Source: Clostridia bacterium
Lineage (GTDB): Bacteria; Bacillota; Clostridia; Oscillospirales; CAG-272
Direction of reading: 5' to 3'
Length of the DNA: 64,000 bases
Assembly: GCA_017451485.1 (NCBI GenBank)
Contig: JAFTOG010000046.1
Coordinates: forward strand, 3,630 to 67,629
In this document: positions 1-64,000 of the stretch, piece after piece
Numbering within the stretch: position 1 is the first letter of the stretch
How the letters are laid out: each line of letters starts with the position of its first letter
Translations under genes and position numbers: made by a program
The notes under the pieces: model-generated
Seen by the model: the letters and a program-made list of their open reading frames with translations, nothing else
Told to the model about the DNA's origin: nothing
Database searches by the model: none

Positions 1-2671
1 AGGAAGTGGAATCAACGGAAGCAATGTTGAGATAAAGAGCTACACCTCCGACTATGTACTCCCATCATATATGAGCCTTGGCTCATATAATTATACCGTG
101 CAGACAAGTGATACGGTATATGAGGGACAGGGAGACAATTATTCTATGTGCTATTACTCATATACAGGCACAGGAACGGAGCTAAAGGGAAATCTCGGCA
201 GCTATTCCTCCGATGAGGCATTGTACAGGGACCATGTATACAGCACATATCTTGAGATAGACAGTGAAACAAGAGCATATATTGACAATGTGATACAGGA
301 GCAGGGCATATCAGCCTCCGATCCCGATGTAATCACAAAGGTGGCAGAGTATATAAGAGGCTCTGCAGAATACAATTTAGAATATGATAAGGCACTTGAT
401 TCAGAGGAAAACAAGGTCATTGCCTTTCTTGAAACATATAAGGAAGGAATTTGTCAGCATTATGCCTCTGCAGGCGTGCTTATGTACCGAGCTCTCGGTA
501 TTCCTGCAAGATATACAGTGGGATACTGTGTGGATGCAAAAACAGGAGAGTGGGTAGAGGTCAGTGCTATGCAGGCTCACGCTTGGGTTGAGATCTACAT
601 TGACGAGGTGGGTTGGATAGCTGTTGATGTAACAGGCTCAGACTCTGACGGAGACCTTCCCGGTGGTGGCTCAGGCGACGGATCGGGCAGTGGCTCAGGT
701 GATGGTTCAGGTAGTGGCTCAGGTGGTGGCTCAGGCGACGGTTCGGGCAGTGGCTCAGGTGATGGATCAGGTGACGGTTCAGGCAGTGGCTCAGGTGATG
801 GATCAGGTGACGGATCGGGCAGTGGCTCAGGTGACGGTTCAGGCAGTGGCTCAGGTGACGGATCAGGCAGTGGATCGGGTGATGGATCAGGCAGTGGATC
901 AGGTAGTGGATCGGGCAGTGGATCAGGAAGTGGATCGGGCAGTGGATCAGGCAGTGGCTCAGGCAGTGGATCGGGCAGTGGATCAGGCAGTGCAGGAAAC
1001 TCCTCAGAGTCCAATATTTCAGGCCCTCCCTCCGATATGGAACCAACAACCGTCGCTCGGGTAAAGGCTAAGCATACAGGTGTTGTATATCTTCGAGGAG
1101 CAAGTTCAGGAGACTATACTGGAAAGGGCTGGAGCTCTGCTATCGCATACAACAGATTGCTTGCCGACACCTACAGTGCTAATTATCTTACATCTATCGC
1201 AATTAAAAACAGTGGCTTAAAAAGTGTACTTATGGAAATAAAAACCGAGAACAGCTCTCTGTATTTGCTTCCATATTATACCTCGGCTGAGATGTTTGAT
1301 TACGATATACAGACAAACGATGTTATATACAGTGGCACATCAACAGAATATTCTCTTTATTATCTCGTTTATAGCGGAGATGGAAGTGACATTACAGGTA
1401 TGCTTGGAGATTATTCGGATGATGAGCTTGCATACAGAGAATTTGTATATTCACATTATCTTACAGTAGACGATGAGACAAGAGCCTATATGAACGATGT
1501 TATATCTGCAAATGGCTTTAGCTCTGATGATCCGGAAATTGTAAGTAAAATTACTGAGTATATTAAGGGCTCTGCAGAGTACGATCTTGAATATGACAGA
1601 AATCTTGACAAGGAGAGTAATATAGTAATAGCATTCCTTGACAGATACAAGGTAGGCATTTGTCAGCACTACGCTTCCGCCGGAGTGCTTATGTTCCGTT
1701 CACTCGGTATTCCGGCAAGATATACAACTGGATTTGTATGTAATGCAGAGGAGAATGAGTGGGTTGATGTAACCACAAAGGAGGCTCACGCCTGGGTTGA
1801 AATATATATTGACGGAATAGGATGGATGCCCGTCGATGTTACAGGAGGCTCAGGAGGTGCAGGAGGTGGAGGCTCCACCGGAAACAATCCTAACGGAATT
1901 AAGAAATCAATACGCCCCGATAATGTGTCCAAAAAATATGATGGCACACCCTTAGTGGCACAGAACACCATTGTAGGTATAAATGATCTTTTAGATGATG
2001 GATATACATACGAAGCTGTTGTAAGGGGAGAAAGAACACTGGCTGGAAAGAGCAATAGCTATATCGAAAGCTTTACCCTTTATGATTCGGATGGCAATGA
2101 TGTTACAGATCAGTATAATTTCCAATATACAGTGGGAACAGTTCATGTGTATATTGAGGAGCTCTATATTACCACAGGCTCAGCTACAGAACTGTATAAC
2201 GGCACAGCAATAACATCTGAGGAGTGTTCATATACCGGCAATCTCTTGTACGGGCATACAGTAACAAAGCTGGAGACCAAGGGATCGATTGTCAATGTTG
2301 GAACAGTAGCCAATACATATGATATTGAAATCAAGGATGCAAGTGGCAATGATGTGACCGATTATTATAAGTTAAATAACACATACGGTCGTATTACCGT
2401 AACACCGAGAACATTGCACATTGTAGCAAATTCCGATACAAAGGAGTATGACGGTACACCTCTTACAAACTCCGGTTATACACTTTCAGGTTCTGTAGCA
2501 CGGGGAGATGTTATAGTGGTAATCATAGAGGGCACGCAGACCAAGGTTGGTAAGAGTGCCAACACCGTTACTGATATAGAAATAAATAACGCACAGGGTA
2601 ATGATGTTACCGGAAACTATATTATCACATTTGAAAACGGAGAGCTTTTTGTAGCTCCGAGGATTTTATAA
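1..2671 (+). CDS. 5'-truncated multi-transglutaminase-like domain protein (two TG domains, Gly/Ser linker, three C-terminal YDG/MBG-like repeats)
   Basis: Frame is open from position 2, so the true start lies upstream of the window. Two copies of GICQHYASAG...AHAWVEIYID.GW..VDVT (Cys-His-Asp triad). About 110-aa GS linker. C-terminal repeats such as KKYDGTPL...GNDVTD.Y. Confidence 0.88.
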   Translation, partial: GSGINGSNVEIKSYTSDYVLPSYMSLGSYNYTVQTSDTVYEGQGDNYSMCYYSYTGTGTELKGNLGSYSSDEALYRDHVYSTYLEIDSETRAYIDNVIQEQGISASDPDVITKVAEYIRGSAEYNLEYDKALDSEENKVIAFLETYKEGICQHYASAGVLMYRALGIPARYTVGYCVDAKTGEWVEVSAMQAHAWVEIYIDEVGWIAVDVTGSDSDGDLPGGGSGDGSGSGSGDGSGSGSGGGSGDGSGSGSGDGSGDGSGSGSGDGSGDGSGSGSGDGSGSGSGDGSGSGSGDGSGSGSGSGSGSGSGSGSGSGSGSGSGSGSGSGSGSAGNSSESNISGPPSDMEPTTVARVKAKHTGVVYLRGASSGDYTGKGWSSAIAYNRLLADTYSANYLTSIAIKNSGLKSVLMEIKTENSSLYLLPYYTSAEMFDYDIQTNDVIYSGTSTEYSLYYLVYSGDGSDITGMLGDYSDDELAYREFVYSHYLTVDDETRAYMNDVISANGFSSDDPEIVSKITEYIKGSAEYDLEYDRNLDKESNIVIAFLDRYKVGICQHYASAGVLMFRSLGIPARYTTGFVCNAEENEWVDVTTKEAHAWVEIYIDGIGWMPVDVTGGSGGAGGGGSTGNNPNGIKKSIRPDNVSKKYDGTPLVAQNTIVGINDLLDDGYTYEAVVRGERTLAGKSNSYIESFTLYDSDGNDVTDQYNFQYTVGTVHVYIEELYITTGSATELYNGTAITSEECSYTGNLLYGHTVTKLETKGSIVNVGTVANTYDIEIKDASGNDVTDYYKLNNTYGRITVTPRTLHIVANSDTKEYDGTPLTNSGYTLSGSVARGDVIVVIIEGTQTKVGKSANTVTDIEINNAQGNDVTGNYIITFENGELFVAPRIL
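661..993 (+). repeat. Tandem 12-bp-based repeat encoding a (GS/GD)n linker
   Basis: Iterated ggatcaggcagt / ggctcaggtgac-type units, translating as GSGDGSGSGS... Confidence 0.95.
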
Positions 2672-2687
2672 GAAAGGTTAGGACAGT

Positions 2688-5600
2688 ATGCAATACGATA
2701 AATATTACAAACGGATATCTGTTATTGCTAATATTTTCAAAACGATCAAGCATTTTCGTGCATTGATCATCTCTGTCGTGTCTGTAATTATTGCCTTAAC
2801 CTCGGGCTACCTCGGTACTCAGGGTATTGTATATGATAGCGAGGAGTGTCCGGCATCATTCGAATACGGAGCAGAATTTACATACGAGGCAAATGCTCTT
2901 TTCCAGGATGTAGTATACGAGTTCTCATCGGATAAGGATTTTACAACTGTTTTAGAGGAAATGCCCAGATTCCCGGGAGAATACTATGTAAGAGCAGTTT
3001 CAACATCCTCCTTTGGTAATCCACGGTACGGAGATACTCACGCATTTACAATCCTGCCCAAAAAACTGGATGTAAAGGTAAAGCAGCAGAGCATTTTGTA
3101 CGGTGATACACCATCGGTAACGGCAAGCCTTATAGAAGGGGATGAAATATACTGCACCGATTATATCTATGAGGATATATCCCAGGTCAGCACTACTATA
3201 CAGCCGGTAAAGGATTCCATAATCATTACCGACTCAGAGGGCAACGATATTACATGGGCGTATGATGTTAACCCCGTAACAAGTACAATAGACCTTACTA
3301 CAAGAGAAATAACCGTAACGGTAGGGGATGCGTCCGATATATATGATGCCTTGCCATTTATGTATGATGGATATGAGCTTAGCGGAGGCACACTCGCCTA
3401 CGGCAATACAGATAAATCCGACAAGCTTATTGCTACCTTCAAGGATTCCATCACCAATGTTGGTGAAATAAAAAATATCCCTTCTTTCTGTGTTGTAAAT
3501 GCAGAGGGAAAGGATGTATCAGCACACTATAACATAAGGGTGAGAGAGGGTACGCTGACTGTAAATAAGCGACCTGTACAGATTAATATCGGAAATGCTG
3601 AATTTGAATACGACGGAGCAGAGCATAAATATACCGATTTTGAAATAGACAGCACAACTCAGGTGGTAGAGGGTCATACCGTTACCGTTTCCGAAAGTGT
3701 TGGTATAACAGATAGTGGAAGTGCCACAAATATAATCGGCTTCATTATCACCGACAGCGAGGGAAATGATGTAACCTCAAACTACTCGATATTCCTGACA
3801 GAGGCTACTATTACAGTAACTCCGAGAAAAATCACTGTTGCGACAGGAAACGGCGAGTGGGTATATGACGGTGCTCAGCATGAAAACAAGGAATACGAAA
3901 TAGTATCCGAAACAGGACTCGTGGAGGGAGATTCCTCCCATATTACAACCAATACCGTAGTTAAGGATGCAAACGGTGACGGTGTTGCAAATGAAATTGT
4001 CCTGAGCATAAAGAAATCAGATAACACAGATAACACAAAAAATTACGAAATAACATACGAAAAGGGTAATCTTAAGGTAAATAAGAAGCCTATAAGCATT
4101 TCTACCGAGGATCATATATTTGAGTATAACGGAGATGAAAACAGCTGGGAGATATATGCTATCTCTGCTGATACTCCTCTTGTCAATGGACATTCCTCCT
4201 CCGTAAATACAAAGACCTCAGTAAAAAATGTAAGTCAGGGACAGATTGACAACACAATCACCCTTACGATAAAGGACGGAGCAGATACAGATGTTACGGC
4301 GAACTATGAGATAAGTACAATAAGCCTGGGTAAGCTTTCTGTAGCTCCAAGACCAATTACAGTTACTCCGGTCAGCTGTGAAAAAATTTATGACGGCACT
4401 CCACTTATCGGTAACGGTATTACTGTTGATAACATAGTGCCGGGCCATGTGGGAGGTGCCACAGTCCTCGGCTCTCAGACAAATGTAGGTGTGGCAGTAT
4501 CCACAGTTGATTCAGCTACATTTACCGTAGCTAAGGGTGAGGAATCCATAGATACCTCCAACTATCAGATTACCTATATGCCCGGTATACTTACTGTAAC
4601 CAAGCGTGATGTAAATATTATCACATCGGATGCAAGCTGGGTATATGACGGTGCACCACATTTTTCAAATGACCACGAGATATCAACCGATACACCTCTT
4701 GTAGAGGGTCATACAACCGTAGTAACTGCCAATATCTCTGTTACAACTGTATCGGAGGGAGTGGTGGAAAACACTCTTACAATAGATATACTGGACAGCA
4801 ATGAAAACAATGTTACAGAAAACTATGAGATATCCTACGAATACGGAGGCCTTACAATAAACCCAAGACCGGTAACAGTCATTTCCCGGGATAAGAGCTG
4901 GGTATATGATGGGGCATCTCATCAATGGACAGGACACGATGTATCTACCGATACACCGTTGGTTGACGGACATTATACAGAAGCACTTACAGGTGTGGAG
5001 ATTGTAAATGTATTGGACGGACCGAAGGATAATGATATTACAGTGGCTATTAAGAATGACCTCGGTATTGATATGACGGAGAATTACATCATATCATATA
5101 CCCCGGGCACCCTTACTGTAACCCCAAGACCTGTAAAGATTATTACTGACAGCAAGAGCTGGATGTATGATACAAGCTCTCATTTATGGAGTGGACACAC
5201 AGTATCATCCGAGACTCCGTTAGTAAGTGGACATGTAACATCAGCATCCTCCAAGGCATCTGTTTCCACAGTTGGAGAGGGAGAGGTTGACAATATCCTT
5301 GAGATAAGCATTTTCAGTGGAAATACAAATGTAACCTCAAACTATGATATAACATATGAATGTGGAAAGCTCAGTATCTATCCCCGTCCTATTACTGTTA
5401 CAACAGGTACAGCAAGCTGGACCTATGATGGAGAGGTACATAGCTTTACGGAGCATACAGTTAGCTGTAGCTACGGACTTATAACATCTCATTGCTCCGA
5501 GGTGTCCACCTTTACAGAGATTGTAAATACCTGGGATGGACCAACGGATAATATACTTACCGTTATTATGAAGGATGCAGACGGTAGCGATATTACAGAA

Positions 5601-8600
5601 AACTATGCTATTACATATAATTACGGTACTCTCAACATTACTCCAAGACCTGTTACGATAATAACAAGTAACAATAGCTGGACCTATGACGGAGAGGCAC
5701 ACAGCAGTCCGGAGCATTATGTACACGGGGATACTCCCCTTGTGGAGGGACACACAACAGAGGCGACAGACTGTACGGAAATAACAAATGTATGGGATGG
5801 CCCTGCCTCCAATATTCTTGCTGTAAAGATAAAGAATGCAGACGGCGAGAATATGACAGATAACTATTCCATAGCTTATGAGTACGGCATTCTCACCGTT
5901 GATCCAAGACCGGTCACAATAGTAACAGAGGATAATAATTGGATCTATGATGGAGAGATACACAGCTGGACCGGTCATAAGGTGTCGGAGCATACTCCTC
6001 TTGTAGTCGGACATCATACTGAGGTTACAAGCTCCACATTTGTTACAAATGTATGGGATAGTGGATTTAACTATTTGACAGTGGAGATTAAGGACAGTGC
6101 AAACAGCGATATGACGCCTAACTATATCATATCGTATGAATACGGCACCCTGACCATTGAACCAAGACCCATAACCGTTGTAACATATAGTGCTGTATGG
6201 ATATATGACGGAATAGCTCATTCAAATATAGGACACCATGTATCCGAGAATACTCCACTTGTATCAGGTCATACAACACAGGCAAGCGGATGGGCTACAA
6301 TTACAGATGTCCTTGATGGACCGAAGGATAATACAGCCACAATAACAGTTTTGGATTCCGGAGAAAACGATATAACGGAAAACTACAACATCAGTTTAGA
6401 TTGTGGAACCCTTACTATTATTCCTAAGCCCATACACATAATCACAGGGGAATATAGCTGGGTATATGACGGTGAGGAGCACTTCTGTACAAATCACACG
6501 GTTGACCCGTCTACTCCTCTGGTAAGCGGTCATACAACATCAGTAAATGAATATGCTGTTATTACAAATGTATCCGAGGGACCTAAGGACAATGCCCTTG
6601 ACATACTTATAATAGAAGAATTGACAGGAGCTGACAAGACCTCCAACTATGATATCATGTATACGGAGGGTAAGCTCACAGTAACAAGGCGTCCTATTAC
6701 AGTTCTTACAGGTAGCAACAGGTGGGAATATGACGGTGAAGCACATTCCGAAAGGAGTGGAGAGGTAACCTCTGAGCTTAAGCTTGTTGACGGACATAGA
6801 CTCAGTGCCGAGGAATGGACAGAGATAACCGATGTAGGAACATGTGAAAATGTACTTGTATTAAAGGTTGTGGATGATAATTATGATTATACCAATAACT
6901 ACGATATAAGCTATGTAAACGGACAGCTTGAAATCTACAGAAGAGAAATAAATGTTATAGCAGATTACGGAAGCAAGGAGTATGACGGCACACCCCTTAC
7001 AGCTCCCGGAGTTACTACAGAAAGATTGCTTCCCATTCATAATCTTACAGCTACAACATCAGGCTCGCAGACCAACGCAGGTGTCTCGCCCAATGTGGTA
7101 GTGCCGGGAAGTGTGGTAATAACCGATGCTCAGGGTAATGATGTAAGTGGAAATTACAGTGTTACTTTTGTTGATAACTGGCTTCAGGTATTCCCAAGAA
7201 GAATTACAATAACCTCAGCCGATGACACAAAGGAATATGACGGAACTCCTCTTATAAACAGCAATCACACAGCGTCTGAAAATGCAATGGTGCTTGACCA
7301 CACATATACAGTTTCCGTTGTAGGCACAGGCACAAATGCAGGACTTTATATAAACACTATTGTCAAATCAAGCTTTAAGGTCGTTGACGGACAGGGAAAT
7401 GATGTTACATACAACTATGCTCCTTCATATGTGCAGGGAAATCTTGAAATTACACCGATTCCCATAACAATCACTACGGGTAGTGCACAAAAGCTTTATG
7501 ACGGTACGCCACTTACATGTGATGAGCACAGTATAACATCTGAAAAGACACTTCTGATAGGACATACATATACCGTAACTGTTGACGGTACAATGACGAG
7601 AAGTGGTCATTCTCCCAACACAGTAGATATTCCGTCTCTTGCCATTACCGATGCTCAAGGACATAATATGAATATGAACTATGATGTAACCTATGAGTTC
7701 GGTGATCTGTTTGTCGTGCCATATGCTATCATAAAGGTAGAAACAGGCTCGGCTGAAAAGGAATATGATGGTGATCCCCTTACCAATGACCAAGCAACCT
7801 GGACAGTTATAGAAGGAGCATTCTGTGAAGGTCACGGAATAGCGTCAATAACTGCTACCGGTACAATTACCGACCCCGGAATAGTTGATAACACTTATGA
7901 AATAATTATTACCGACGGAGATGGTAATGATGTCAGTGCTTACTATATGGTAGAGCATCGTCTTGGCAGCCTTGTAGTTATAGGCGATAATCAAGGTGGT
8001 GGTTCCGGTGGAGGAGGCTCCGGTGATGAAGGAGGTTCCGGTGGTGAAGGTGGCTCCGGTGGTGAAGGTGGCTCCGGTGGAGGCTCTCCTGATATTGACG
8101 ATTCAGGAAATATCGGTGGCTCTGATTCGGATTCCTCCGGTGGAGAAGATGATCCTGTTCTTACCATTGAAATCAAGTCAAGCGTTTCCGGAGTGGTATA
8201 TCTTAAATATAAATCATCTAAGGATTATACCGGCACAAATTGGGAGCTTGGTACTCCGTATCATAACCTTCTTGATGATAAGTATAGCTATGACTATCTT
8301 GCAGGCATAGCAATTCAATCATCCGGAGTTGATTCAGCAACAGCTCTTATCAAACTACACGGAACACAGTATTTCTTACCCTGCTATTATGCTTACGGAG
8401 ATTATAACTATAATATCCAAACAAGTGATGTAAAGAATGTTGGTGATATTATGGATATGACAGTAGCTTATTATCCGTATTCAGGCTATGGAAATGATCT
8501 TACAGGTAATCTTGGCGACTATTCCGACGAGGAGCTCGCATACAGAGAATTTGTATATGCAAATTATCTCTCTATTGATGCCGAAACAGAGGCATACCTG

Positions 8601-9809
8601 CTGTCTATAATTGCAGAGCAGGGCTTTGATGCTGATGATGAGGATATAATTTCATTGGTGGAGGCATATATTGAAGCATCAGCCACCTATAATTTGGATT
8701 ATGATACTGCCATGAACGACGAAAGCAATATGGTAGTTGCCTTCCTTGATACATATAAGGAGGGCGTATGCCGACACTTTGCTTCCTCAGCTACACTTAT
8801 GTACCGTGCTCTCGGAATCCCGGCAAGATATGTTGAGGGATATGTGGGAGCAACAACAGAGGGTGAGTGGACTGAAATATATAACACAAATGCCCATGCC
8901 TGGACAGAGGTATATATTGACGGTATAGGCTGGGTAGTAGTTGACTGTACACCCTCTGCAAATGGAGAAGGTGGCTCCGGGGATGGCTCGGGCGAGAATG
9001 ATGAGAAGATTCATCTTGAGCTTACTCCCGTAGAGGTAAGCAAGGGATATGACGGAACACCTCTTTATGCATCAAATGAAGTAAAGGTTCCCTTTGATTC
9101 AGTTATAGAGCAGCTTTTGAACGATGGCTATACCTATGAGGCTGTAATTACAGGAAGCCGGACGGAAATAGGTGAGAGCCCAAGCGTAATAGAATCATTT
9201 ATTCTTCGTGATCCCGATGGAAACGATGTAACTGATGATTTTGAGCTCATATTCCACGAGGGTGTTGTCAAGGTTACAAAGACACAGATAGTAATTACGC
9301 TTTACAGCATGCAGAAGTATTACGACGGTACTCCTCTGTCATACGGCTCAGGTGATTACTATATCAGCAGCATCCCCGACGGGCTAAGAGTAGAATTTGA
9401 GCTTTCAGGAAGCCTTACTGAGGTTGGAGAACTTTCTATGGAATATCTTGAGGAGCTTCCCATAGCTGTTTATGGTAGTGATGGTAATGATGTAACCGAT
9501 AACTACTATATTAAATTTGAGGGCGACCTGTTAAGAGTCGACCGAAACAGAATAACCATCAGATCAGCATCCGAGACCAAAAAGTATGATGGAACTCCTC
9601 TTACCAATGAGTCCGTTATACTGAGTAAGGGTAACCTTGTTGAGGGCCACACTCTTGTAGCTATCGCAACAGGAACTATTACTGTGGCAGGCTCAACGGA
9701 GAATGTAATTCTTGAAGAGAATGTTGCAATACTCGATGCAGAAGGAAACGATGTTACAGCCAATTATGAAATAGAGACCATATTCGGTGAACTGACAGTC
9801 CTTAACTGA
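2688..9809 (+). CDS. 2373-aa membrane-anchored surface protein: N-terminal TM helix, ~18-19 YDG/MBG-like repeats, Gly linker, transglutaminase-like domain, three further repeats
   Basis: Hydrophobic stretch ALIISVVSVIIALTSGYLG. Repeated PRP.T..T....YDG....G.D.T.NY.I.Y..G.LT units of ~87 aa. TG motifs GVCRHFASSA and AHAWTEVYIDGIGWVVVDCT. Confidence 0.88.
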   Translation: MQYDKYYKRISVIANIFKTIKHFRALIISVVSVIIALTSGYLGTQGIVYDSEECPASFEYGAEFTYEANALFQDVVYEFSSDKDFTTVLEEMPRFPGEYYVRAVSTSSFGNPRYGDTHAFTILPKKLDVKVKQQSILYGDTPSVTASLIEGDEIYCTDYIYEDISQVSTTIQPVKDSIIITDSEGNDITWAYDVNPVTSTIDLTTREITVTVGDASDIYDALPFMYDGYELSGGTLAYGNTDKSDKLIATFKDSITNVGEIKNIPSFCVVNAEGKDVSAHYNIRVREGTLTVNKRPVQINIGNAEFEYDGAEHKYTDFEIDSTTQVVEGHTVTVSESVGITDSGSATNIIGFIITDSEGNDVTSNYSIFLTEATITVTPRKITVATGNGEWVYDGAQHENKEYEIVSETGLVEGDSSHITTNTVVKDANGDGVANEIVLSIKKSDNTDNTKNYEITYEKGNLKVNKKPISISTEDHIFEYNGDENSWEIYAISADTPLVNGHSSSVNTKTSVKNVSQGQIDNTITLTIKDGADTDVTANYEISTISLGKLSVAPRPITVTPVSCEKIYDGTPLIGNGITVDNIVPGHVGGATVLGSQTNVGVAVSTVDSATFTVAKGEESIDTSNYQITYMPGILTVTKRDVNIITSDASWVYDGAPHFSNDHEISTDTPLVEGHTTVVTANISVTTVSEGVVENTLTIDILDSNENNVTENYEISYEYGGLTINPRPVTVISRDKSWVYDGASHQWTGHDVSTDTPLVDGHYTEALTGVEIVNVLDGPKDNDITVAIKNDLGIDMTENYIISYTPGTLTVTPRPVKIITDSKSWMYDTSSHLWSGHTVSSETPLVSGHVTSASSKASVSTVGEGEVDNILEISIFSGNTNVTSNYDITYECGKLSIYPRPITVTTGTASWTYDGEVHSFTEHTVSCSYGLITSHCSEVSTFTEIVNTWDGPTDNILTVIMKDADGSDITENYAITYNYGTLNITPRPVTIITSNNSWTYDGEAHSSPEHYVHGDTPLVEGHTTEATDCTEITNVWDGPASNILAVKIKNADGENMTDNYSIAYEYGILTVDPRPVTIVTEDNNWIYDGEIHSWTGHKVSEHTPLVVGHHTEVTSSTFVTNVWDSGFNYLTVEIKDSANSDMTPNYIISYEYGTLTIEPRPITVVTYSAVWIYDGIAHSNIGHHVSENTPLVSGHTTQASGWATITDVLDGPKDNTATITVLDSGENDITENYNISLDCGTLTIIPKPIHIITGEYSWVYDGEEHFCTNHTVDPSTPLVSGHTTSVNEYAVITNVSEGPKDNALDILIIEELTGADKTSNYDIMYTEGKLTVTRRPITVLTGSNRWEYDGEAHSERSGEVTSELKLVDGHRLSAEEWTEITDVGTCENVLVLKVVDDNYDYTNNYDISYVNGQLEIYRREINVIADYGSKEYDGTPLTAPGVTTERLLPIHNLTATTSGSQTNAGVSPNVVVPGSVVITDAQGNDVSGNYSVTFVDNWLQVFPRRITITSADDTKEYDGTPLINSNHTASENAMVLDHTYTVSVVGTGTNAGLYINTIVKSSFKVVDGQGNDVTYNYAPSYVQGNLEITPIPITITTGSAQKLYDGTPLTCDEHSITSEKTLLIGHTYTVTVDGTMTRSGHSPNTVDIPSLAITDAQGHNMNMNYDVTYEFGDLFVVPYAIIKVETGSAEKEYDGDPLTNDQATWTVIEGAFCEGHGIASITATGTITDPGIVDNTYEIIITDGDGNDVSAYYMVEHRLGSLVVIGDNQGGGSGGGGSGDEGGSGGEGGSGGEGGSGGGSPDIDDSGNIGGSDSDSSGGEDDPVLTIEIKSSVSGVVYLKYKSSKDYTGTNWELGTPYHNLLDDKYSYDYLAGIAIQSSGVDSATALIKLHGTQYFLPCYYAYGDYNYNIQTSDVKNVGDIMDMTVAYYPYSGYGNDLTGNLGDYSDEELAYREFVYANYLSIDAETEAYLLSIIAEQGFDADDEDIISLVEAYIEASATYNLDYDTAMNDESNMVVAFLDTYKEGVCRHFASSATLMYRALGIPARYVEGYVGATTEGEWTEIYNTNAHAWTEVYIDGIGWVVVDCTPSANGEGGSGDGSGENDEKIHLELTPVEVSKGYDGTPLYASNEVKVPFDSVIEQLLNDGYTYEAVITGSRTEIGESPSVIESFILRDPDGNDVTDDFELIFHEGVVKVTKTQIVITLYSMQKYYDGTPLSYGSGDYYISSIPDGLRVEFELSGSLTEVGELSMEYLEELPIAVYGSDGNDVTDNYYIKFEGDLLRVDRNRITIRSASETKKYDGTPLTNESVILSKGNLVEGHTLVAIATGTITVAGSTENVILEENVAILDAEGNDVTANYEIETIFGELTVLN
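7996..8085 (+). repeat. Gly-rich linker repeat (GGSGGE)n
   Basis: 18-bp units of the type ggtggctccggtggtgaa. Confidence 0.85.
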
Positions 9810-9818
9810 TAAATAAAC

Positions 9819-9860
9819 AACGCTTATGATATGTGGATTCCATATGTCATAAGCGTTTTT
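9819..9860 (+). terminator. Intrinsic terminator after the TG-repeat genes
   Basis: aacgcttatgatatgtgg-att-ccatatgtcataagcgtt followed by a T run. Confidence 0.85.
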
Positions 9861-9904
9861 ATATTCAATGGCACAAAGGTCTTATTAACGGTACAATTGA
9901 TATC

Positions 9905-9933
9905 TTGAAAAAATATATTATATATGTTATACT
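9905..9933 (+). promoter_or_regulatory. Sigma-A promoter of the WYL gene
   Basis: TTGAAA-17 bp-TATACT with extended -10 TG; RBS AGGAGG before ATG 9957. Confidence 0.65.
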
Positions 9934-9956
9934 GATTATAACAGGAGGTGGACGCA

Positions 9957-10961
9957 ATGCAGGAAAATTCACGAAAGATTAAATTGCTGAAGCTTTGGGA
10001 GCTTCTTAAAAATGAAACCGATGAACAGCATCCTATGGATACTGTTGAGATAATAGAAAGACTTGGCAGAGAGGGTATACTTGTTGACAGAAAGATACTG
10101 TACTCCGATATAGAGCTTTTGAATAATTACGGATACGAGGTAATGAAGGATCGTTCCAAAAGAAACAGATACTATGTTATGGACAGGGGCTTTGACCTGC
10201 CGGAAATCCGTATACTTATGGACGCAGTGCAGGCATCGGCATTTGTTACGGAAAAGAAGACCGATGAGCTTATCGGAAAAATCGCATTCCTTGCCGGAAG
10301 TAAAAAGGGTGAGGCTCTTAAAAAGAATGTTGTCAGATTCAGCTCTGTAAAAAGTCTTAATGAGTTCATTTTTTATTCTGTTGATACCATTGCTACAGCG
10401 ATTATAGAGGGTAAAAAGATAAGCTTTAATTATTTCAGCATTGATATCCACAAGGAGAAAAGCTACCGTACGGAAAGAAACAATCCGAATAAAATAAAGC
10501 TGTATAAGGTCAATCCTGTGGCTACGGTTTACGATAATGATCAATATTATCTTGTATGCTATGATGACAAGCATAAGGGTCTTGCCAATTACAGAATAGA
10601 CAGGATGGAACGGGTGCGTATTCTTGATGAGCCAATAACGGAGAATAAAGAGGTAAAAAAGATTGATATAGCTAAAAGAAACAGACAGATGTTCGGTATG
10701 TTCGGTGGAGACACCCACACAGTGAACTTCCACGCCGATAAGAGCCTTCTTGATGTTATTTTTGATAAATTTGGAAACAAGATAGAGCTTTTTGAAGCAA
10801 AGGACGGTAAGCTGTCCTGCAAAGCAGATGTGCAGATAGGACCTATGTTCATTGCCTGGTGCTGTTCATTTGGAGACAGACTAAAGGTGGTATCTCCCCC
10901 TTCGGTTGTAAAGGCAGTAAAGGAGCATCTTACAAAAACACTCGCTCAATACGATAATTAA
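9957..10961 (+). CDS. WYL-domain transcriptional regulator (wHTH-WYL-WCX)
   Basis: N-terminal LLKNETDEQHPM...DRKILYSDIELL HTH; WYL motif YYLVCYD...YRIDRM; C-terminal WCC.FG..LKVVSP. Start chosen by RBS. Confidence 0.9.
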   Translation: MQENSRKIKLLKLWELLKNETDEQHPMDTVEIIERLGREGILVDRKILYSDIELLNNYGYEVMKDRSKRNRYYVMDRGFDLPEIRILMDAVQASAFVTEKKTDELIGKIAFLAGSKKGEALKKNVVRFSSVKSLNEFIFYSVDTIATAIIEGKKISFNYFSIDIHKEKSYRTERNNPNKIKLYKVNPVATVYDNDQYYLVCYDDKHKGLANYRIDRMERVRILDEPITENKEVKKIDIAKRNRQMFGMFGGDTHTVNFHADKSLLDVIFDKFGNKIELFEAKDGKLSCKADVQIGPMFIAWCCSFGDRLKVVSPPSVVKAVKEHLTKTLAQYDN

Positions 10962-10995
10962 AAAATGCTTATGGCTGTTTGCCATAAGCATTTTT
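10961..10995. terminator. Bidirectional terminator between the WYL gene and rubredoxin
   Basis: Perfect 15-bp stem aaaaatgcttatggc / gccataagcattttt. Confidence 0.85.
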
Positions 10996-11005
10996 GCTTT
11001 TTGGA

Positions 11006-11164
11006 TTATGCTTCGCTAAAGCTATCCTTACCTACACCGCATAGAGGACATACAAAGTCCTCAGGCAGGTCCTCAAATTTTGTGCCGGGAGCAATACCGT
11101 TATCCGGGTCTCCTGCTACCTCATCATATTCCCAGCCACATACATCGCATATATATTTTTTCAT
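11006..11164 (-). CDS. rub: Rubredoxin (52 aa; missing from the ORF track)
   Basis: Translated by hand: [52 protein letters not shown]. Two CxxCG knuckles; RBS aaggag upstream. Confidence 0.97.
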
Positions 11165-11191
11165 AATTACACTCCTTATTTTAATATGTAA

Positions 11192-11704
11192 TCAAAGCAC
11201 CAATGATGGTGCTGTGTAGACTCTTGTGCTAAGCTCCTGATTAAGCATATACAGGCTCTTGGGGTCTGAGCCGAAAAGCTCCATTTTGGAAATCAAATCA
11301 TTTGCATTTGTTTCCTCCTCGCCCTGCTCCTTTACGAACCAGTCAAGGAATTGCATAGTTCTGAAGTCTCTTACATCATATGCTGCACCGTAGATGTCAT
11401 TGATAAGGGAGGTTACATATATCTCGTGCTCAAGACCTGCCTTCAATACATCCATATCGGACTTAAATACCTTGTCAGGCTTATCAATAGCCTCTAAGGT
11501 AACCTCCATATTTTCATTCTGCAAATAGGTGTAGAAGAGTATTGCGTGGTCTCTCTCCTCCTGTGCCTGAACCATATACCAGTTAGCAAATCCGTCCAAG
11601 CCCTTAGCCTTGAAATAATTTGAAAAATCAAGATAGAGGTAAGCTGAGTAAAACTCTTTATTTATCTGCTGATTAAGAAGCTCATGTACCTTTTTATTTA
11701 ACAT
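11192..11704 (-). CDS. ftn: Non-heme ferritin
   Basis: Ferroxidase motifs NKEFYSAYLY, QAQEERDHA, FLDWFVKEQGEEE. Confidence 0.95.
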   Translation of the reverse strand: MLNKKVHELLNQQINKEFYSAYLYLDFSNYFKAKGLDGFANWYMVQAQEERDHAILFYTYLQNENMEVTLEAIDKPDKVFKSDMDVLKAGLEHEIYVTSLINDIYGAAYDVRDFRTMQFLDWFVKEQGEEETNANDLISKMELFGSDPKSLYMLNQELSTRVYTAPSLVL

Positions 11705-11721
11705 TGTCTTATCTCCTTTGT

Positions 11722-13512
11722 TTACTTTATTTCCTCAAAGTCTGCGTACCCGTGCTTGCAAAGTGGACACACTATATCCTCAGGGAGCACATTTCCCTCG
11801 TATACCCAACCGCAAATTTTGCATACATATCCCTTTTTACCATCCGTTTCGGGCTTGGGCTTAACATTTTCAAAATAGTATGAATATGTCATTGTCGGCT
11901 TGTCAGACAATACTCTTGCTTCACTTACGGAGCAGATAAACATACCGTGTGTATCAAGGTCTATATACTGCTCAACATTAAGGGACATAAAGGAATTAAT
12001 ATACCTGGGCAACACTACAAGACCGTTATCCGAACGGAGTGGCTGGCAGTCTGCAAACTTATCTACATTTCTTCCACTTACAAATCCAAAGGACTCAAAT
12101 ACCTTAAAGGGAGCATCTGTTGTAAGGCAGTTAATGTTCATCTTGCCCGTCTGCTTTATAATATGGTGAGAATAGTTATCTTTATTTATTGTTACAGCTA
12201 TTCTGTTTGGAGAATTTGTAACCTGGGTAATGGTATTTACAATGAGACCGTTGTCCTTTTTACCGTCATTGGATGTTACTACATAAAGACCGTAGCCTAT
12301 ATTGAAAAGAGCAGTGGGGTCGTTCTTGTTTGCAGCATCACTCTGCAATGCTAAATATTCCTTGCATAGCTCATTTGCAAGTTCGTCAAGCTGAGCAGAG
12401 CTATCCTTGCTAAGAGCAGAGTTAATTTTGACAGATGTGTCTGCAAAAGTGATATTTTTACTCTTAGATAGCATCTCACGCATTACCTTTGCAGCCAAAG
12501 GAGCCCAGCTTCCGTTTTCTATAAGTGCTATTGTACGGTTGGAGTAATTTCTTTCTGTAAGGTGATTAATAAACTCTCTCATAAAGGGGAATATATCTGC
12601 ATTATATGTTGTAGTTGCAAGAACAAGCTTATTGTATTTGAATGCCAATGCTACAGCCTCAGACATATCACCTCTTGCAAGGTCGAAAAGAACCACACGG
12701 GGAGAGCCATTCGCCTTTAGCTTTTCAACAAGCTGAAGGACAGCCTTTTTTGTGTTTCCGTATACGGAGGTATACGCAACAAGTATACCTTCTTCCTCGG
12801 GCTGATAGCTGGACCATGTATTGTAAAGACCCAAATAGTATCCGAGGTCCTCCTTGAGTACTGGACCGTGGAGCGGGCATATCATCTGTATGTCAAGGTT
12901 AGCGGCTTTTTTGAGAAGAGCCTGCACTTGTGCACCGTACTTTCCAACAATACCTATATAATACCTTCTGGATTCATCGATCCAAGGCTCATCGATATCA
13001 AGAGCACCGAATTTTCCAAAGCCGTCAGCAGAGAAGAGAACCTTGTCATAGCTGTCATATGTTACAATAACCTCGGGCCAGTGCACCATGGGAGCAGTAA
13101 CAAAGGCAAGAGTATGCTTACCGAGAGATAGGGTATCTCCCTCGCCTACTACTATTTTTCTGCCCTCATAGTCAGAGCCGAAGAAATTCACCATCATGGC
13201 AAATGCCTTGGCAGAGGATACGATTTTTGCTTTAGGAAAGGTTTTCATAAATGTATCTATATTTGCTGAGTGGTCGGGCTCCATATGCTGTACAATTAAA
13301 TAGTCCGGCTTTCTGTTGCCCAATATGTTTTCAATATTATCAAGCCACTCGTGTGTAAATCCGGCATCAACTGTATCCATAATAGCTATTTTATCATCTA
13401 TTATAGCGTAGGAATTATAGGATATTCCGTTGGGGACCTTATACTGTCCCTCAAAAAGGTCGACTCTGTGGTCGTTTACTCCTATATACTTAATATCATT
13501 TGTAATAATCAT
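11722..13512 (-). CDS. fprA: Flavodiiron protein (FprA) fused to flavin-reductase and rubredoxin-like domains
   Basis: Diiron motif HMEPDH, HWPE, SADGFG; flavodoxin YTSVYGNT; flavin reductase IGYGLYVVT; C-terminal CKICG...CPLC. Confidence 0.93.
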   Translation of the reverse strand: MIITNDIKYIGVNDHRVDLFEGQYKVPNGISYNSYAIIDDKIAIMDTVDAGFTHEWLDNIENILGNRKPDYLIVQHMEPDHSANIDTFMKTFPKAKIVSSAKAFAMMVNFFGSDYEGRKIVVGEGDTLSLGKHTLAFVTAPMVHWPEVIVTYDSYDKVLFSADGFGKFGALDIDEPWIDESRRYYIGIVGKYGAQVQALLKKAANLDIQMICPLHGPVLKEDLGYYLGLYNTWSSYQPEEEGILVAYTSVYGNTKKAVLQLVEKLKANGSPRVVLFDLARGDMSEAVALAFKYNKLVLATTTYNADIFPFMREFINHLTERNYSNRTIALIENGSWAPLAAKVMREMLSKSKNITFADTSVKINSALSKDSSAQLDELANELCKEYLALQSDAANKNDPTALFNIGYGLYVVTSNDGKKDNGLIVNTITQVTNSPNRIAVTINKDNYSHHIIKQTGKMNINCLTTDAPFKVFESFGFVSGRNVDKFADCQPLRSDNGLVVLPRYINSFMSLNVEQYIDLDTHGMFICSVSEARVLSDKPTMTYSYYFENVKPKPETDGKKGYVCKICGWVYEGNVLPEDIVCPLCKHGYADFEEIK

Positions 13513-13542
13513 AATCGCTTTACCTCTGAGCTCGTTAGTATT

Positions 13543-13581
13543 TTATAAATAAATTATACATCATTCAATGGTAAATATCAA
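13543..13581 (-). promoter_or_regulatory. Sigma-A promoter of fprA-ftn-rub with an AT-rich dyad overlapping the -10
   Basis: Minus strand TTGATA-17-TATAAT followed by TTAT TTATAA. Confidence 0.6.
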
Positions 13582-13586
13582 TAATT

Positions 13587-14282
13587 TCAATCAAGAATTT
13601 TTCCGTCTGTGGAAATTGTTACTACTTGCCAAGGTATAAACTTTCCACTTCCTTGTATAGCTTTTTTAACTGCGTTTTCTATACCTCCGCAGCATGGGAC
13701 CTCCATACGGACAACCTTAACGCTTTTAATATTGTTTACTCTTATTATTTCCGTTAACTTCTCAGCATAATCACCTTCATCAAGCTTTGGACAGCCTATC
13801 AGTGTTATGTGATTCTTTATAAAGTCATTATGGAAATTACCGTATGCATATGCACAGCAATCTGCAGAGATAAGCAGATTTGCATTATCAAAATAAGGTG
13901 CATTTACCGGAACTAATTTTATCTGGCACGGCCACTGCATAAGTCTGCTTTGTACAGATATCCGTGTGTCACATATTGTATTGTCTCTTTGGATGCTTTT
14001 TGATTTTGTGCCCGGGCATCCACAGGGGAGCTTATTCTCGAGCTTCTGATTTTTTGCTTTTAAAACAGCAGCCTCGTTATATGCAGGTGCTTCTCGCAGC
14101 TCGAAGGTTATTGCTCCTGTTGGACAAGCGGGAAGACAGTCTCCAAGTCCATCGCAGTAGTCCTCTCTTGTAAGCACTGCCTTGCCGTTTATCATTTCAA
14201 TGGCTCCCTCGTGGCATGCCATGGCACATGCTCCGCAGCCATTACATTTTTCCTTATTTATTTTTATTATCTTTCTTAGCAT
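13587..14282 (-). CDS. 4Fe-4S dicluster protein (family often found next to Crp/Fnr and hcp)
   Basis: CNGCGACAMAC, YCDGLGDCLPACP, CGCPG, QWPCQIKLVP, RMEVPCCGG. Confidence 0.9.
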   Translation of the reverse strand: MLRKIIKINKEKCNGCGACAMACHEGAIEMINGKAVLTREDYCDGLGDCLPACPTGAITFELREAPAYNEAAVLKAKNQKLENKLPCGCPGTKSKSIQRDNTICDTRISVQSRLMQWPCQIKLVPVNAPYFDNANLLISADCCAYAYGNFHNDFIKNHITLIGCPKLDEGDYAEKLTEIIRVNNIKSVKVVRMEVPCCGGIENAVKKAIQGSGKFIPWQVVTISTDGKILD

Positions 14283-14294
14283 AATGTCCTCCTG

Positions 14295-15335
14295 TCAAAA
14301 GCATTTTCCGTCTTTGCAATCCTCAGTGGTACCAAAACGATAGCAAAGCTCATTTGGGGATTGCTCTTTTGTTAAAATATCTGATATATTTTTTACGGTT
14401 GTTTCTGCTATATTCATCAGTGCCTCCTCTGTCAAAAATGCCTGATGAGATGTTACTATTACATTTGGCATAGAAATAAGTCTTGCCAGAATATCATCTT
14501 CGATAATATGTCCCGAGAAGTCCTCAAAGAAGAAATCTGATTCCTCTTCATACACATCCAGGCATGCTGCCCCTACCTTACGGGATTTTATTGCCGATAG
14601 CAGAGCCTCTGCATCCACTAATGCACCTCTTGAGGTGTTAAGAATTATAACTCCTTTTTTGCATTTATTAAGGGCACACTCATCTATCAAATGATAGGTA
14701 TCCTCTGTAAGAGGGCAATGGAGTGAAATGATATCACTGTTGGCAAGAAGATAGTCAACTGATACATATTTTACAGTATCACCGTTGTCAAGACCGGGTG
14801 TCGGAAATTTATCGTAAGCAAGAACTCTCATACCAAAGCCTCGGCAAATATCCATAAACACCTTTCCTATTTTTCCCGTGCCTACTATACCGACCGTTTT
14901 ACCGTGGAGGTCAAAGCCCGTCATACCCGACAAGCTGAAATTAAAATCTCTTGTACGGATATACGCTTTATGTATTCTGCGTACTGATGTAAGCAAAAGA
15001 GCCATAGTATGCTCGGCTACTGCATAAGGGGAATATGCGGGAACTCTTACAACATGTATTTTGCCGTGTGCGTATTTCATATCCACATTATTAAAGCCTG
15101 CACAGCGTAATGCCACCACCTTGATTCCTAATTGACAAAGACGGTCAATTACATTGGCATTGACTGTATCGTTTACAAATACACAGACGCCGTCATATCC
15201 CGAGGCAAGCTCCACAGTATCCTCATTGAGCTTAGTTTCATAATATTTGAATTCAACACCATTTTCCTTTCCAAATCTGTCAAATGATGACTTGTCATAG
15301 GACTTAGTGTCAAAAAACGCAATTTTCATTTTCAT
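14295..15335 (-). CDS. ldhA: D-lactate / D-2-hydroxyacid dehydrogenase (copy 1)
   Basis: LRCAGFNNVD, VPAYSPYAVAEH, GTGKIG, NTSRG, LDVYEEE, TSHQAF. Confidence 0.88.
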   Translation of the reverse strand: MKMKIAFFDTKSYDKSSFDRFGKENGVEFKYYETKLNEDTVELASGYDGVCVFVNDTVNANVIDRLCQLGIKVVALRCAGFNNVDMKYAHGKIHVVRVPAYSPYAVAEHTMALLLTSVRRIHKAYIRTRDFNFSLSGMTGFDLHGKTVGIVGTGKIGKVFMDICRGFGMRVLAYDKFPTPGLDNGDTVKYVSVDYLLANSDIISLHCPLTEDTYHLIDECALNKCKKGVIILNTSRGALVDAEALLSAIKSRKVGAACLDVYEEESDFFFEDFSGHIIEDDILARLISMPNVIVTSHQAFLTEEALMNIAETTVKNISDILTKEQSPNELCYRFGTTEDCKDGKCF

Positions 15336-15341
15336 TCCTCC

Positions 15342-15400
15342 TTGCTTTTCTGGTTATATTATAGTATAATAGAAACAGAATTTCTGTTGAATTTTCAACA
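15342..15400. promoter_or_regulatory. Overlapping divergent promoters with a Crp/Fnr-type palindrome TGTTG-N6-CAACA (15385-15400)
   Basis: Plus strand TTGCTT-17-TATAAT (15342-15370); minus-strand TATAAT at 15358-15363; palindrome tgttgaattttcaaca. Confidence 0.65.
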
Positions 15401-15413
15401 AAAGGAGAAAAAA

Positions 15414-16073
15414 TTGAAAAAATATTTTACCATTTTAAGAAAATGTCCCCTGTTTGACAGCATAAATGACAATGACCTTACTGCATTGCTTTCCTGCCTT
15501 GGTGCAAGGGTAAATGCTTTTGATAAGAAGTATACTATTTTTTCAGAGGGCAGTCCCGCAAGATATGTAGGGATACTCCTTTCGGGCTCGGCACAGATAA
15601 TAAAAACAGATTATTACGGTAATAGAAGCATTGTATCTGCCATTAGCCCCTCGGAGCTTATAGGAGAGGCGTATTCCTGTGCAGGAGCAGAGTCCATTCC
15701 CGTTTCCATAGTTGCAAATGAGCCATCGGAAATAATGATAATAGAGTGTGAGAGAATTTTACATTCCTGCTCCAACAGCTGTTCATTTCATCAGCAGATG
15801 ATTTTTAATCTGATGAGAAATTTAGCTGTAAAAAATATAATGCTTCACAAGAAAATAGATGTGACATCAAAGCGTTCTACAAGGGAAAAGCTGATGACTT
15901 ATCTTATGATTGAGGCAGAAAAACAGGGCTCCAGTCGATTTTCAATTCCCTTTGACCGTCAGGAGCTGGCTGACTATCTTGAGGTGGATCGTAGTGGACT
16001 CTCTGCAGAAATAAGTAAGCTCCGTGAAATGGGTGTCATAAAAAGCAATAAAAAGCAATTTGAGCTTCTATAG
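15414..16073 (+). CDS. Crp/Fnr-family transcriptional regulator
   Basis: cNMP-like domain (GILLSG...GEAYSC) plus C-terminal HTH RQELADYLEVDRSGLSAEIS. TTG start after AAGGAG. Confidence 0.93.
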   Translation: MKKYFTILRKCPLFDSINDNDLTALLSCLGARVNAFDKKYTIFSEGSPARYVGILLSGSAQIIKTDYYGNRSIVSAISPSELIGEAYSCAGAESIPVSIVANEPSEIMIIECERILHSCSNSCSFHQQMIFNLMRNLAVKNIMLHKKIDVTSKRSTREKLMTYLMIEAEKQGSSRFSIPFDRQELADYLEVDRSGLSAEISKLREMGVIKSNKKQFELL

Positions 16074-16113
16074 CATAAAATTTTTCCCCAAGACAGAACA
16101 AAAAATACAGTAA

Positions 16114-16146
16114 AAAAAGAACTAAACGGATTGTTTAGTTCTTTTT
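16114..16146. terminator. Bidirectional terminator
   Basis: aaaaagaactaaac-ggatt-gtttagttcttttt. Confidence 0.8.
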
Positions 16147-17290
16147 ATATGTTCTCTAAAATATCAGAGAGAATGTAGTTACTTACAAAAAATCCCTTTG
16201 GAGTAAAGGCATATGCTCCGTTTTTTTTGCATATGTACCCGTTTTTTTCGTACATTGCATTTTTTTTGTAACGGCTATCAAAGCTTATACCGAACCTTTC
16301 TTCAAACTCCTTTACATTAACCCCGTCGGACAGGCGAAGTCGGAGCATTACATATTCGTCAATTTTCTCATCCTTAGTAAGAGGGGTATCGGCTTCGGCT
16401 ATCTTTTTGGGTTCATTCCCACCCTCTAAAGCCTTTTCATATTCCTCTATGCTTTCGCTGTAAGAATAACGCCCACCGTCAATACAGGAGTGAGCTGCCG
16501 GACCAAATCCCAAATAGTCCCTGGACAACCAATATTTCATATTATGCGTGCTTTTTTTACCCGGCTTTGCAAAATTGCTTATCTCATACTGCTCATATCC
16601 CATTTTTTTAAGTCTGTCACATAGGGTAATGTACATTTTATATTGCTCATCCTCGTCAGGGAGAGAAAGTGTGTCTCTTATTTTATAAAAGAGAGTGTTT
16701 TCTTCTATTTTCAGGCAGTATGCAGAGATATGCTCAGGAGAAAATTCGCACACTCTGTCAACAGTTTCTATAAAATCCTCGGTTTTCTGGTTGGGTAAGG
16801 CGTACATTACATCAACGCTTATATTGTCTATTCCGGCTGATGAGAGAAGCCTGTAGCTTTCCTTGAAATCCTCAAAGGTATGTATTCTGCCAAGCATCTT
16901 AAGATCATTATCCGATGCAGACTGCAGACCTATGCTCACTCTGTTAATACCGATGGACTTGTATGATTTGGCCTTTTCCTCTGTCAGCGTACCGGGATTT
17001 GCCTCTATTGTAATTTCACAGTCTTTGGTAAGATGAAAGCTGTGATGTATTGCATTGAGTATTTTTTCTATCTGCTCCACGCTTAGAATTGACGGTGTAC
17101 CCCCACCGAAAAAGACGGTATCGACTTGTCTTTTACTGTATTTTTTACCTTCCATATCTATGTGTAGACAAAGAGAATTTATATAGCGTTCTATCCCCTC
17201 GTATGCCATGCAACCGAGGGAATAAAAATCACAATAATTACACTTCTTTACGCAAAAGGGAATATGGATATATAATCCTAAGCCTTTCAT
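16145..17290 (-). CDS. hemW: Radical SAM heme chaperone HemW (HemN-like)
   Basis: [35 protein letters not shown]; directly downstream of lepA. Confidence 0.92.
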
Positions 17291-19104
17291 TTCTCGCTAT
17301 CATCCAGCTTAAGAACAGCCATAAATGCCTCGGGAGTAACCTCTACAGAGCCAAGACGACGCATCTTCTTCTTTCCTTCCTTCTGCTTTTCAAGGAGCTT
17401 CTTTTTACGGGTAATATCACCGCCGTAGCACTTCGCAAGTACATCCTTACGGAGGGCTCTGACAGTTTCTCTTGCTATAATCTTAGATCCAATCGCTGCC
17501 TGTATCGGAATTTCAAAAAGCTGGCGGGAGATATTGTCCTTAAGCTTTTCAGCTATTTTTCTTGCTCTTGTATATGCTTTTTCGGAGTGTACTATAAATG
17601 TAAGGGCATCTACAACCTCACCGTTGAGTAGGAAATCAAGCTTAACAAGACTGCTTTCCTCATAATCGGCAAACTCATAATCCAGGGATGCATATCCACG
17701 GCTTCTGCTTTTAAGTGCATCAAAGAAGTCGTATACTATTTCGTTCAAGGGCAGAATATAGTGTAGCTCCACTCGGGTAGCATCAAGATATTTCATATCC
17801 TTAAATATGCCTCTACGGTCCTGACAAAGGTCCATAATACCACCGACAAATTCTGTAGGAGTAATAATATTTGCCCTGACAGTAGGCTCATATGCCTTAG
17901 CTATGGTATCTGTAGGAGGATAGTTGGAGGGATTGTCTATAAATACGGTCTCTCCATTGGTTTTATCTATCTTGTAAATAACGCTTGGAGCTGTTGTAAT
18001 AAGGTCAAGGTTGAATTCTCTTTCCAGTCTTTCCTGTATAATTTCCATATGCAGAAGTCCAAGGAAGCCACAACGAAAGCCGAAGCCAAGTGCAATGGAT
18101 GTTTCTGCCTCAAAGGAAAGGGCAGCATCGTTAAGCTTTAGCTTTTCAAGAGCATCACGGAGGTCATTGTATCTTGCTCCGTCTGCGGGATATATACCGG
18201 AGAATACCATTGGGAGAGCCTCCTTAAAGCCATCAAGGGGCTCGGTGGCACCGTTTTCAGCTGTGGTAACGGTGTCACCAACCTTAGTCTCTGAAACTGT
18301 TTTTATACTTGCTGTAATATAGCCAACCTCTCCTGCCTTGAGCTCCTCTCCTTTTTCAAGACCGAGAGCATTGAGATAGCCCACCTCAACAACATCATAG
18401 ATTGCACCGGAGCTCATCATTTTAATTTTGTCTCCTGCCCTTAATGTGCCATCAATAACACGCACATAAACCACAACACCGAGATAAGCGTTGTAATGGG
18501 AGTCAAAAATAAGACATTTAAGAGGAGCATTTTCATCTCCCTTTGGAGCAGGGATATTTTCCACTATGGCATCAAGAACTGTATCAATATTAAGTCCAAC
18601 CTTCGCAGAAACTGCAGGACAGTCCTCTGCTACTATACCGATAACATCCTCTATTTCCTTTCTTACCCTGTCCACATCGGCACTGGGGAGATCTATCTTG
18701 TTTATAACAGGCACAATTTCAAGGTCGCAGTCGACGGCAAGATAAGCATTTGCAAGGGTCTGTGCCTCTATGCCCTGTGTGGAATCCACCACCAGAAGAG
18801 CACCCTCACAGGCATTTAGCGAACGGGATACCTCATAGTTAAAGTCAACATGGCCGGGAGTGTCGATAAGATTAAGTACATATTCCTCTCCGTCCTTGTG
18901 GGTGTAGTTTATTCTTACAGCTCTTGCCTTGATGGTAATGCCTCTTTCTCTCTCCAAATCCATATTGTCAAGGAGCTGTGCCTCCATTTCACGCTTGGAA
19001 ACAGCATTGGAGTATTCCAGAATACGGTCGGCAAGAGTTGATTTACCGTGGTCAATATGTGCAATAATAGAAAAATTTCTTATTCTTTTCTGCTTTTCGT
19101 TCAT
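17287..19104 (-). CDS. lepA: Elongation factor 4 (LepA)
   Basis: [50 protein letters not shown]. Confidence 0.99.
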
Positions 19105-19216
19105 TATATAAATCCTTTCGGAACTGATTTCACAGTAATTTTATCATATCTTTATTTGATGTGCAAGTATTTTTTATGTTATAAAATGCTTTTTGCACAA
19201 AAAACTGTTAAAATCA

Positions 19217-19243
19217 AATAAGCAGGAAAAAATCCTGCTTATT
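19217..19243 (-). terminator. Terminator after the GT2 gene
   Basis: aataagcagga-aaaaa-tcctgcttatt. Confidence 0.7.
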
Positions 19244-19249
19244 CAATAT

Positions 19250-20560
19250 TTACTCATCCTTTTTTTCTTCAAGCAGCTTTACCTCAGCTTTATTGCTTCC
19301 GGCAGTGATTTCATCAAGGCTTTTTGACTTTGTGTGTACAATGGGCTTCCACTCATTTTTAGCAAAGAGTGCAGCCATTGTTACAGGAACATAGCTTATC
19401 ATAAATATAGGGAATGTAAATACATACAATATCTTTTTGAAAACCGAGCAATGAATATTTTTCCATTCCGTAACGGTGGTTATAGCACCCAGTACAAACA
19501 TAAGTGCATACATTCCTGCCACAGTCTCGGCAAAGGAAATGAGGAGAGGTACTATGTTTTCACCCATTATAGCCAATGTAACACCTGCTATAAAGTTAAT
19601 AACCACAGAGAGAATGCTCAGCACGAGTGCAGGAAGGATAGTACAGGACATATCAAAGCATGAGGTGCATTTCTTTGAAAAAATACCACGCACAAGCTTA
19701 AGTCCGAATTTTCCCATTACCTGTATGTAGCCCCTTGCCCAACGCATTCTTTGGTGGCAGGACTGGGAAAACTTTGTAGGCTGCTCATCGTATATAACGG
19801 CATCATCGGCATAGCCTATCTTTCTGCCCTTTAAAACATTGTAGTTGGTAAATTCGATATCCTCGGTAAGAAGAAAGAATTTCCATCCACCTGTTTCACG
19901 CATGATTGCGGAATCGAATATAAAACCTGTACCGGAAACGGCAGCAGTAGTATGACAACGCATACGGCATCTGTTAAGATACTGGGATTCACGGAGGAAC
20001 CAAAGTGCATATCCTGCACTTACCCAGTTATCACCGTAGTTTTTGGAGTTGCGATAGCAGGTAACAACTGGATATTTGTCGGAAAACACCTTGTTCATTT
20101 CCTCAAAGAACTTAGGGTCAACCACATTGTCCGCATCAAATATAGCATAAGCGTCAAAGTATGTATCACCGTATTTTTCAACTACCCTGTCATAAAGGAA
20201 TTCCATGGCGTAGCCCTTACCGACCCTTTCGGTATTGAATCTCTCATAAACTTCAGCTCCCGCAGCTCTTGCAATCTCTGCAGTTTTATCGTTGCAGTTA
20301 TCAGCTACCACAAAGATGTTAATATGCTCAGGACTGTATGTCTGTGCCTTAAGGCTATCTATTAGATTCTTTATAACAATTTCTTCATTACGGGCAGAAA
20401 TAAGTATGCCGTATCGTCTTAAGGGCTTTTCGCTGTGCTTTGCTTTTCTTATAAATATGGGAACCAAAATAAAAAGTATCTGGTATGCATAAAATGCCAT
20501 GAATAGTATACCGATAACCTTGTTGGCAGTGCCGACACTGCTCCAAATAATATCAGCCAT
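19250..20560 (-). CDS. Membrane GT2 glycosyltransferase with processive-type motifs
   Basis: ADNCND, FDADN, TED and QRMRW (QxxRW) motifs; N- and C-terminal TM helices. Start MADII follows GGAGG. Confidence 0.9.
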   Translation of the reverse strand: MADIIWSSVGTANKVIGILFMAFYAYQILFILVPIFIRKAKHSEKPLRRYGILISARNEEIVIKNLIDSLKAQTYSPEHINIFVVADNCNDKTAEIARAAGAEVYERFNTERVGKGYAMEFLYDRVVEKYGDTYFDAYAIFDADNVVDPKFFEEMNKVFSDKYPVVTCYRNSKNYGDNWVSAGYALWFLRESQYLNRCRMRCHTTAAVSGTGFIFDSAIMRETGGWKFFLLTEDIEFTNYNVLKGRKIGYADDAVIYDEQPTKFSQSCHQRMRWARGYIQVMGKFGLKLVRGIFSKKCTSCFDMSCTILPALVLSILSVVINFIAGVTLAIMGENIVPLLISFAETVAGMYALMFVLGAITTVTEWKNIHCSVFKKILYVFTFPIFMISYVPVTMAALFAKNEWKPIVHTKSKSLDEITAGSNKAEVKLLEEKKDE

Positions 20561-20680
20561 TTTTATCCTCCATGCGAAAACTCGCATTAATCTAAATAAA
20601 TTGTTCGCAACCGAAACGATAGAAGGTCAGATGTACAATTAAAATACGGTTGCTTATATATAATTCTTTATATTAATTAA

Positions 20681-20709
20681 ATTATACTACAATTTTAATT
20701 GCAAGTCAA
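20681..20709 (-). promoter_or_regulatory. Sigma-A promoter of GT2
   Basis: TTGACT-17-TATAAT on the minus strand. Confidence 0.75.
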
Positions 20710-20821
20710 TAAAAATAAATTTTTTTTAAGGGCTGAAGGGTTTTTTATCAAAAAATACAATATTTTGTCTTTTGAGCATATTTTTATAGTGTATAATTGC
20801 CAATTATTTTCGTCAAAGGTA

Positions 20822-20850
20822 TTGACTTTTACTTCGTAAAAATATATACT
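20822..20850 (+). promoter_or_regulatory. Sigma-A promoter of the GH-A paralog pair
   Basis: TTGACT-17-TATACT; the spacer contains the dyad ttttac-ttc-gtaaaa. Confidence 0.65.
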
Positions 20851-20908
20851 TCATAGTAGGTTGGTTTATTTTGATAGTAAAATTAACGAGAATAAGGAGA
20901 GTAAAAAA

Positions 20909-22837
20909 ATGAACAGTACCCCACAAAAGATCCGTGTAACAGAGGATATGATCATTAATGATATGGGCATTGAAAAAGTGTCAAATTTCTTTTGTGAATT
21001 TGATAACGATGGAGACCCCCTTTATGGCGTTATTGGCGAAAATCCGAAGATTCACCGTAGATTTGACCACTGGTGGATTGGCGAAACAGATCTTTCATTC
21101 ACAGTAGAGCTTGACGGAATATATAAGATTACAGATATTTTCCTTTACAATGAATTTGGTTCTCATCCGGCAAAGGTAAGGATGGGTACACCATTTTCCT
21201 GGGAGTTTGATAAGGATTTTACTCCCGAAATGCAGAAATGGTGTGGATTTAAGGCAGAAGCTGAAACACAGTACATTAATTTTACATTCAACAACAACAA
21301 CGCACCAAGCGAGATTATTATTTACGGCTACAAGGTAAAGGATGTTGAAAAAATCATACCGGAAAGAAAGCCTCACGGAAAAACCAATATGGATGGCTTT
21401 GTGGGTATGAACGCTTTTATCAATGACGGAGATGATATCTGCCGTGCAGTAAATTATATTCGTGAGTATCATCCATGGACCTGGACCTGCCGTCCTAATA
21501 TGGAGAACACTACGATCTCATTTAACCCCGGATATGCAAATGGCTGGGATTTTGAGGAATTTTACCGTAAGCATTCCGAGCATGGAATAGACATTTGTCC
21601 TACAATTTCCAGTCACCGTTCCAGAGGACCTAAGGATAACACCTGTGATTCCAAGGATCCTAAAAACTATATGAGCTTTGCAACTATGCTTTTCCAGTTT
21701 GTTGCAAGATTCGGTCACAATAAGGATATAGACCCTGCTCTTATCCAGGTTGACCCCGGTCAGACACCTAAGATAGGTTTAGGGTATCTTTCCTCCGTTG
21801 AGCCTCTTAATGAGCCTGACGGAACATGGCTTGGCAGAGAGCCTTACTTTTCCCCCTTTGAGCTTGCTGCATTCCTAAGTATGTGCTATGACGGACATGA
21901 GGGCATGTACAAAAATGTAGGTGTAAAGCAGGCAGACCCCAATTTCAAGATGTCAATGTCAGGTGGTGCGGGACTTAATCTTAACTACCTCCGTGCTATG
22001 GAATTCTGGGCAAAATATAACCGTAAGGACGGAAAGCTTCCCTTTGATGTTATCAATGCACATAGATATTGTGGTAAGAGCAAGGATAAGAAGGGTCTTA
22101 CAAACTATGTAAATGTTAACACAGACGAGCGTGGAGATACAAGCGATAAGGTATATGTAGGTGTCAGCCCCGAGGAGGGTAATATTGTAGGTTCCTTTGA
22201 TCCTATAAGAAACTGGCGTGACAGATATCACCCTGAGCTGGAAATCTGGCTTACAGAATTCGGCTGGGATACAAACCAGGATTACAGAACAGCTACATCT
22301 GCCCATGCGTATGCAGAATATACAGGCAGACAGGTTCAGGCTATGTGGCTCGTGCGTGAATATTTGCTCCTCAGCTCTATAGGCATTGAGAAGGCTGCTA
22401 TGTATATGTCCCGTGACTGTGGCCCCGAGGAAACAGCAGTAGGTAAGTACGGCTCCAGTGGACTTGTACGTTTCCCCATTGAAATCAATCCCGGAAATGT
22501 AATTCAGGGTAATAAGAAGGACTCCTTCTACTATGTATATACCCTTAAGGAAACGTTGGGAGATACTGTTTTCGATTGTGAGCTTGAGGCTCCTAACGAG
22601 AATGTAAAAATATTCAAGTACCTTACAAAGGAAGGTAAGGCAAAATATGCAATTTGGTGCACTACCTCCGACGGAACCAAGGTTCCCGGTATGAAGTTTA
22701 GAATACCGGAGGGCGAGTATAAGCTTGTTGAAATGGTATTTGAGTCCGTACTCGGAAAGCAGTCCGATCTTGAATATAAGGACGGATATGTGGTTGTAAA
22801 TGTGTCTGAAAATCCTATATTTGTTGTAGAGAAATAA
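20909..22837 (+). CDS. Uncharacterised clan GH-A-like glycoside hydrolase, paralog 1 (no signal peptide)
   Basis: Acid/base-like EPLNEPDG, FDVINAHRY, nucleophile-like WLTEFGWD; N-terminal beta-sandwich-like domain. ATG follows AAGGAG. Confidence 0.72.
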   Translation: MNSTPQKIRVTEDMIINDMGIEKVSNFFCEFDNDGDPLYGVIGENPKIHRRFDHWWIGETDLSFTVELDGIYKITDIFLYNEFGSHPAKVRMGTPFSWEFDKDFTPEMQKWCGFKAEAETQYINFTFNNNNAPSEIIIYGYKVKDVEKIIPERKPHGKTNMDGFVGMNAFINDGDDICRAVNYIREYHPWTWTCRPNMENTTISFNPGYANGWDFEEFYRKHSEHGIDICPTISSHRSRGPKDNTCDSKDPKNYMSFATMLFQFVARFGHNKDIDPALIQVDPGQTPKIGLGYLSSVEPLNEPDGTWLGREPYFSPFELAAFLSMCYDGHEGMYKNVGVKQADPNFKMSMSGGAGLNLNYLRAMEFWAKYNRKDGKLPFDVINAHRYCGKSKDKKGLTNYVNVNTDERGDTSDKVYVGVSPEEGNIVGSFDPIRNWRDRYHPELEIWLTEFGWDTNQDYRTATSAHAYAEYTGRQVQAMWLVREYLLLSSIGIEKAAMYMSRDCGPEETAVGKYGSSGLVRFPIEINPGNVIQGNKKDSFYYVYTLKETLGDTVFDCELEAPNENVKIFKYLTKEGKAKYAIWCTTSDGTKVPGMKFRIPEGEYKLVEMVFESVLGKQSDLEYKDGYVVVNVSENPIFVVEK

Positions 22838-22896
22838 TAAAATGAGGCTTCGATCGTTGTCTGACCGAGGCCTCTTTTAGAAAAAAGGAGTTAGCT

Positions 22897-24828
22897 ATGA
22901 ATAATAAAATTCAGAAAATCAAAATAACCCCCGAAATGATTATAAATGATATGGGTCTTGAATGTCCTGCCAATTTCTTTTGTGAATTTGATTTGGTGGG
23001 TGACCCTCTGCACGGTATAGAGGGAGAAGCACCTAAGGTACACCCCCGACACGATACATGGTGGATAGGTGAGACAGACCTTTCCTTTACTGTTGAGCTT
23101 GACGGGATTTATAAGATAACAAATATTTATTTTTACAATAATACTGGCAACCATAAGGCTGCTGTAAAAATGGGTACTCCCTTTACATGGGAATACAACG
23201 AGATATTCATACAGGAATTTCAAAAATGGACAGGCTTTGAAGTAAATTTTGATACACGGTATATAAATTTCACATTCAATAACAACGATGCTCCAAGTGA
23301 GATTATTGTCTACGGATATAAGCTTGAAGAAATTAACGAGCCAATTCCCGAGCCTGCAAAGAGGGAAAGAATCAAGCTGGATAAATTCGTGGGAATGAAT
23401 GGATTTGTAAACGATGCTGATGATATTTCAAGAGCATGTACTTATATAAGGGAATATCATCCATGGACCTGGACCTGTACTCCAAACGGTGTCGACACAG
23501 CTTTGTCCCCCAACCCCAGCACAAATCTCAGATGGGACTTTGACGACTTTTACAAAAGACGCCACAGCTTTGGAATAGATGTATGTGCTACCATTACGGT
23601 AGGAAGGGATGCAAGCCCTAAGGATGAGGGAGTAAGCGATACTACTAAGCCTGAGGCGTATATGTCCTATGCATCTGCCCTTTTCCAATATGTAGCAAGA
23701 TACGGTCACAATAAAAACATAGACCCCGATGTAATTAAGGTGGTCGAGGGTCAGGAAAAAAAGATAGGCCTTGGATATATGTCATATGTAGAGCCACTCA
23801 ATGAGCCAAACGGCACATGGATGGGAAGAAATCTTTTCTACTCCCCCTTTGAGCTGGCAGCGTGTATGAGTATGTGCTATGATGGACACGAGGGAAAGTT
23901 CAAAAATGTAGGTGTAAAGCAGGCAGACCCGAGCTTCAAGATGTCTATGTCGGGACTTGCAGGTGTAAATTATAATTACCTAAGGGCTATGTCCTTCTGG
24001 GCAAAATACAACAGAAAAGACGGTAAGCTTCCATTTGATGCAATCAATATGCATCACTACTGTGGAAAGAGTATAAACAAATCGGGAATTACAAAAAATG
24101 TGGATGTAAATCTCGATGAACGAGGTGATACTCAGGAGAAGGTATATGTTGGTATAAGTGCAGAGGAGGGCGATATCGTCGGCGTTCTTAAGAAAATTAA
24201 GGACTGGCGTGACAGATATGCTCCTCACCTTGAATACTGGCTTACAGAGTTTGGCTGGGATACCAATCAGGATTACAGAACATCAACCTCATCCCATGCA
24301 TACGGAGAGTACACAGGCAGACAGGTTCAGGCTATGTGGCTCGTACGTGAATATCTTATGCTATCATCGGCGGGAATCGACAGAGGAGCTATGTATATGT
24401 CCCGTGACTGTGGTCCCGAGGAAACATCCGTTGGTAAATATGCTACAAGTGGACTTGTACGCTTCCCTATTGAATTAGGTGCTAAGGTGGTTGTTCAGGG
24501 TAATAAAAAGGATTCCTTCTATTATGTGTACACATTAAAGGAAATTATAAGTGATACCTACTTTGACGGTGAGCTTGAATCGGAAAATACAAATGTAAAA
24601 ATTTTTAAGTATATAACCGATGAGGGCAAATCTAAGTATGCTTTATGGTGCCCTACTGCTGACGGAACAAAGGTTCCCGGATACAGGTTCCGTATTCCCG
24701 AGGGCGAATACACTCTTATGAAATTTGTAAATGAATCCTATAACGGAAAGAGATCCGAGCTTGAATATAAGGACGGATATGTAACCGTTGATATATCGGA
24801 AAATCCGATTTTTGTAATTGAAAAATAA
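22897..24828 (+). CDS. Uncharacterised clan GH-A-like glycoside hydrolase, paralog 2
   Basis: Colinear with paralog 1 over its full length; EPLNEPNG and WLTEFGWD. Confidence 0.72.
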   Translation: MNNKIQKIKITPEMIINDMGLECPANFFCEFDLVGDPLHGIEGEAPKVHPRHDTWWIGETDLSFTVELDGIYKITNIYFYNNTGNHKAAVKMGTPFTWEYNEIFIQEFQKWTGFEVNFDTRYINFTFNNNDAPSEIIVYGYKLEEINEPIPEPAKRERIKLDKFVGMNGFVNDADDISRACTYIREYHPWTWTCTPNGVDTALSPNPSTNLRWDFDDFYKRRHSFGIDVCATITVGRDASPKDEGVSDTTKPEAYMSYASALFQYVARYGHNKNIDPDVIKVVEGQEKKIGLGYMSYVEPLNEPNGTWMGRNLFYSPFELAACMSMCYDGHEGKFKNVGVKQADPSFKMSMSGLAGVNYNYLRAMSFWAKYNRKDGKLPFDAINMHHYCGKSINKSGITKNVDVNLDERGDTQEKVYVGISAEEGDIVGVLKKIKDWRDRYAPHLEYWLTEFGWDTNQDYRTSTSSHAYGEYTGRQVQAMWLVREYLMLSSAGIDRGAMYMSRDCGPEETSVGKYATSGLVRFPIELGAKVVVQGNKKDSFYYVYTLKEIISDTYFDGELESENTNVKIFKYITDEGKSKYALWCPTADGTKVPGYRFRIPEGEYTLMKFVNESYNGKRSELEYKDGYVTVDISENPIFVIEK

Positions 24829-24840
24829 GCTTTGAATACA

Positions 24841-24925
24841 AAAAACATCTCCTGTAGGTTTTGTGGGAGATGTTTTTTTGTTGCTTAAAAAAAGATAGCG
24901 TCTCCCATTTGTGTGAGACGCTATC
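24841..24925. terminator. Two adjacent terminator hairpins between convergent GH genes
   Basis: aaaaacatctcc...ggagatgttttt (24841-24879) and gatagcgtctc...gagacgctatc (24894-24925). Confidence 0.8.
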
Positions 24926-24940
24926 GGATTTTATAATCAA

Positions 24941-27418
24941 TTACTGAGCTGAAGTAGCGGGATTCAAAGCATTTACAAATGCTGTTTCGCCAACCATTAC
25001 ATATACGGGGTTCTCGGATACATTAATGGTAACTACCTTTTCAGTAGCTGTAAGCTCTGTCTTAGCACCGTTGATTTCGCCATACTTGTTTTCAACAAGA
25101 GTAGCCTTGTCAGCGTTTATGTAAAGCTTAAAGTTTTCAACCTTTGTTCCGTCAGATGTAGGACACCAAACTGCGTAACCGTAGTTACCGTCAGCATCAG
25201 CATACTGATAAATCCATACATCAGGTCTGCCGGAATCGATTTCCTGTACGAATGTGAAATCATAAAGTGTATTTCTGAGAGTGTACATATAATAGTAGGA
25301 ATCCTTAGGTGTTCCGTTTACATCATATACACCGCATGTACCGTACTGTACATTAGATGTTGTGTCCTCACCTGTACCGTCCTCGCACATGTACATTGTA
25401 GCCTTGTCAACGCCTGCAGCAGACATCATAAGGTATGCTCTTGTGAGCCACATAGCCTGAACCTGTCTTGCTGTGTACTCGCCGTATGCGTGGCAAGCTG
25501 TCTTTGTTGTATAGCTTGTTGCTGTATCCCAACCAAACTCTGTGAGCCATACTTCCTTATCGGGATAGTACTTGTTACGGAGCTCAATAAGGGGAGTAAG
25601 ATCGCCAATCAAATCAAATTCCTCGGGAGAAACGCCCATAAGAATCTGCTGACCGTTGATATCAAATTCCTTGCAGAAATAAGAGTGAACGTTGAATGCA
25701 TCCATAGCAACGGCACCGTCAGCACGGTTAGCCTTCATCCAGTATACCATTGCGGAAACATAACGGGAGCCAACACCTGCAAGACCTGCCATAGCAACCT
25801 TCATTGTGGGGTCTGCATTCTTTGCACCGAAGTGATTGGATGCACCGTTTACATCAATCATTGTGTTGCAATGTCCATCGTAGCCTGCGGATGTAAGAGC
25901 TGCGAGCTGATAGGGGGTAAATCCATCATTACCCTCACCGTTAGGCTCATTTCCAAGCTCAAGCCACTCGATGTAGCCCATACCCATGCTACCCTCGGAA
26001 ACAGGTCTTCTTACATGAACCTTCATTACTTCAAGAAGCTCGGGAGATTTTGTCCTACCGTAGCGAGCTGCAAAAGCGAACATATTGTCAGCGTACATTT
26101 CGTATACAGCTGCTGAATATTTTTCCTGCTCGGTTGCATCTCTTCTGGAAATTGTACCGTCAGCATTTTTTGTAAATACAGAGCCAACAGGAATAGACTG
26201 CCACTGGATACATGGAACTACATTGATGCCTGCTTTGGAGTATGTAGAGTATTTAATGTCAAAGTTACCCATACCACCGTTAAAGCCATTTGCAGTCTTG
26301 GGGTAGAATTCCATGTTATATGACCAACCCATATTGTGGTACTCACGAAGAACTGTAGCACAGGATACCTGTTTTATGGATGTATTACCGCTACCGTCGG
26401 CTACAAATCCACAAATACCCATAAGCTCACCCATTGTGGGGAGAGGATGTATTTCAGTTGTCGGAGGATGATCACTTTCACCACTCTGGTAACCGAATAC
26501 CATTATTTCAACAGGAGCACTTCCGTCATAGAAGATAACCTGAACATACTCAGCGTTCAATCCAACATCAAATGTGTACCATGTTTTGGGCTGGAAGTCC
26601 TCAGCCTCAAATACCATAACCTTATCCCAAGCAGAGTCAGCGGACTGGAAGTCCTCAGCTGTGTCGGAAACGCGGATTACAATATCGCTTTTCGGAACAA
26701 CATTGATGTAGAAGGAAACCTTGCTTACATATGTAAGGTATTCAAGGTCAATAATGGGAGAGAGTTTTCTCGGCTCGCCGTTGTTGTTTGCATTATCATC
26801 ACTCTCTGAGTAAAGCTTGCCTATCTCAGATACGGGACGAAGAAGACTGCCGGGAACCTTGGAAGGATCCTGCTCATCAAAGAGGGGACCGAAATTTCTG
26901 AAAGATTCACCGTGGTGAACCGTAATAGCGTTTACAATGGCATTGTAGTCAATAGGCAAAAGCTCATTACCACCTACACGTATGGTAGCAATATCACCGT
27001 ATACTGTTTCTCCCGATGATTTTGTAACATAAGGCTTAACAGCAACATAGTATGCCTTGTCGATAGTAGCGGAGAAGTTTCTGATAATAAGTGTCTTACC
27101 AACTCCGTCACCGGAAATTTCAAAGGTTGCTTTAGTAGCAGAATCAAAATTCGCCTCTGTAATTTCACTTTCACTGTATCTTACATCGAAGCTACAGGTT
27201 GAGTAGGGTGCGTTAAATTTAAGCGTAACACCCGTTCCGCCTTCAACTCCGCCCACAACTCGAATGTAGTTTACTGCTACGGGTGTGTTGGGGTTGACAG
27301 TTACTGTCGGACCGGGAACTGTTGTTTCCGTACCTCCATCGCATGAGCAGGATGTAAGAGATAGGGCGATAACAACGAGAATTGCCGCAATTAACGCAAG
27401 AAGTATGTTCCTTTTCAT
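24941..27418 (-). CDS. Lipoprotein clan GH-A-like glycoside hydrolase, paralog 3 (extra FN3-like N-terminal domain)
   Basis: Signal peptide with lipobox LTSC; REYH, ELGNEPNG, WLTEFGWD, HAYGEYTARQVQAMWL shared with paralogs 1 and 2. Confidence 0.72.
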   Translation of the reverse strand: MKRNILLALIAAILVVIALSLTSCSCDGGTETTVPGPTVTVNPNTPVAVNYIRVVGGVEGGTGVTLKFNAPYSTCSFDVRYSESEITEANFDSATKATFEISGDGVGKTLIIRNFSATIDKAYYVAVKPYVTKSSGETVYGDIATIRVGGNELLPIDYNAIVNAITVHHGESFRNFGPLFDEQDPSKVPGSLLRPVSEIGKLYSESDDNANNNGEPRKLSPIIDLEYLTYVSKVSFYINVVPKSDIVIRVSDTAEDFQSADSAWDKVMVFEAEDFQPKTWYTFDVGLNAEYVQVIFYDGSAPVEIMVFGYQSGESDHPPTTEIHPLPTMGELMGICGFVADGSGNTSIKQVSCATVLREYHNMGWSYNMEFYPKTANGFNGGMGNFDIKYSTYSKAGINVVPCIQWQSIPVGSVFTKNADGTISRRDATEQEKYSAAVYEMYADNMFAFAARYGRTKSPELLEVMKVHVRRPVSEGSMGMGYIEWLELGNEPNGEGNDGFTPYQLAALTSAGYDGHCNTMIDVNGASNHFGAKNADPTMKVAMAGLAGVGSRYVSAMVYWMKANRADGAVAMDAFNVHSYFCKEFDINGQQILMGVSPEEFDLIGDLTPLIELRNKYYPDKEVWLTEFGWDTATSYTTKTACHAYGEYTARQVQAMWLTRAYLMMSAAGVDKATMYMCEDGTGEDTTSNVQYGTCGVYDVNGTPKDSYYYMYTLRNTLYDFTFVQEIDSGRPDVWIYQYADADGNYGYAVWCPTSDGTKVENFKLYINADKATLVENKYGEINGAKTELTATEKVVTINVSENPVYVMVGETAFVNALNPATSAQ

Positions 27419-27569
27419 AATGTTTTCCTCCAATTTGGACCTGTTTAGGTTTGTACCATATATTTATAATACAATTTTTTAGTAGGTTTGTCAATACTTT
27501 TATATATTTTTACCAAAAAAACAGTTGGAGAAAAAACAAAATTGGTTAATAACACGCAAATGCTTTGGA

Positions 27570-28283
27570 TCAGGGATTTTCAATTGGTGGAGTGTCAGGA
27601 GTCCCACTTCCCGCTTGTGGAGTACTGTCATTCTCTTCGGGGGTCGGACTTTCTGCCTGCGGAGTAGTGTCATTATCTTCCGGAGTCTCATTTTGTGATG
27701 GAGGTGTCACATCATCTCCTGTACCATCATTCGTTTCCGGAGCCGGAGTGATAGGAGGATTATATAAGGATTGAAAGCAATCTATCCTGAATCTTGTGTC
27801 ATACCTTACTCCGAGGATATGAATAAATCTCAAAGAAGCGTATGTGTATTCGGACAGAGGCTTATCAAGTGCGTCATTCGTATTGGCACAGATGTATATT
27901 TCACCGTTTTCGATTTTACTTACCAGTAATGTATGATAAAAATCACCCGTGTCATCTGCCAGCTGTACAACATCTCCTATCTCCACGAGGGAAGTGTCCA
28001 CCTCAGTACCGAAGGGGCCTACATCTGTGTTTGATGTTATAAAATTGTAAAAAAATTCCACACCGGACCATGAGGGGCTTCGCCTATTAAGTGAAAGATA
28101 ATACCAGCCAAACACAGGAGTGAAATTCATAACACAGCTTCCCGCCAATACGCACTGTGACACAAAGTTTGTACAATTTCCACCGATGCCCTCAAAGGTT
28201 GTAAAGAGTGGATTCCTTACAAAAGCATATTTTCTTGCGTAAAGGACAGCGTTTTCCCTCACATATTCCTTTTCAAGTATCAT
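27570..28283 (-). CDS. Amidase_6-like (putative amidase) domain protein with a Pro/Thr/acidic tail
   Basis: AVLYARKYA...GGNCTNFVSQC...GDVVQL...FYHT; tail contains the imperfect repeat PE.ND.TPQA.S twice. Confidence 0.8.
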   Translation of the reverse strand: MILEKEYVRENAVLYARKYAFVRNPLFTTFEGIGGNCTNFVSQCVLAGSCVMNFTPVFGWYYLSLNRRSPSWSGVEFFYNFITSNTDVGPFGTEVDTSLVEIGDVVQLADDTGDFYHTLLVSKIENGEIYICANTNDALDKPLSEYTYASLRFIHILGVRYDTRFRIDCFQSLYNPPITPAPETNDGTGDDVTPPSQNETPEDNDTTPQAESPTPEENDSTPQAGSGTPDTPPIENP

Positions 28284-28329
28284 AAAATCACCTTCCTCAC
28301 AATAATCTTATGCAAAGGAGGTGAGGAAT

Positions 28330-29304
28330 GTGCTATCGGAGCAGATTTTGGAAACGGCACAAAATATAATTGCTGTAGGTCTTGCCTTGGGAGTAGTGGT
28401 AGTAAACGGATTTACGGATGCTCCAAGCACAATATCGGGTGTTGTATCATCCGGTGTATGGTCAAAAGGCACAGCAAGTATTATTTGCGGTATTTTTAAT
28501 CTGCTGGGAGTAATGGTTTTTTTCTCTGTAAGTGGAAAAGTGGCAGATAGTGTATTTAATTCGGTAGATTTCGGTAATTATGGTACAGAAGCCATATGTG
28601 CCAGCCTGTGTGGGGTCATTATATTTTCTCTTGTGTCATGGATATTTTCAATGCCCTCGAGTGAAAGCCATGCCCTTCTTTCCTGTATGTTCGGTGCGTC
28701 GATGATGGCTGCAGATGATCAGGTTGTGTTTTCCTTTATTCTTATGGTTCTATATATGATTTTTTCTTGCATTTTTTCTGTAGTATTTGCTTTTGCATTC
28801 GGCAAAATTTTTAGAAAAAGCAGTGAGGAGTGTATAAAATATGAAAAAATAAGCTGTATTCTTGCTTCCTTTATGCACGGTGGACAGGATGGGCAGAAAT
28901 TTATCGGATTGCTGTTGTTTCTTACAGTGGGCATGGGCACAAAGCATTACCTCTCTGCTCTTTTCCTTTGCATTGCAGTGGCAATATTCATGCTACTCGG
29001 TACTCTTATGTGCGATAAGAAAATAATAGCTTCTCTCGGCGACGGAATAGTAAAAAATGATAAACGAATAGCATTTTTGTCTGATTTTTCGTCAACCGTT
29101 TGTATTTTTCTTTGCTCATTATTAGGTTTTTCGGTAAGTACGGGAAATATAAAAGCCTGCTCTCTTGTAGGAGCAGGCTTATGTGAAAATGAAAAAATTA
29201 ATTACCGTACATTAAAGCATATAGGAATTGTATCAGTTATAACCTTTCCTGTATGTATAAGCTTGGGATATTTATTGACAGGATTGTTTATTCTGTTATT
29301 TTGA
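28330..29304 (+). CDS. PiT-family inorganic phosphate transporter
   Basis: VNGFTDAP, PSSESHAL, HGGQDGQK signatures; multiple TM helices. Start could be 28321 or 28330. Confidence 0.85.
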   Translation: MLSEQILETAQNIIAVGLALGVVVVNGFTDAPSTISGVVSSGVWSKGTASIICGIFNLLGVMVFFSVSGKVADSVFNSVDFGNYGTEAICASLCGVIIFSLVSWIFSMPSSESHALLSCMFGASMMAADDQVVFSFILMVLYMIFSCIFSVVFAFAFGKIFRKSSEECIKYEKISCILASFMHGGQDGQKFIGLLLFLTVGMGTKHYLSALFLCIAVAIFMLLGTLMCDKKIIASLGDGIVKNDKRIAFLSDFSSTVCIFLCSLLGFSVSTGNIKACSLVGAGLCENEKINYRTLKHIGIVSVITFPVCISLGYLLTGLFILLF

Positions 29305-29929
29305 ACATATCCCACAAATCCCCTTGTGGTGTTGACGAGAATACGAGATACTTCCTTGAAACGGGATGCATGAAGGAAAGAAATGCAGAGTGAAGATGTA
29401 TTCTTAAATTATCTCTTGCTCCGTATTTACCGTCACCGCAAAGGGGGTGTCCTATGTTGGAAAGCTGGACCCGTATCTGATGGGTCCTGCCTGTAATAAG
29501 CTTTATTTTTGCAAGGGAAAATACATCTCCGTTTTGTTCAATTACATCAACGAGCTTGTATTTAAGCTCTGCTCGCTTTACTCCCTTTCTTTCTGTTTCT
29601 ACAACAAAGGATTTATTCTTTATTCTGTCGTGATATAAAAGGTCAATAAGCCTACCCTGTGTCTGAATTTCTCCGTGTACTATGGCATAATACTCCTTTT
29701 GCAGCTCTCCTCTTGCTATTATATCGGAAAGCATAGCCGAGCTTCTTTTATTTAGTGCATATACCATAAGTCCACTTGTTGTAATATCAAGCCTGTGAAC
29801 GGGATAAACCGTGCACCCCAGCTCCTTTTCAAGTTGGGATATCATATTTTCCTTATCGGCTTGCTGAGATGATATTCCACAGGGCTTTTCGCAAACAGCG
29901 ATATCCTTGTCTTTATAATATATTTTCAT
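29288..29929 (-). CDS. RluA-family pseudouridine synthase
   Basis: VHRLD catalytic motif, TGRTHQIRVQ, LCGDGKYG. Confidence 0.93.
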   Translation of the reverse strand: MKIYYKDKDIAVCEKPCGISSQQADKENMISQLEKELGCTVYPVHRLDITTSGLMVYALNKRSSAMLSDIIARGELQKEYYAIVHGEIQTQGRLIDLLYHDRIKNKSFVVETERKGVKRAELKYKLVDVIEQNGDVFSLAKIKLITGRTHQIRVQLSNIGHPLCGDGKYGARDNLRIHLHSAFLSFMHPVSRKYLVFSSTPQGDLWDMFKITE

Positions 29930-29938
29930 ATTTCACCC

Positions 29939-29972
29939 AAAAGGGGCTGAATCTTTAAGAATCAGCCCTTTT
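29939..29972 (-). terminator. Terminator after gpmI
   Basis: aaaaggggctga...tcagcccttt. Confidence 0.7.
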
Positions 29973-29979
29973 CTATATT

Positions 29980-31629
29980 TTATTTTATCTCAATAATTGA
30001 TTCATCCCACATGGAGGGAGCCTCATAGCCAAGCATATTTACAACTGTAGCAGCAACATTGGAAAGACCGAATTGACCGTTGTCAGCCTTTACCTCGTAT
30101 TTATCAGCGTAGAAATTGTCATATATGATGCAAGGAACAGGATTGAGGGTATGGCTTGTTTTTGCCTTGTATGAGCCGTCCTTACCCTGCTTGGGAGCAC
30201 CCTTCTTATCAACCTCATACATTTCATCTGCATTACCGTGGTCGGCTGTAATAATAGCCACGCCACCGAGAGAATCAACAACATCAAGAAGTCTCTTGAG
30301 CTGAAGGTCGAGGGCCTCCATAGAGCAACGGGTAGCAAGAAGATTACCTGTATGACCTACCATATCACCGTTAGGGAAGTTGACTCTTAAGCACTGGTAC
30401 TTGCCACTCTTAAGGCACTCAATAAGCTTGTCGGTAATTTCAGCACATTTCATCCAGGGTCTCTGCTCGAAAGGAACTACATCTGAGGGAACCTCAATAT
30501 ATGTTTCAAGTGCATCGTTGAACTTGCCACTCTTATTACCGTTCCAGAAATATGTTACATGACCGTATTTCTGTGTCTCGGAGATTGCGAGCTGAGATAT
30601 GCCTGTATCGGAGAGATACTCACCCATTGTATTTGTGATTTCCGGGGGATTTACAAGATAGTTTGAAGGAATATGGAGGTCACCGTCATATTCAAGCATA
30701 CCAGCATATACAACATTGGGATAACGGACTCTGTCAAACTTGTCAAAGTCGGCATCGTCAAATGCCTTGGAGATTTCGATGGAACGGTCGCCACGGAAAT
30801 TGTAGAAAATCACGCTGTCGCCGTCATTAACTGTACCAACGGGGCATCCGTCCTTAGCGATAACAAAGGGAGGAAGATCCTGGTCGATAACCTTAAGCTC
30901 TGCTCTGTATGTCTCAACAGCCTCCTTGGCAGATGCAAACTGTCTTCCCTCACCGAGTACATGTGTCTTCCAGCCGTCTTCTACCATCTTCCAGTTAGCT
31001 TCATATCTGTCCATGGTAATAACCATTCTTCCACCGCCGGATGCAATCATTACATCAAAATCATCGGAACGGAGAGAAGCCATAAATTCTTCAAAGGGCT
31101 CAATGTATTCAAGAGCACTTGTTTCACCAACATCACGGCCGTCGATAAGAATGTGTACTCTTACCTTTGCTACATTCTCCTCCTTAGCTCTTACCATCAT
31201 AGCCTTAAGATGATCGATATGGGAGTGAACATTACCGTCTGAGAAAAGACCGAGGAAGTGGAGGGTACTGTTATTATTTTTTACATTTGAGATGATTGAC
31301 TTCCAAGTATCGGATGCAAACATCTTACCGTTTTCAATAGACTGGGAAACAAGCTTTGCACCCTGTGCAAAAACCTGACCTGAGCCAAGAGCATTGTGTC
31401 CAACCTCGGAGTTACCCATATCGTCATCACCGGGGAGACCTACTGCTGTGCCGTGTGCCTTGAGCTTTACCCAAGGATATTTTGCCATAAGCATATCAAG
31501 AGTAGGAGTGTAAGCTGCTTTAACTGCGTTACCTACGCTGTCAGGAGCAATACCTACGCCGTCCATAACGATGGTGAGCACAGGACCCTTTACTTCGATT
31601 GAATTTTTAAGATTGTTAAGTTTAGCCAT
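29980..31629 (-). CDS. gpmI: 2,3-bisphosphoglycerate-independent phosphoglycerate mutase
   Basis: MGNSEVGH, DGRD, ETQKYGHVTYF, DMVGH, TADHGN. Confidence 0.97.
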   Translation of the reverse strand: MAKLNNLKNSIEVKGPVLTIVMDGVGIAPDSVGNAVKAAYTPTLDMLMAKYPWVKLKAHGTAVGLPGDDDMGNSEVGHNALGSGQVFAQGAKLVSQSIENGKMFASDTWKSIISNVKNNNSTLHFLGLFSDGNVHSHIDHLKAMMVRAKEENVAKVRVHILIDGRDVGETSALEYIEPFEEFMASLRSDDFDVMIASGGGRMVITMDRYEANWKMVEDGWKTHVLGEGRQFASAKEAVETYRAELKVIDQDLPPFVIAKDGCPVGTVNDGDSVIFYNFRGDRSIEISKAFDDADFDKFDRVRYPNVVYAGMLEYDGDLHIPSNYLVNPPEITNTMGEYLSDTGISQLAISETQKYGHVTYFWNGNKSGKFNDALETYIEVPSDVVPFEQRPWMKCAEITDKLIECLKSGKYQCLRVNFPNGDMVGHTGNLLATRCSMEALDLQLKRLLDVVDSLGGVAIITADHGNADEMYEVDKKGAPKQGKDGSYKAKTSHTLNPVPCIIYDNFYADKYEVKADNGQFGLSNVAATVVNMLGYEAPSMWDESIIEIK

Positions 31630-31760
31630 TTTAAATAACTCCTCAATATTATATTTTCAAATATAGTATACATTATATTTGTGAATAAATCTTTAACAAG
31701 TGTAAAAATGTTGACTTTTTTTCCTGCAGATGCTACAATATACGAAAAGGAGATGATAAT

Positions 31761-32300
31761 ATGGATATCATGCGTCAGACAGCAGAGGCTGTATACGAGC
31801 TTTGCGAGGTAGCTAAGCTTAAGCGTGGAGATATATTGGTGGTTGGGTGCTCCACCAGTGAGGTCGTGGGAGCAAAAATAGGTACTAATTCAGACCCCGA
31901 CACTGCAGAGGAGATTTACAAGGGAATCATATCAGTTCTTGAACCGAAGGGAATATACCTTGCGGTTCAGTGCTGTGAGCATCTTAACAGAGCAATAGTT
32001 GTAGAAAGGGATGCTGTACCCTGTGGGGAATGCGTTAATGTGGTTCCACAGAAAAAGGCAGGGGGCTCTCTTGCAACGGTGGCATATCACTGCTTCAAAA
32101 ATCCTTGCGTTGTTGAAGAAATCAAGGCAGATGCAGGTATTGATATAGGAGGAACCCTTATCGGTATGCATCTTAAGAGAGTGGCTGTACCCGTTCGGTT
32201 GAATACCAAAAAAATAGGAGAAGCAAACATTATTTGTGCAAGGGTAAGACCGAAATTTATCGGTGGCATTCGTGCAATTTATAACGAGGATTTGCTTTGA
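31761..32300 (+). CDS. YwlG / DUF436 (TIGR01440) family protein
   Basis: VVGCSTSEV, QCCEHLNRA, KAGGS, DIGGTLIGMHLKRVAVP. Confidence 0.9.
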   Translation: MDIMRQTAEAVYELCEVAKLKRGDILVVGCSTSEVVGAKIGTNSDPDTAEEIYKGIISVLEPKGIYLAVQCCEHLNRAIVVERDAVPCGECVNVVPQKKAGGSLATVAYHCFKNPCVVEEIKADAGIDIGGTLIGMHLKRVAVPVRLNTKKIGEANIICARVRPKFIGGIRAIYNEDLL

Positions 32301-32328
32301 TACAATAATTTGACAAGGAACACGGTAT

Positions 32329-33417
32329 ATGAAAAGATTTGTTGGCTTTGAATGTGGTATGGGAATTGGCGGATGGCTTACCAATTACAAAAGACATCAT
32401 GTTTTGGACGATGAGCAGAAAAAAACGCTAACGGTAGGCGATTTCGAGCATTTTGAAACATACATTACCGAGAAGGATATTAAATATATTGCGTCTCTCG
32501 GCTTCGACCATATCCGCCTCGGCTTTGACCAGATAGTGATAGAGGACGGTAATGGTGGGTACAGATCCGAGATACTCAAGCTTCTTGATAATTTTATCGG
32601 TTGGTGCGAGAAGTACAATCTCAATATTGTATTCAATCTCCACAAGGCTATTGGAAATTACTGTGATGTTGAAGAAAAGGTGTCTCTTATGGACGATCCT
32701 ACATTGCAGGAGGGATTTATCAGACTGTGGACAGATATGGAAAAAATGTGTGCTCACAAGCCGAATATAGTATTTGAAATTCTTAACGAGGTAAAGGATG
32801 TAGATCCGGCACTTTGGAATGATCTTGCGGGTCGAACGATACAAGCAATAAGAAAGATAAGCAGGGACAGAAAAATTATTGTAGGAACAACATGCTGGAA
32901 TAATGTGTACTGCCTTAAATATCAGAAAATTTTTAATGATGAAAATGTAATTTACACCTTCCATATGTATGACCCCTCGGAGTTTACACATCAGCGTGGA
33001 GTTCTTCAGCAAAGTCACTGCTTCTACAACAGAGATATGCCCTATCCCGGCGACATACAACGCTGTAAGGACTTCTACAAATTGGTGTATAATAGAGATG
33101 ATGCGTACACAGGGTACGAGATAATGGATAAAAGGTATATGTACGATGTGATGTATCCGGCAAAGAAATTTATAAAAGAAAACCCCGATGTTATTCTCTG
33201 GTGTGGAGAATTTGGAACTATTCGTCACGCCAAATTGGAGTGGCGTATGGCATGGTTCAAGGATGTAATATCATTTTTGAAGGAAAACTCGATTCCTTAC
33301 TGTGTATGGAATTATTTAAGCACTCCCAATGACGGTAATCGCTTCAGTCTCGTGGATGACGACACGAGAAAAATCCTTTCCCCCGAGCTTAAGGATATCT
33401 TGACAGGTAATTTCTAA
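32329..33417 (+). CDS. GH5 glycoside hydrolase (intracellular, CelC-like)
   Basis: GFDHIRL, FEILNE acid/base, YTFHMY, WCGEFG nucleophile; no signal peptide. Confidence 0.88.
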   Translation: MKRFVGFECGMGIGGWLTNYKRHHVLDDEQKKTLTVGDFEHFETYITEKDIKYIASLGFDHIRLGFDQIVIEDGNGGYRSEILKLLDNFIGWCEKYNLNIVFNLHKAIGNYCDVEEKVSLMDDPTLQEGFIRLWTDMEKMCAHKPNIVFEILNEVKDVDPALWNDLAGRTIQAIRKISRDRKIIVGTTCWNNVYCLKYQKIFNDENVIYTFHMYDPSEFTHQRGVLQQSHCFYNRDMPYPGDIQRCKDFYKLVYNRDDAYTGYEIMDKRYMYDVMYPAKKFIKENPDVILWCGEFGTIRHAKLEWRMAWFKDVISFLKENSIPYCVWNYLSTPNDGNRFSLVDDDTRKILSPELKDILTGNF

Positions 33418-33451
33418 ACGGTTATCCACAACAAAATGAATTATAAAATCA

Positions 33452-33910
33452 AAAAATCCCCGACGCAGTCAAATCCGTCTTAGACGGGGAAAATCCACCC
33501 TCGGTGGATGAAATCCTGCATTGCAGGATGAATATTAGACGGATTTGATTTCATCCAAGGGTGTAACCTTGGATTTCATTTGAACGAAGTGAAGATTTCA
33601 TCGTTGCCGTGCAACGATTTCATTAAATCAACAAGAAAAAGAGAGAACAAATCGGTAGTAAGCCGAAATGTTCTCTCTTTTTTCTGTTAGTGATGTTTTT
33701 GCTGATGCAAAAGTGATGTTATGCTTTGCATAATGATGTTGCTCGCAAAAACTCGCAATGATGTGATGCTTGCCCACTACGCCGTCAGTCGTAACATCAT
33801 TCACGAAGTGGACATCACTGCCGCAGGCAACATCATTTGCCCGCAAGGGCAAGCATCGTTTAGCGTGAATGCTCCGTTAAGAGCATCATACTAATGTGTC
33901 GGGGATTTTT
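33452..33910. repeat. Composite palindromic (REP/BIME-like) element: two mini-hairpin arrays around a central hairpin, within a 16-bp inverted repeat
   Basis: Outer IR aaaaatccccgacgca (33452-33467) / tgtgtcggggattttt (33895-33910). Array A 33469-33623 (gatgaaatc/gatttcat units). Central hairpin 33636-33682. Array B 33691-33857 (tgatgt/acatca units). Confidence 0.85.
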
Positions 33911-33915
33911 ATTTA

Positions 33916-34185
33916 TTACCAAAGTATGAATGCAAATAATATCGGTAAAACAGAGGAAATAATTATAAAAAGATTTACAGTAAATGTTGCATACTCCTCT
34001 TTGCATACGGACATATTCCATCTTATAAATGTACTCTTGAAGATTGAAGCAACAAGGGATAAGATCGCTATGCCGCATATTATAAAGTAAGAATAATCAA
34101 ATACAGGCTTTACAATTACAGCTCGTATTACAATTATCAAAATAGCCAATGCAGGAATGCAACAGCTTTTAAGTCTGTCTGACAT
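33916..34185 (-). CDS. Small hypothetical membrane protein (89 aa, ~3 TM)
   Basis: RBS AGGAG, three hydrophobic segments, co-oriented downstream of pgm. Confidence 0.6.
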   Translation of the reverse strand: MSDRLKSCCIPALAILIIVIRAVIVKPVFDYSYFIICGIAILSLVASIFKSTFIRWNMSVCKEEYATFTVNLFIIISSVLPILFAFILW

Positions 34186-34217
34186 ATAAAATTCTCCTTG
34201 AAATTTTACCTTCGGAT

Positions 34218-35891
34218 TTAACCCTCTATAATCTTGTTGATTATGGTGCGTCTTGCTTCCAGCACCTTGGAAGCGTCAGCCTCATTTTCGCCTCTTACAG
34301 AGTAATAAACCTTGATCTTAGGCTCTGTACCGGAGGGACGAATTGCAATCCATGAGGAGTCTGCAAATACGAATTTAAGAACATCGGATTTAGGAAGATC
34401 CTCAACGCCCTTTTCATAGTCGTAAACTGTAACTATACCGTCGATAAGGGATGAGCCGGCCTCTCTCATAGCCTTCATAATAGCCTGTATCTTTTCAATG
34501 CCGTCAATACCCTTGAGAGTAAAGGAATCAAGCTTATCAAGATAGTAGCCGTATTTTTCATAGATGTCGTTCATAACATCCACAAGAGTCTTGCCCTGAT
34601 TCTTGTAGTATGATGCCATTTCACAGATGAGCATGGATGCTACAACAGCGTCCTTGTCTCTTGCATGAGTACCAACGAGATATCCGTAGCTTTCCTCATA
34701 GCCGATAACATACTCGCCGTTACCCTCTTTTTCAAACATATTCATCTTATCGCCGATAAACTTAAATCCGGTAAGAACCTCTATAATCCTGCATCCGTTA
34801 AGCTTTGCGATCTGTGCACCAAGCTCACTTGTTACTATAGTTTTGATAACTGTGGACTTGCCATTGATTTTATCCTTGTTCATCTTGATTACATAATCCA
34901 CAAGGAGTGCACCAACCTGGTTACCTGTAAAGAGCTTCATGCCGTTGCCTGTGTTAACAGCAATACCAACACGGTCACAGTCAGGGTCTGTACCAAGCAT
35001 AATATCAGCACCAATCTCCTCACAGAGCTTACATCCTATGGCAAGAGCCTCTGCATTTTCGGGATTGGGAGAAATTACTGTGGGGAAGTTACCGTCCTTG
35101 ATTTCCTGCTCTTTAACAACTGTTACATCGTATCCGAGGTCAGAAAGGACCCTGCGTACAGGAACATTACCTGTGCCGTGGAGGGGAGAGTAAACTATTT
35201 TTGCACTTTTTTCGCCGATATCGTGGGACTGAGATTTAACAGCCTCACAGAAGGCATCAAGCACACAGGGATAAATTGATTTTACAAGGCCGTTTGCTCT
35301 TGCCTCGTTTTCGTCAGCTACGGGAATAGCTGTAATATCCTCAATAGCGTTTACATAGGAGATAATCTTATTAGCATCGTCGATAAGAACCTGACAGCCT
35401 GTTTCATCGTATACCTTATAGCCGTTATATTCCTTGGGGTTGTGGCTGGCTGTAACTACAATACCGCCAACACAGCCAAGCTGTCTTACTGTAAAGGAAA
35501 GAACAGGAGTAGGCTCAAGCTCGTCGTAGAGATATGCAGGGATACCTGCCGCAGCCATAACAAGTGCTGCCTCACGGGCAAAGGAGTCTGAGTTGTTTCT
35601 GGAGTCGTAGCCGATTGCCACGCCCTTGGAAACATCCTTGCCATATTTATCGAGAAGGTAATTTGCAAAGCCACGGGTAGCTTTTCTGATAATGTACTTG
35701 TTCATACGGTTGGTGCCTGCACCCATTACGCCACGAAGTCCACCTGTACCAAATTCAAGATCTCTCCAAAAGCGATCCTCAATTTCCTTCTCGTCAAGAC
35801 CTGCGTTAAGCTCATTTCTTGTAGCCTCGTCAAAAAATTCATTAGTACGCCAAAGGTCAAAGGTTTTAACAATTTTTTCAGAAAGTGCCAT
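34218..35891 (-). CDS. pgm: Phosphoglucomutase/phosphomannomutase
   Basis: FGTGGLRG, TASHNP phosphoserine motif, DPDCDR, EESYG, RPSGTEPK. Confidence 0.95.
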   Translation of the reverse strand: MALSEKIVKTFDLWRTNEFFDEATRNELNAGLDEKEIEDRFWRDLEFGTGGLRGVMGAGTNRMNKYIIRKATRGFANYLLDKYGKDVSKGVAIGYDSRNNSDSFAREAALVMAAAGIPAYLYDELEPTPVLSFTVRQLGCVGGIVVTASHNPKEYNGYKVYDETGCQVLIDDANKIISYVNAIEDITAIPVADENEARANGLVKSIYPCVLDAFCEAVKSQSHDIGEKSAKIVYSPLHGTGNVPVRRVLSDLGYDVTVVKEQEIKDGNFPTVISPNPENAEALAIGCKLCEEIGADIMLGTDPDCDRVGIAVNTGNGMKLFTGNQVGALLVDYVIKMNKDKINGKSTVIKTIVTSELGAQIAKLNGCRIIEVLTGFKFIGDKMNMFEKEGNGEYVIGYEESYGYLVGTHARDKDAVVASMLICEMASYYKNQGKTLVDVMNDIYEKYGYYLDKLDSFTLKGIDGIEKIQAIMKAMREAGSSLIDGIVTVYDYEKGVEDLPKSDVLKFVFADSSWIAIRPSGTEPKIKVYYSVRGENEADASKVLEARRTIINKIIEG

Positions 35892-35944
35892 TTTTAATCT
35901 CCTCCATTTTGTTTTAATAAAATATATGAATTATAAGCAAAGAT

Positions 35945-37864
35945 TTATTCACCCTTTGTGTAAGCTAAGAGACCACCCTTCTTGATTATCTCAGTCTGAC
36001 GGTCTGTGTAGTTGTATTCAAGAGGAATTTCCATATCTCTTACCTTAAGGGTTATCTTGCCGTTCTTCATCCCATCGTAGAGATTGTCAAGAACAAGTGT
36101 ATCATCTTGATTCAGCTTGTCATAATCGTCCGGATTAGCGAATGTAAGAGGCAATATACCTGCGTTGATGAGGTTATCTGTATGGATTCTTGCAAAGCTC
36201 TTTGCAATTACAGCCTTTACACCAAGGTAAAGGGGTACAAGTGCCGCATGCTCACGGGAGGAGCCTTGTCCGTAGTTAGAGCCACCTACCACGATATTGG
36301 ATTTGAATTCCTGTGCACGGGTTGCAAAATTCTCGTCACATACTGCAAAGCAGAACTTTGAAAGGAATGGAATATTGGAACGGTAAGGAAGAATCTTTGC
36401 ACCTGCGGGCATAATATGGTCTGTAGTGATATTATCGCCAACCTTAAGAGTAAGGTTAGCTGTAATCTTATTTTCAAGGGGATGTGTCTCGGGAAAGGGC
36501 TTGATATTAGGACCTCTGAGGATCTCAATATTCTTCGCCTCCTCGGGTGATGCGGGCATTACAACTGCACTGTCGTCAATTTTGAACGCCTCCGGCATTT
36601 CAACCTCTTCGTATGCACCGAGAGTTCTGGGATCTGTGATGTAGCCTGTAAGAGCAGATGCTACGGCTACCTCGGGGGATACAAGATATACCTGTGCATC
36701 CTTTGTACCGCTTCTTCCCTCAAAGTTACGGTTAAAGGTACGGAGTGACACACCTGCGGAATTGGGAGAGAAGCCCATACCGATACAGGGTCCGCACGCA
36801 CACTCAAGAACTCTTGCACCGGATGCTAAAATATCGGAAAGTGCACCACAGTCTGCAAGCATGGAAAGAACCTGCTTTGATCCGGGGGAAACAGACAGGC
36901 TTACGCTGTCATCAATTTTCTTACCCTTAAGCATCTTGGCAACTCTTAACATATCACGGAGGGAGGAGTTTGTGCAGGAGCCGATACATACCTGGTCAAC
37001 CTTAACACCCTTAAGCTCCTCGGCACTCTTTATGTTATCGGGGCTGTGAGGACAAGCAAGCAGAGGCTTAAGCTCGGAGAGGTTAATGTCAATAATTCTG
37101 TCGTATACTGCGTCAGGATCACTCTCAAGAGGAGTATAAGCGTCACCTCTTCCCTGAGCCTCCAAAAATGCCTTTGTAATTTCGTCGGAGGGGAATATGG
37201 AGGTTGTGGCACCGAGCTCTGTACCCATATTTGTTATGGTAGCTCTCTCCGGTACAGAAAGAGTTTTTATGCCTTCGCCACCCCATTCGATAATAGCTCC
37301 CACACCACCCTTAACGGAAAGTATACGGAGTATCTCAAGGCTTACATCCTTTGCACTTACCCAGGGCTGAAGCTTTCCTGTAAGGTTTACCTTAAACATC
37401 TTGGGCATCTTGATATAGTATTCACCGCCACCCATAGCAACAGCAACATTAAGTCCACCTGCACCCATTGCAAGCATACCGATACCTCCTGCTGTGGGGG
37501 TATGGCTGTCGGAGCCGATAAGAGTCATACCGGGAACACCGAATCTTTCAAGGTGAACCTGATGGCAGATTCCGTTACCGGGACGGGAAAATCTGATGCC
37601 GTATTTTTTAGCTACGGACTGGATGTATCTGTGGTCGTCAGCGTTTTCAAAGCCTGATTGGAGTGTATTGTGGTCTATGTAAGCAACGGAAAGCTTTGTT
37701 CTTACTCTCTCTATGCCTATGGATTCAAATTCAAGGTACGCCATTGTACCTGTTGCATCCTGTGTAAGAGTCTGGTCGATACGGAGTGCAATCTCCTCGC
37801 CTACTCTCATTTCACCTGATACAAGATGCTCCTTAATAATCTTTTGAGCTATTGTAAGTCCCAT
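35945..37864 (-). CDS. acn: Aconitate hydratase (clostridial type)
   Basis: QDATG, GICHQ, DSHT, IGSCTN, CGPCIG, NRNFEGR, TDHI, GSSREHA. Confidence 0.93.
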   Translation of the reverse strand: MGLTIAQKIIKEHLVSGEMRVGEEIALRIDQTLTQDATGTMAYLEFESIGIERVRTKLSVAYIDHNTLQSGFENADDHRYIQSVAKKYGIRFSRPGNGICHQVHLERFGVPGMTLIGSDSHTPTAGGIGMLAMGAGGLNVAVAMGGGEYYIKMPKMFKVNLTGKLQPWVSAKDVSLEILRILSVKGGVGAIIEWGGEGIKTLSVPERATITNMGTELGATTSIFPSDEITKAFLEAQGRGDAYTPLESDPDAVYDRIIDINLSELKPLLACPHSPDNIKSAEELKGVKVDQVCIGSCTNSSLRDMLRVAKMLKGKKIDDSVSLSVSPGSKQVLSMLADCGALSDILASGARVLECACGPCIGMGFSPNSAGVSLRTFNRNFEGRSGTKDAQVYLVSPEVAVASALTGYITDPRTLGAYEEVEMPEAFKIDDSAVVMPASPEEAKNIEILRGPNIKPFPETHPLENKITANLTLKVGDNITTDHIMPAGAKILPYRSNIPFLSKFCFAVCDENFATRAQEFKSNIVVGGSNYGQGSSREHAALVPLYLGVKAVIAKSFARIHTDNLINAGILPLTFANPDDYDKLNQDDTLVLDNLYDGMKNGKITLKVRDMEIPLEYNYTDRQTEIIKKGGLLAYTKGE

Positions 37865-37877
37865 TTTATATGCCTCC

Positions 37878-39254
37878 TTATTTCAATGAGCCTGCCTCAT
37901 TAAATTTTTTTATAAGTAATTCGAGTTCACCGTCTGAAACGGAGTTCTGCCTTTCTTCTGCCTCATATTGCTCGTCGACCCATTCCTTTATGGCGATAAC
38001 GAGAGGGCTACGCTTGTCAACCATCTTATCACCCTTCAAACGGTAATGCTCATTTATCCAATAAGCGATTCCCGCAAGACCCGAGGTTTTTGTAATGAGA
38101 ACCCCGGCAGAACGGTTAAGTATTTTTTTAGTGTCAAATATGTTGTAAATCTCCTCGTCCTTCATAAGACCGTCAGCGTGGATGCCCGCTCTTGTTACAT
38201 TGAAGTTAGCTCCTACAAAGGGAGTCATCGGAGGGATATTATAACCCATTTCGTTATGGAAGTAATCGGCAATGTCGGTAATTACTGTGGGGTCCATACC
38301 GTCAAAGCCACCCTTGAAGCCTGCGTATTCAAACACCATAGCCTCAAGAGGAATATTACCTGTTCTTTCTCCTATGCCGAGGAGGGAGCAGTTAACTGCT
38401 GATGCACCGTAAAGCCATGCAGCACCGGCATTCGTAACAGCCTTGTAAAAGTCATTGTGTCCGTGCCATTCCAGCATTTCGCTTGGAACATCGGAGTATT
38501 GCTGTAAGCCGTAAATAATACCCGGTACGCTACGGGGAATTGCAACCTCGGGATAGGGCACACCGTAGCCCATAGTATCACAGGCTCTTATTTTAACAGG
38601 AATTTTCGCATCCTCTGCCATTTTTTCAAGCTCGTTTACAAAAGGAACAACAAAGCCGTAGAAGTCTGCCCTTGTAATATCCTCCAAGTGACATCTGGGA
38701 CGGATACCTGCCTCAAAGGCATCGTAAACTGCAGAAAGATATGTTTTCATAGCCTCAGAACGGGTCATCTTCAGCTTCTTGAAGATATGATAGTCGGAGG
38801 AGCTGACAAGAATACCTGTCTCGGAAATTCCAAGATCGTGTACGAGCTTGAAATCCTCCTTGTTGGCTCTTATCCATGTGGTAATTTCGGGAAATTTAAG
38901 TCCAAGCTCCTGACATTTTGCAATAGCGTCTCTATCCTTTTTGCTATATACAAAAAACTCAGTCTGGCGAATAATACCGTTAGGTCCACCGAGCCTTGAA
39001 AGATATTTGAAGAGCTGAACAATTTGCTCAACGGTGTAGGGCTCAACAGATTGCTGACCGTCTCGGAAGGTAGTATCTGTTATCCAGATGCTTTTCGGCA
39101 TATTAATAGGTACTCTTCTGTGGTTGAATGGTATTCTCGGTATTTCGTCATAGCTATATATGTCTCTGTACAGATTGGGCTCTGCTACATCCTGGAGCTG
39201 ATATTTGTATGTGTCCTGCTCCAGCAAATTTGTCTTTTTTGAAATTTCAAGCAT
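37878..39254 (-). CDS. Re-citrate synthase (DRE-TIM / isopropylmalate synthase family)
   Basis: DTTFRDGQQ, RCHLEDITRAD, HGHND, GIHADG; directly upstream of aconitase, as in clostridial Re-citrate synthase loci. Confidence 0.85.
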   Translation of the reverse strand: MLEISKKTNLLEQDTYKYQLQDVAEPNLYRDIYSYDEIPRIPFNHRRVPINMPKSIWITDTTFRDGQQSVEPYTVEQIVQLFKYLSRLGGPNGIIRQTEFFVYSKKDRDAIAKCQELGLKFPEITTWIRANKEDFKLVHDLGISETGILVSSSDYHIFKKLKMTRSEAMKTYLSAVYDAFEAGIRPRCHLEDITRADFYGFVVPFVNELEKMAEDAKIPVKIRACDTMGYGVPYPEVAIPRSVPGIIYGLQQYSDVPSEMLEWHGHNDFYKAVTNAGAAWLYGASAVNCSLLGIGERTGNIPLEAMVFEYAGFKGGFDGMDPTVITDIADYFHNEMGYNIPPMTPFVGANFNVTRAGIHADGLMKDEEIYNIFDTKKILNRSAGVLITKTSGLAGIAYWINEHYRLKGDKMVDKRSPLVIAIKEWVDEQYEAEERQNSVSDGELELLIKKFNEAGSLK

Positions 39255-39438
39255 TTTGAATCTTCTTTCCTTGTAAAAGTCATTTCTTCAGCTATATATT
39301 ATATCAAAAAAAATATAATGTGTCAAGCATCTGGATTTATTTGAGTTATTTTCTGTAAAAAGGACGAAACAGGTTGACAATGTGTTAATCTTTTTGTTAT
39401 AATTAATAAAAAATACTATCCAAACGGAGTTTATATAA

Positions 39439-41055
39439 ATGTTCAAATCAAAAAATAAAACCGCACTTGTGCATATGGTCAAGGACTCGGTCAAGGCTGT
39501 CCTTCCCGTTGCATTAATAATACTTGTACTGTGTTTCACCGTGGCACCCGTGGATATCTCGAGCTTTACCTCTTTCATTTTCGGAGCTGTTATGATTGTA
39601 TTCGGTATGGCTTTATTCTCCCTTGGAGCAGAAATGTCTATGACTCCGATGGGCGAATATGTAGGTGCACAGATGACAAAATCCAAAAAGATATGGCTAA
39701 TAATTATTCTTTCCTTCCTGGTAGGATTTATGATAACTATGTCCGAGCCCGATTTGCAGATTCTTGCACAGTATGCTCCTTCAATTGACAAAAATGTTAT
39801 TGTTTATTCGGTTTCCGCAGGAGTAGGAGCCTTTCTTGTGGTTGCTATGCTCCGTATAGTATTTGGTATAAAGCTGAAATACCTTCTTATGGGTTTTTAC
39901 GCTGTTGTTTTTGTCCTCGCATTTTTCGTTAGCCCCGATTTCTGGGCTATCGCCTTTGACTCCGGTGGAGTAACAACAGGCCCTATGACAGTTCCCTTTA
40001 TCATGGCTCTCGGTGTTGGTGTTGCGTCCATACGATATGACTCCAAGGGCGGTGGAGACTCCTTCGGTCTTGTTGCCCTCTGCTCGGTAGGTCCCATAGT
40101 TGCAGTGCTTGTACTTGGCCTTGTTATGGGTAGTGAGGGAGGACAGGGAGAGTCCTTCAATGTATCGGAATTTGAGTCATCGAGAGATTTTGCTCTCCAT
40201 TATCTTAAGGAGCTTCCTCATTACTTCAAAGAAATAGCACTGGCACTTTTACCCATTGTAGCATTCTTCTTCGTATATCAGATGATAGTTAAGCCTCTTT
40301 CAAAGAAGCATCTTACAAAAATTCTTATCGGTGTTATCTATACATATTTAGGTCTTGTACTGTTTTTAACGGGTGCTAATGTAGGCTTCATGCCTGTCGG
40401 TAATCTTTTAGGTAAGTGTTTAGGATCAACGAGCTATTCCTTTATAGCCGTACCTATCGGTATGATAATCGGATTCTTTATTGTAGCAGCTGAGCCAGCT
40501 GTACAGATACTTCAAAAGCAGGTAGAGGATGTAACATCCGGTGCCATACCCAAAAAAGCTCTTGGCTTTGCCCTTGAAATCGGTGTTGCTATATCTGTTG
40601 GAATTGCTATTTTGAGAGCACTCACCGGTATTTCAATTATGTATCCCATCCTTATAGGATACGCCATAGCATTTATATTAAGCTTCTTTGTTCCGGATAT
40701 ATTTACATCCATAGCCTTTGACTCCGGTGGAGTCGCATCCGGTCCTATGACAGCCTGCTTTCTTCTCCCCTTCGCTATGGGAATATGCGAGGCTACAGGC
40801 AACAATATAGTAACAGATGCCTTTGGTACTGTTGCAATGGTAGCAATGACTCCTCTTATTGCTATACAGATACTCGGCGTTGCATATAAAATCAAGCTTA
40901 AAAAGGCTGAAACAAGTGAATTGCCCGATATCGTTGATGAGGTTGTGGAGCTTTCCAAGAGTGCAGAAATATCTACAGATGACAACGCAAGGGCTATTGA
41001 TTTAAATGCAACAGCATCATCTGCCTACATTGATGATGAAATTATTGATTTCTAA
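39439..41055 (+). CDS. DUF1538 tandem-domain membrane protein
   Basis: Two AFDSGGV..GPMT repeats; many TM helices; promoter TTGACA-18-TATAAT at 39374-39403. Confidence 0.9.
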   Translation: MFKSKNKTALVHMVKDSVKAVLPVALIILVLCFTVAPVDISSFTSFIFGAVMIVFGMALFSLGAEMSMTPMGEYVGAQMTKSKKIWLIIILSFLVGFMITMSEPDLQILAQYAPSIDKNVIVYSVSAGVGAFLVVAMLRIVFGIKLKYLLMGFYAVVFVLAFFVSPDFWAIAFDSGGVTTGPMTVPFIMALGVGVASIRYDSKGGGDSFGLVALCSVGPIVAVLVLGLVMGSEGGQGESFNVSEFESSRDFALHYLKELPHYFKEIALALLPIVAFFFVYQMIVKPLSKKHLTKILIGVIYTYLGLVLFLTGANVGFMPVGNLLGKCLGSTSYSFIAVPIGMIIGFFIVAAEPAVQILQKQVEDVTSGAIPKKALGFALEIGVAISVGIAILRALTGISIMYPILIGYAIAFILSFFVPDIFTSIAFDSGGVASGPMTACFLLPFAMGICEATGNNIVTDAFGTVAMVAMTPLIAIQILGVAYKIKLKKAETSELPDIVDEVVELSKSAEISTDDNARAIDLNATASSAYIDDEIIDF

Positions 41056-41067
41056 GGAGGTGACAGT

Positions 41068-41748
41068 ATGCAAAAAATGTATTTAGTCCTTACTATTACA
41101 AACCGTGAGGACGAAAAAGAATTTACCGAATTCTTTAATCAAAAGGAAATACCTGTTGTGTACAGTACCCCCTGTCACGGCACTGCCAAAAAAAGCATAC
41201 TCGACCTCTTCGGAGCTGAGGAAAGCTTAAAAACTGCTCACTACACAATAATTACAGAAAACAAAAAATGTGAGCTTCTTAAGGGTCTTACAAGAGAAAT
41301 GGCAATAGATCTGCCAAACCGTGGAATAGCAGTTTGTATTCCACTTTCCAGTATTGGAAGCAGACATGCCCTTGAGGCATTTTCCGATGGGCATCAGAAT
41401 GACGAAACAGAAAACGAGGTGAAGGATATGGCACAGTGTGAAACAGAGCTTATAATTGCTATATGCGAGAATGGTCATACCGAAAAGGTTATGGAGGCAG
41501 CCCGTGAGGCAGGTGCCGCAGGAGGCACTGTCGTTCACGCAAAGGGAACAGGAGCAAAATATGCTAAGTTCTTTGGTCTTACTCTTGCTGACGAAAAGGA
41601 AATGATATACATTGTTTCCACAAAGGAAAACAAGAAAAACATTATGACTTCAATAATTCAGGGTGCCGGTCCTCATACCGATGCCCACGCAGTGGTATTC
41701 TCTCTTCCTGTATCAGATACAGCAGGACTCAGAATATTCGATAAATAA
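41068..41748 (+). CDS. Double P-II-like domain protein
   Basis: VMEAAREAGAAGGTVVHAKGTG and FSLPV; typical partner of DUF1538. Confidence 0.88.
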   Translation: MQKMYLVLTITNREDEKEFTEFFNQKEIPVVYSTPCHGTAKKSILDLFGAEESLKTAHYTIITENKKCELLKGLTREMAIDLPNRGIAVCIPLSSIGSRHALEAFSDGHQNDETENEVKDMAQCETELIIAICENGHTEKVMEAAREAGAAGGTVVHAKGTGAKYAKFFGLTLADEKEMIYIVSTKENKKNIMTSIIQGAGPHTDAHAVVFSLPVSDTAGLRIFDK

Positions 41749-41803
41749 GTAAAATGTCCCTCGCTTTTTGGCGAGGGACGATTTTAGCATAAGGAGAAAA
41801 GCT

Positions 41804-42823
41804 ATGATTAAACCTGAAAAGCAATTTTTTCTTTTTGGAATGGGCCATAGAGAAAAAACCGTATACAAGGATGGAAAATTAAGCACCGTTATGGAAAATT
41901 CTGTGCTCTACAGCTGGGATGTGGCTAAAGAGGAGTTTTTCTATGACGAATACAAGGTTGTGCTTACATTAAAGGATGGAACAACTGTTAAAATATACGA
42001 AAATGACGAGGGAGTGTATGTAAACGATACCTGCATTGCCTCTTCAAGATTGAATTTACCTGATTTTGAGGAATACAAATATCCAAAGCAGTTAAGAATA
42101 CTCCATCACGAAATTCTTATAAGCTTTTACGGTGTTTTGCCTGTGCCCAATATATATGTTTACCATAAGCCCTGGTACAGGGACGGAGCAATGATGGCTC
42201 TCGTTCTTGAAAAGACAGGCAATATTGAGCTTCTTCGCCCATGGGCAACATCTGTTACAGATCTCTACGACAGAAACAATAAAGGTAATTGCGAGCCCGA
42301 TAATCTTGGACAGCTTGCATTTATACTTTCATTCATCACAGACAAGGATAGCCCAATTGTCAAGGATATAATTGATGAGGCAAAAAGAATTATGGAGGAT
42401 GGCTGTCTTACAGGTATTACCGATTATAACCACCATGAAATATATTCTACCCTGTGGCTGAAATATGGACTTTCTAAGCTTAGTGTAGACACTGATTTTA
42501 TTAAAATCCCCAATAAGTTTGATAGCTACGCCCGTATGTTCTGGATGGACAGGCAAGAGGTAGAGACCACCACTCCCTTTGATAATAAATATGACGAGTG
42601 GTACCCATATCTTTGGTGGGCAGTCAGGCATTTCAATAATGAGCCAATAGATGAGTCCCTGCTTGAAATTAAATATCCTATGAGCTGGGAAATCTGTGCA
42701 TCTGAAGCGAACTATCCCGATATTGCTCCACTTAGTGAGGAGTATGCAAGAGCAAAATGCGGTGCCCCCCACTCATGGCACGCAGCCGAAATGTTTATGT
42801 ATCTTACAGAAATGAAAAAATAG
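41804..42823 (+). CDS. Hypothetical protein, possible (alpha/alpha)6 glycosidase-like fold
   Basis: PWYRDGAMMALVL, EPDNLGQ, PHSWHAAEM. ATG follows AAGGAG; preceded by hairpin 41751-41785. Confidence 0.55.
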   Translation: MIKPEKQFFLFGMGHREKTVYKDGKLSTVMENSVLYSWDVAKEEFFYDEYKVVLTLKDGTTVKIYENDEGVYVNDTCIASSRLNLPDFEEYKYPKQLRILHHEILISFYGVLPVPNIYVYHKPWYRDGAMMALVLEKTGNIELLRPWATSVTDLYDRNNKGNCEPDNLGQLAFILSFITDKDSPIVKDIIDEAKRIMEDGCLTGITDYNHHEIYSTLWLKYGLSKLSVDTDFIKIPNKFDSYARMFWMDRQEVETTTPFDNKYDEWYPYLWWAVRHFNNEPIDESLLEIKYPMSWEICASEANYPDIAPLSEEYARAKCGAPHSWHAAEMFMYLTEMKK

Positions 42824-42826
42824 ATA

Positions 42827-42859
42827 AGAAAGCACACTTCAGAGTGAAGTGTGCTTTCT
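42827..42859. terminator. Bidirectional terminator
   Basis: Perfect 15-bp stem agaaagcacacttca-gag-tgaagtgtgctttct. Confidence 0.85.
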
Positions 42860-42864
42860 GATAT

Positions 42865-44439
42865 TTACTCGTCAATTCCTACCTTAGCCTTATCAAATTC
42901 AGCCTCAATTTCTTCAGAAGGCTTCTTTGAAAGTAATGAAGCAACAACAATCGCAATACATGATACAATGAATGCGGGAAGGAGCTCATAAATACCGAAT
43001 ACGCCTCCAAGGGGATTAAGAACAAGCTTCCAAATAAATACAGAAGCAGCTCCTGCTATCATACCGGCAATAGCACCTGTGCGAGTAGTTCTCTTCCAGA
43101 AGAGTGAGAACAGCATTATGGGACCGAAGGTGGCACCAAAGCCTGCCCACGCAAAGGATACAAGTGAGAATATAACGCTGTTTTCATCCCAGGCGATAAT
43201 CATACCGATTATTGCAATCAAAACAAGAACTATTCTTGAAAGCCACATGACCTTTTTATCATCAACCTTCTTGTCCTTCTTGATAATACCCTCGTAAATG
43301 TTCTTTGATACGGAGGATGCGGCAATAAGGAGATATGAGTCTGATGAGCTGATGGTCGCAGCAAGAATACCTGCCATAATTACGCCTGCAATAATGGGAG
43401 GCAAATAATCTGTAGCCATTTCAATAAATACATTTTCTGCTCCTCCCTTGGAGAGAAGAACATCGTTTATAGGCATAAGTGCTCTTCCTACAATACCAAT
43501 AAACACAGCTACGGTAAGAGAAATAATAACCCATATAGTTGCAATTCTTCTTGAACGCTTGATTTCACCGGGCTTACGGATAGCCATAAATCTGAGAAGA
43601 ACCTGGGGGACACCAAAATAGCCGAGACCCCAAGCAAGCATCGAGAATATGGTGAGGACTCCGTAATCGGATGCCGAGCCAAACAGAGGAGCTCCGTTTT
43701 CCACAGCCTGCATACCGTTTTCTCCAACTATAGGGGATGCAATGTGGTTAAGGGAGAAAAATCCGGGGATTTCCTTTGCGTTTTCCATTACAGCACCGAA
43801 GCCACCTGCATTTACAACACCAACAATAACCATAACTACGAGTGCACCTATCATTACAATAGCCTGCATAAAGTCGGATACACTCTCAGCAAGGAATCCA
43901 CCGATAAGTGTGTAAGCGATAACGAAGGCGGCACCGATTATCATCATCCAATGATAATCAAATCCGAAAAGGGTGCTGAAAAGCTTACCACAGGTTACAA
44001 AGCAGCTTGCAGCGTAAACGGTAAAGAAAACAAGAATAAATACAGCGGAAATACCAAGAATCACCTTTTTCTTTTCGTGGAAACGGTTGCTGAAAAAGTC
44101 AGGGATTGTAATCGCATTTCCCGATACTGCTGAATAATTTCTGAGTCGCTTAGCTACTATAAGCCAGTTTACATATGTACCGATAGCAAGACCGATAGCA
44201 GTCCAGAATGCATCTGCAAGACCACACCAATATGCAACACCGGGAAGACCCATAAGCAGCCATCCACTCATATCCGATGCTTCTGCACTCATTGCGGCAA
44301 CCCAAGGACCAAGAGTTCTACCACCTAGGAAGTAGTTCTCTGAGTTTTTTTGAGCACGCTTGTAAAAATATACGCCGATACCGATAACGATAGACATATA
44401 CAGTACCATCGTGATTAGTATCTGAATTTTGTCGTTCAT
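42865..44439 (-). CDS. putP: Sodium/proline symporter
   Basis: YFLGGR.LGPWVAAMSAEASDMSGWLLMGLPG, AWGLGYFG, AWAGFGATFGP. Confidence 0.92.
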   Translation of the reverse strand: MNDKIQILITMVLYMSIVIGIGVYFYKRAQKNSENYFLGGRTLGPWVAAMSAEASDMSGWLLMGLPGVAYWCGLADAFWTAIGLAIGTYVNWLIVAKRLRNYSAVSGNAITIPDFFSNRFHEKKKVILGISAVFILVFFTVYAASCFVTCGKLFSTLFGFDYHWMMIIGAAFVIAYTLIGGFLAESVSDFMQAIVMIGALVVMVIVGVVNAGGFGAVMENAKEIPGFFSLNHIASPIVGENGMQAVENGAPLFGSASDYGVLTIFSMLAWGLGYFGVPQVLLRFMAIRKPGEIKRSRRIATIWVIISLTVAVFIGIVGRALMPINDVLLSKGGAENVFIEMATDYLPPIIAGVIMAGILAATISSSDSYLLIAASSVSKNIYEGIIKKDKKVDDKKVMWLSRIVLVLIAIIGMIIAWDENSVIFSLVSFAWAGFGATFGPIMLFSLFWKRTTRTGAIAGMIAGAASVFIWKLVLNPLGGVFGIYELLPAFIVSCIAIVVASLLSKKPSEEIEAEFDKAKVGIDE

Positions 44440-44579
44440 GATAAAGTCTCCTACATGAATAAAATTATAAAAACAATATATTTATTTTAACATGACATCT
44501 TCCGTTTGTCAACCATATTTGATTATTTAATAAGAAGCATCCGTGTGTTACGACGGATGCTTTATTTTTTGTTCAAAAA

Positions 44580-45116
44580 TTAATAGTTTTCTGCGTGGAT
44601 TTCAAAATAGCTCTGAGGATGTGCACATGTGGGGCAAATCTGTGGAGCCTTTGTTCCAACTACAATGTGACCGCAATTACGGCACTCCCAAACCTTAACC
44701 TCACTCTTTTCAAATACTTGTGCTGTCTCTACATTCTTGAGAAGAGCACGATAGCGTTCCTCGTGGTGCTTTTCAACTGCTGCAACGAGTCTGAACTTGA
44801 TAGCGAGCTCCTTAAAGCCCTCTTCCTCTGCTGTCTTGGCAAAGCCCTCATACATATCTGTCCACTCATAGTTTTCTCCCTCTGCTGCAGACAGGAGATT
44901 TGCTGCTGTATCACCAATACCTCCAAGCTCCTTGAACCACATTTTTGCGTGTTCCTTCTCATTTTCTGCTGTTTTTAAGAAAAGTGCGGAAATCTGTTCG
45001 TAGCCCTCTTTCTTTGCAACGGAAGCAAAATAAGTATATTTGTTTCTTGCTTCGGATTCACCGGAAAAGGCAGCCTGTAGATTTTTCTCTGTTTTTGTTC
45101 CTGCGTATTTTGACAT
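44580..45116 (-). CDS. rbr: Rubrerythrin
   Basis: [28 protein letters not shown]-terminal CRNCG...CPTC. Confidence 0.96.
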
Positions 45117-45141
45117 AATTCATCCTCCTTAAAAATAATAC

Positions 45142-45180
45142 TTATAATATGATTATACAACTTTGTAGGTCCTTAGTCAA
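45142..45180 (-). promoter_or_regulatory. Sigma-A promoter of rbr with a dyad overlapping the -10
   Basis: TTGACT-17-TATAAT followed by CATATTATAA. Confidence 0.7.
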
Positions 45181-45187
45181 TATAAAT

Positions 45188-46687
45188 TCAATTTTTTAAT
45201 ATTTCGCTTATTGCTGTGCTAATAGCTTTTACGGTATCGCCGGATGTCATGCTTACAGGATTTGTATCCTTTTCGGCAAATTCTCCTGCCAAACCGTTTA
45301 TGTATGCTCCTGATGCTACTGCAAGCGGAATAGATATATTGTCAGGTATTTGAGATAGAATACCAAGGAGTACACCACATAGGACATCTCCGCTTCCTGC
45401 AGTTGCCATTCCACTGCACCCTGTGTCTGAAATATATATATCTTTTCCGTCAGATACAACAGTTCCGGAGCCTTTTAGCAGGATGGTACAGGCATATTCC
45501 TTAGCAAATGAAAAGGCAGCGTTAATGGGATTACTCAATATGTCGTCGATCCATATTCCTGACAGTCTTTCCATTTCTTTAGGGTGAGGTGTCAGCACCA
45601 CATTGCATTTTGTTTCCTTCAATATTTTCATACCGTATCTTGCCAGAGCATTGAGTCCGTCTGCGTCAATAATTACGGTTATGGCATAATTTTTTAATAT
45701 ATGTACAAGGATTTTATGTACATTTTCCGTATTACCTATTCCCATTCCAACAGCAACAACCTTTACTCCTCTTAAAAGACCGTCAATTTCCGTGGGGTCA
45801 AATATTATACTGCCGTCTACATCAGTCAATGGGTAAAAGGTACTTTCCAATAGATATGGTGAAACGGATGGAAAAAGACTTTTGGCTGTTGCTAATTTGA
45901 CAACGCCTGTGCCCGATTTAAGTGCAGAAAGTGCCAGGTTAGCCAGCTTTACAGCTCCGGAATATTCCATACAGCCACCGATTAATGCCGAATATCCGTA
46001 ATTACCCTTGTTGGAAAATGATCTTCTTTCCTTAAATACCGACACACAATCGGACATTTCAATAAGATAATATGGCTTATCGGTAATTTCAATACCGATA
46101 TCACAGTTCGTAAGGCTACCGATATAATCCCTTGCCATACCGAGATGGTGTCCCGCCTTTTCTGTTCCTATGGAAACGGTTAAATGGGATTTAACAGCTT
46201 TTTTTGCCATTCCGTTATCCCCATTCAAGCCACTGTTTATATCTACACTGACAATATAAGCATCGCTTTCATTGACCTTATCTATTACAGCTGCACAGTC
46301 GCCTCTCGGCTCTCCTGCAAATCCTGTACCAAGGATACAGTCGACTAATATATCATAGGAGGAAAAATTGCATTTTATCCACGGAAGTGTGGGAATATTT
46401 ACCTCTAAGCATTTATTAAAATAGTATTTACCGTCATTGGAAAATTTATCATTGCTAACAAGAATTATATCACATTCTATGCCTTTTTCTTTCAGGATAA
46501 GGGCAAGAGCATATCCGTCACCGGCATTATTTCCACTTCCACACACGATTCCGATTTTGCCATACCAGCTTACACTGTTGTATACTCCCATTGCGGCACG
46601 GTGCATAAGTACAGCTCCACTCACACCACCATCAATGGTAGCAAAATCGCTTTTTCGCATTAGTTCTACACTTACAATTTCTTTCAT
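45188..46687 (-). CDS. nnr: Bifunctional NAD(P)H-hydrate epimerase/dehydratase
   Basis: CGSGNNAGDG, DCILGTG, NKGNYG, IDADGLN, LTPHPKE, MATAGSGDVL. Confidence 0.93.
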   Translation of the reverse strand: MKEIVSVELMRKSDFATIDGGVSGAVLMHRAAMGVYNSVSWYGKIGIVCGSGNNAGDGYALALILKEKGIECDIILVSNDKFSNDGKYYFNKCLEVNIPTLPWIKCNFSSYDILVDCILGTGFAGEPRGDCAAVIDKVNESDAYIVSVDINSGLNGDNGMAKKAVKSHLTVSIGTEKAGHHLGMARDYIGSLTNCDIGIEITDKPYYLIEMSDCVSVFKERRSFSNKGNYGYSALIGGCMEYSGAVKLANLALSALKSGTGVVKLATAKSLFPSVSPYLLESTFYPLTDVDGSIIFDPTEIDGLLRGVKVVAVGMGIGNTENVHKILVHILKNYAITVIIDADGLNALARYGMKILKETKCNVVLTPHPKEMERLSGIWIDDILSNPINAAFSFAKEYACTILLKGSGTVVSDGKDIYISDTGCSGMATAGSGDVLCGVLLGILSQIPDNISIPLAVASGAYINGLAGEFAEKDTNPVSMTSGDTVKAISTAISEILKN

Positions 46688-46691
46688 AATG

Positions 46692-48719
46692 TTATTTTAT
46701 CGACACTGTAATGGGGATATTTTTAGTAATCTTATATTTTTTACCGTTTATGACAAGGGTTCCTCCATCCTTGCTTGCACATACGGTAACAGAGTCTTCA
46801 TCCATTTTTACGGATACTTCTCCGTCCAAAACGGGCACCTTACCCTCAAAATGCTTAAAGCACATAAGGTTCGGACATACATCAAAGGTCGCATATCCAA
46901 CAGAGGTCGGACACACACCCAGTGCGTATTTTCCAAGGAGATAAATCGGAGATGCTCCCCAGGCATGGCATAGGCTCTTCCCGTATTTTTCTCCATACAT
47001 TGCATAATGCTCTGCACCCTTCATAGTCGGATCAAATTCCTCCCAGATTGTGGTAGCACCAAGGTTAATCATTCCTCCCCAGTAACTGTGCAGCATATCG
47101 GTAACATATTTAAAATCCCCTATTTTACACATTGCATCCAACTCATAAAACTCAAAATATGGGGTTGTTATAGGTGTAATATTCTTATTGTATATAACAT
47201 TTTTAATTATACTTTCCTGTCTTTCCTTGCTTGTGAGATCAAATAGGAGAGCAAATATATTTGCGTGTCTTGTCACATTCCTTCTGCCCGATGTATAATC
47301 GTCTACAAAGGCACCCTTTTCCTCATCCCAATATAGCTCATTTATTTTGGAACATATATATTCTGCTCTGTCATTACAGTGCTTTACGGTTTCCTCATCT
47401 GATAGTAGTGATGCACATTTTGCCATAGCTGTATAAGCGTGGCAAAGCAGCATCTGTTCCGCACAGATAGGGCCCTCCTTTTTGTCAAAGGTTGACCAGT
47501 CTATAAATACCCAGTCTCCGTTTCTTGTGGTATACATTCCGTCATCAGCAAGTCGTCCCTCTATAAATTCAAGGGTTGAGAGCATATCCGGGTACATATC
47601 TGCAACAAACTGCTTGTCTCCTGTGAAAAAGTAATAATCCCATATTGAGCAGATCCAGTAAAAGGTATAGTCTGTAATGGTATTTATATGTGTAGTCATA
47701 GGGTTCGTTCCACGGAGCATTCGTATGGTTCTTCTTACCGTGTCCGTATCCTTGGTAAGGTAATAATTTACAAAATAGCTTTGATATGCATCTCCACTCC
47801 ACACCCAACGGTCACGCTTGATTCCGTCAAAAAAGCCCTCACGCATATTTAGGTGCAGTGTATATACACAGGTGTCCCATATCTTATTAATAAGAGGAAT
47901 ATCGCATTTGAACTCGGCAGTGTCCTCAATATCAAGATATTCATAATCGAGATAAAGCTCTGCATTTCCGTCGAAGCTCGGTATAAATGCATATCTGAGG
48001 GCAGAGCTCTCTCCTGTAAATTCTCCATTTTTGAAAATGGCGTTAAGGACAAGAGTGGTTTCGTAAATATCTGTTGCCTCCTCCTCTGTTTCACCGAGAG
48101 ATATAAGGAGCTCTTTAATTTCCGGGTTGACATTTTTCAATACGAGCTTACCGAATGTCTCCCTGCCAAAATCGTATAAAACTCCACCCTGTGTTGATTT
48201 TTTGGATACAGGGTCCTTTCTTTTGTACAAAAAATTAAAAATTTCCGGGTTGTCGTCAGGATTATTGTAGGCGTTGTTGTAGCCGGCACTCATATCCTTT
48301 TTATCAAAATCTAGTACCCTCCAGCTTTCATCGGAGGCAAAGGTTTCTCCTTTTACATAAAAACATGGAAAGCCCCCGTCCTTAAAGCCCTTTAGCTTAA
48401 TTTCATACTCGCCGGGTAAAAGCTCTACCTTAACTCCCGACTTGTGGTATTTTCCGTTTATCCAAAGGGTTGCAGTATCGGTGTTTGAAATCAGCTCGAT
48501 TGTTTCTGCCTTTTCAATTTTTGCTTTTTTGTACAGAGTACAATTTCTTCTCGGGCCGTCAACACGCCACATTGGATAATAATATGTGCTTGCAATTTCG
48601 GTTTCCTTATTTGAATTAAGGTTATTGTAAACTCCCAATACTCTTCTTCTGTTATGGAGGAGCATACTGTGATAAAGCTCAAAATCTCCGGGATACCATA
48701 TCCATTTTGACTGTTTCAT
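46692..48719 (-). CDS. GH78 alpha-L-rhamnosidase-like protein
   Basis: DFGRETFG, DGIKRDRWVWSGD, FIDW, GATTIWE, SLCHAWG. Confidence 0.88.
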   Translation of the reverse strand: MKQSKWIWYPGDFELYHSMLLHNRRRVLGVYNNLNSNKETEIASTYYYPMWRVDGPRRNCTLYKKAKIEKAETIELISNTDTATLWINGKYHKSGVKVELLPGEYEIKLKGFKDGGFPCFYVKGETFASDESWRVLDFDKKDMSAGYNNAYNNPDDNPEIFNFLYKRKDPVSKKSTQGGVLYDFGRETFGKLVLKNVNPEIKELLISLGETEEEATDIYETTLVLNAIFKNGEFTGESSALRYAFIPSFDGNAELYLDYEYLDIEDTAEFKCDIPLINKIWDTCVYTLHLNMREGFFDGIKRDRWVWSGDAYQSYFVNYYLTKDTDTVRRTIRMLRGTNPMTTHINTITDYTFYWICSIWDYYFFTGDKQFVADMYPDMLSTLEFIEGRLADDGMYTTRNGDWVFIDWSTFDKKEGPICAEQMLLCHAYTAMAKCASLLSDEETVKHCNDRAEYICSKINELYWDEEKGAFVDDYTSGRRNVTRHANIFALLFDLTSKERQESIIKNVIYNKNITPITTPYFEFYELDAMCKIGDFKYVTDMLHSYWGGMINLGATTIWEEFDPTMKGAEHYAMYGEKYGKSLCHAWGASPIYLLGKYALGVCPTSVGYATFDVCPNLMCFKHFEGKVPVLDGEVSVKMDEDSVTVCASKDGGTLVINGKKYKITKNIPITVSIK

Positions 48720-49435
48720 ATTTTTTCTCCTATTAATTCTATAACAATAATTTCAGGCTTGTTGTTTATTCTCGGTATGAAATGTGGATTTCCAATTCCT
48801 CTGCCAACTATAAATCTGTTATCATACATACCGGATGTGTACTTAGGAAAAATACCCTGTCCGGGAGCAAATATTCCTCTTCCGAAAAATCTCCACTGAC
48901 CTCCGTGGGCGTGGCCTGACAGAATCAGGTTGATATTCTTATTCTTAATAAATTTCGGATAGTATTCCGGGTGGTGAGAAAGAAGAATTTTATATCCCTT
49001 CTCGTTGGAAAATATATCCAGCCAATTAAGGTCAGGGTCCGGTGTGCTTTTGAATCTGCCCTGCTCCATTCCTTTTTTATATCCTGTGGTCAAGCCTCCT
49101 ATTTTGACTCCCATAAATTCCTCAAAGCTATTGTCAAGGAGATGAGTATCTGTTTTGCATATCATTTTAATTATGTCGCCACTGAATTTGCTTTCGTGGT
49201 TTCCAAGAGACATATAAGTAGGATATTTTTTACTGCATTTTTTCAAGAACTCAATGCCTCTTTCATAATTGGAGTCATTATGAATAACGTCTCCCACTGT
49301 CAGAACAGCGTGTGGAGAAATTTTATTTATTGCATCCAGAATCGGCTTGTTATTAAATCCGTGTATATCCGATACCATAACAAATTTTATATTTTCGGCA
49401 ACGACAGCCTTTATTTTATAATTTGTTATTTCCAT
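48716..49435 (-). CDS. Calcineurin-like metallophosphoesterase
   Basis: SDIH, VGD, GNHE, SHHP, GHAHGGQ. Confidence 0.92.
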   Translation of the reverse strand: MEITNYKIKAVVAENIKFVMVSDIHGFNNKPILDAINKISPHAVLTVGDVIHNDSNYERGIEFLKKCSKKYPTYMSLGNHESKFSGDIIKMICKTDTHLLDNSFEEFMGVKIGGLTTGYKKGMEQGRFKSTPDPDLNWLDIFSNEKGYKILLSHHPEYYPKFIKNKNINLILSGHAHGGQWRFFGRGIFAPGQGIFPKYTSGMYDNRFIVGRGIGNPHFIPRINNKPEIIVIELIGEKI

Positions 49436-49521
49436 AGCTACCTCTTTAATAAATCGTTATAATCAGTATATCATATACTTCTCGGTATGTCAAAGGAAAC
49501 ATAAAAAAATCCCCCTGAAAA

Positions 49522-49565
49522 TGATATGCACCTCCAAAAGTCTCTAAACTTTTGGATTCACTTCA
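49522..49565. mobile_element. 44-bp IS3/IS150-like terminal-repeat remnant (mini element) inserted in a terminator loop
   Basis: TG...CA ends; arms tgatatgcacctccaaaagt and (reverse complement) tgaagtgaatccaaaagt; aaa on both flanks; outer stem cccctga/tcagggg. Confidence 0.6.
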
Positions 49566-49586
49566 AAATCAGGGGTATTATCTTTT

Positions 49587-49988
49587 TTATTTCAACTTGA
49601 TTTCAAAAATTGAAGCTTCTCCATCTGCAATTACTGTAATTACAGTGATCGATTTTCCGTTTGCACTTATAATAAATTCTGCATTATGTGCGATGTTTTT
49701 GTCGTCATCCTCGGTTTCTGTAGTGGCAACATGTGTTATTTCATATTGAGAATCCTTTACCACCTCATATATAGCTTTTTCAACAGGCTCAAAATCCTCC
49801 TCTGACATACCGACTACATAGTCCTCGGTATGGATGTGATCTCCTCTCTTTATCATATTGACCACATCTGCAAGTCTTGCTTTAGCCATTTCATCTGTAT
49901 ACTCTGTACCGTTATTTCCACAGGCTACAAGTGTAAATACTGTAGTAAGTAATAAAACAATAGCAACAGCCTTTATTGATTTTTTCAT
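49587..49988 (-). CDS. Hypothetical lipoprotein
   Basis: MKKSIKAVAIVLLLTTVFTLVAC lipobox. Confidence 0.75.
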   Translation of the reverse strand: MKKSIKAVAIVLLLTTVFTLVACGNNGTEYTDEMAKARLADVVNMIKRGDHIHTEDYVVGMSEEDFEPVEKAIYEVVKDSQYEITHVATTETEDDDKNIAHNAEFIISANGKSITVITVIADGEASIFEIKLK

Positions 49989-50070
49989 TTTATACCTCAT
50001 TTTATTGTTTGATTTTTATCTCAGTATACTACTTTTACAGCTTGTTGTCAATACAAAAAAACAAATCCTC

Positions 50071-51051
50071 TTATGCTTCGATTTCATTTTCACAGTCCTT
50101 TCCACTTGCCAGGAGCATAATATTTTTTACAGTTGTTTCTGCAATATTATTGAGTGCCTCCTCTGTCAAATATGCCTGATGAGAGGTGACAATAACATTA
50201 GGCATGGAAATAAGCCTTGCAAGAATATCATCCTCTACAATATGTCCGGAAAAATCCTCGAAGAACAGCTCTGACTCCTCCTCGTAAACATCAAGACATG
50301 CGGCACCGATTTTACGGGATTTAATACCATCAATAAGATGCTCTGTGTTTATAAGGGCTCCACGGGATGTGTTAATAATCGTAACACCGGTTTTCATCAT
50401 AGCTATAGATTTGTTATTTATCAAATGATGGGTTTCCTCAGTTAAGGGACAATGAAGAGAAATAATGTCACTTTTCTTAAATAATTCATCTATTTCAACA
50501 TATTTTATACTGCTAAAATAGGTGCATATCTTATCATATGCTAATATATTCATATTAAATCCGTGGCAAATGTCGGAAAAAGCCTTGCCGATTTTACCCA
50601 TTCCAACTATACCAACGGTTTTTCCGTTAAGGTCAAAGCCCTTAAGACCGTTGAGGCTGAAGTTAAAATCCTTTGTCCTTATAAAAGCTTTGTGTATTCT
50701 GCGTACGGAGCACAACAGCATTGCCATAGCGTGCTCAGCAATGGAATAAGGTGAGTAGGCGGGAACTCTTGCGATTTTGATTTTCCCCTTTGCATATTTA
50801 ATGTCAATGTTATTATATCCGGCACATCTCATTACTATAAACCTCACTCCGTATTTCACAAGTTCGTCTATAACTATCTTGCTGATGTTATCGTTTACAA
50901 ATGCACATACTCCGTCACTTCCCTTTGCAAGCTCTACTGTGTCACAGGTTAGCTTGGTTTCATAATATTTTAAGCTTATATCTGTCCCTTTTGTATACAT
51001 ATCAAAGGATTGCTTGTCATATTGCTTTGCATCAAAAAATGCTATTTTCAT
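50071..51051 (-). CDS. ldhA: D-lactate / D-2-hydroxyacid dehydrogenase (copy 2)
   Basis: Same motifs as copy 1; near-identical C-terminal block GAACLDVYEEES..FFEDFSGHI.EDDILARLISMPNVIVTSHQA. Confidence 0.88.
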   Translation of the reverse strand: MKIAFFDAKQYDKQSFDMYTKGTDISLKYYETKLTCDTVELAKGSDGVCAFVNDNISKIVIDELVKYGVRFIVMRCAGYNNIDIKYAKGKIKIARVPAYSPYSIAEHAMAMLLCSVRRIHKAFIRTKDFNFSLNGLKGFDLNGKTVGIVGMGKIGKAFSDICHGFNMNILAYDKICTYFSSIKYVEIDELFKKSDIISLHCPLTEETHHLINNKSIAMMKTGVTIINTSRGALINTEHLIDGIKSRKIGAACLDVYEEESELFFEDFSGHIVEDDILARLISMPNVIVTSHQAYLTEEALNNIAETTVKNIMLLASGKDCENEIEA

Positions 51052-51167
51052 TGTTTATACCTCCTAAAAGGAGTATTCCATTAAGTAAAAAAATAATGCA
51101 CTATATATTATTTACATGGCAATACTTATTTTTTTTAGGCATAAGATATTATTGTAATTATTTTCGC

Positions 51168-51196
51168 TTGACAAAACATATAAAAAGTAGTATAAT
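51168..51196 (+). promoter_or_regulatory. Consensus sigma-A promoter
   Basis: Exact TTGACA-17-TATAAT upstream of the acidic lipoprotein. Confidence 0.85.
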
Positions 51197-51231
51197 CTAA
51201 TTACCAAATAAATTTTATAAGGAGATTTATC

Positions 51232-51696
51232 ATGAAAAAAATTATTTCAATGGCACTCGTAGTTTTGATGCTCGTTGGCTCCATGCTTACATTGGTTGCA
51301 TGTGCAGGCATCCCCTCTGACTACAAGGATGCAAAGGCTAACCTTGAGGATAAAGATTACGAGGTTGAGGTTCAGACAAACGATACAGTTATCAACGCTA
51401 CATTGGCTATGCTGTTCGGTGCTGATGAGGTTAATGCAGATGCTCTCATTGAAGCTGAAAACGAAGATGAAGACGGTATCATTCTTGTATACTGTGAGGA
51501 TTCTGATTCTGCTAAGGCACTTGAGGATACTTACAGTGAATTCGTAGAAGAAACATTGGACGCTTTGGAAGAGTACTACGGCAAGGATTCCGACGAGTAT
51601 GCGGAAGCTGCTGAAGAGCTTGAGAAGATGGAGCACGGTGTAAGCGGCAAGGTGTTCTACTTCGGTACAGAGCAGGCTATTAAGGATGTTAAGTAA
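51232..51696 (+). CDS. Acidic hypothetical lipoprotein
   Basis: Lipobox LVAC; very D/E-rich; strong RBS; followed by hairpin 51708-51738. Confidence 0.8.
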   Translation: MKKIISMALVVLMLVGSMLTLVACAGIPSDYKDAKANLEDKDYEVEVQTNDTVINATLAMLFGADEVNADALIEAENEDEDGIILVYCEDSDSAKALEDTYSEFVEETLDALEEYYGKDSDEYAEAAEELEKMEHGVSGKVFYFGTEQAIKDVK

Positions 51697-51749
51697 TTCC
51701 TAAATATAAAAAGGCGGGATTTGATCCCGTCTTTTTTATATTTCTTATT

Positions 51750-53342
51750 TCAAAATGATTTATAAGTGAAAAATTCAAAATCTGCATAGCATGCAGGCTC
51801 AACCTCACCACCGGAAAGGTCGTGACAGCACATTCCTATAAATGTGCCTGTGTGTCCCTCATGTCCAATGTCAACATATGCCTCGTCAGAAAGATTAGAG
51901 CAATCCAGCTCTCCACCTATGTCAATATAGTTAATACCGTCAAGAGAGTAGGAGTAGTGTAGAGTAAGCTCATCAATATTAACTCTTAGGTATACAGTTG
52001 TTGCATCTCCAATACTGATGCCCTTCATAAGAGGATTGTAGAATTTAAGGTTATCTCGGGCAAAAACACGAAGCACATTATTACCGTCATCTCCCAAGGA
52101 CATATAAAGGTAGAAGAAGTTATATGTATCATACATAACAGTAAGTCCTGCCATTTGTTGGAAGTTTTCAGGATGAAATTCCATTTTTGTAGTCACCTCT
52201 GCGTGGTGATGCTGTAATCTTCTTGCTACAAGTGCCTGTGTGTTCCAGGATGTAATAGAGTCTCTTCCGTAAAGTCTTAGGTATCTACGCCTTGCAGAAA
52301 GAGATCCGATTTTATGGTCGAAGGGGATTCGTAATGTCTTAAAAGCGTGAGGGAGTGTGGATAAATCGAAATTAACGGTATCGGGCTGAGTCGGATACAC
52401 GACCTCATCAAGATTGATGTCACACTCCACAGGGGGAGTTGTTCCACCGTTGGCAAGACGGAGCCATCCGTCGTCATCCCACACAACTCTCGCAATAGCA
52501 GTCTCTCTGCCTAAGATACATCTGCCCTTATCTGTAATTGGTCTTCCGCAAAGGTAGGGAACATACCATTCTCCGTTTTTGGTATCAACAAGGGAGCCGT
52601 GACCGGTACGCTGTAAAGGAGATGTGGGATCGTTACGCACTGTAAGGAGAGGAGTAGGATCATATTCGTAAGGACCAAGGAGATTCTTTGATCTTGCCAT
52701 TCTGATACCGTGATTATACATAGTACCACCCTCAGCAACCATAAGGTAATAGTATCCGTCCTTCTTGTACATATGCGGTGCCTCTGTGGCACCTATCTCC
52801 GTACCTCTGAAAATAACGGAGGGCTTTCCTATAAGCTTTTTTTCCTTCTCGGAGTATTCCTGGAGCATAATACCGGAGAAATCATGGTTTTCCATTCTGG
52901 AATCCCAACGCATATTAAGAAGATATTTTCTGCCATCGTCATCGTGGAACATAGACGGGTCAAATCCGCTGGAATTAAGATATACGGGCTCACTCCACTC
53001 ACCATAAAGGTCAGTAGTTGTGACAAGATAATTCGGAGTGTCCTTGAATATACCGTGAAAATTTTTTGTGTTTGTATAAATAAGATAGAAGGTTCCATTG
53101 GAATATGTAAGGCATGGACCCCATATACCTCCGGAATTAGGATCTCCCTTCATATCAAGCTGTGATACTCTGCGTAATGGGGATGGGAGCTCCTCCCAAT
53201 GGACGAGGTCTTTAGAATGATATAACTGAACTCCGGGGAACCATTGAAATGTGGAGGTTGCAAGGTAATAATCATCACCAACTCTGCAAATTGACGGATC
53301 CGGATGGAATCCCGGGATGATCGGATTAATAGCTTTTACCAT
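51750..53342 (-). CDS. xynB: GH43 beta-xylosidase/arabinofuranosidase with C-terminal beta-sandwich
   Basis: PGFHPDPSI, GFDPSMFHDDDG, TEAPH, AEGGT, LGRET. Confidence 0.9.
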   Translation of the reverse strand: MVKAINPIIPGFHPDPSICRVGDDYYLATSTFQWFPGVQLYHSKDLVHWEELPSPLRRVSQLDMKGDPNSGGIWGPCLTYSNGTFYLIYTNTKNFHGIFKDTPNYLVTTTDLYGEWSEPVYLNSSGFDPSMFHDDDGRKYLLNMRWDSRMENHDFSGIMLQEYSEKEKKLIGKPSVIFRGTEIGATEAPHMYKKDGYYYLMVAEGGTMYNHGIRMARSKNLLGPYEYDPTPLLTVRNDPTSPLQRTGHGSLVDTKNGEWYVPYLCGRPITDKGRCILGRETAIARVVWDDDGWLRLANGGTTPPVECDINLDEVVYPTQPDTVNFDLSTLPHAFKTLRIPFDHKIGSLSARRRYLRLYGRDSITSWNTQALVARRLQHHHAEVTTKMEFHPENFQQMAGLTVMYDTYNFFYLYMSLGDDGNNVLRVFARDNLKFYNPLMKGISIGDATTVYLRVNIDELTLHYSYSLDGINYIDIGGELDCSNLSDEAYVDIGHEGHTGTFIGMCCHDLSGGEVEPACYADFEFFTYKSF

Positions 53343-53525
53343 AATAATTCTCCTTTAATAATCTTTTTTTAATTATATCATTATTAGGATGTAAAATCAA
53401 TTACATTGTATTATTTTTGTAATTTAAGGCAAAATCTTATATTGACAAAAGAGAAATATAGATGTATCATTATTATGTAATTTGTAAAAATGTGGATTTA
53501 CCATTTTTGAAGGAGGTAAGAGAAT

Positions 53526-54497
53526 ATGAGCCTGAAGTCTGTATTACAGCAGAACAGCACAGAAAAGAAAAGTATATGCGATTCTGTTATTGGATTTAAT
53601 CCTATTTCCTTAGAAGACAGAGAGTTGTACAACTCTTACCTTTTTGCATCGGGAGAAAGAGGATGTGAAAATTCTTTTTCCAATGCTTATATGTGGGCAG
53701 AGCAGAGAATTGCCATTATTAAGGATAGTCTTGTTCGTCTTGCTCAATTTGGAGAATATGAATTTTATTCCTATCCCTTAGGTGACGGCAATAAATCCGA
53801 GGTAATAAAATCCATGGAAGAGGATGCCTGTGCCAGAGGCATAGCATTTACAATAGGCGGCATAACTCCGGAGCTTAAGGAGGAGCTGGAAAGAGAATTT
53901 CCCGGTAGGTATAAATACATCGAAAGGAGAAATTCCTTTGACTATGTGTATGAAATTGATGCACTTGCCACCCTTAGTGGAAAAAAATATCACAGTAAAA
54001 GAAACCATTGCTCCCGATTTGAAAAGGAACATCCGGATTATCATATAGAGGAGATTACCGAAAGTAATATTCACCTTTGTGTGGAAATGGTGGATAGCTG
54101 GTACCGGGAAAAGGAAATGAATAATCCGACTATTGATTACAGAGGGGAAAAAAGAGCTATAGAGTTGGCATTCAACAACTACAAGGAGCTGGATCTTGAG
54201 GGGGTTTTACTCCTTTGTGATGAAAAGGTAGTGGCGTTTGCTATGGGAAATAAAATGTCTTACAATACCTTTGATGTTAATTTTGAAAAGGCAGAAAACG
54301 GTATAAACGGAGCATATGCTGTAATTAACCGTGAATTTGCGTCGTTTATAAAAAATAAGCATCCCGAAATTAAATATCTTAACCGAGAGGAGGATATGGG
54401 TATAGAGGGATTACGTAAGGCAAAGGAGAGCTATTATCCACACCACATGGTAATAAAATACAGGGCAATGTTATCGGAGGATAGTGATGAAATTTGA
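53526..54497 (+). CDS. DUF2156 (aminoacyl-phosphatidylglycerol synthase-like, GNAT-fold) protein
   Basis: DYVY...LSGKKYHSKRNH, FEKA, NREEDMGIEGLRKAKESY; promoter TTGACA-17-TATCAT at 53442-53470. Confidence 0.88.
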   Translation: MSLKSVLQQNSTEKKSICDSVIGFNPISLEDRELYNSYLFASGERGCENSFSNAYMWAEQRIAIIKDSLVRLAQFGEYEFYSYPLGDGNKSEVIKSMEEDACARGIAFTIGGITPELKEELEREFPGRYKYIERRNSFDYVYEIDALATLSGKKYHSKRNHCSRFEKEHPDYHIEEITESNIHLCVEMVDSWYREKEMNNPTIDYRGEKRAIELAFNNYKELDLEGVLLLCDEKVVAFAMGNKMSYNTFDVNFEKAENGINGAYAVINREFASFIKNKHPEIKYLNREEDMGIEGLRKAKESYYPHHMVIKYRAMLSEDSDEI

Positions 54498-55248
54498 AAT
54501 GTCCTCGTCAAAGAGAATCCCTGAGCTTAAGACACTGTGGAAGGAAGCATTTAACGATACCGATGAATATATAGACAATTTTTTTGAAACAGCATACAGT
54601 GATAAAAGATGTATGATAGCTTCGGAAAATGATGAGGTCTGTGGTGTTATATATTGGTTTGATTGCAATTTTTTTAGCTACCGTATAGCATATTTTTATG
54701 CCATAGCCACTAAAAAAAGCTATAGAGGAATGGGAGTTTGCACTCGCCTTATGGATAATGCACATTCTTTTTTATCATCAAATGGTTATGATGCCGTCAT
54801 CCTTGTTCCGGGAGAAAGGTCTCTGTTCGATTTTTATAGGAATATGGGATATACCGTGGGGTCATATATAGACGAAATATCCGTAGAGGCAAAGGACGGC
54901 CCCTTGGATATTAGAGAAATAGACGGATACGAGTACTCAGAGCTGCGAAAAACCTACTTGCCGAAAAATGGTGTAATACAAGAAAATGAGAATATAAAAT
55001 ATCTCGAAAAGCAGGCAAAGCTGTACACAGGTGAGGACTTTTTACTTTCTTGCTATGTGGTTGACGATGTACTTATGGGAATTGAGCTTCTCGGAAATAC
55101 AGAAATTGCACCCAATATTGCTTCTGCCCTTGGATGTAGGAAAGGAAAAATTCGCACGGTGGGAGACAAAAAACCGTTTTCAATGTATTATAATCTTAAA
55201 AATCATACACTCCCAGCCGTATTTTATTTTGGTCTTGCCTTTGATTAA
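54484..55248 (+). CDS. GNAT-family acetyltransferase
   Basis: YAIAT..SYRGMGVCTRLM acetyl-CoA loop, LFDFYRNMGY. Confidence 0.88.
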   Translation: MMKFEMSSSKRIPELKTLWKEAFNDTDEYIDNFFETAYSDKRCMIASENDEVCGVIYWFDCNFFSYRIAYFYAIATKKSYRGMGVCTRLMDNAHSFLSSNGYDAVILVPGERSLFDFYRNMGYTVGSYIDEISVEAKDGPLDIREIDGYEYSELRKTYLPKNGVIQENENIKYLEKQAKLYTGEDFLLSCYVVDDVLMGIELLGNTEIAPNIASALGCRKGKIRTVGDKKPFSMYYNLKNHTLPAVFYFGLAFD

Positions 55249-55251
55249 TAA

Positions 55252-55290
55252 AAAAGCCATACCTTGTTATGCATGTAAGGTATGGCTTTT
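55252..55290. terminator. Bidirectional terminator
   Basis: aaaagccatacctt...aaggtatggctttt. Confidence 0.8.
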
Positions 55291-55291
55291 G

Positions 55292-56380
55292 TTATTTAGT
55301 TGTAAGGGATATGAATTCCTCATCATCCTTGATAAAGCTAAAGCAAGGTCGCTTAAAAATATTCAGCATAAGCTGTGTGTTTGTCTCGGTATAGTTTTTA
55401 GTACTGGATGAATGGTCCTCTGTGGCTGATGAAACAAATATACTTGTATAGTGCTCCACTATATTTGGCAGATGGTCGTACTTGTCTGCATGATATAGTG
55501 CTTTTTTTATGCTTTCAATGGTTTTGTCCCTATTGTTTAGCTTTGCATAGCATGTGGCAATTTGTGAGTATATACTTGATATTCTGCAATGGTAGAAAAG
55601 ATAGTTTTCATCGTATATAAGTGTTTTCCACATTTTCAGAGCTGTCTCACAGGCAAATATTTCCTCCTCCGGAGTCCGTCCTGCTGCAAGATGGATATTC
55701 ATACACAGACAATCCATAAATTGTAAATTGTTACTGTGCTTTTGCTTAAGAGCCTTTTTCTTTCCCTCATTTGTAAAATATGCGTGTTCAATAAGCATAT
55801 CACGGCATGTATAGAAGTCGCTTGTCATATTTGCGTATGCAACGGCCTTTTTCTCATTGGCAATAGACAGAGTGTAGTCCCCGTAGGTAAAAACAAGAAG
55901 CTGTAATGCACCGTTTCTTTCATTGTTATCGGTACAGTCACGGAGTATCCTCTCACAAAGAGAAATAACCTCCTTTGCATTCTCCTCACGGCAGCTCTCA
56001 AACTCTGAACCGGAATTCAGTGTGTCCCACAAAGCATAGGCAAGCTTAAGAAGACAGTGTGAATTACGGGGATATTTATATGATGCCTCTCTCCAAAGAG
56101 CAATTCTTTCAGACACATACCCGAGATGTGCAAGCTCAAGATCTCTTTTACGGTATTCCTCTACATCTGCATTTTGTGTATCCACATCATGATCAAAAAG
56201 CTCATCTATTGAGATACCGAAAAAATTAGCAATAGGTATAACGAGGGAAATGTCGGGCATTGCGTTATTGTTTTCCCACTTTGAAACAGATTGGTAGCTT
56301 ATATTAAGATATTCTGCCAGCTTTTCCTGAGTAACATCATTTTTTTGTCGCAGTGCTTTTATTTTTTCTCCGATTGTCAT
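55292..56380 (-). CDS. XRE-family HTH regulator with a TPR-like C-terminal region
   Basis: TQEKLAEYLNISYQSVSKWENN..MPDI HTH, followed by helical repeats. Confidence 0.88.
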   Translation of the reverse strand: MTIGEKIKALRQKNDVTQEKLAEYLNISYQSVSKWENNNAMPDISLVIPIANFFGISIDELFDHDVDTQNADVEEYRKRDLELAHLGYVSERIALWREASYKYPRNSHCLLKLAYALWDTLNSGSEFESCREENAKEVISLCERILRDCTDNNERNGALQLLVFTYGDYTLSIANEKKAVAYANMTSDFYTCRDMLIEHAYFTNEGKKKALKQKHSNNLQFMDCLCMNIHLAAGRTPEEEIFACETALKMWKTLIYDENYLFYHCRISSIYSQIATCYAKLNNRDKTIESIKKALYHADKYDHLPNIVEHYTSIFVSSATEDHSSSTKNYTETNTQLMLNIFKRPCFSFIKDDEEFISLTTK

Positions 56381-56619
56381 TATGCTCTCCTTTCATATAA
56401 AAGTCCCGATTTTACTGTATATGCATATTATAACAAAAATTTTTTAATAAATCAATAACCGAAAAGGCAAGTTCAACTCAACTGTAAGTTGCATTAAGCC
56501 TATGTCTGTCCTCTTTATTAGTATTGTAACCTAACCGTTAAAAATGCAAGAGAGCATAAAATAAAGAGCCCGATGTTGCACCGAGCTCATTATCATAATA
56601 TTTTTAACAGCGAATTGAA

Positions 56620-59361
56620 TTATCCTCTTTTCCATGCACGGGCTTTGTAGGTGTCCCTCAAATTTTTTGCATTATCGGTGGGATTTGTCACCGATATATC
56701 TGTTCCTTCCTCCGAGTAAATATCCTTGGAGGTATACCAGCCCACCTGATTTTCAAAGCTCACATAAGAAAGCATGGAGCATCCGTCAAATGCCTTAACT
56801 CCTATTGCGGACACATTACCCGGTATAATAATATTTTCAAGAGCTGTACAGTTCATAAACATATATCCACCAACGGATTCAAGATTTACGGGCAAGCTAA
56901 CGGTGGAAAGGGAAGAGCATCCGTAAAACACCGAGTTACCCATATTTGTTACACTGTCAGAAATATCTACGGATGAGAGAGATGTGCAATTACGGAATGC
57001 ACCAATATATACAGAGGTAACGCTGCTCGGTATAAAAATATCTTCAAGTGCTGTACATTCACAAAAGGCATAGCTACCGACAGATGTAGCTCCCTCTTGT
57101 ATAATTACCTTTGTTATATTTTTTTGACTGTAAAATGCATAATTGTATATGGAATATTCTTCATCACGGAAGCTTGTCGGGAGAATCAGCTCGGTATCAT
57201 TTCCTATGTAGCCGATAAGATAGCATTTGCCACCGTGCACCATAAACATATAATCGTTATCCGTAAAAATAATGCTTTCCTCATCTATAGATGTGTGTAT
57301 TATTTTTTCATGGCTGAAATACTGTGCTACATTAAGCTCGGACAGGTTATATACCTCTACGAGCTTGTGACATTCGGAAAAAGCTTCATAGCCAATGGAT
57401 GTAACGCTTTTGGGTATAACCATGCTTGTAAGTGAGATACAGCCGTAAAATGCATTTGTTCCAATGGATTTTATTCCGTTACCCATCACAACGGTTCTTA
57501 TGGTATCGCAACCGTAGAAAGCATTTTTACCTATAGTGCTTACGCTATCCGATATTACTACCTCTGTTAAGTAAGTGGAACCGTTGAAGGCATATTCTTC
57601 TATGACTTTGACCTCATTTGGAATAATAAATTTACTGTCTTTCTTTCCTGAGGCGTATTTTATAAGAGCTGATCTATCCTTGGTATACAAATTCCCGTTA
57701 ACTGAGCAATATGTGGGATTGGAATCATCCACATCTATGGATTTAATTGCATAACATCCGTAAAATGCGGAGCTGTCAATTGATTTTACCCCTGCGGGAA
57801 TACTTATTTTTTCAAGAGAGGAGCAACCGTAAAAGGCCTCACTCTGAATATAATTTACGCTATCACCCATTAAAATACTTGTGAGAGATGAACAGCCGTA
57901 AAAGGTATGCTGACTTATAACAATTATTCCGTTTACTGATATTTCGGAAAGAGAAGAGCAATTACGAAAGGCTTTTGCTCCAATAGATGATATATTCTCA
58001 GACATTGATATTTCCTCAAGGGAGGAGCAACCGTTAAATGCGTTTTCACCGATTGAGGTAACCTTATTGGGAATACAAATGCTCTTCAGAGCCTTACAGT
58101 TGGAGAATGAGTAATCTTCGATAGAGGTGATATTACTGGACAGAATTACACTCTTTAGTGATGAGCATTCAGAAAACAAGGATCCCCCCATTGTTGAAAC
58201 ACTGTCCGGAACAGTAATGGAATCAAGGGATGAACAACCGGAGAAGGCATTGCTTTCTATAACAGTCACCTTGTCGGGGATAACAATGCTTTTGAGTGAC
58301 GAACAGCCATAAAATGCAAAATTGCCAATGGATGTTATATTCGATGGCAGTGCTATATTTGTAATAGAAGAGCATCCTCTGAACATACCGTACCCTATGG
58401 AGGCTATATCCTTAGGGAGTCTTACATCGACAAGTGCTTTACATCCGTTAAATACAGCATCTCCAAGATATGTGACACTGTCGGGAACAGTTATATTTTT
58501 AACCGATGAGCATCCTGCAAAGGCATAGCTGTCTATTGATGTAACACCTGTATGTATATTTATGCTCGTAATATATCTGCAATTATAGAAGGCATAGGGC
58601 TTAATTTCCGTTATTCCCTCGGGTATAACAAGCTCAGTAAGCTGCTCCCCGTTTATAAGCAGTTTCCCCGTGTAGAACAATGGATTTGATTGTGATGAAG
58701 CAAAGGTTATTCCACACCATGCATCAAGACTGGCAATACCTACTTGTGAAATACTGAGACAGCCCGTAAACGCAAATGAGCCTATTCGTTTAATACTGGA
58801 TGGAAATGTAATAAATTTAAGACCTGTACAATTCTGGAATGCATAATCGCTTATGTACTTAAAGCCCTCCGGCAGAAAAAGATTTGTAATATTTCCACAT
58901 CCGGAAAATGCCTGAGAGGCGATCCCTACAGTATTTGTTCTCATTCCCACGGAGGATATGGCAGTCTCGCAACGAATTATCCAATTATCAACATATAGCA
59001 ATCCGTTTTCCTTTTCAATTATATTCAAGCAACCTGTAAAGGCAGAGCTACCGATGGATGTTATGGTATCGGGTATATCTATTGATGTGATTTGTGAGCA
59101 ATTTGCAAAGGCTGAATCTCCTATTGCAGTAACAGGCAGAGATTTGTACACGGATGGAATAACAAGCTCGGTGTCGGAGCATACTCCTATTCCGACAACA
59201 GTGTAAGACATAGTATCCTCATTAAGCTTAAATTCAAGTCCGTTTCCATCATTGGAAACAGGGGCAGCTGTGTCTGTAGCTCCGTCCCCACAGGAGTAAA
59301 GAAGCATAATAGCCACAGCACACAAAAGAGCTGTCAGCGTAGCAATAAGTATTCTTTTCAT
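56620..59361 (-). CDS. BspA-type leucine-rich-repeat lipoprotein
   Basis: Lipobox LYSC; many ~23-aa IP..VTSIG..AF.GC.SL units. Confidence 0.93.
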   Translation of the reverse strand: MKRILIATLTALLCAVAIMLLYSCGDGATDTAAPVSNDGNGLEFKLNEDTMSYTVVGIGVCSDTELVIPSVYKSLPVTAIGDSAFANCSQITSIDIPDTITSIGSSAFTGCLNIIEKENGLLYVDNWIIRCETAISSVGMRTNTVGIASQAFSGCGNITNLFLPEGFKYISDYAFQNCTGLKFITFPSSIKRIGSFAFTGCLSISQVGIASLDAWCGITFASSQSNPLFYTGKLLINGEQLTELVIPEGITEIKPYAFYNCRYITSINIHTGVTSIDSYAFAGCSSVKNITVPDSVTYLGDAVFNGCKALVDVRLPKDIASIGYGMFRGCSSITNIALPSNITSIGNFAFYGCSSLKSIVIPDKVTVIESNAFSGCSSLDSITVPDSVSTMGGSLFSECSSLKSVILSSNITSIEDYSFSNCKALKSICIPNKVTSIGENAFNGCSSLEEISMSENISSIGAKAFRNCSSLSEISVNGIIVISQHTFYGCSSLTSILMGDSVNYIQSEAFYGCSSLEKISIPAGVKSIDSSAFYGCYAIKSIDVDDSNPTYCSVNGNLYTKDRSALIKYASGKKDSKFIIPNEVKVIEEYAFNGSTYLTEVVISDSVSTIGKNAFYGCDTIRTVVMGNGIKSIGTNAFYGCISLTSMVIPKSVTSIGYEAFSECHKLVEVYNLSELNVAQYFSHEKIIHTSIDEESIIFTDNDYMFMVHGGKCYLIGYIGNDTELILPTSFRDEEYSIYNYAFYSQKNITKVIIQEGATSVGSYAFCECTALEDIFIPSSVTSVYIGAFRNCTSLSSVDISDSVTNMGNSVFYGCSSLSTVSLPVNLESVGGYMFMNCTALENIIIPGNVSAIGVKAFDGCSMLSYVSFENQVGWYTSKDIYSEEGTDISVTNPTDNAKNLRDTYKARAWKRG

Positions 59362-59433
59362 GGCAACCTCCAATTTTATCCTTTTACTATAATAACAATT
59401 TTTGACATAGGGAGGTTACATACAGCATTACAG

Positions 59434-59500
59434 GTATAAAAAACACACTCATAGTGAGGGAGAACAGTGCTTCTTCCTTTCAAGAGTGTGTTTTTATACT
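59434..59500 (-). terminator. Long-stem hairpin with a large loop, downstream of the DUF6259-like gene
   Basis: gtataaaaaacacactc...gagtgtgtttttatac. Confidence 0.6.
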
Positions 59501-59508
59501 GTTAAATT

Positions 59509-61569
59509 TTACTTTGTTATAAGAATTGCGTTAAGGGGAGGAGCCTCATAGGTCTCATCTTCTATACGGAAGGTAACGGGCTCATCCTCGGGATTTACCA
59601 CAATATAAGCAACCTCTCCGTCTTTTCCTTCCCATACCGAGGACAAAAGGCGAGGGAGATTTGCAACCTTGCGTCCACGGAACAAGGGAATTAATATTTC
59701 TTCGCATTCTATCCCCGGCAAAGAACTCATTTTACCGGAATACAGGTATTTTTTGCCTACCCTGTGGTAGAATTTCATAACATTTTTGATAAACAAAAGA
59801 GTTTTATCCATATCGGGACAATGTATAAAATCATGGGTGCCCCAATGTGTCATAAGCTCTCCGTTGGGGGCTAAAGTAAGAGTCATAATATCACCGATGG
59901 AGAAGGAGTATGCAAGACGGTATCGGAGAGTATCCACCGCCGGCTCAAAGGGACATCCACACTGGTTTCCCATAAAGTTTCGCACATATTCATGGTATAG
60001 ATATGCATAAACTGGTACAGGAGTACCAAAGGGATAGTTTAATTCAAATCTGTTATCACTCATAAGTAAATTGCCGATAAATGGCTCCGATGCCGCACTC
60101 TCGCATCCAAATAACATATTTGGGGCATTTATATTCCAATCCGAAAGTATTTTCAAAAGATTAGAGGTCATCCATTCTCCGGGCATAGGTGGATGATTAT
60201 GCTCCCTTGCATAGCACATATACTGTCCACCACCGTGATTCTGGTCAAGTATCTGGGCATAATCAATTCCACTTTTGAAGATAGGCTCATATCCCTCCTC
60301 AAGAATTTTGCGACCATAGTCAGATGCAGGACAGATGTCATAGCCAATACGCTGGTATGTACAGGTTATGCCGAGCTTCGGCTTGCCTTCGGGGGATTGA
60401 CACATTGCTTTAAGATGCCCTTTATTCTTAATCGTCTCTGAGGTGTTATATCCCTTTATAAGCTTGCTTTGCAGGGTGTAACCGAATCCGGAGCAATATA
60501 CTCCCAACAGGTCTCCGTTCTTATGCAGAGCATCCTTGAACTCGTTAAATGCGTCCTCGCCCCCGTATGGTGGCCACATATATGGGGGAGCCCAGGGAGC
60601 TGTTCCCTCCCAGTGCATAAGCAGGGCCATAACATTACAGCCTGTGCCATCCTTTATCCTTTTAAGGTGGGATAGGGCATTTACATATGGGAAAAGGGCG
60701 TTTGGATACATTTCATCAAAATCGTGTATTCCTCGCACGGGATAGGTTACTATTATCGGTGGATCCTTATACCATTTCGGCAGAGACTTATTTTTTTCTA
60801 TGGGTACCATATTTCGAGGGAGATTGTTTTCAAGCCATTCTCTGTAAATTTCGGCAGCCGACTTCCAATCGGGGCCGCACACCCTCCACACAATGGGAAA
60901 ATCGGATGTATAATCTTCTCCGAAATTCGCACCGGTATACAGACGCATTTGTAAGGAAATTCCATTACCGTCACGGTAAAAATCCACACCCTTAAAGCCT
61001 CTTTTTGTGTCGTGGGCACCTATGTACAGACCGTCATTTTCAAAAAGATACGCCATAAATTGGGAGCATACCTTGTTTGGAAAAATGAAGTATGCACCGG
61101 ACATTGGGAACTCGGGCTCATAGCGTGGAAGTAAAGACTCGTCTGTAAGAAGTATACCCTCATCATACGGGAATATAATCCTTCCTCCCAATGGGTCATT
61201 ATCAATAAGACGGCGTAAACAAATTTTAGGTATTTCCACCCATTCGACTGCATATTCATCGGGTACGGAGTATACGCTTACCCACCACAAAATACTTTCC
61301 TTAGCTTTTACGGTAACCTTGATAGAAACATTGGGAAAGGTATCACCAAAGCCTGTGTATATAATACTGTCGGAATCCAAGGCGTGACTTATAGCTTCTG
61401 TAGATTTCAAGTAGTAAAAATTCCCGTTTTTATCGCAAATTCTCACTACAAAAAGAGGACATATATCAGCACATCTTTCAGCACCGTTTATGAGCATAGA
61501 TGAGATATATCCCATCTCGGCATTTATAGCAATGGTTATATTTTTTGTACTAAGATTCATTTTACTCAC
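59509..61569 (-). CDS. DUF6259-like putative glycoside hydrolase (TIM barrel)
   Basis: LMHWEGTAPWAPPYMWPP, YAQILDQ, FGCESA. Family recognised from memory only; GTG start. Confidence 0.6.
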   Translation of the reverse strand: MSKMNLSTKNITIAINAEMGYISSMLINGAERCADICPLFVVRICDKNGNFYYLKSTEAISHALDSDSIIYTGFGDTFPNVSIKVTVKAKESILWWVSVYSVPDEYAVEWVEIPKICLRRLIDNDPLGGRIIFPYDEGILLTDESLLPRYEPEFPMSGAYFIFPNKVCSQFMAYLFENDGLYIGAHDTKRGFKGVDFYRDGNGISLQMRLYTGANFGEDYTSDFPIVWRVCGPDWKSAAEIYREWLENNLPRNMVPIEKNKSLPKWYKDPPIIVTYPVRGIHDFDEMYPNALFPYVNALSHLKRIKDGTGCNVMALLMHWEGTAPWAPPYMWPPYGGEDAFNEFKDALHKNGDLLGVYCSGFGYTLQSKLIKGYNTSETIKNKGHLKAMCQSPEGKPKLGITCTYQRIGYDICPASDYGRKILEEGYEPIFKSGIDYAQILDQNHGGGQYMCYAREHNHPPMPGEWMTSNLLKILSDWNINAPNMLFGCESAASEPFIGNLLMSDNRFELNYPFGTPVPVYAYLYHEYVRNFMGNQCGCPFEPAVDTLRYRLAYSFSIGDIMTLTLAPNGELMTHWGTHDFIHCPDMDKTLLFIKNVMKFYHRVGKKYLYSGKMSSLPGIECEEILIPLFRGRKVANLPRLLSSVWEGKDGEVAYIVVNPEDEPVTFRIEDETYEAPPLNAILITK

Positions 61570-61839
61570 CTGCCGGCTGTTGCATTTTTAATTAGGAGAA
61601 GAAGCTCTCTTTTAATGCAAATTATAACAAAAGTATTTCAAGCTGTCAATTAGAATCAGAGCAATAATCCCATAAAATAGGATTTTATACATTCAAAAAA
61701 TCGGTATTAGGGTTGTATAAATGAAAATAATGTGATATAATTCTCCTTGGTTTAATGCTGATTTATACTTCTGTGTAGTCAGGTTAAATTAAAAATACGG
61801 TGCCGAATGCACTGCTAAATAACGAGGAGCAATGTTATC

Positions 61840-63768
61840 ATGGAACAGAAGCAAAGAAAAATTGAAAACACACATTCAAGATATGCCTGCTTTGAGGGCA
61901 AGTTTTTCTCTGTTACATTCGACAAAAAAACAGGAGGAATAGCATTCTACGGAGTTGAGTCAGGAGGCAGAGACAGGGATAAGCATGCAAGCTATAACCT
62001 TATGCTCCCATCCTACGGTGCAAAAAGCGGTGCCTTCAAAAAGCTTTCTCCCACAAAGAATGAATTTACAGATAATACAGCATTTTTTGAAAATAGTGAG
62101 GGAAGTGTCTCTTTTTACGAGGTTAAAGACCTTCACACCCTGAACATTAAGCTAAATAATGTTTTGTCAAATGATATATTCAGCACAAGACTTGCTATAA
62201 AGACAGCACCACCGACAATTTGGACAAAAAATCAACCCAAAAAGCTCAGAAGCAGAAATCCCTTGACAATCTTCAAGAGCAGATACGAGCTTCCTATGAT
62301 AATAGTTTTCCCCGATTACGGAAGAGTTGAAATTTCATCCTCCGAAAAGGATGTATTCTGTGTAGAGGAGCTTCAGCTATCGAAGGAATTTACAGGACTT
62401 GATCTCGGCTGCAAGAATTACAGCTATAATCATAACAGAATCCACTCTCTCCATTACGGCAACTCATTTCTTACCTTTAAGTCAAAATCCCCAATTGAGA
62501 ATGTGGAGCTGACATTTAAGGTGCTTGATGAATGCTATCCATCATTCCCCGAGGAAAATGATGAGAGATATAACGGGCTTAAGCGTAATTGGCTTAATTC
62601 CTTTGCTCTTAACAGAGAGCTTTTTGATATGGGAGATAATATCTACTTCCACGGAACCGGTCATCTTGCAGTTCATATGAAATCAGATCTTTTACAGATA
62701 ATGGGTGGAGGTAATGAACAGTTTGAAATGATACGCAGAGCCTTTGAAAGGCAGATAGAGAGGAGCTTTTTGCATTCTCAGGCGTATGATGGAGAGGTAA
62801 GCGTATGCTACTTTAATAAGGAGAAGAAGGGGGGATTTGCTTGCTCTGTTGATTCAACACCCGGTGCTATAATTTCCCTTACAGGTATTGCAAGCTGGAA
62901 TCTCCCCCTTGCCAAAAAGCTTTTACCAAATGCTATAAAGGCAGCAGATTACCTGTTGGCAAGAGATACCGATGGAGACGGAATATTTGAGTCTCCGTTC
63001 CCGGGAGATTATATGGGACAGCCTACAGAATTCGGACAGCAGGGCAACTGGTGGGACAATATGGCATTCGGCCACAAGGATATCTATTTTAACTATCTTT
63101 GCCACCGTGCACTAAGAGAGCTTTCCGAGCTTTTACATAAGCTTGATAAACACTCCCTGGCGGAAAAATACGAAAAACAGCTTGAAAAATTTGATGCTGT
63201 ATTCTTTGATACCTTCTACAACCCCGACACCGATCTTATGGCAGGATGGATAAGCCGTAACGGTGCAATTCACGATTACGGATTTACATTTGCAGTATCA
63301 ATGGGTATAAACGAGGGACTTATTCCCCGTGATACAGGCAGAAGAATGATAAAGACTCTCCTTAGCATAATGGATAAGGAGGGATATGGAGATCTTCGCT
63401 TTGGTATCCCCGGTAATGTTATGCCAATAGCACCGGCAGATACCATTGACTGGGCTTGCATGAGTGATTGGGGACAGTATGAAAACGGTGGACTCTGTGG
63501 TATGAACGGATTTCACTTCCTTACCTCAATGTATAATGTAGGACTCACAGAAGAGGCAGACAAAATACTTTTTGCTATTCTGAACACCTATGAAAAAACT
63601 CTTACCCACAGTGGACTTATGCCCGGCTATTGTAAGAGCATTGACTGGCGTACAAAAAACGGTGTACCCTGTGGCTATAATTACCTTGCAGATAACTATT
63701 ATTTTCTCTTGTCCGTATATGCAGGTAAATTTAATTTCCCACACTCCGCAGTAATTCCTTGTAAATAA
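61840..63768 (+). CDS. Putative (alpha/alpha)6 glycoside hydrolase (GH116-like catalytic domain)
   Basis: RDTDGDGIFE, NWWDNMAFGHKDIYFN, YENGG. Confidence 0.6.
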   Translation: MEQKQRKIENTHSRYACFEGKFFSVTFDKKTGGIAFYGVESGGRDRDKHASYNLMLPSYGAKSGAFKKLSPTKNEFTDNTAFFENSEGSVSFYEVKDLHTLNIKLNNVLSNDIFSTRLAIKTAPPTIWTKNQPKKLRSRNPLTIFKSRYELPMIIVFPDYGRVEISSSEKDVFCVEELQLSKEFTGLDLGCKNYSYNHNRIHSLHYGNSFLTFKSKSPIENVELTFKVLDECYPSFPEENDERYNGLKRNWLNSFALNRELFDMGDNIYFHGTGHLAVHMKSDLLQIMGGGNEQFEMIRRAFERQIERSFLHSQAYDGEVSVCYFNKEKKGGFACSVDSTPGAIISLTGIASWNLPLAKKLLPNAIKAADYLLARDTDGDGIFESPFPGDYMGQPTEFGQQGNWWDNMAFGHKDIYFNYLCHRALRELSELLHKLDKHSLAEKYEKQLEKFDAVFFDTFYNPDTDLMAGWISRNGAIHDYGFTFAVSMGINEGLIPRDTGRRMIKTLLSIMDKEGYGDLRFGIPGNVMPIAPADTIDWACMSDWGQYENGGLCGMNGFHFLTSMYNVGLTEEADKILFAILNTYEKTLTHSGLMPGYCKSIDWRTKNGVPCGYNYLADNYYFLLSVYAGKFNFPHSAVIPCK

Positions 63769-63786
63769 AATAATATTGCGAAATAA

Positions 63787-63828
63787 AAATCCGATATCCT
63801 GTTTCTTTGACAGGATATCGGATTTTTT
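63787..63828. terminator. Bidirectional terminator
   Basis: aaaatccgatatcctgt-ttctttg-acaggatatcggatttt. Confidence 0.85.
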
Positions 63829-64000
63829 AAGCTTTCTTATCTGTTATCTTATCGAGATATTCAAGCATTTTTTTAATATAATCAAGCTTGTAGCCCAAAA
63901 CCTCTAAGGGAGCACCCCTTTCTCCGGGAATTTCAAGATTGTACAGACCGTCATATCCAAGTGACTTCATTTCCCTTATTACAGAAACAAAATCCACATT
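63827..64000 (-). CDS. 3' end of a sugar-phosphate isomerase/epimerase (xylose-isomerase-like TIM barrel), truncated by the window edge
   Basis: Hand translation NVDFVSVIREMKSLGYDGLYNLEIPGERGAPLEVLGYKLDYIKKMLEYLDKITDKKA*. Confidence 0.7.
   Translation of the reverse strand, partial: NVDFVSVIREMKSLGYDGLYNLEIPGERGAPLEVLGYKLDYIKKMLEYLDKITDKKA

What the first reader, a model, noticed from the sequence alone, without database searches (positions are those of the whole stretch)
33452..33910. Two sequence-unrelated hairpin arrays with the same structural grammar, mirrored inside a split terminator
Seen, array A (33469-33623): aaatcc starts at exactly 33471, 33491 and 33511, each enclosing a different 9-nt self-complementary insert (gtcttagac, accctcggt, tgcattgca). 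The complementary motif gatttcat then occurs at 33547, 33572, 33594 and 33616, again separated by different mini-hairpins. tcaaatccgtct (33469-80) also pairs with agacggatttga (33537-48). Seen, array B (33691-33857): a different core, tgatgt at 33691/33714/33734/33759 and acatca at 33794/33812/33830, with variable mini-hairpins between; gatgcttgccc (33765-75) pairs with gggcaagcatc (33847-57). Reversed, B has A's plan: three hairpins closed by a long stem, then three hairpins with the complementary core. A and B flank a 14-bp-stem hairpin (33636-33682), and the whole sits within a 16-bp IR that looks like a former terminator between convergent genes. Inference: a non-autonomous mobile DNA or structured RNA family whose shape rather than sequence is conserved, acted on in trans by an enzyme not encoded here (an HUH/RAYT-like nuclease is one candidate).
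Basis: partly seen in the sequence, partly recalled or inferred. Interest (0 to 1): 0.82.

Follow-up and report, generated by a model that had tools for sequence, protein, structure and literature searches.

The report
Mobile Gut-1 hairpin arrays splitting a terminator
The 459-base block is a gene-less, two-armed copy of a repeat family built from tiny hairpins joined by a repeated short word (partly catalogued in 2010 as the unexplained "Gut-1 RNA"), and related genomes show that it was inserted into the loop of an ordinary transcription terminator.

Summary
Array A is a near-threshold match to Rfam Gut-1 (RF01706: 48.5 bits, cut-off 50). Its second half and both halves of B are weaker Gut-1-like matches. 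Each arm is a sense array, then a mirrored antisense array. The arms converge on one bidirectional terminator-like hairpin (T).

The block is inserted DNA. Four same-genus genomes keep the flanking genes and an intact terminator hairpin where the window has 430 extra bases. Two other own-genome copies also have exact empty sites in the closest relative. Eight of 23 composites lie between the halves of a unique inverted repeat of at least 11 nt.

The family is multi-copy. Its hairpins, and the pairing between mirrored words, keep compensatory changes. The same architecture lies directly upstream of small four-helix-bundle (IVP/Avd-like, PF05635) genes: 5 of 6 in this genome and 54 of 73 loci elsewhere.

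No cognate transposase was found. HUH/RAYT and IS630 are not supported. No RNA data were available, and function is inferred. This scan had already found the Gut-1/IVP link on other genomes. The terminator-loop insertion and the two-armed composite are new here.

The parts
33451..33464 (.). Left half of the split host terminator (A-run plus CCCCGAC), 34 nt after the GH5 cellulase stop codon
   Evidence: Inverted repeat I3. The same bases form an intact hairpin in G020, G043, G049 and G058. The upstream ORF 32329-33417 matches PF00150.
33465..33468 (+). Remnant (GCAG, with the preceding AC) of arm A's outer end. The TTAACGG-loop terminal hairpin that other A copies carry is missing here.
   Evidence: Alignment of 9 own A copies and of 19 copies (A2). 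All begin ACGCAG, and all but the window copy are preceded by the terminal hairpin.
33466..33538 (+). Arm A, sense array: three mini-hairpins joined by (G)UGAAAU-type linkers; a Gut-1-like unit
   Evidence: Rfam RF01706: 48.5 bits, E 3.7e-8, full model 1-77.
33537..33548 (+). Distal strand of the long stem that encloses arm A's sense array (pairs with 33469-33480)
   Evidence: Inverted repeat I2. The RNAalifold consensus on 19 copies keeps this stem (cols 8-18 with 93-103).
33543..33625 (+). Arm A, antisense (mirrored) array: hairpins joined by AUUUCAU
   Evidence: Rfam Gut-1 hit on the minus strand, 32.4 bits. GATTTCAT occurs 4 times.
33630..33688 (.). T: shared bidirectional terminator-like hairpin (A-run, about 15-bp stem with a 5-bp inner stem, T-run)
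   Evidence: Inverted repeat I1. Folding energy -29.8 (+) and -30.3 (-) kcal/mol, z -8.2 and -8.9. Sequence-similar T hairpins occur at 9 other places in the own genome.
33688..33764 (-). Arm B, antisense array as read on the minus strand (ACAUCA-type linkers; TGATGT on the plus strand)
   Evidence: Rfam Gut-1 hit 33688-33744 (+), 25.2 bits. Alignment A3.
33765..33861 (-). Arm B, sense array on the minus strand (UGAUGU-type linkers) with its enclosing stem 33765-33775/33847-33857
   Evidence: Rfam Gut-1 hit 33789-33861 (-), 32.9 bits. Inverted repeat I8.
33863..33891 (-). Arm B's terminal hairpin with the conserved TTAACGG loop (the element's right end)
   Evidence: Sequence. It aligns to the terminal hairpin of 13 other B/D copies (A3). 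The pattern GTGAT-N3-7-TTAACGG-N3-7-ATCAC occurs in 35 of 50 genus genomes, and the reversed control pattern in none.
33892..33897 (.). Junction bases (TA, then ATGT). TGT matches the 3' part of the empty-site loop ACTGT.
   Evidence: Comparison with G020, G049 and G043.
33898..33910 (.). Right half of the split host terminator (GTCGGGG plus T-run), 5 nt before the end of the 89-aa minus-strand ORF
   Evidence: ORF list.

Best explanation
The block 33465-33894 is a gene-less, two-armed mobile composite that was inserted into the loop of the bidirectional terminator between a GH5 cellulase gene and a small ORF/phosphoglucomutase operon.

Each arm is a Gut-1-class 'mirrored hairpin array'. From the outside inwards it has a terminal hairpin with a TTAACGG loop (lost on the A side here), then 3-4 mini-hairpins joined by a constant word, then a second array whose linkers are the reverse complement of that word. 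A (plus strand, word UGAAAU) and B (minus strand, word UGAUGU) converge on one strong bidirectional hairpin, T.

Shown: the insertion, the multi-copy family, selection for folding, and the kinship with arrays that lead IVP genes.

Inferred: transcripts from either flanking gene now read one arm in its sense direction and stop at T, so the element repairs the terminator it split. The folded arrays are RNA platforms. A pentameric IVP/Avd-like four-helix-bundle protein encoded elsewhere probably reads the repeated word, with a different word for each IVP clade. The enzyme that moves the element is unknown.
For: Insertion:
- G020, G043, G049 and G058 (same genus, flanks 78-89% identical) have the same flanking genes and an intact CCCCGAC-loop-GTCGGGG hairpin. 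In G043 the matches to the two flanks lie 2 nt apart where the window has 430 nt.
- Own copies at C21 and C22 have exact empty sites in G043, with flanks 91-96% identical.
- Of 23 T-centred composites, 8 lie between a unique perfect inverted repeat of at least 11 nt, against 26 of 655 mismatched-flank controls. For at least 13 nt the counts are 5 of 23 against 8 of 655. Most of these arms start with an A-run.
- Seven of 8 own composites start 7-56 nt after a stop codon, and 5 of 8 lie between convergent ORFs.

Family:
- The own genome has 29 Gut-1 matches at E<=1, 4 of them over the cut-off.
- The A query has blastn hits at E<=1e-3 on seven other own contigs.
- 25 of 50 genus genomes have a match at E<=1e-20.
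- The closest relative, G043, has none at that threshold.

Folding under selection (alignment A3, 14 copies):
- Hairpins: 93.4% of cells paired, 10 of 32 pairs with changes on both sides, 0 of 500 shuffles as high. Slid controls pair at 29-43%.
- Mirrored linker pairs: 97.4% paired, and 5 of 22 pairs compensatory. This includes a concerted switch of the word from UGAUGU to UGAAGU on both arrays. 0 of 500 shuffles reach the cell count or the covariation score.

IVP link:
- 5 of 6 PF05635 genes in this genome have such an array directly upstream.
- 54 of 73 IVP loci from other genomes have one. Controls: 0 of 69 downstream regions, 0 of 73 shuffled upstream regions, 5 of 2000 random windows.
- The word tracks the IVP clade.
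- An array alignable with arm B (73.6% identity over 216 nt) sits in front of an IVP gene in G018.
- An own IVP matches PDB 2rld (E 3.3e-19; 5 chains in the entry).
- Avd is described as a pentameric, positively charged barrel with an 'Avd-binding RNA' element (passages of 10.1101/2023.10.23.563531).
Against: - No RNA data. No RNA run was listed, so expression, strand and termination at T are untested.
- The window copies score below the Gut-1 cut-off.
- There is no IVP gene on the window's contig. No IVP in this genome uses B's word. Arm A and T have no blastn match at E<=1e-4 in 80 IVP loci.
- The word/IVP correlation could reflect linkage and shared descent rather than recognition.
- Strand asymmetry is only modest. 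G:U against A:C cells on the sense strand are 36 v 9 for A, 26 v 14 for B hairpins, and 1 v 5 for the linker pairs. The linker pairing could therefore be a DNA-level inverted repeat.
- No consistent target duplication. TA (or GTA) is duplicated at C22, but the empty loops at the window locus (ACTGT) and at C21 (GATTTTC) hold no TA.
- No mobilising enzyme was found.
- With strict criteria only 4 of 16 relatives' composites showed an A-run/T-run split repeat, against 32 of 295 controls.
Confidence: 0.62

Rival explanations
1. A Tc1/IS630-type (or Correia-like) MITE. The terminal hairpins act as terminal inverted repeats, the element inserts at a TA dinucleotide in terminator loops and duplicates it, and it is moved by a transposase missing from these draft assemblies.
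For: - TA directly flanks the terminal hairpins in most junctions. Removing the element and one TA rebuilds hairpins with 3-4 nt loops in L056, L059, L065 and own C26a.
- At C22 the empty loop TGTATG in G043 becomes TGTA|element|(G)TATG.
- The element is small, non-coding and multi-copy, and has empty sites.
Against: - PF13358 (DDE_3) was found in 0 of 50 and PF01710 (HTH_Tnp_IS630) in 0 of 50 genus genomes.
- Two of three exact empty loops contain no TA.
- The flanking repeats look variable (TA, ATA, TAT, ATT, AATT, AAAT) and the element boundaries are ambiguous.
- The only DDE transposase in the own genome (PF01609, C38:15534-17054) has unrelated ends. No rve transposase was found.
Confidence: 0.15
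2. REP/BIME-like hairpin repeats handled as single-stranded DNA by an HUH (RAYT or IS200/IS605 TnpA) nuclease.
For: - Hairpins sit at both ends, and there is no clear target duplication at two loci.
- In G003 (L059) both terminal hairpins carry the loop in the same orientation, as IS200/IS605 ends do.
- Y1_Tnp genes exist in 20 of 50 genus genomes.
Against: - The own genome (96.6% complete, at least 8 composites) has no PF01797 hit.
- Among relatives, Y1 genes occur in 11 of 24 with the element and 9 of 25 without it.
- Six Y1 loci were inspected, and none has a TTAACGG-loop hairpin of the element's type.
- In most copies the two end loops are inverted, not direct.
Confidence: 0.06
3. Two ordinary convergent small-RNA genes (or 3'-UTR regulatory modules) kept by the host for their own function. 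On this reading they are not mobile, and the relatives lost them.
For: - Weinberg et al. 2010 rated Gut-1 as a likely non-coding RNA (passages of PMC2864571).
- Strong folding and compensatory changes.
- A shared terminator at the 3' end of both arms.
Against: - Four relatives carry a perfectly intact hairpin at the site. Repeated loss would have to be precise each time.
- Copies sit at unrelated loci, with flanks unrelated right up to the terminal hairpin, so there is no conserved promoter.
- The closest relative lacks the family at the three loci examined.
- The promoter scan found no excess: 4 sites against 4.2 expected.
Confidence: 0.1
4. DNA-level arrays of protein-binding boxes (iteron-, centromere- or transposon-end-like). 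The phased words, about 20 bp apart in two orientations, would be bound on double-stranded DNA, and the hairpins would be incidental.
For: - Word spacing of 18-25 nt, in inverted orientation.
- A concerted word switch on both arrays is equally expected for a DNA site.
- The linker pairs show no G:U excess: 1 G:U against 5 A:C cells.
Against: - The spacers are maintained as hairpins by changes on both sides: 10 of 32 pairs, 0 of 500 shuffles. Double-stranded binding does not require this.
- The arrays sit 15-80 nt before IVP start codons, and most keep a constant orientation of the word within each word class.
Confidence: 0.07

Closest known systems
Gut-1 RNA motif (Rfam RF01706; Weinberg et al. 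2010, PMC2864571, passages read)
   Same: Three mini-hairpins joined by (G)UGAAAU linkers, gut origin, no known function. Arm A's first half aligns over the full model, and 4 sister copies in this genome pass the cut-off.
   Different: Gut-1 describes one 77-nt unit. Here that unit is one quarter of a 430-nt composite with mirrored arrays, end hairpins and a central terminator. Other arms use other words and fall below the cut-off. The paper's details on Gut-1 are in a supplement I could not open.
Pneumococcal BOX, RUP and SPRITE repeats and Neisseria Correia elements (MITE review PMC10969869, passages read)
   Same: Small, structured, gene-less, multi-copy intergenic repeats. They are modular, often clustered or nested, carry terminator-like sequences (SPRITE), are transcribed with neighbouring genes, and for several no transposase is known.
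   Different: None is built from a constant word alternating with sequence-free hairpins and then its mirror image. None is linked to a four-helix-bundle gene. Insertion into terminator loops is not a feature I saw described for them. That Correia and RUP duplicate TA is recalled, not read here.
REP/BIME elements with RAYT, and insertion sequences that target REP hairpin loops (recalled from general knowledge; not checked in a paper here)
   Same: Hairpin repeats at gene ends, and hairpin loops used as insertion targets.
   Different: No RAYT/Y1 gene in the own genome and no association in the genus. The units here are arrays, not single 20-40 nt palindromes.
IVP-gene leaders: hairpin arrays in front of PF05635/TIGR02436 'four helix bundle' genes
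   Same: Same mirrored architecture, typically 4+4 words. Arm B is alignable with one such leader in G018.
   Different: The window copy has no IVP gene. T stands where the gene would be, and the outer ends carry a TTAACGG-loop hairpin that the IVP-linked arrays I inspected lack.
Avd of diversity-generating retroelements, and 23S rRNA intervening-sequence proteins (10.1101/2023.10.23.563531 and 10.1101/2024.02.27.582315, passages read)
   Same: Same protein fold family. Avd is a pentameric basic barrel that contacts a structured RNA element. IVP genes sit inside extra stem-loops of rRNA genes, so they too are insertions into hairpin-encoding DNA.
   Different: No reverse transcriptase in this genome. 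IVP is called functionally uncharacterised. No array has been described with rRNA intervening sequences in the text I read.

Membership tests
Rfam Gut-1 (RF01706) | Covariance-model score at or above the gathering cut-off of 50 bits | tested here: not met
   Window units score 48.5, 32.9, 32.4 and 25.2 bits. Four other copies in the same genome score 50-63.5 bits.
Rfam Gut-1 (RF01706) | Three hairpins separated by conserved (G)UGAAAU linkers | tested here: met
   33466-33538 aligns to model positions 1-77 with all three hairpins. Arm B keeps the plan but uses UGAUGU.
MITE (miniature inverted-repeat transposable element) | Small, non-coding, many dispersed copies | tested here: met
   The insert is 430 nt. 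The A query has blastn hits on seven other own contigs, and 25 of 50 genus genomes have a match at E<=1e-20. The only ORFs inside are mechanical ones of 74 and 57 aa.
MITE (miniature inverted-repeat transposable element) | Empty sites in relatives | tested here: met
   Window locus: G020, G043, G049, G058. C21 locus: G043. C22 locus: G043.
MITE (miniature inverted-repeat transposable element) | Terminal inverted repeats | tested here: inconclusive
   Family copies end in inverted copies of the GCGTGAT..TTAACGG..ATCACGC hairpin. The window copy keeps only the right one.
MITE (miniature inverted-repeat transposable element) | Target-site duplication of fixed length | tested here: inconclusive
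   TA or GTA is duplicated at C22, and TA is compatible in 4 rebuilt sites. No TA is present in the empty loops of the window locus and C21.
MITE (miniature inverted-repeat transposable element) | A cognate transposase with matching ends | tested here: not met
   PF13358 0 of 50 and PF01710 0 of 50 genus genomes. PF00665 has no hit in the own genome. The one PF01609 gene has unrelated ends.
REP/BIME with RAYT | A Y1 HUH (RAYT) gene in the genome that carries the repeats | tested here: not met
   No PF01797 hit in the own genome. In the genus, 11 of 24 relatives with the element and 9 of 25 without it have one.
IVP-leader hairpin array | Lies directly upstream of a PF05635 gene | tested here: not met
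   The six PF05635 genes of the genome are on C48, C11 (two), C38, C31 and C37, none on the window's contig C42. The flanking genes are a GH5 cellulase, an 89-aa ORF without a family, and phosphoglucomutase.
IVP-leader hairpin array | Mirrored array: a word repeated about 4 times between hairpins, then its reverse complement about 4 times | tested here: met
   A has 3+4 and B has 3+4 word copies. IVP leaders are typically 4+4.
Intrinsic (rho-independent) terminator, for hairpin T | Stable stem followed by a U-run, here on both strands | tested here: met
   Folding energy about -30 kcal/mol on both strands, with an A-run before and a T-run after the stem. The simple scanner did not call it, because of its loop and stem limits. 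Actual termination could not be tested with these tools.

The most novel reading that the evidence does not exclude
IVP (Avd-like) ring proteins and their hairpin arrays form a previously unrecognised selfish RNA-protein module. Each ring clade reads its own 6-8-nt word, displayed four to five times between sequence-free hairpins, which would make a simple and evolvable RNA-recognition code. The module and its gene-less derivatives spread by inserting into the loops of DNA-encoded hairpins: terminators here, and rRNA helices in the classical 23S intervening sequences. This would explain two old orphans together, the Gut-1 RNA and the 23S IVS protein.
Probability: 0.15. Interest if true: 0.85.

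Novelty: new variant of a known kind. Interest (0 to 1): 0.6.

Why it matters
Gut-1 has been in Rfam since 2010 with no function, no cultured host and no context. PF05635/TIGR02436 proteins are common and are still called uncharacterised.

This window shows that a Gut-1-class array can be a moving part. It is a two-armed, terminator-carrying element that lands in terminator loops, and exact empty sites survive in close relatives. It also ties one of its arms by sequence to the leader of an IVP gene.

That gives concrete experiments: IVP binding to its own word, 3'-end mapping at T, and a mobilisation assay. It also warns annotators that long structured 'RNA motifs' at gene ends in gut Clostridia may be insertions rather than host regulators.

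If the word-reading ring model holds, it would be a compact, naturally diversified RNA-recognition system.

Tried and rejected
- RNA evidence: the look-up of sequencing runs listed no RNA holder. Only DNA contigs of four runs of one study (X1-X4) were laid. They confirm both junctions of the filled allele in X1 and show no joint across the insert. A missing empty allele there proves nothing.
- A global alignment of the window with the G020 locus was uninformative to the right of the terminator, because that flank has diverged.
- A strict hairpin scan for TTAACGG loops in the own genome gave 18 hits, mostly unrelated, and missed bulged copies.
- An autonomous copy was sought between two inverted A copies 4 kb apart in G062. 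Only feoAB and one ORF without a family lie there.
- Reverse transcriptase (retron, DGR or group II intron ideas): no PF00078 hit in the own genome.
- PADLOC: no defence-system model matches three own IVPs.
- Rfam and ARAGORN gave nothing at the loci holding the third arm type (C) or the 'tgaatgacagtcc' repeat.
- The first strict test for split A-run/T-run repeats did not separate real from control flanks (4 of 16 against 32 of 295). It was replaced by the length-based test.
- Phyletic association of the element with IVP is uninformative, because 45 of 50 genus genomes have IVP genes.
- A k-mer detector for mirrored arrays in the own genome returned 31 loci, several of them clearly chance. I used it only as a guide.
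- Literature: five searches found no paper that links Gut-1 to IVP genes or to mobility.

Full report
**What is there.** AAATCC occurs at 33471/33491/33511. GATTTCAT occurs at 33547/33572/33594/33616, which is 4 of the 6 copies in the whole window. TGATGT occurs at 33691/33714/33734/33759 and ACATCA at 33794/33812/33830. At the window-wide rate each region would hold 0.02-0.17 copies. The long stems, the central hairpin and the outer 16-nt inverted repeat are all found by the repeat finder. The block folds with z = -12.7 on either strand.

**Identity.** A permissive Rfam scan gives Gut-1 (RF01706) at four places:
- 33466-33538 (+), 48.5 bits, E 3.7e-8, against a cut-off of 50
- 33789-33861 (-), 32.9 bits
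- 33543-33625 (-), 32.4 bits
- 33688-33744 (+), 25.2 bits

Each 'array' is therefore a sense Gut-1-like unit followed by a mirrored antisense unit. A reads on the plus strand and B on the minus strand. Both run into the central hairpin T (33630-33688). T has an A-run before and a T-run after a stem worth about -30 kcal/mol on either strand.

Gut-1 was described in 2010 as a likely non-coding RNA known only from human gut metagenomes (passages of PMC2864571).

**A family, with several words.**
- The window's genome (2.01 Mb, 51 contigs, 96.6% complete) has 29 Gut-1 matches at E<=1, four above the cut-off, many in inverted pairs.
- By blastn, arm A has hits on seven other contigs. Arm B matches only itself, apart from its end hairpin. 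T recurs at nine other places.
- Reading the copies shows a common plan: an outer hairpin GCGTGAT..(C)TTAACGG(A)..ATCACGC, a sense array, a mirrored array, then T.
- Composites are two such arms converging on one T. The arm types combine freely: A with B here, A with a non-array arm 'C' at C10, C28, C26 and C21, and other pairs in relatives.
- Flanks are unrelated right up to the outer hairpin.
- The window's arm A has lost its outer hairpin, and only ACGCAG remains.

**It is an insertion.**
- A DNA search of 41 genomes (the window's own and 40 relatives) found both flanks in G020, and there an intact hairpin AAAAAATCCCCGAC-ACTGT-GTCGGGGATTTT follows the cellulase stop.
- The closest relatives confirm it. 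In G043 the matches to window 32702-33464 and 33895-34700 are 2 nt apart. G049 and G058 also carry the intact hairpin.
- Two other own copies have exact empty sites in G043. At C21, AAAAAAATCACCACC-GATTTTC-GGTGGTGA is intact there and split by 398 nt here. At C22, CCCCTCCCTG-TGTATG-CAGGGAGGG is intact there and split by about 490 nt here.
- At the C26 locus, own and G043 carry different composites in the same terminator, and G058 has an intact one.
- Over 23 T-centred composites (16 from relatives, 7 own), a unique perfect inverted repeat of at least 11 nt brackets 8, against 26 of 655 mismatched-flank controls. At 13 nt or more the counts are 5 of 23 against 8 of 655. An earlier, stricter test did not discriminate (4 of 16 against 32 of 295).
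- Seven of 8 own composites begin 7-56 nt after a stop codon, and 5 of 8 lie between convergent ORFs.
- G043 has no match to the element at E<=1e-20, while the own genome has 8 matches. This fits gain in the own lineage.

**How it moves is open.** TA flanks most end hairpins, and four sites rebuild to hairpins with 3-4-nt loops if one TA is removed. At C22 the empty loop does contain the TA that flanks the insert. But the empty loops at the window locus and at C21 have no TA.

The searches for a mobilising enzyme gave these results:
- IS630-type domains: absent from 50 of 50 genus genomes.
- Reverse transcriptase and rve: absent from the own genome.
- PF01609: one transposase in the own genome, with unrelated ends.
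- Y1/HUH: absent from the own genome and not associated with the element in the genus (11 of 24 against 9 of 25).

All these genomes are drafts, so absence is provisional.

**Folding is selected.** Alignment A3 holds 14 B-type and related copies.
- Hairpins: 10 of 32 pairs change on both sides, 93.4% of cells pair, 0 of 500 shuffles reach this, and slid controls pair at 29-43%.
- RNAalifold pairs each sense linker with its mirror partner.
- Those 22 linker pairs are 97.4% paired, and 5 are compensatory. Three sequences switch the word from TGATGT to TGAAGT on both arrays together.
- The 19 A-type copies are more alike (89% mean column identity), and 4 of 43 pairs are compensatory.
- G:U exceeds A:C on the sense strand for A (36 v 9 cells), less so for B hairpins (26 v 14), and not for the linker pairs (1 v 5).

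RNA is therefore likely for the hairpins. The mirror pairing could equally be a DNA-level symmetry.

**Link to IVP genes.** Earlier notes of this scan, on other genomes, reported that complete arrays precede small four-helix-bundle genes. I tested this here.
- The genome has six PF05635 genes. Five have a mirrored array ending just before the ribosome-binding site, each with its own word.
- Of 80 IVP loci fetched from other genomes, 73 had at least 300 nt upstream, and 54 of these carry such an array. Controls: 0 of 69 downstream regions, 0 of 73 shuffled regions and 5 of 2000 random windows.
- The word follows the IVP clade. Linked inheritance could produce this by itself.
- In G018 an array alignable with arm B precedes an IVP gene.
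- The protein matches TIGR02436 and PDB 2rld, an entry with five chains.
- Avd, its relative, is a pentameric basic barrel with an RNA-binding surface. IVP itself is called uncharacterised.

**Reading.** The window holds an orphan, two-armed derivative of IVP-leader-type arrays that has become a terminator-loop-seeking mobile element and carries its own bidirectional terminator. The insertion and the selection on folding are shown. Transcription, termination at T, IVP binding and the transposition chemistry are inferred. No RNA data could be obtained. DNA contigs of four runs confirm the two junctions and show that the element's interior is matched by many other contigs in those metagenomes.

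**Novelty.** Five literature searches found nothing that ties Gut-1 to mobility or to IVP. The nearest described kinds are structured gene-less repeats such as BOX, SPRITE and Correia (passages of PMC10969869).

Noticed in passing
G000:C26:8240-8400; also C21:1498-1600 and C15:9774-9870 (outside the window): One A-type copy is interrupted in its centre by a roughly 100-nt structured segment containing 'tgaatgacagtccggtggactgtcaga'. Related segments ending in ...CCACCA follow a tRNA at C15 and precede an array at C21. There was no Rfam hit at E<=0.001 and no ARAGORN call.
   Followed up: partly
G000:C38:3040-3260 and C21:1898-1960: The one IVP gene without a hairpin array (C38) is instead preceded by short repeats of cttttcact / agtgaaaag. 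A similar 'gtgaatagtgaaaag' lies beside an array on C21.
   Followed up: no
G000:C37:17487-17890: The IVP gene behind the gatgatata-word array looks interrupted. The PF05635 match covers only profile positions 34-105, and an in-frame stop follows the first 37 codons. It may be a pseudogene or a frameshift.
   Followed up: partly
G000:C38, C31 and C37 IVP loci: Three of the six IVP genes, with their arrays, lie directly downstream of tRNA genes and their terminators. This recalls the family's classical position inside rRNA genes.
   Followed up: no
L059 (G003:C35) 1510-1990: In this composite both terminal hairpins carry the TTAACGG loop in the same orientation (a 'flipped' right end), unlike most copies, where the loops are inverted.
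   Followed up: no
L072 (G018:C13) 1420-1500 versus G000:C11:11780-11850: The IVP cassettes of G018 (word GTGAAGTT) and of the own genome's C11b (word GCGATAT) follow look-alike 3' ends of an upstream gene (...aatatgtt.cc.agaaca.....gttgaaa). The same site may therefore hold different word/IVP pairs in two species.
   Followed up: no
L160 (G043:C33), about 18200-18500: A tandem repeat with a unit of roughly 38 nt (ctgcatttacttaaattctgcactctgcattctgaatt) lies just upstream of the empty terminator in G043. The own genome has only about one unit there.
   Followed up: no
window 33440-33925 in runs X1-X4: Summed contig word-depth over the element's interior is in the hundreds to 2,700, against about 12 on the flanks in X1. 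Many other contigs in those animal-gut metagenomes therefore carry look-alike arms. This is not a copy number.
   Followed up: partly
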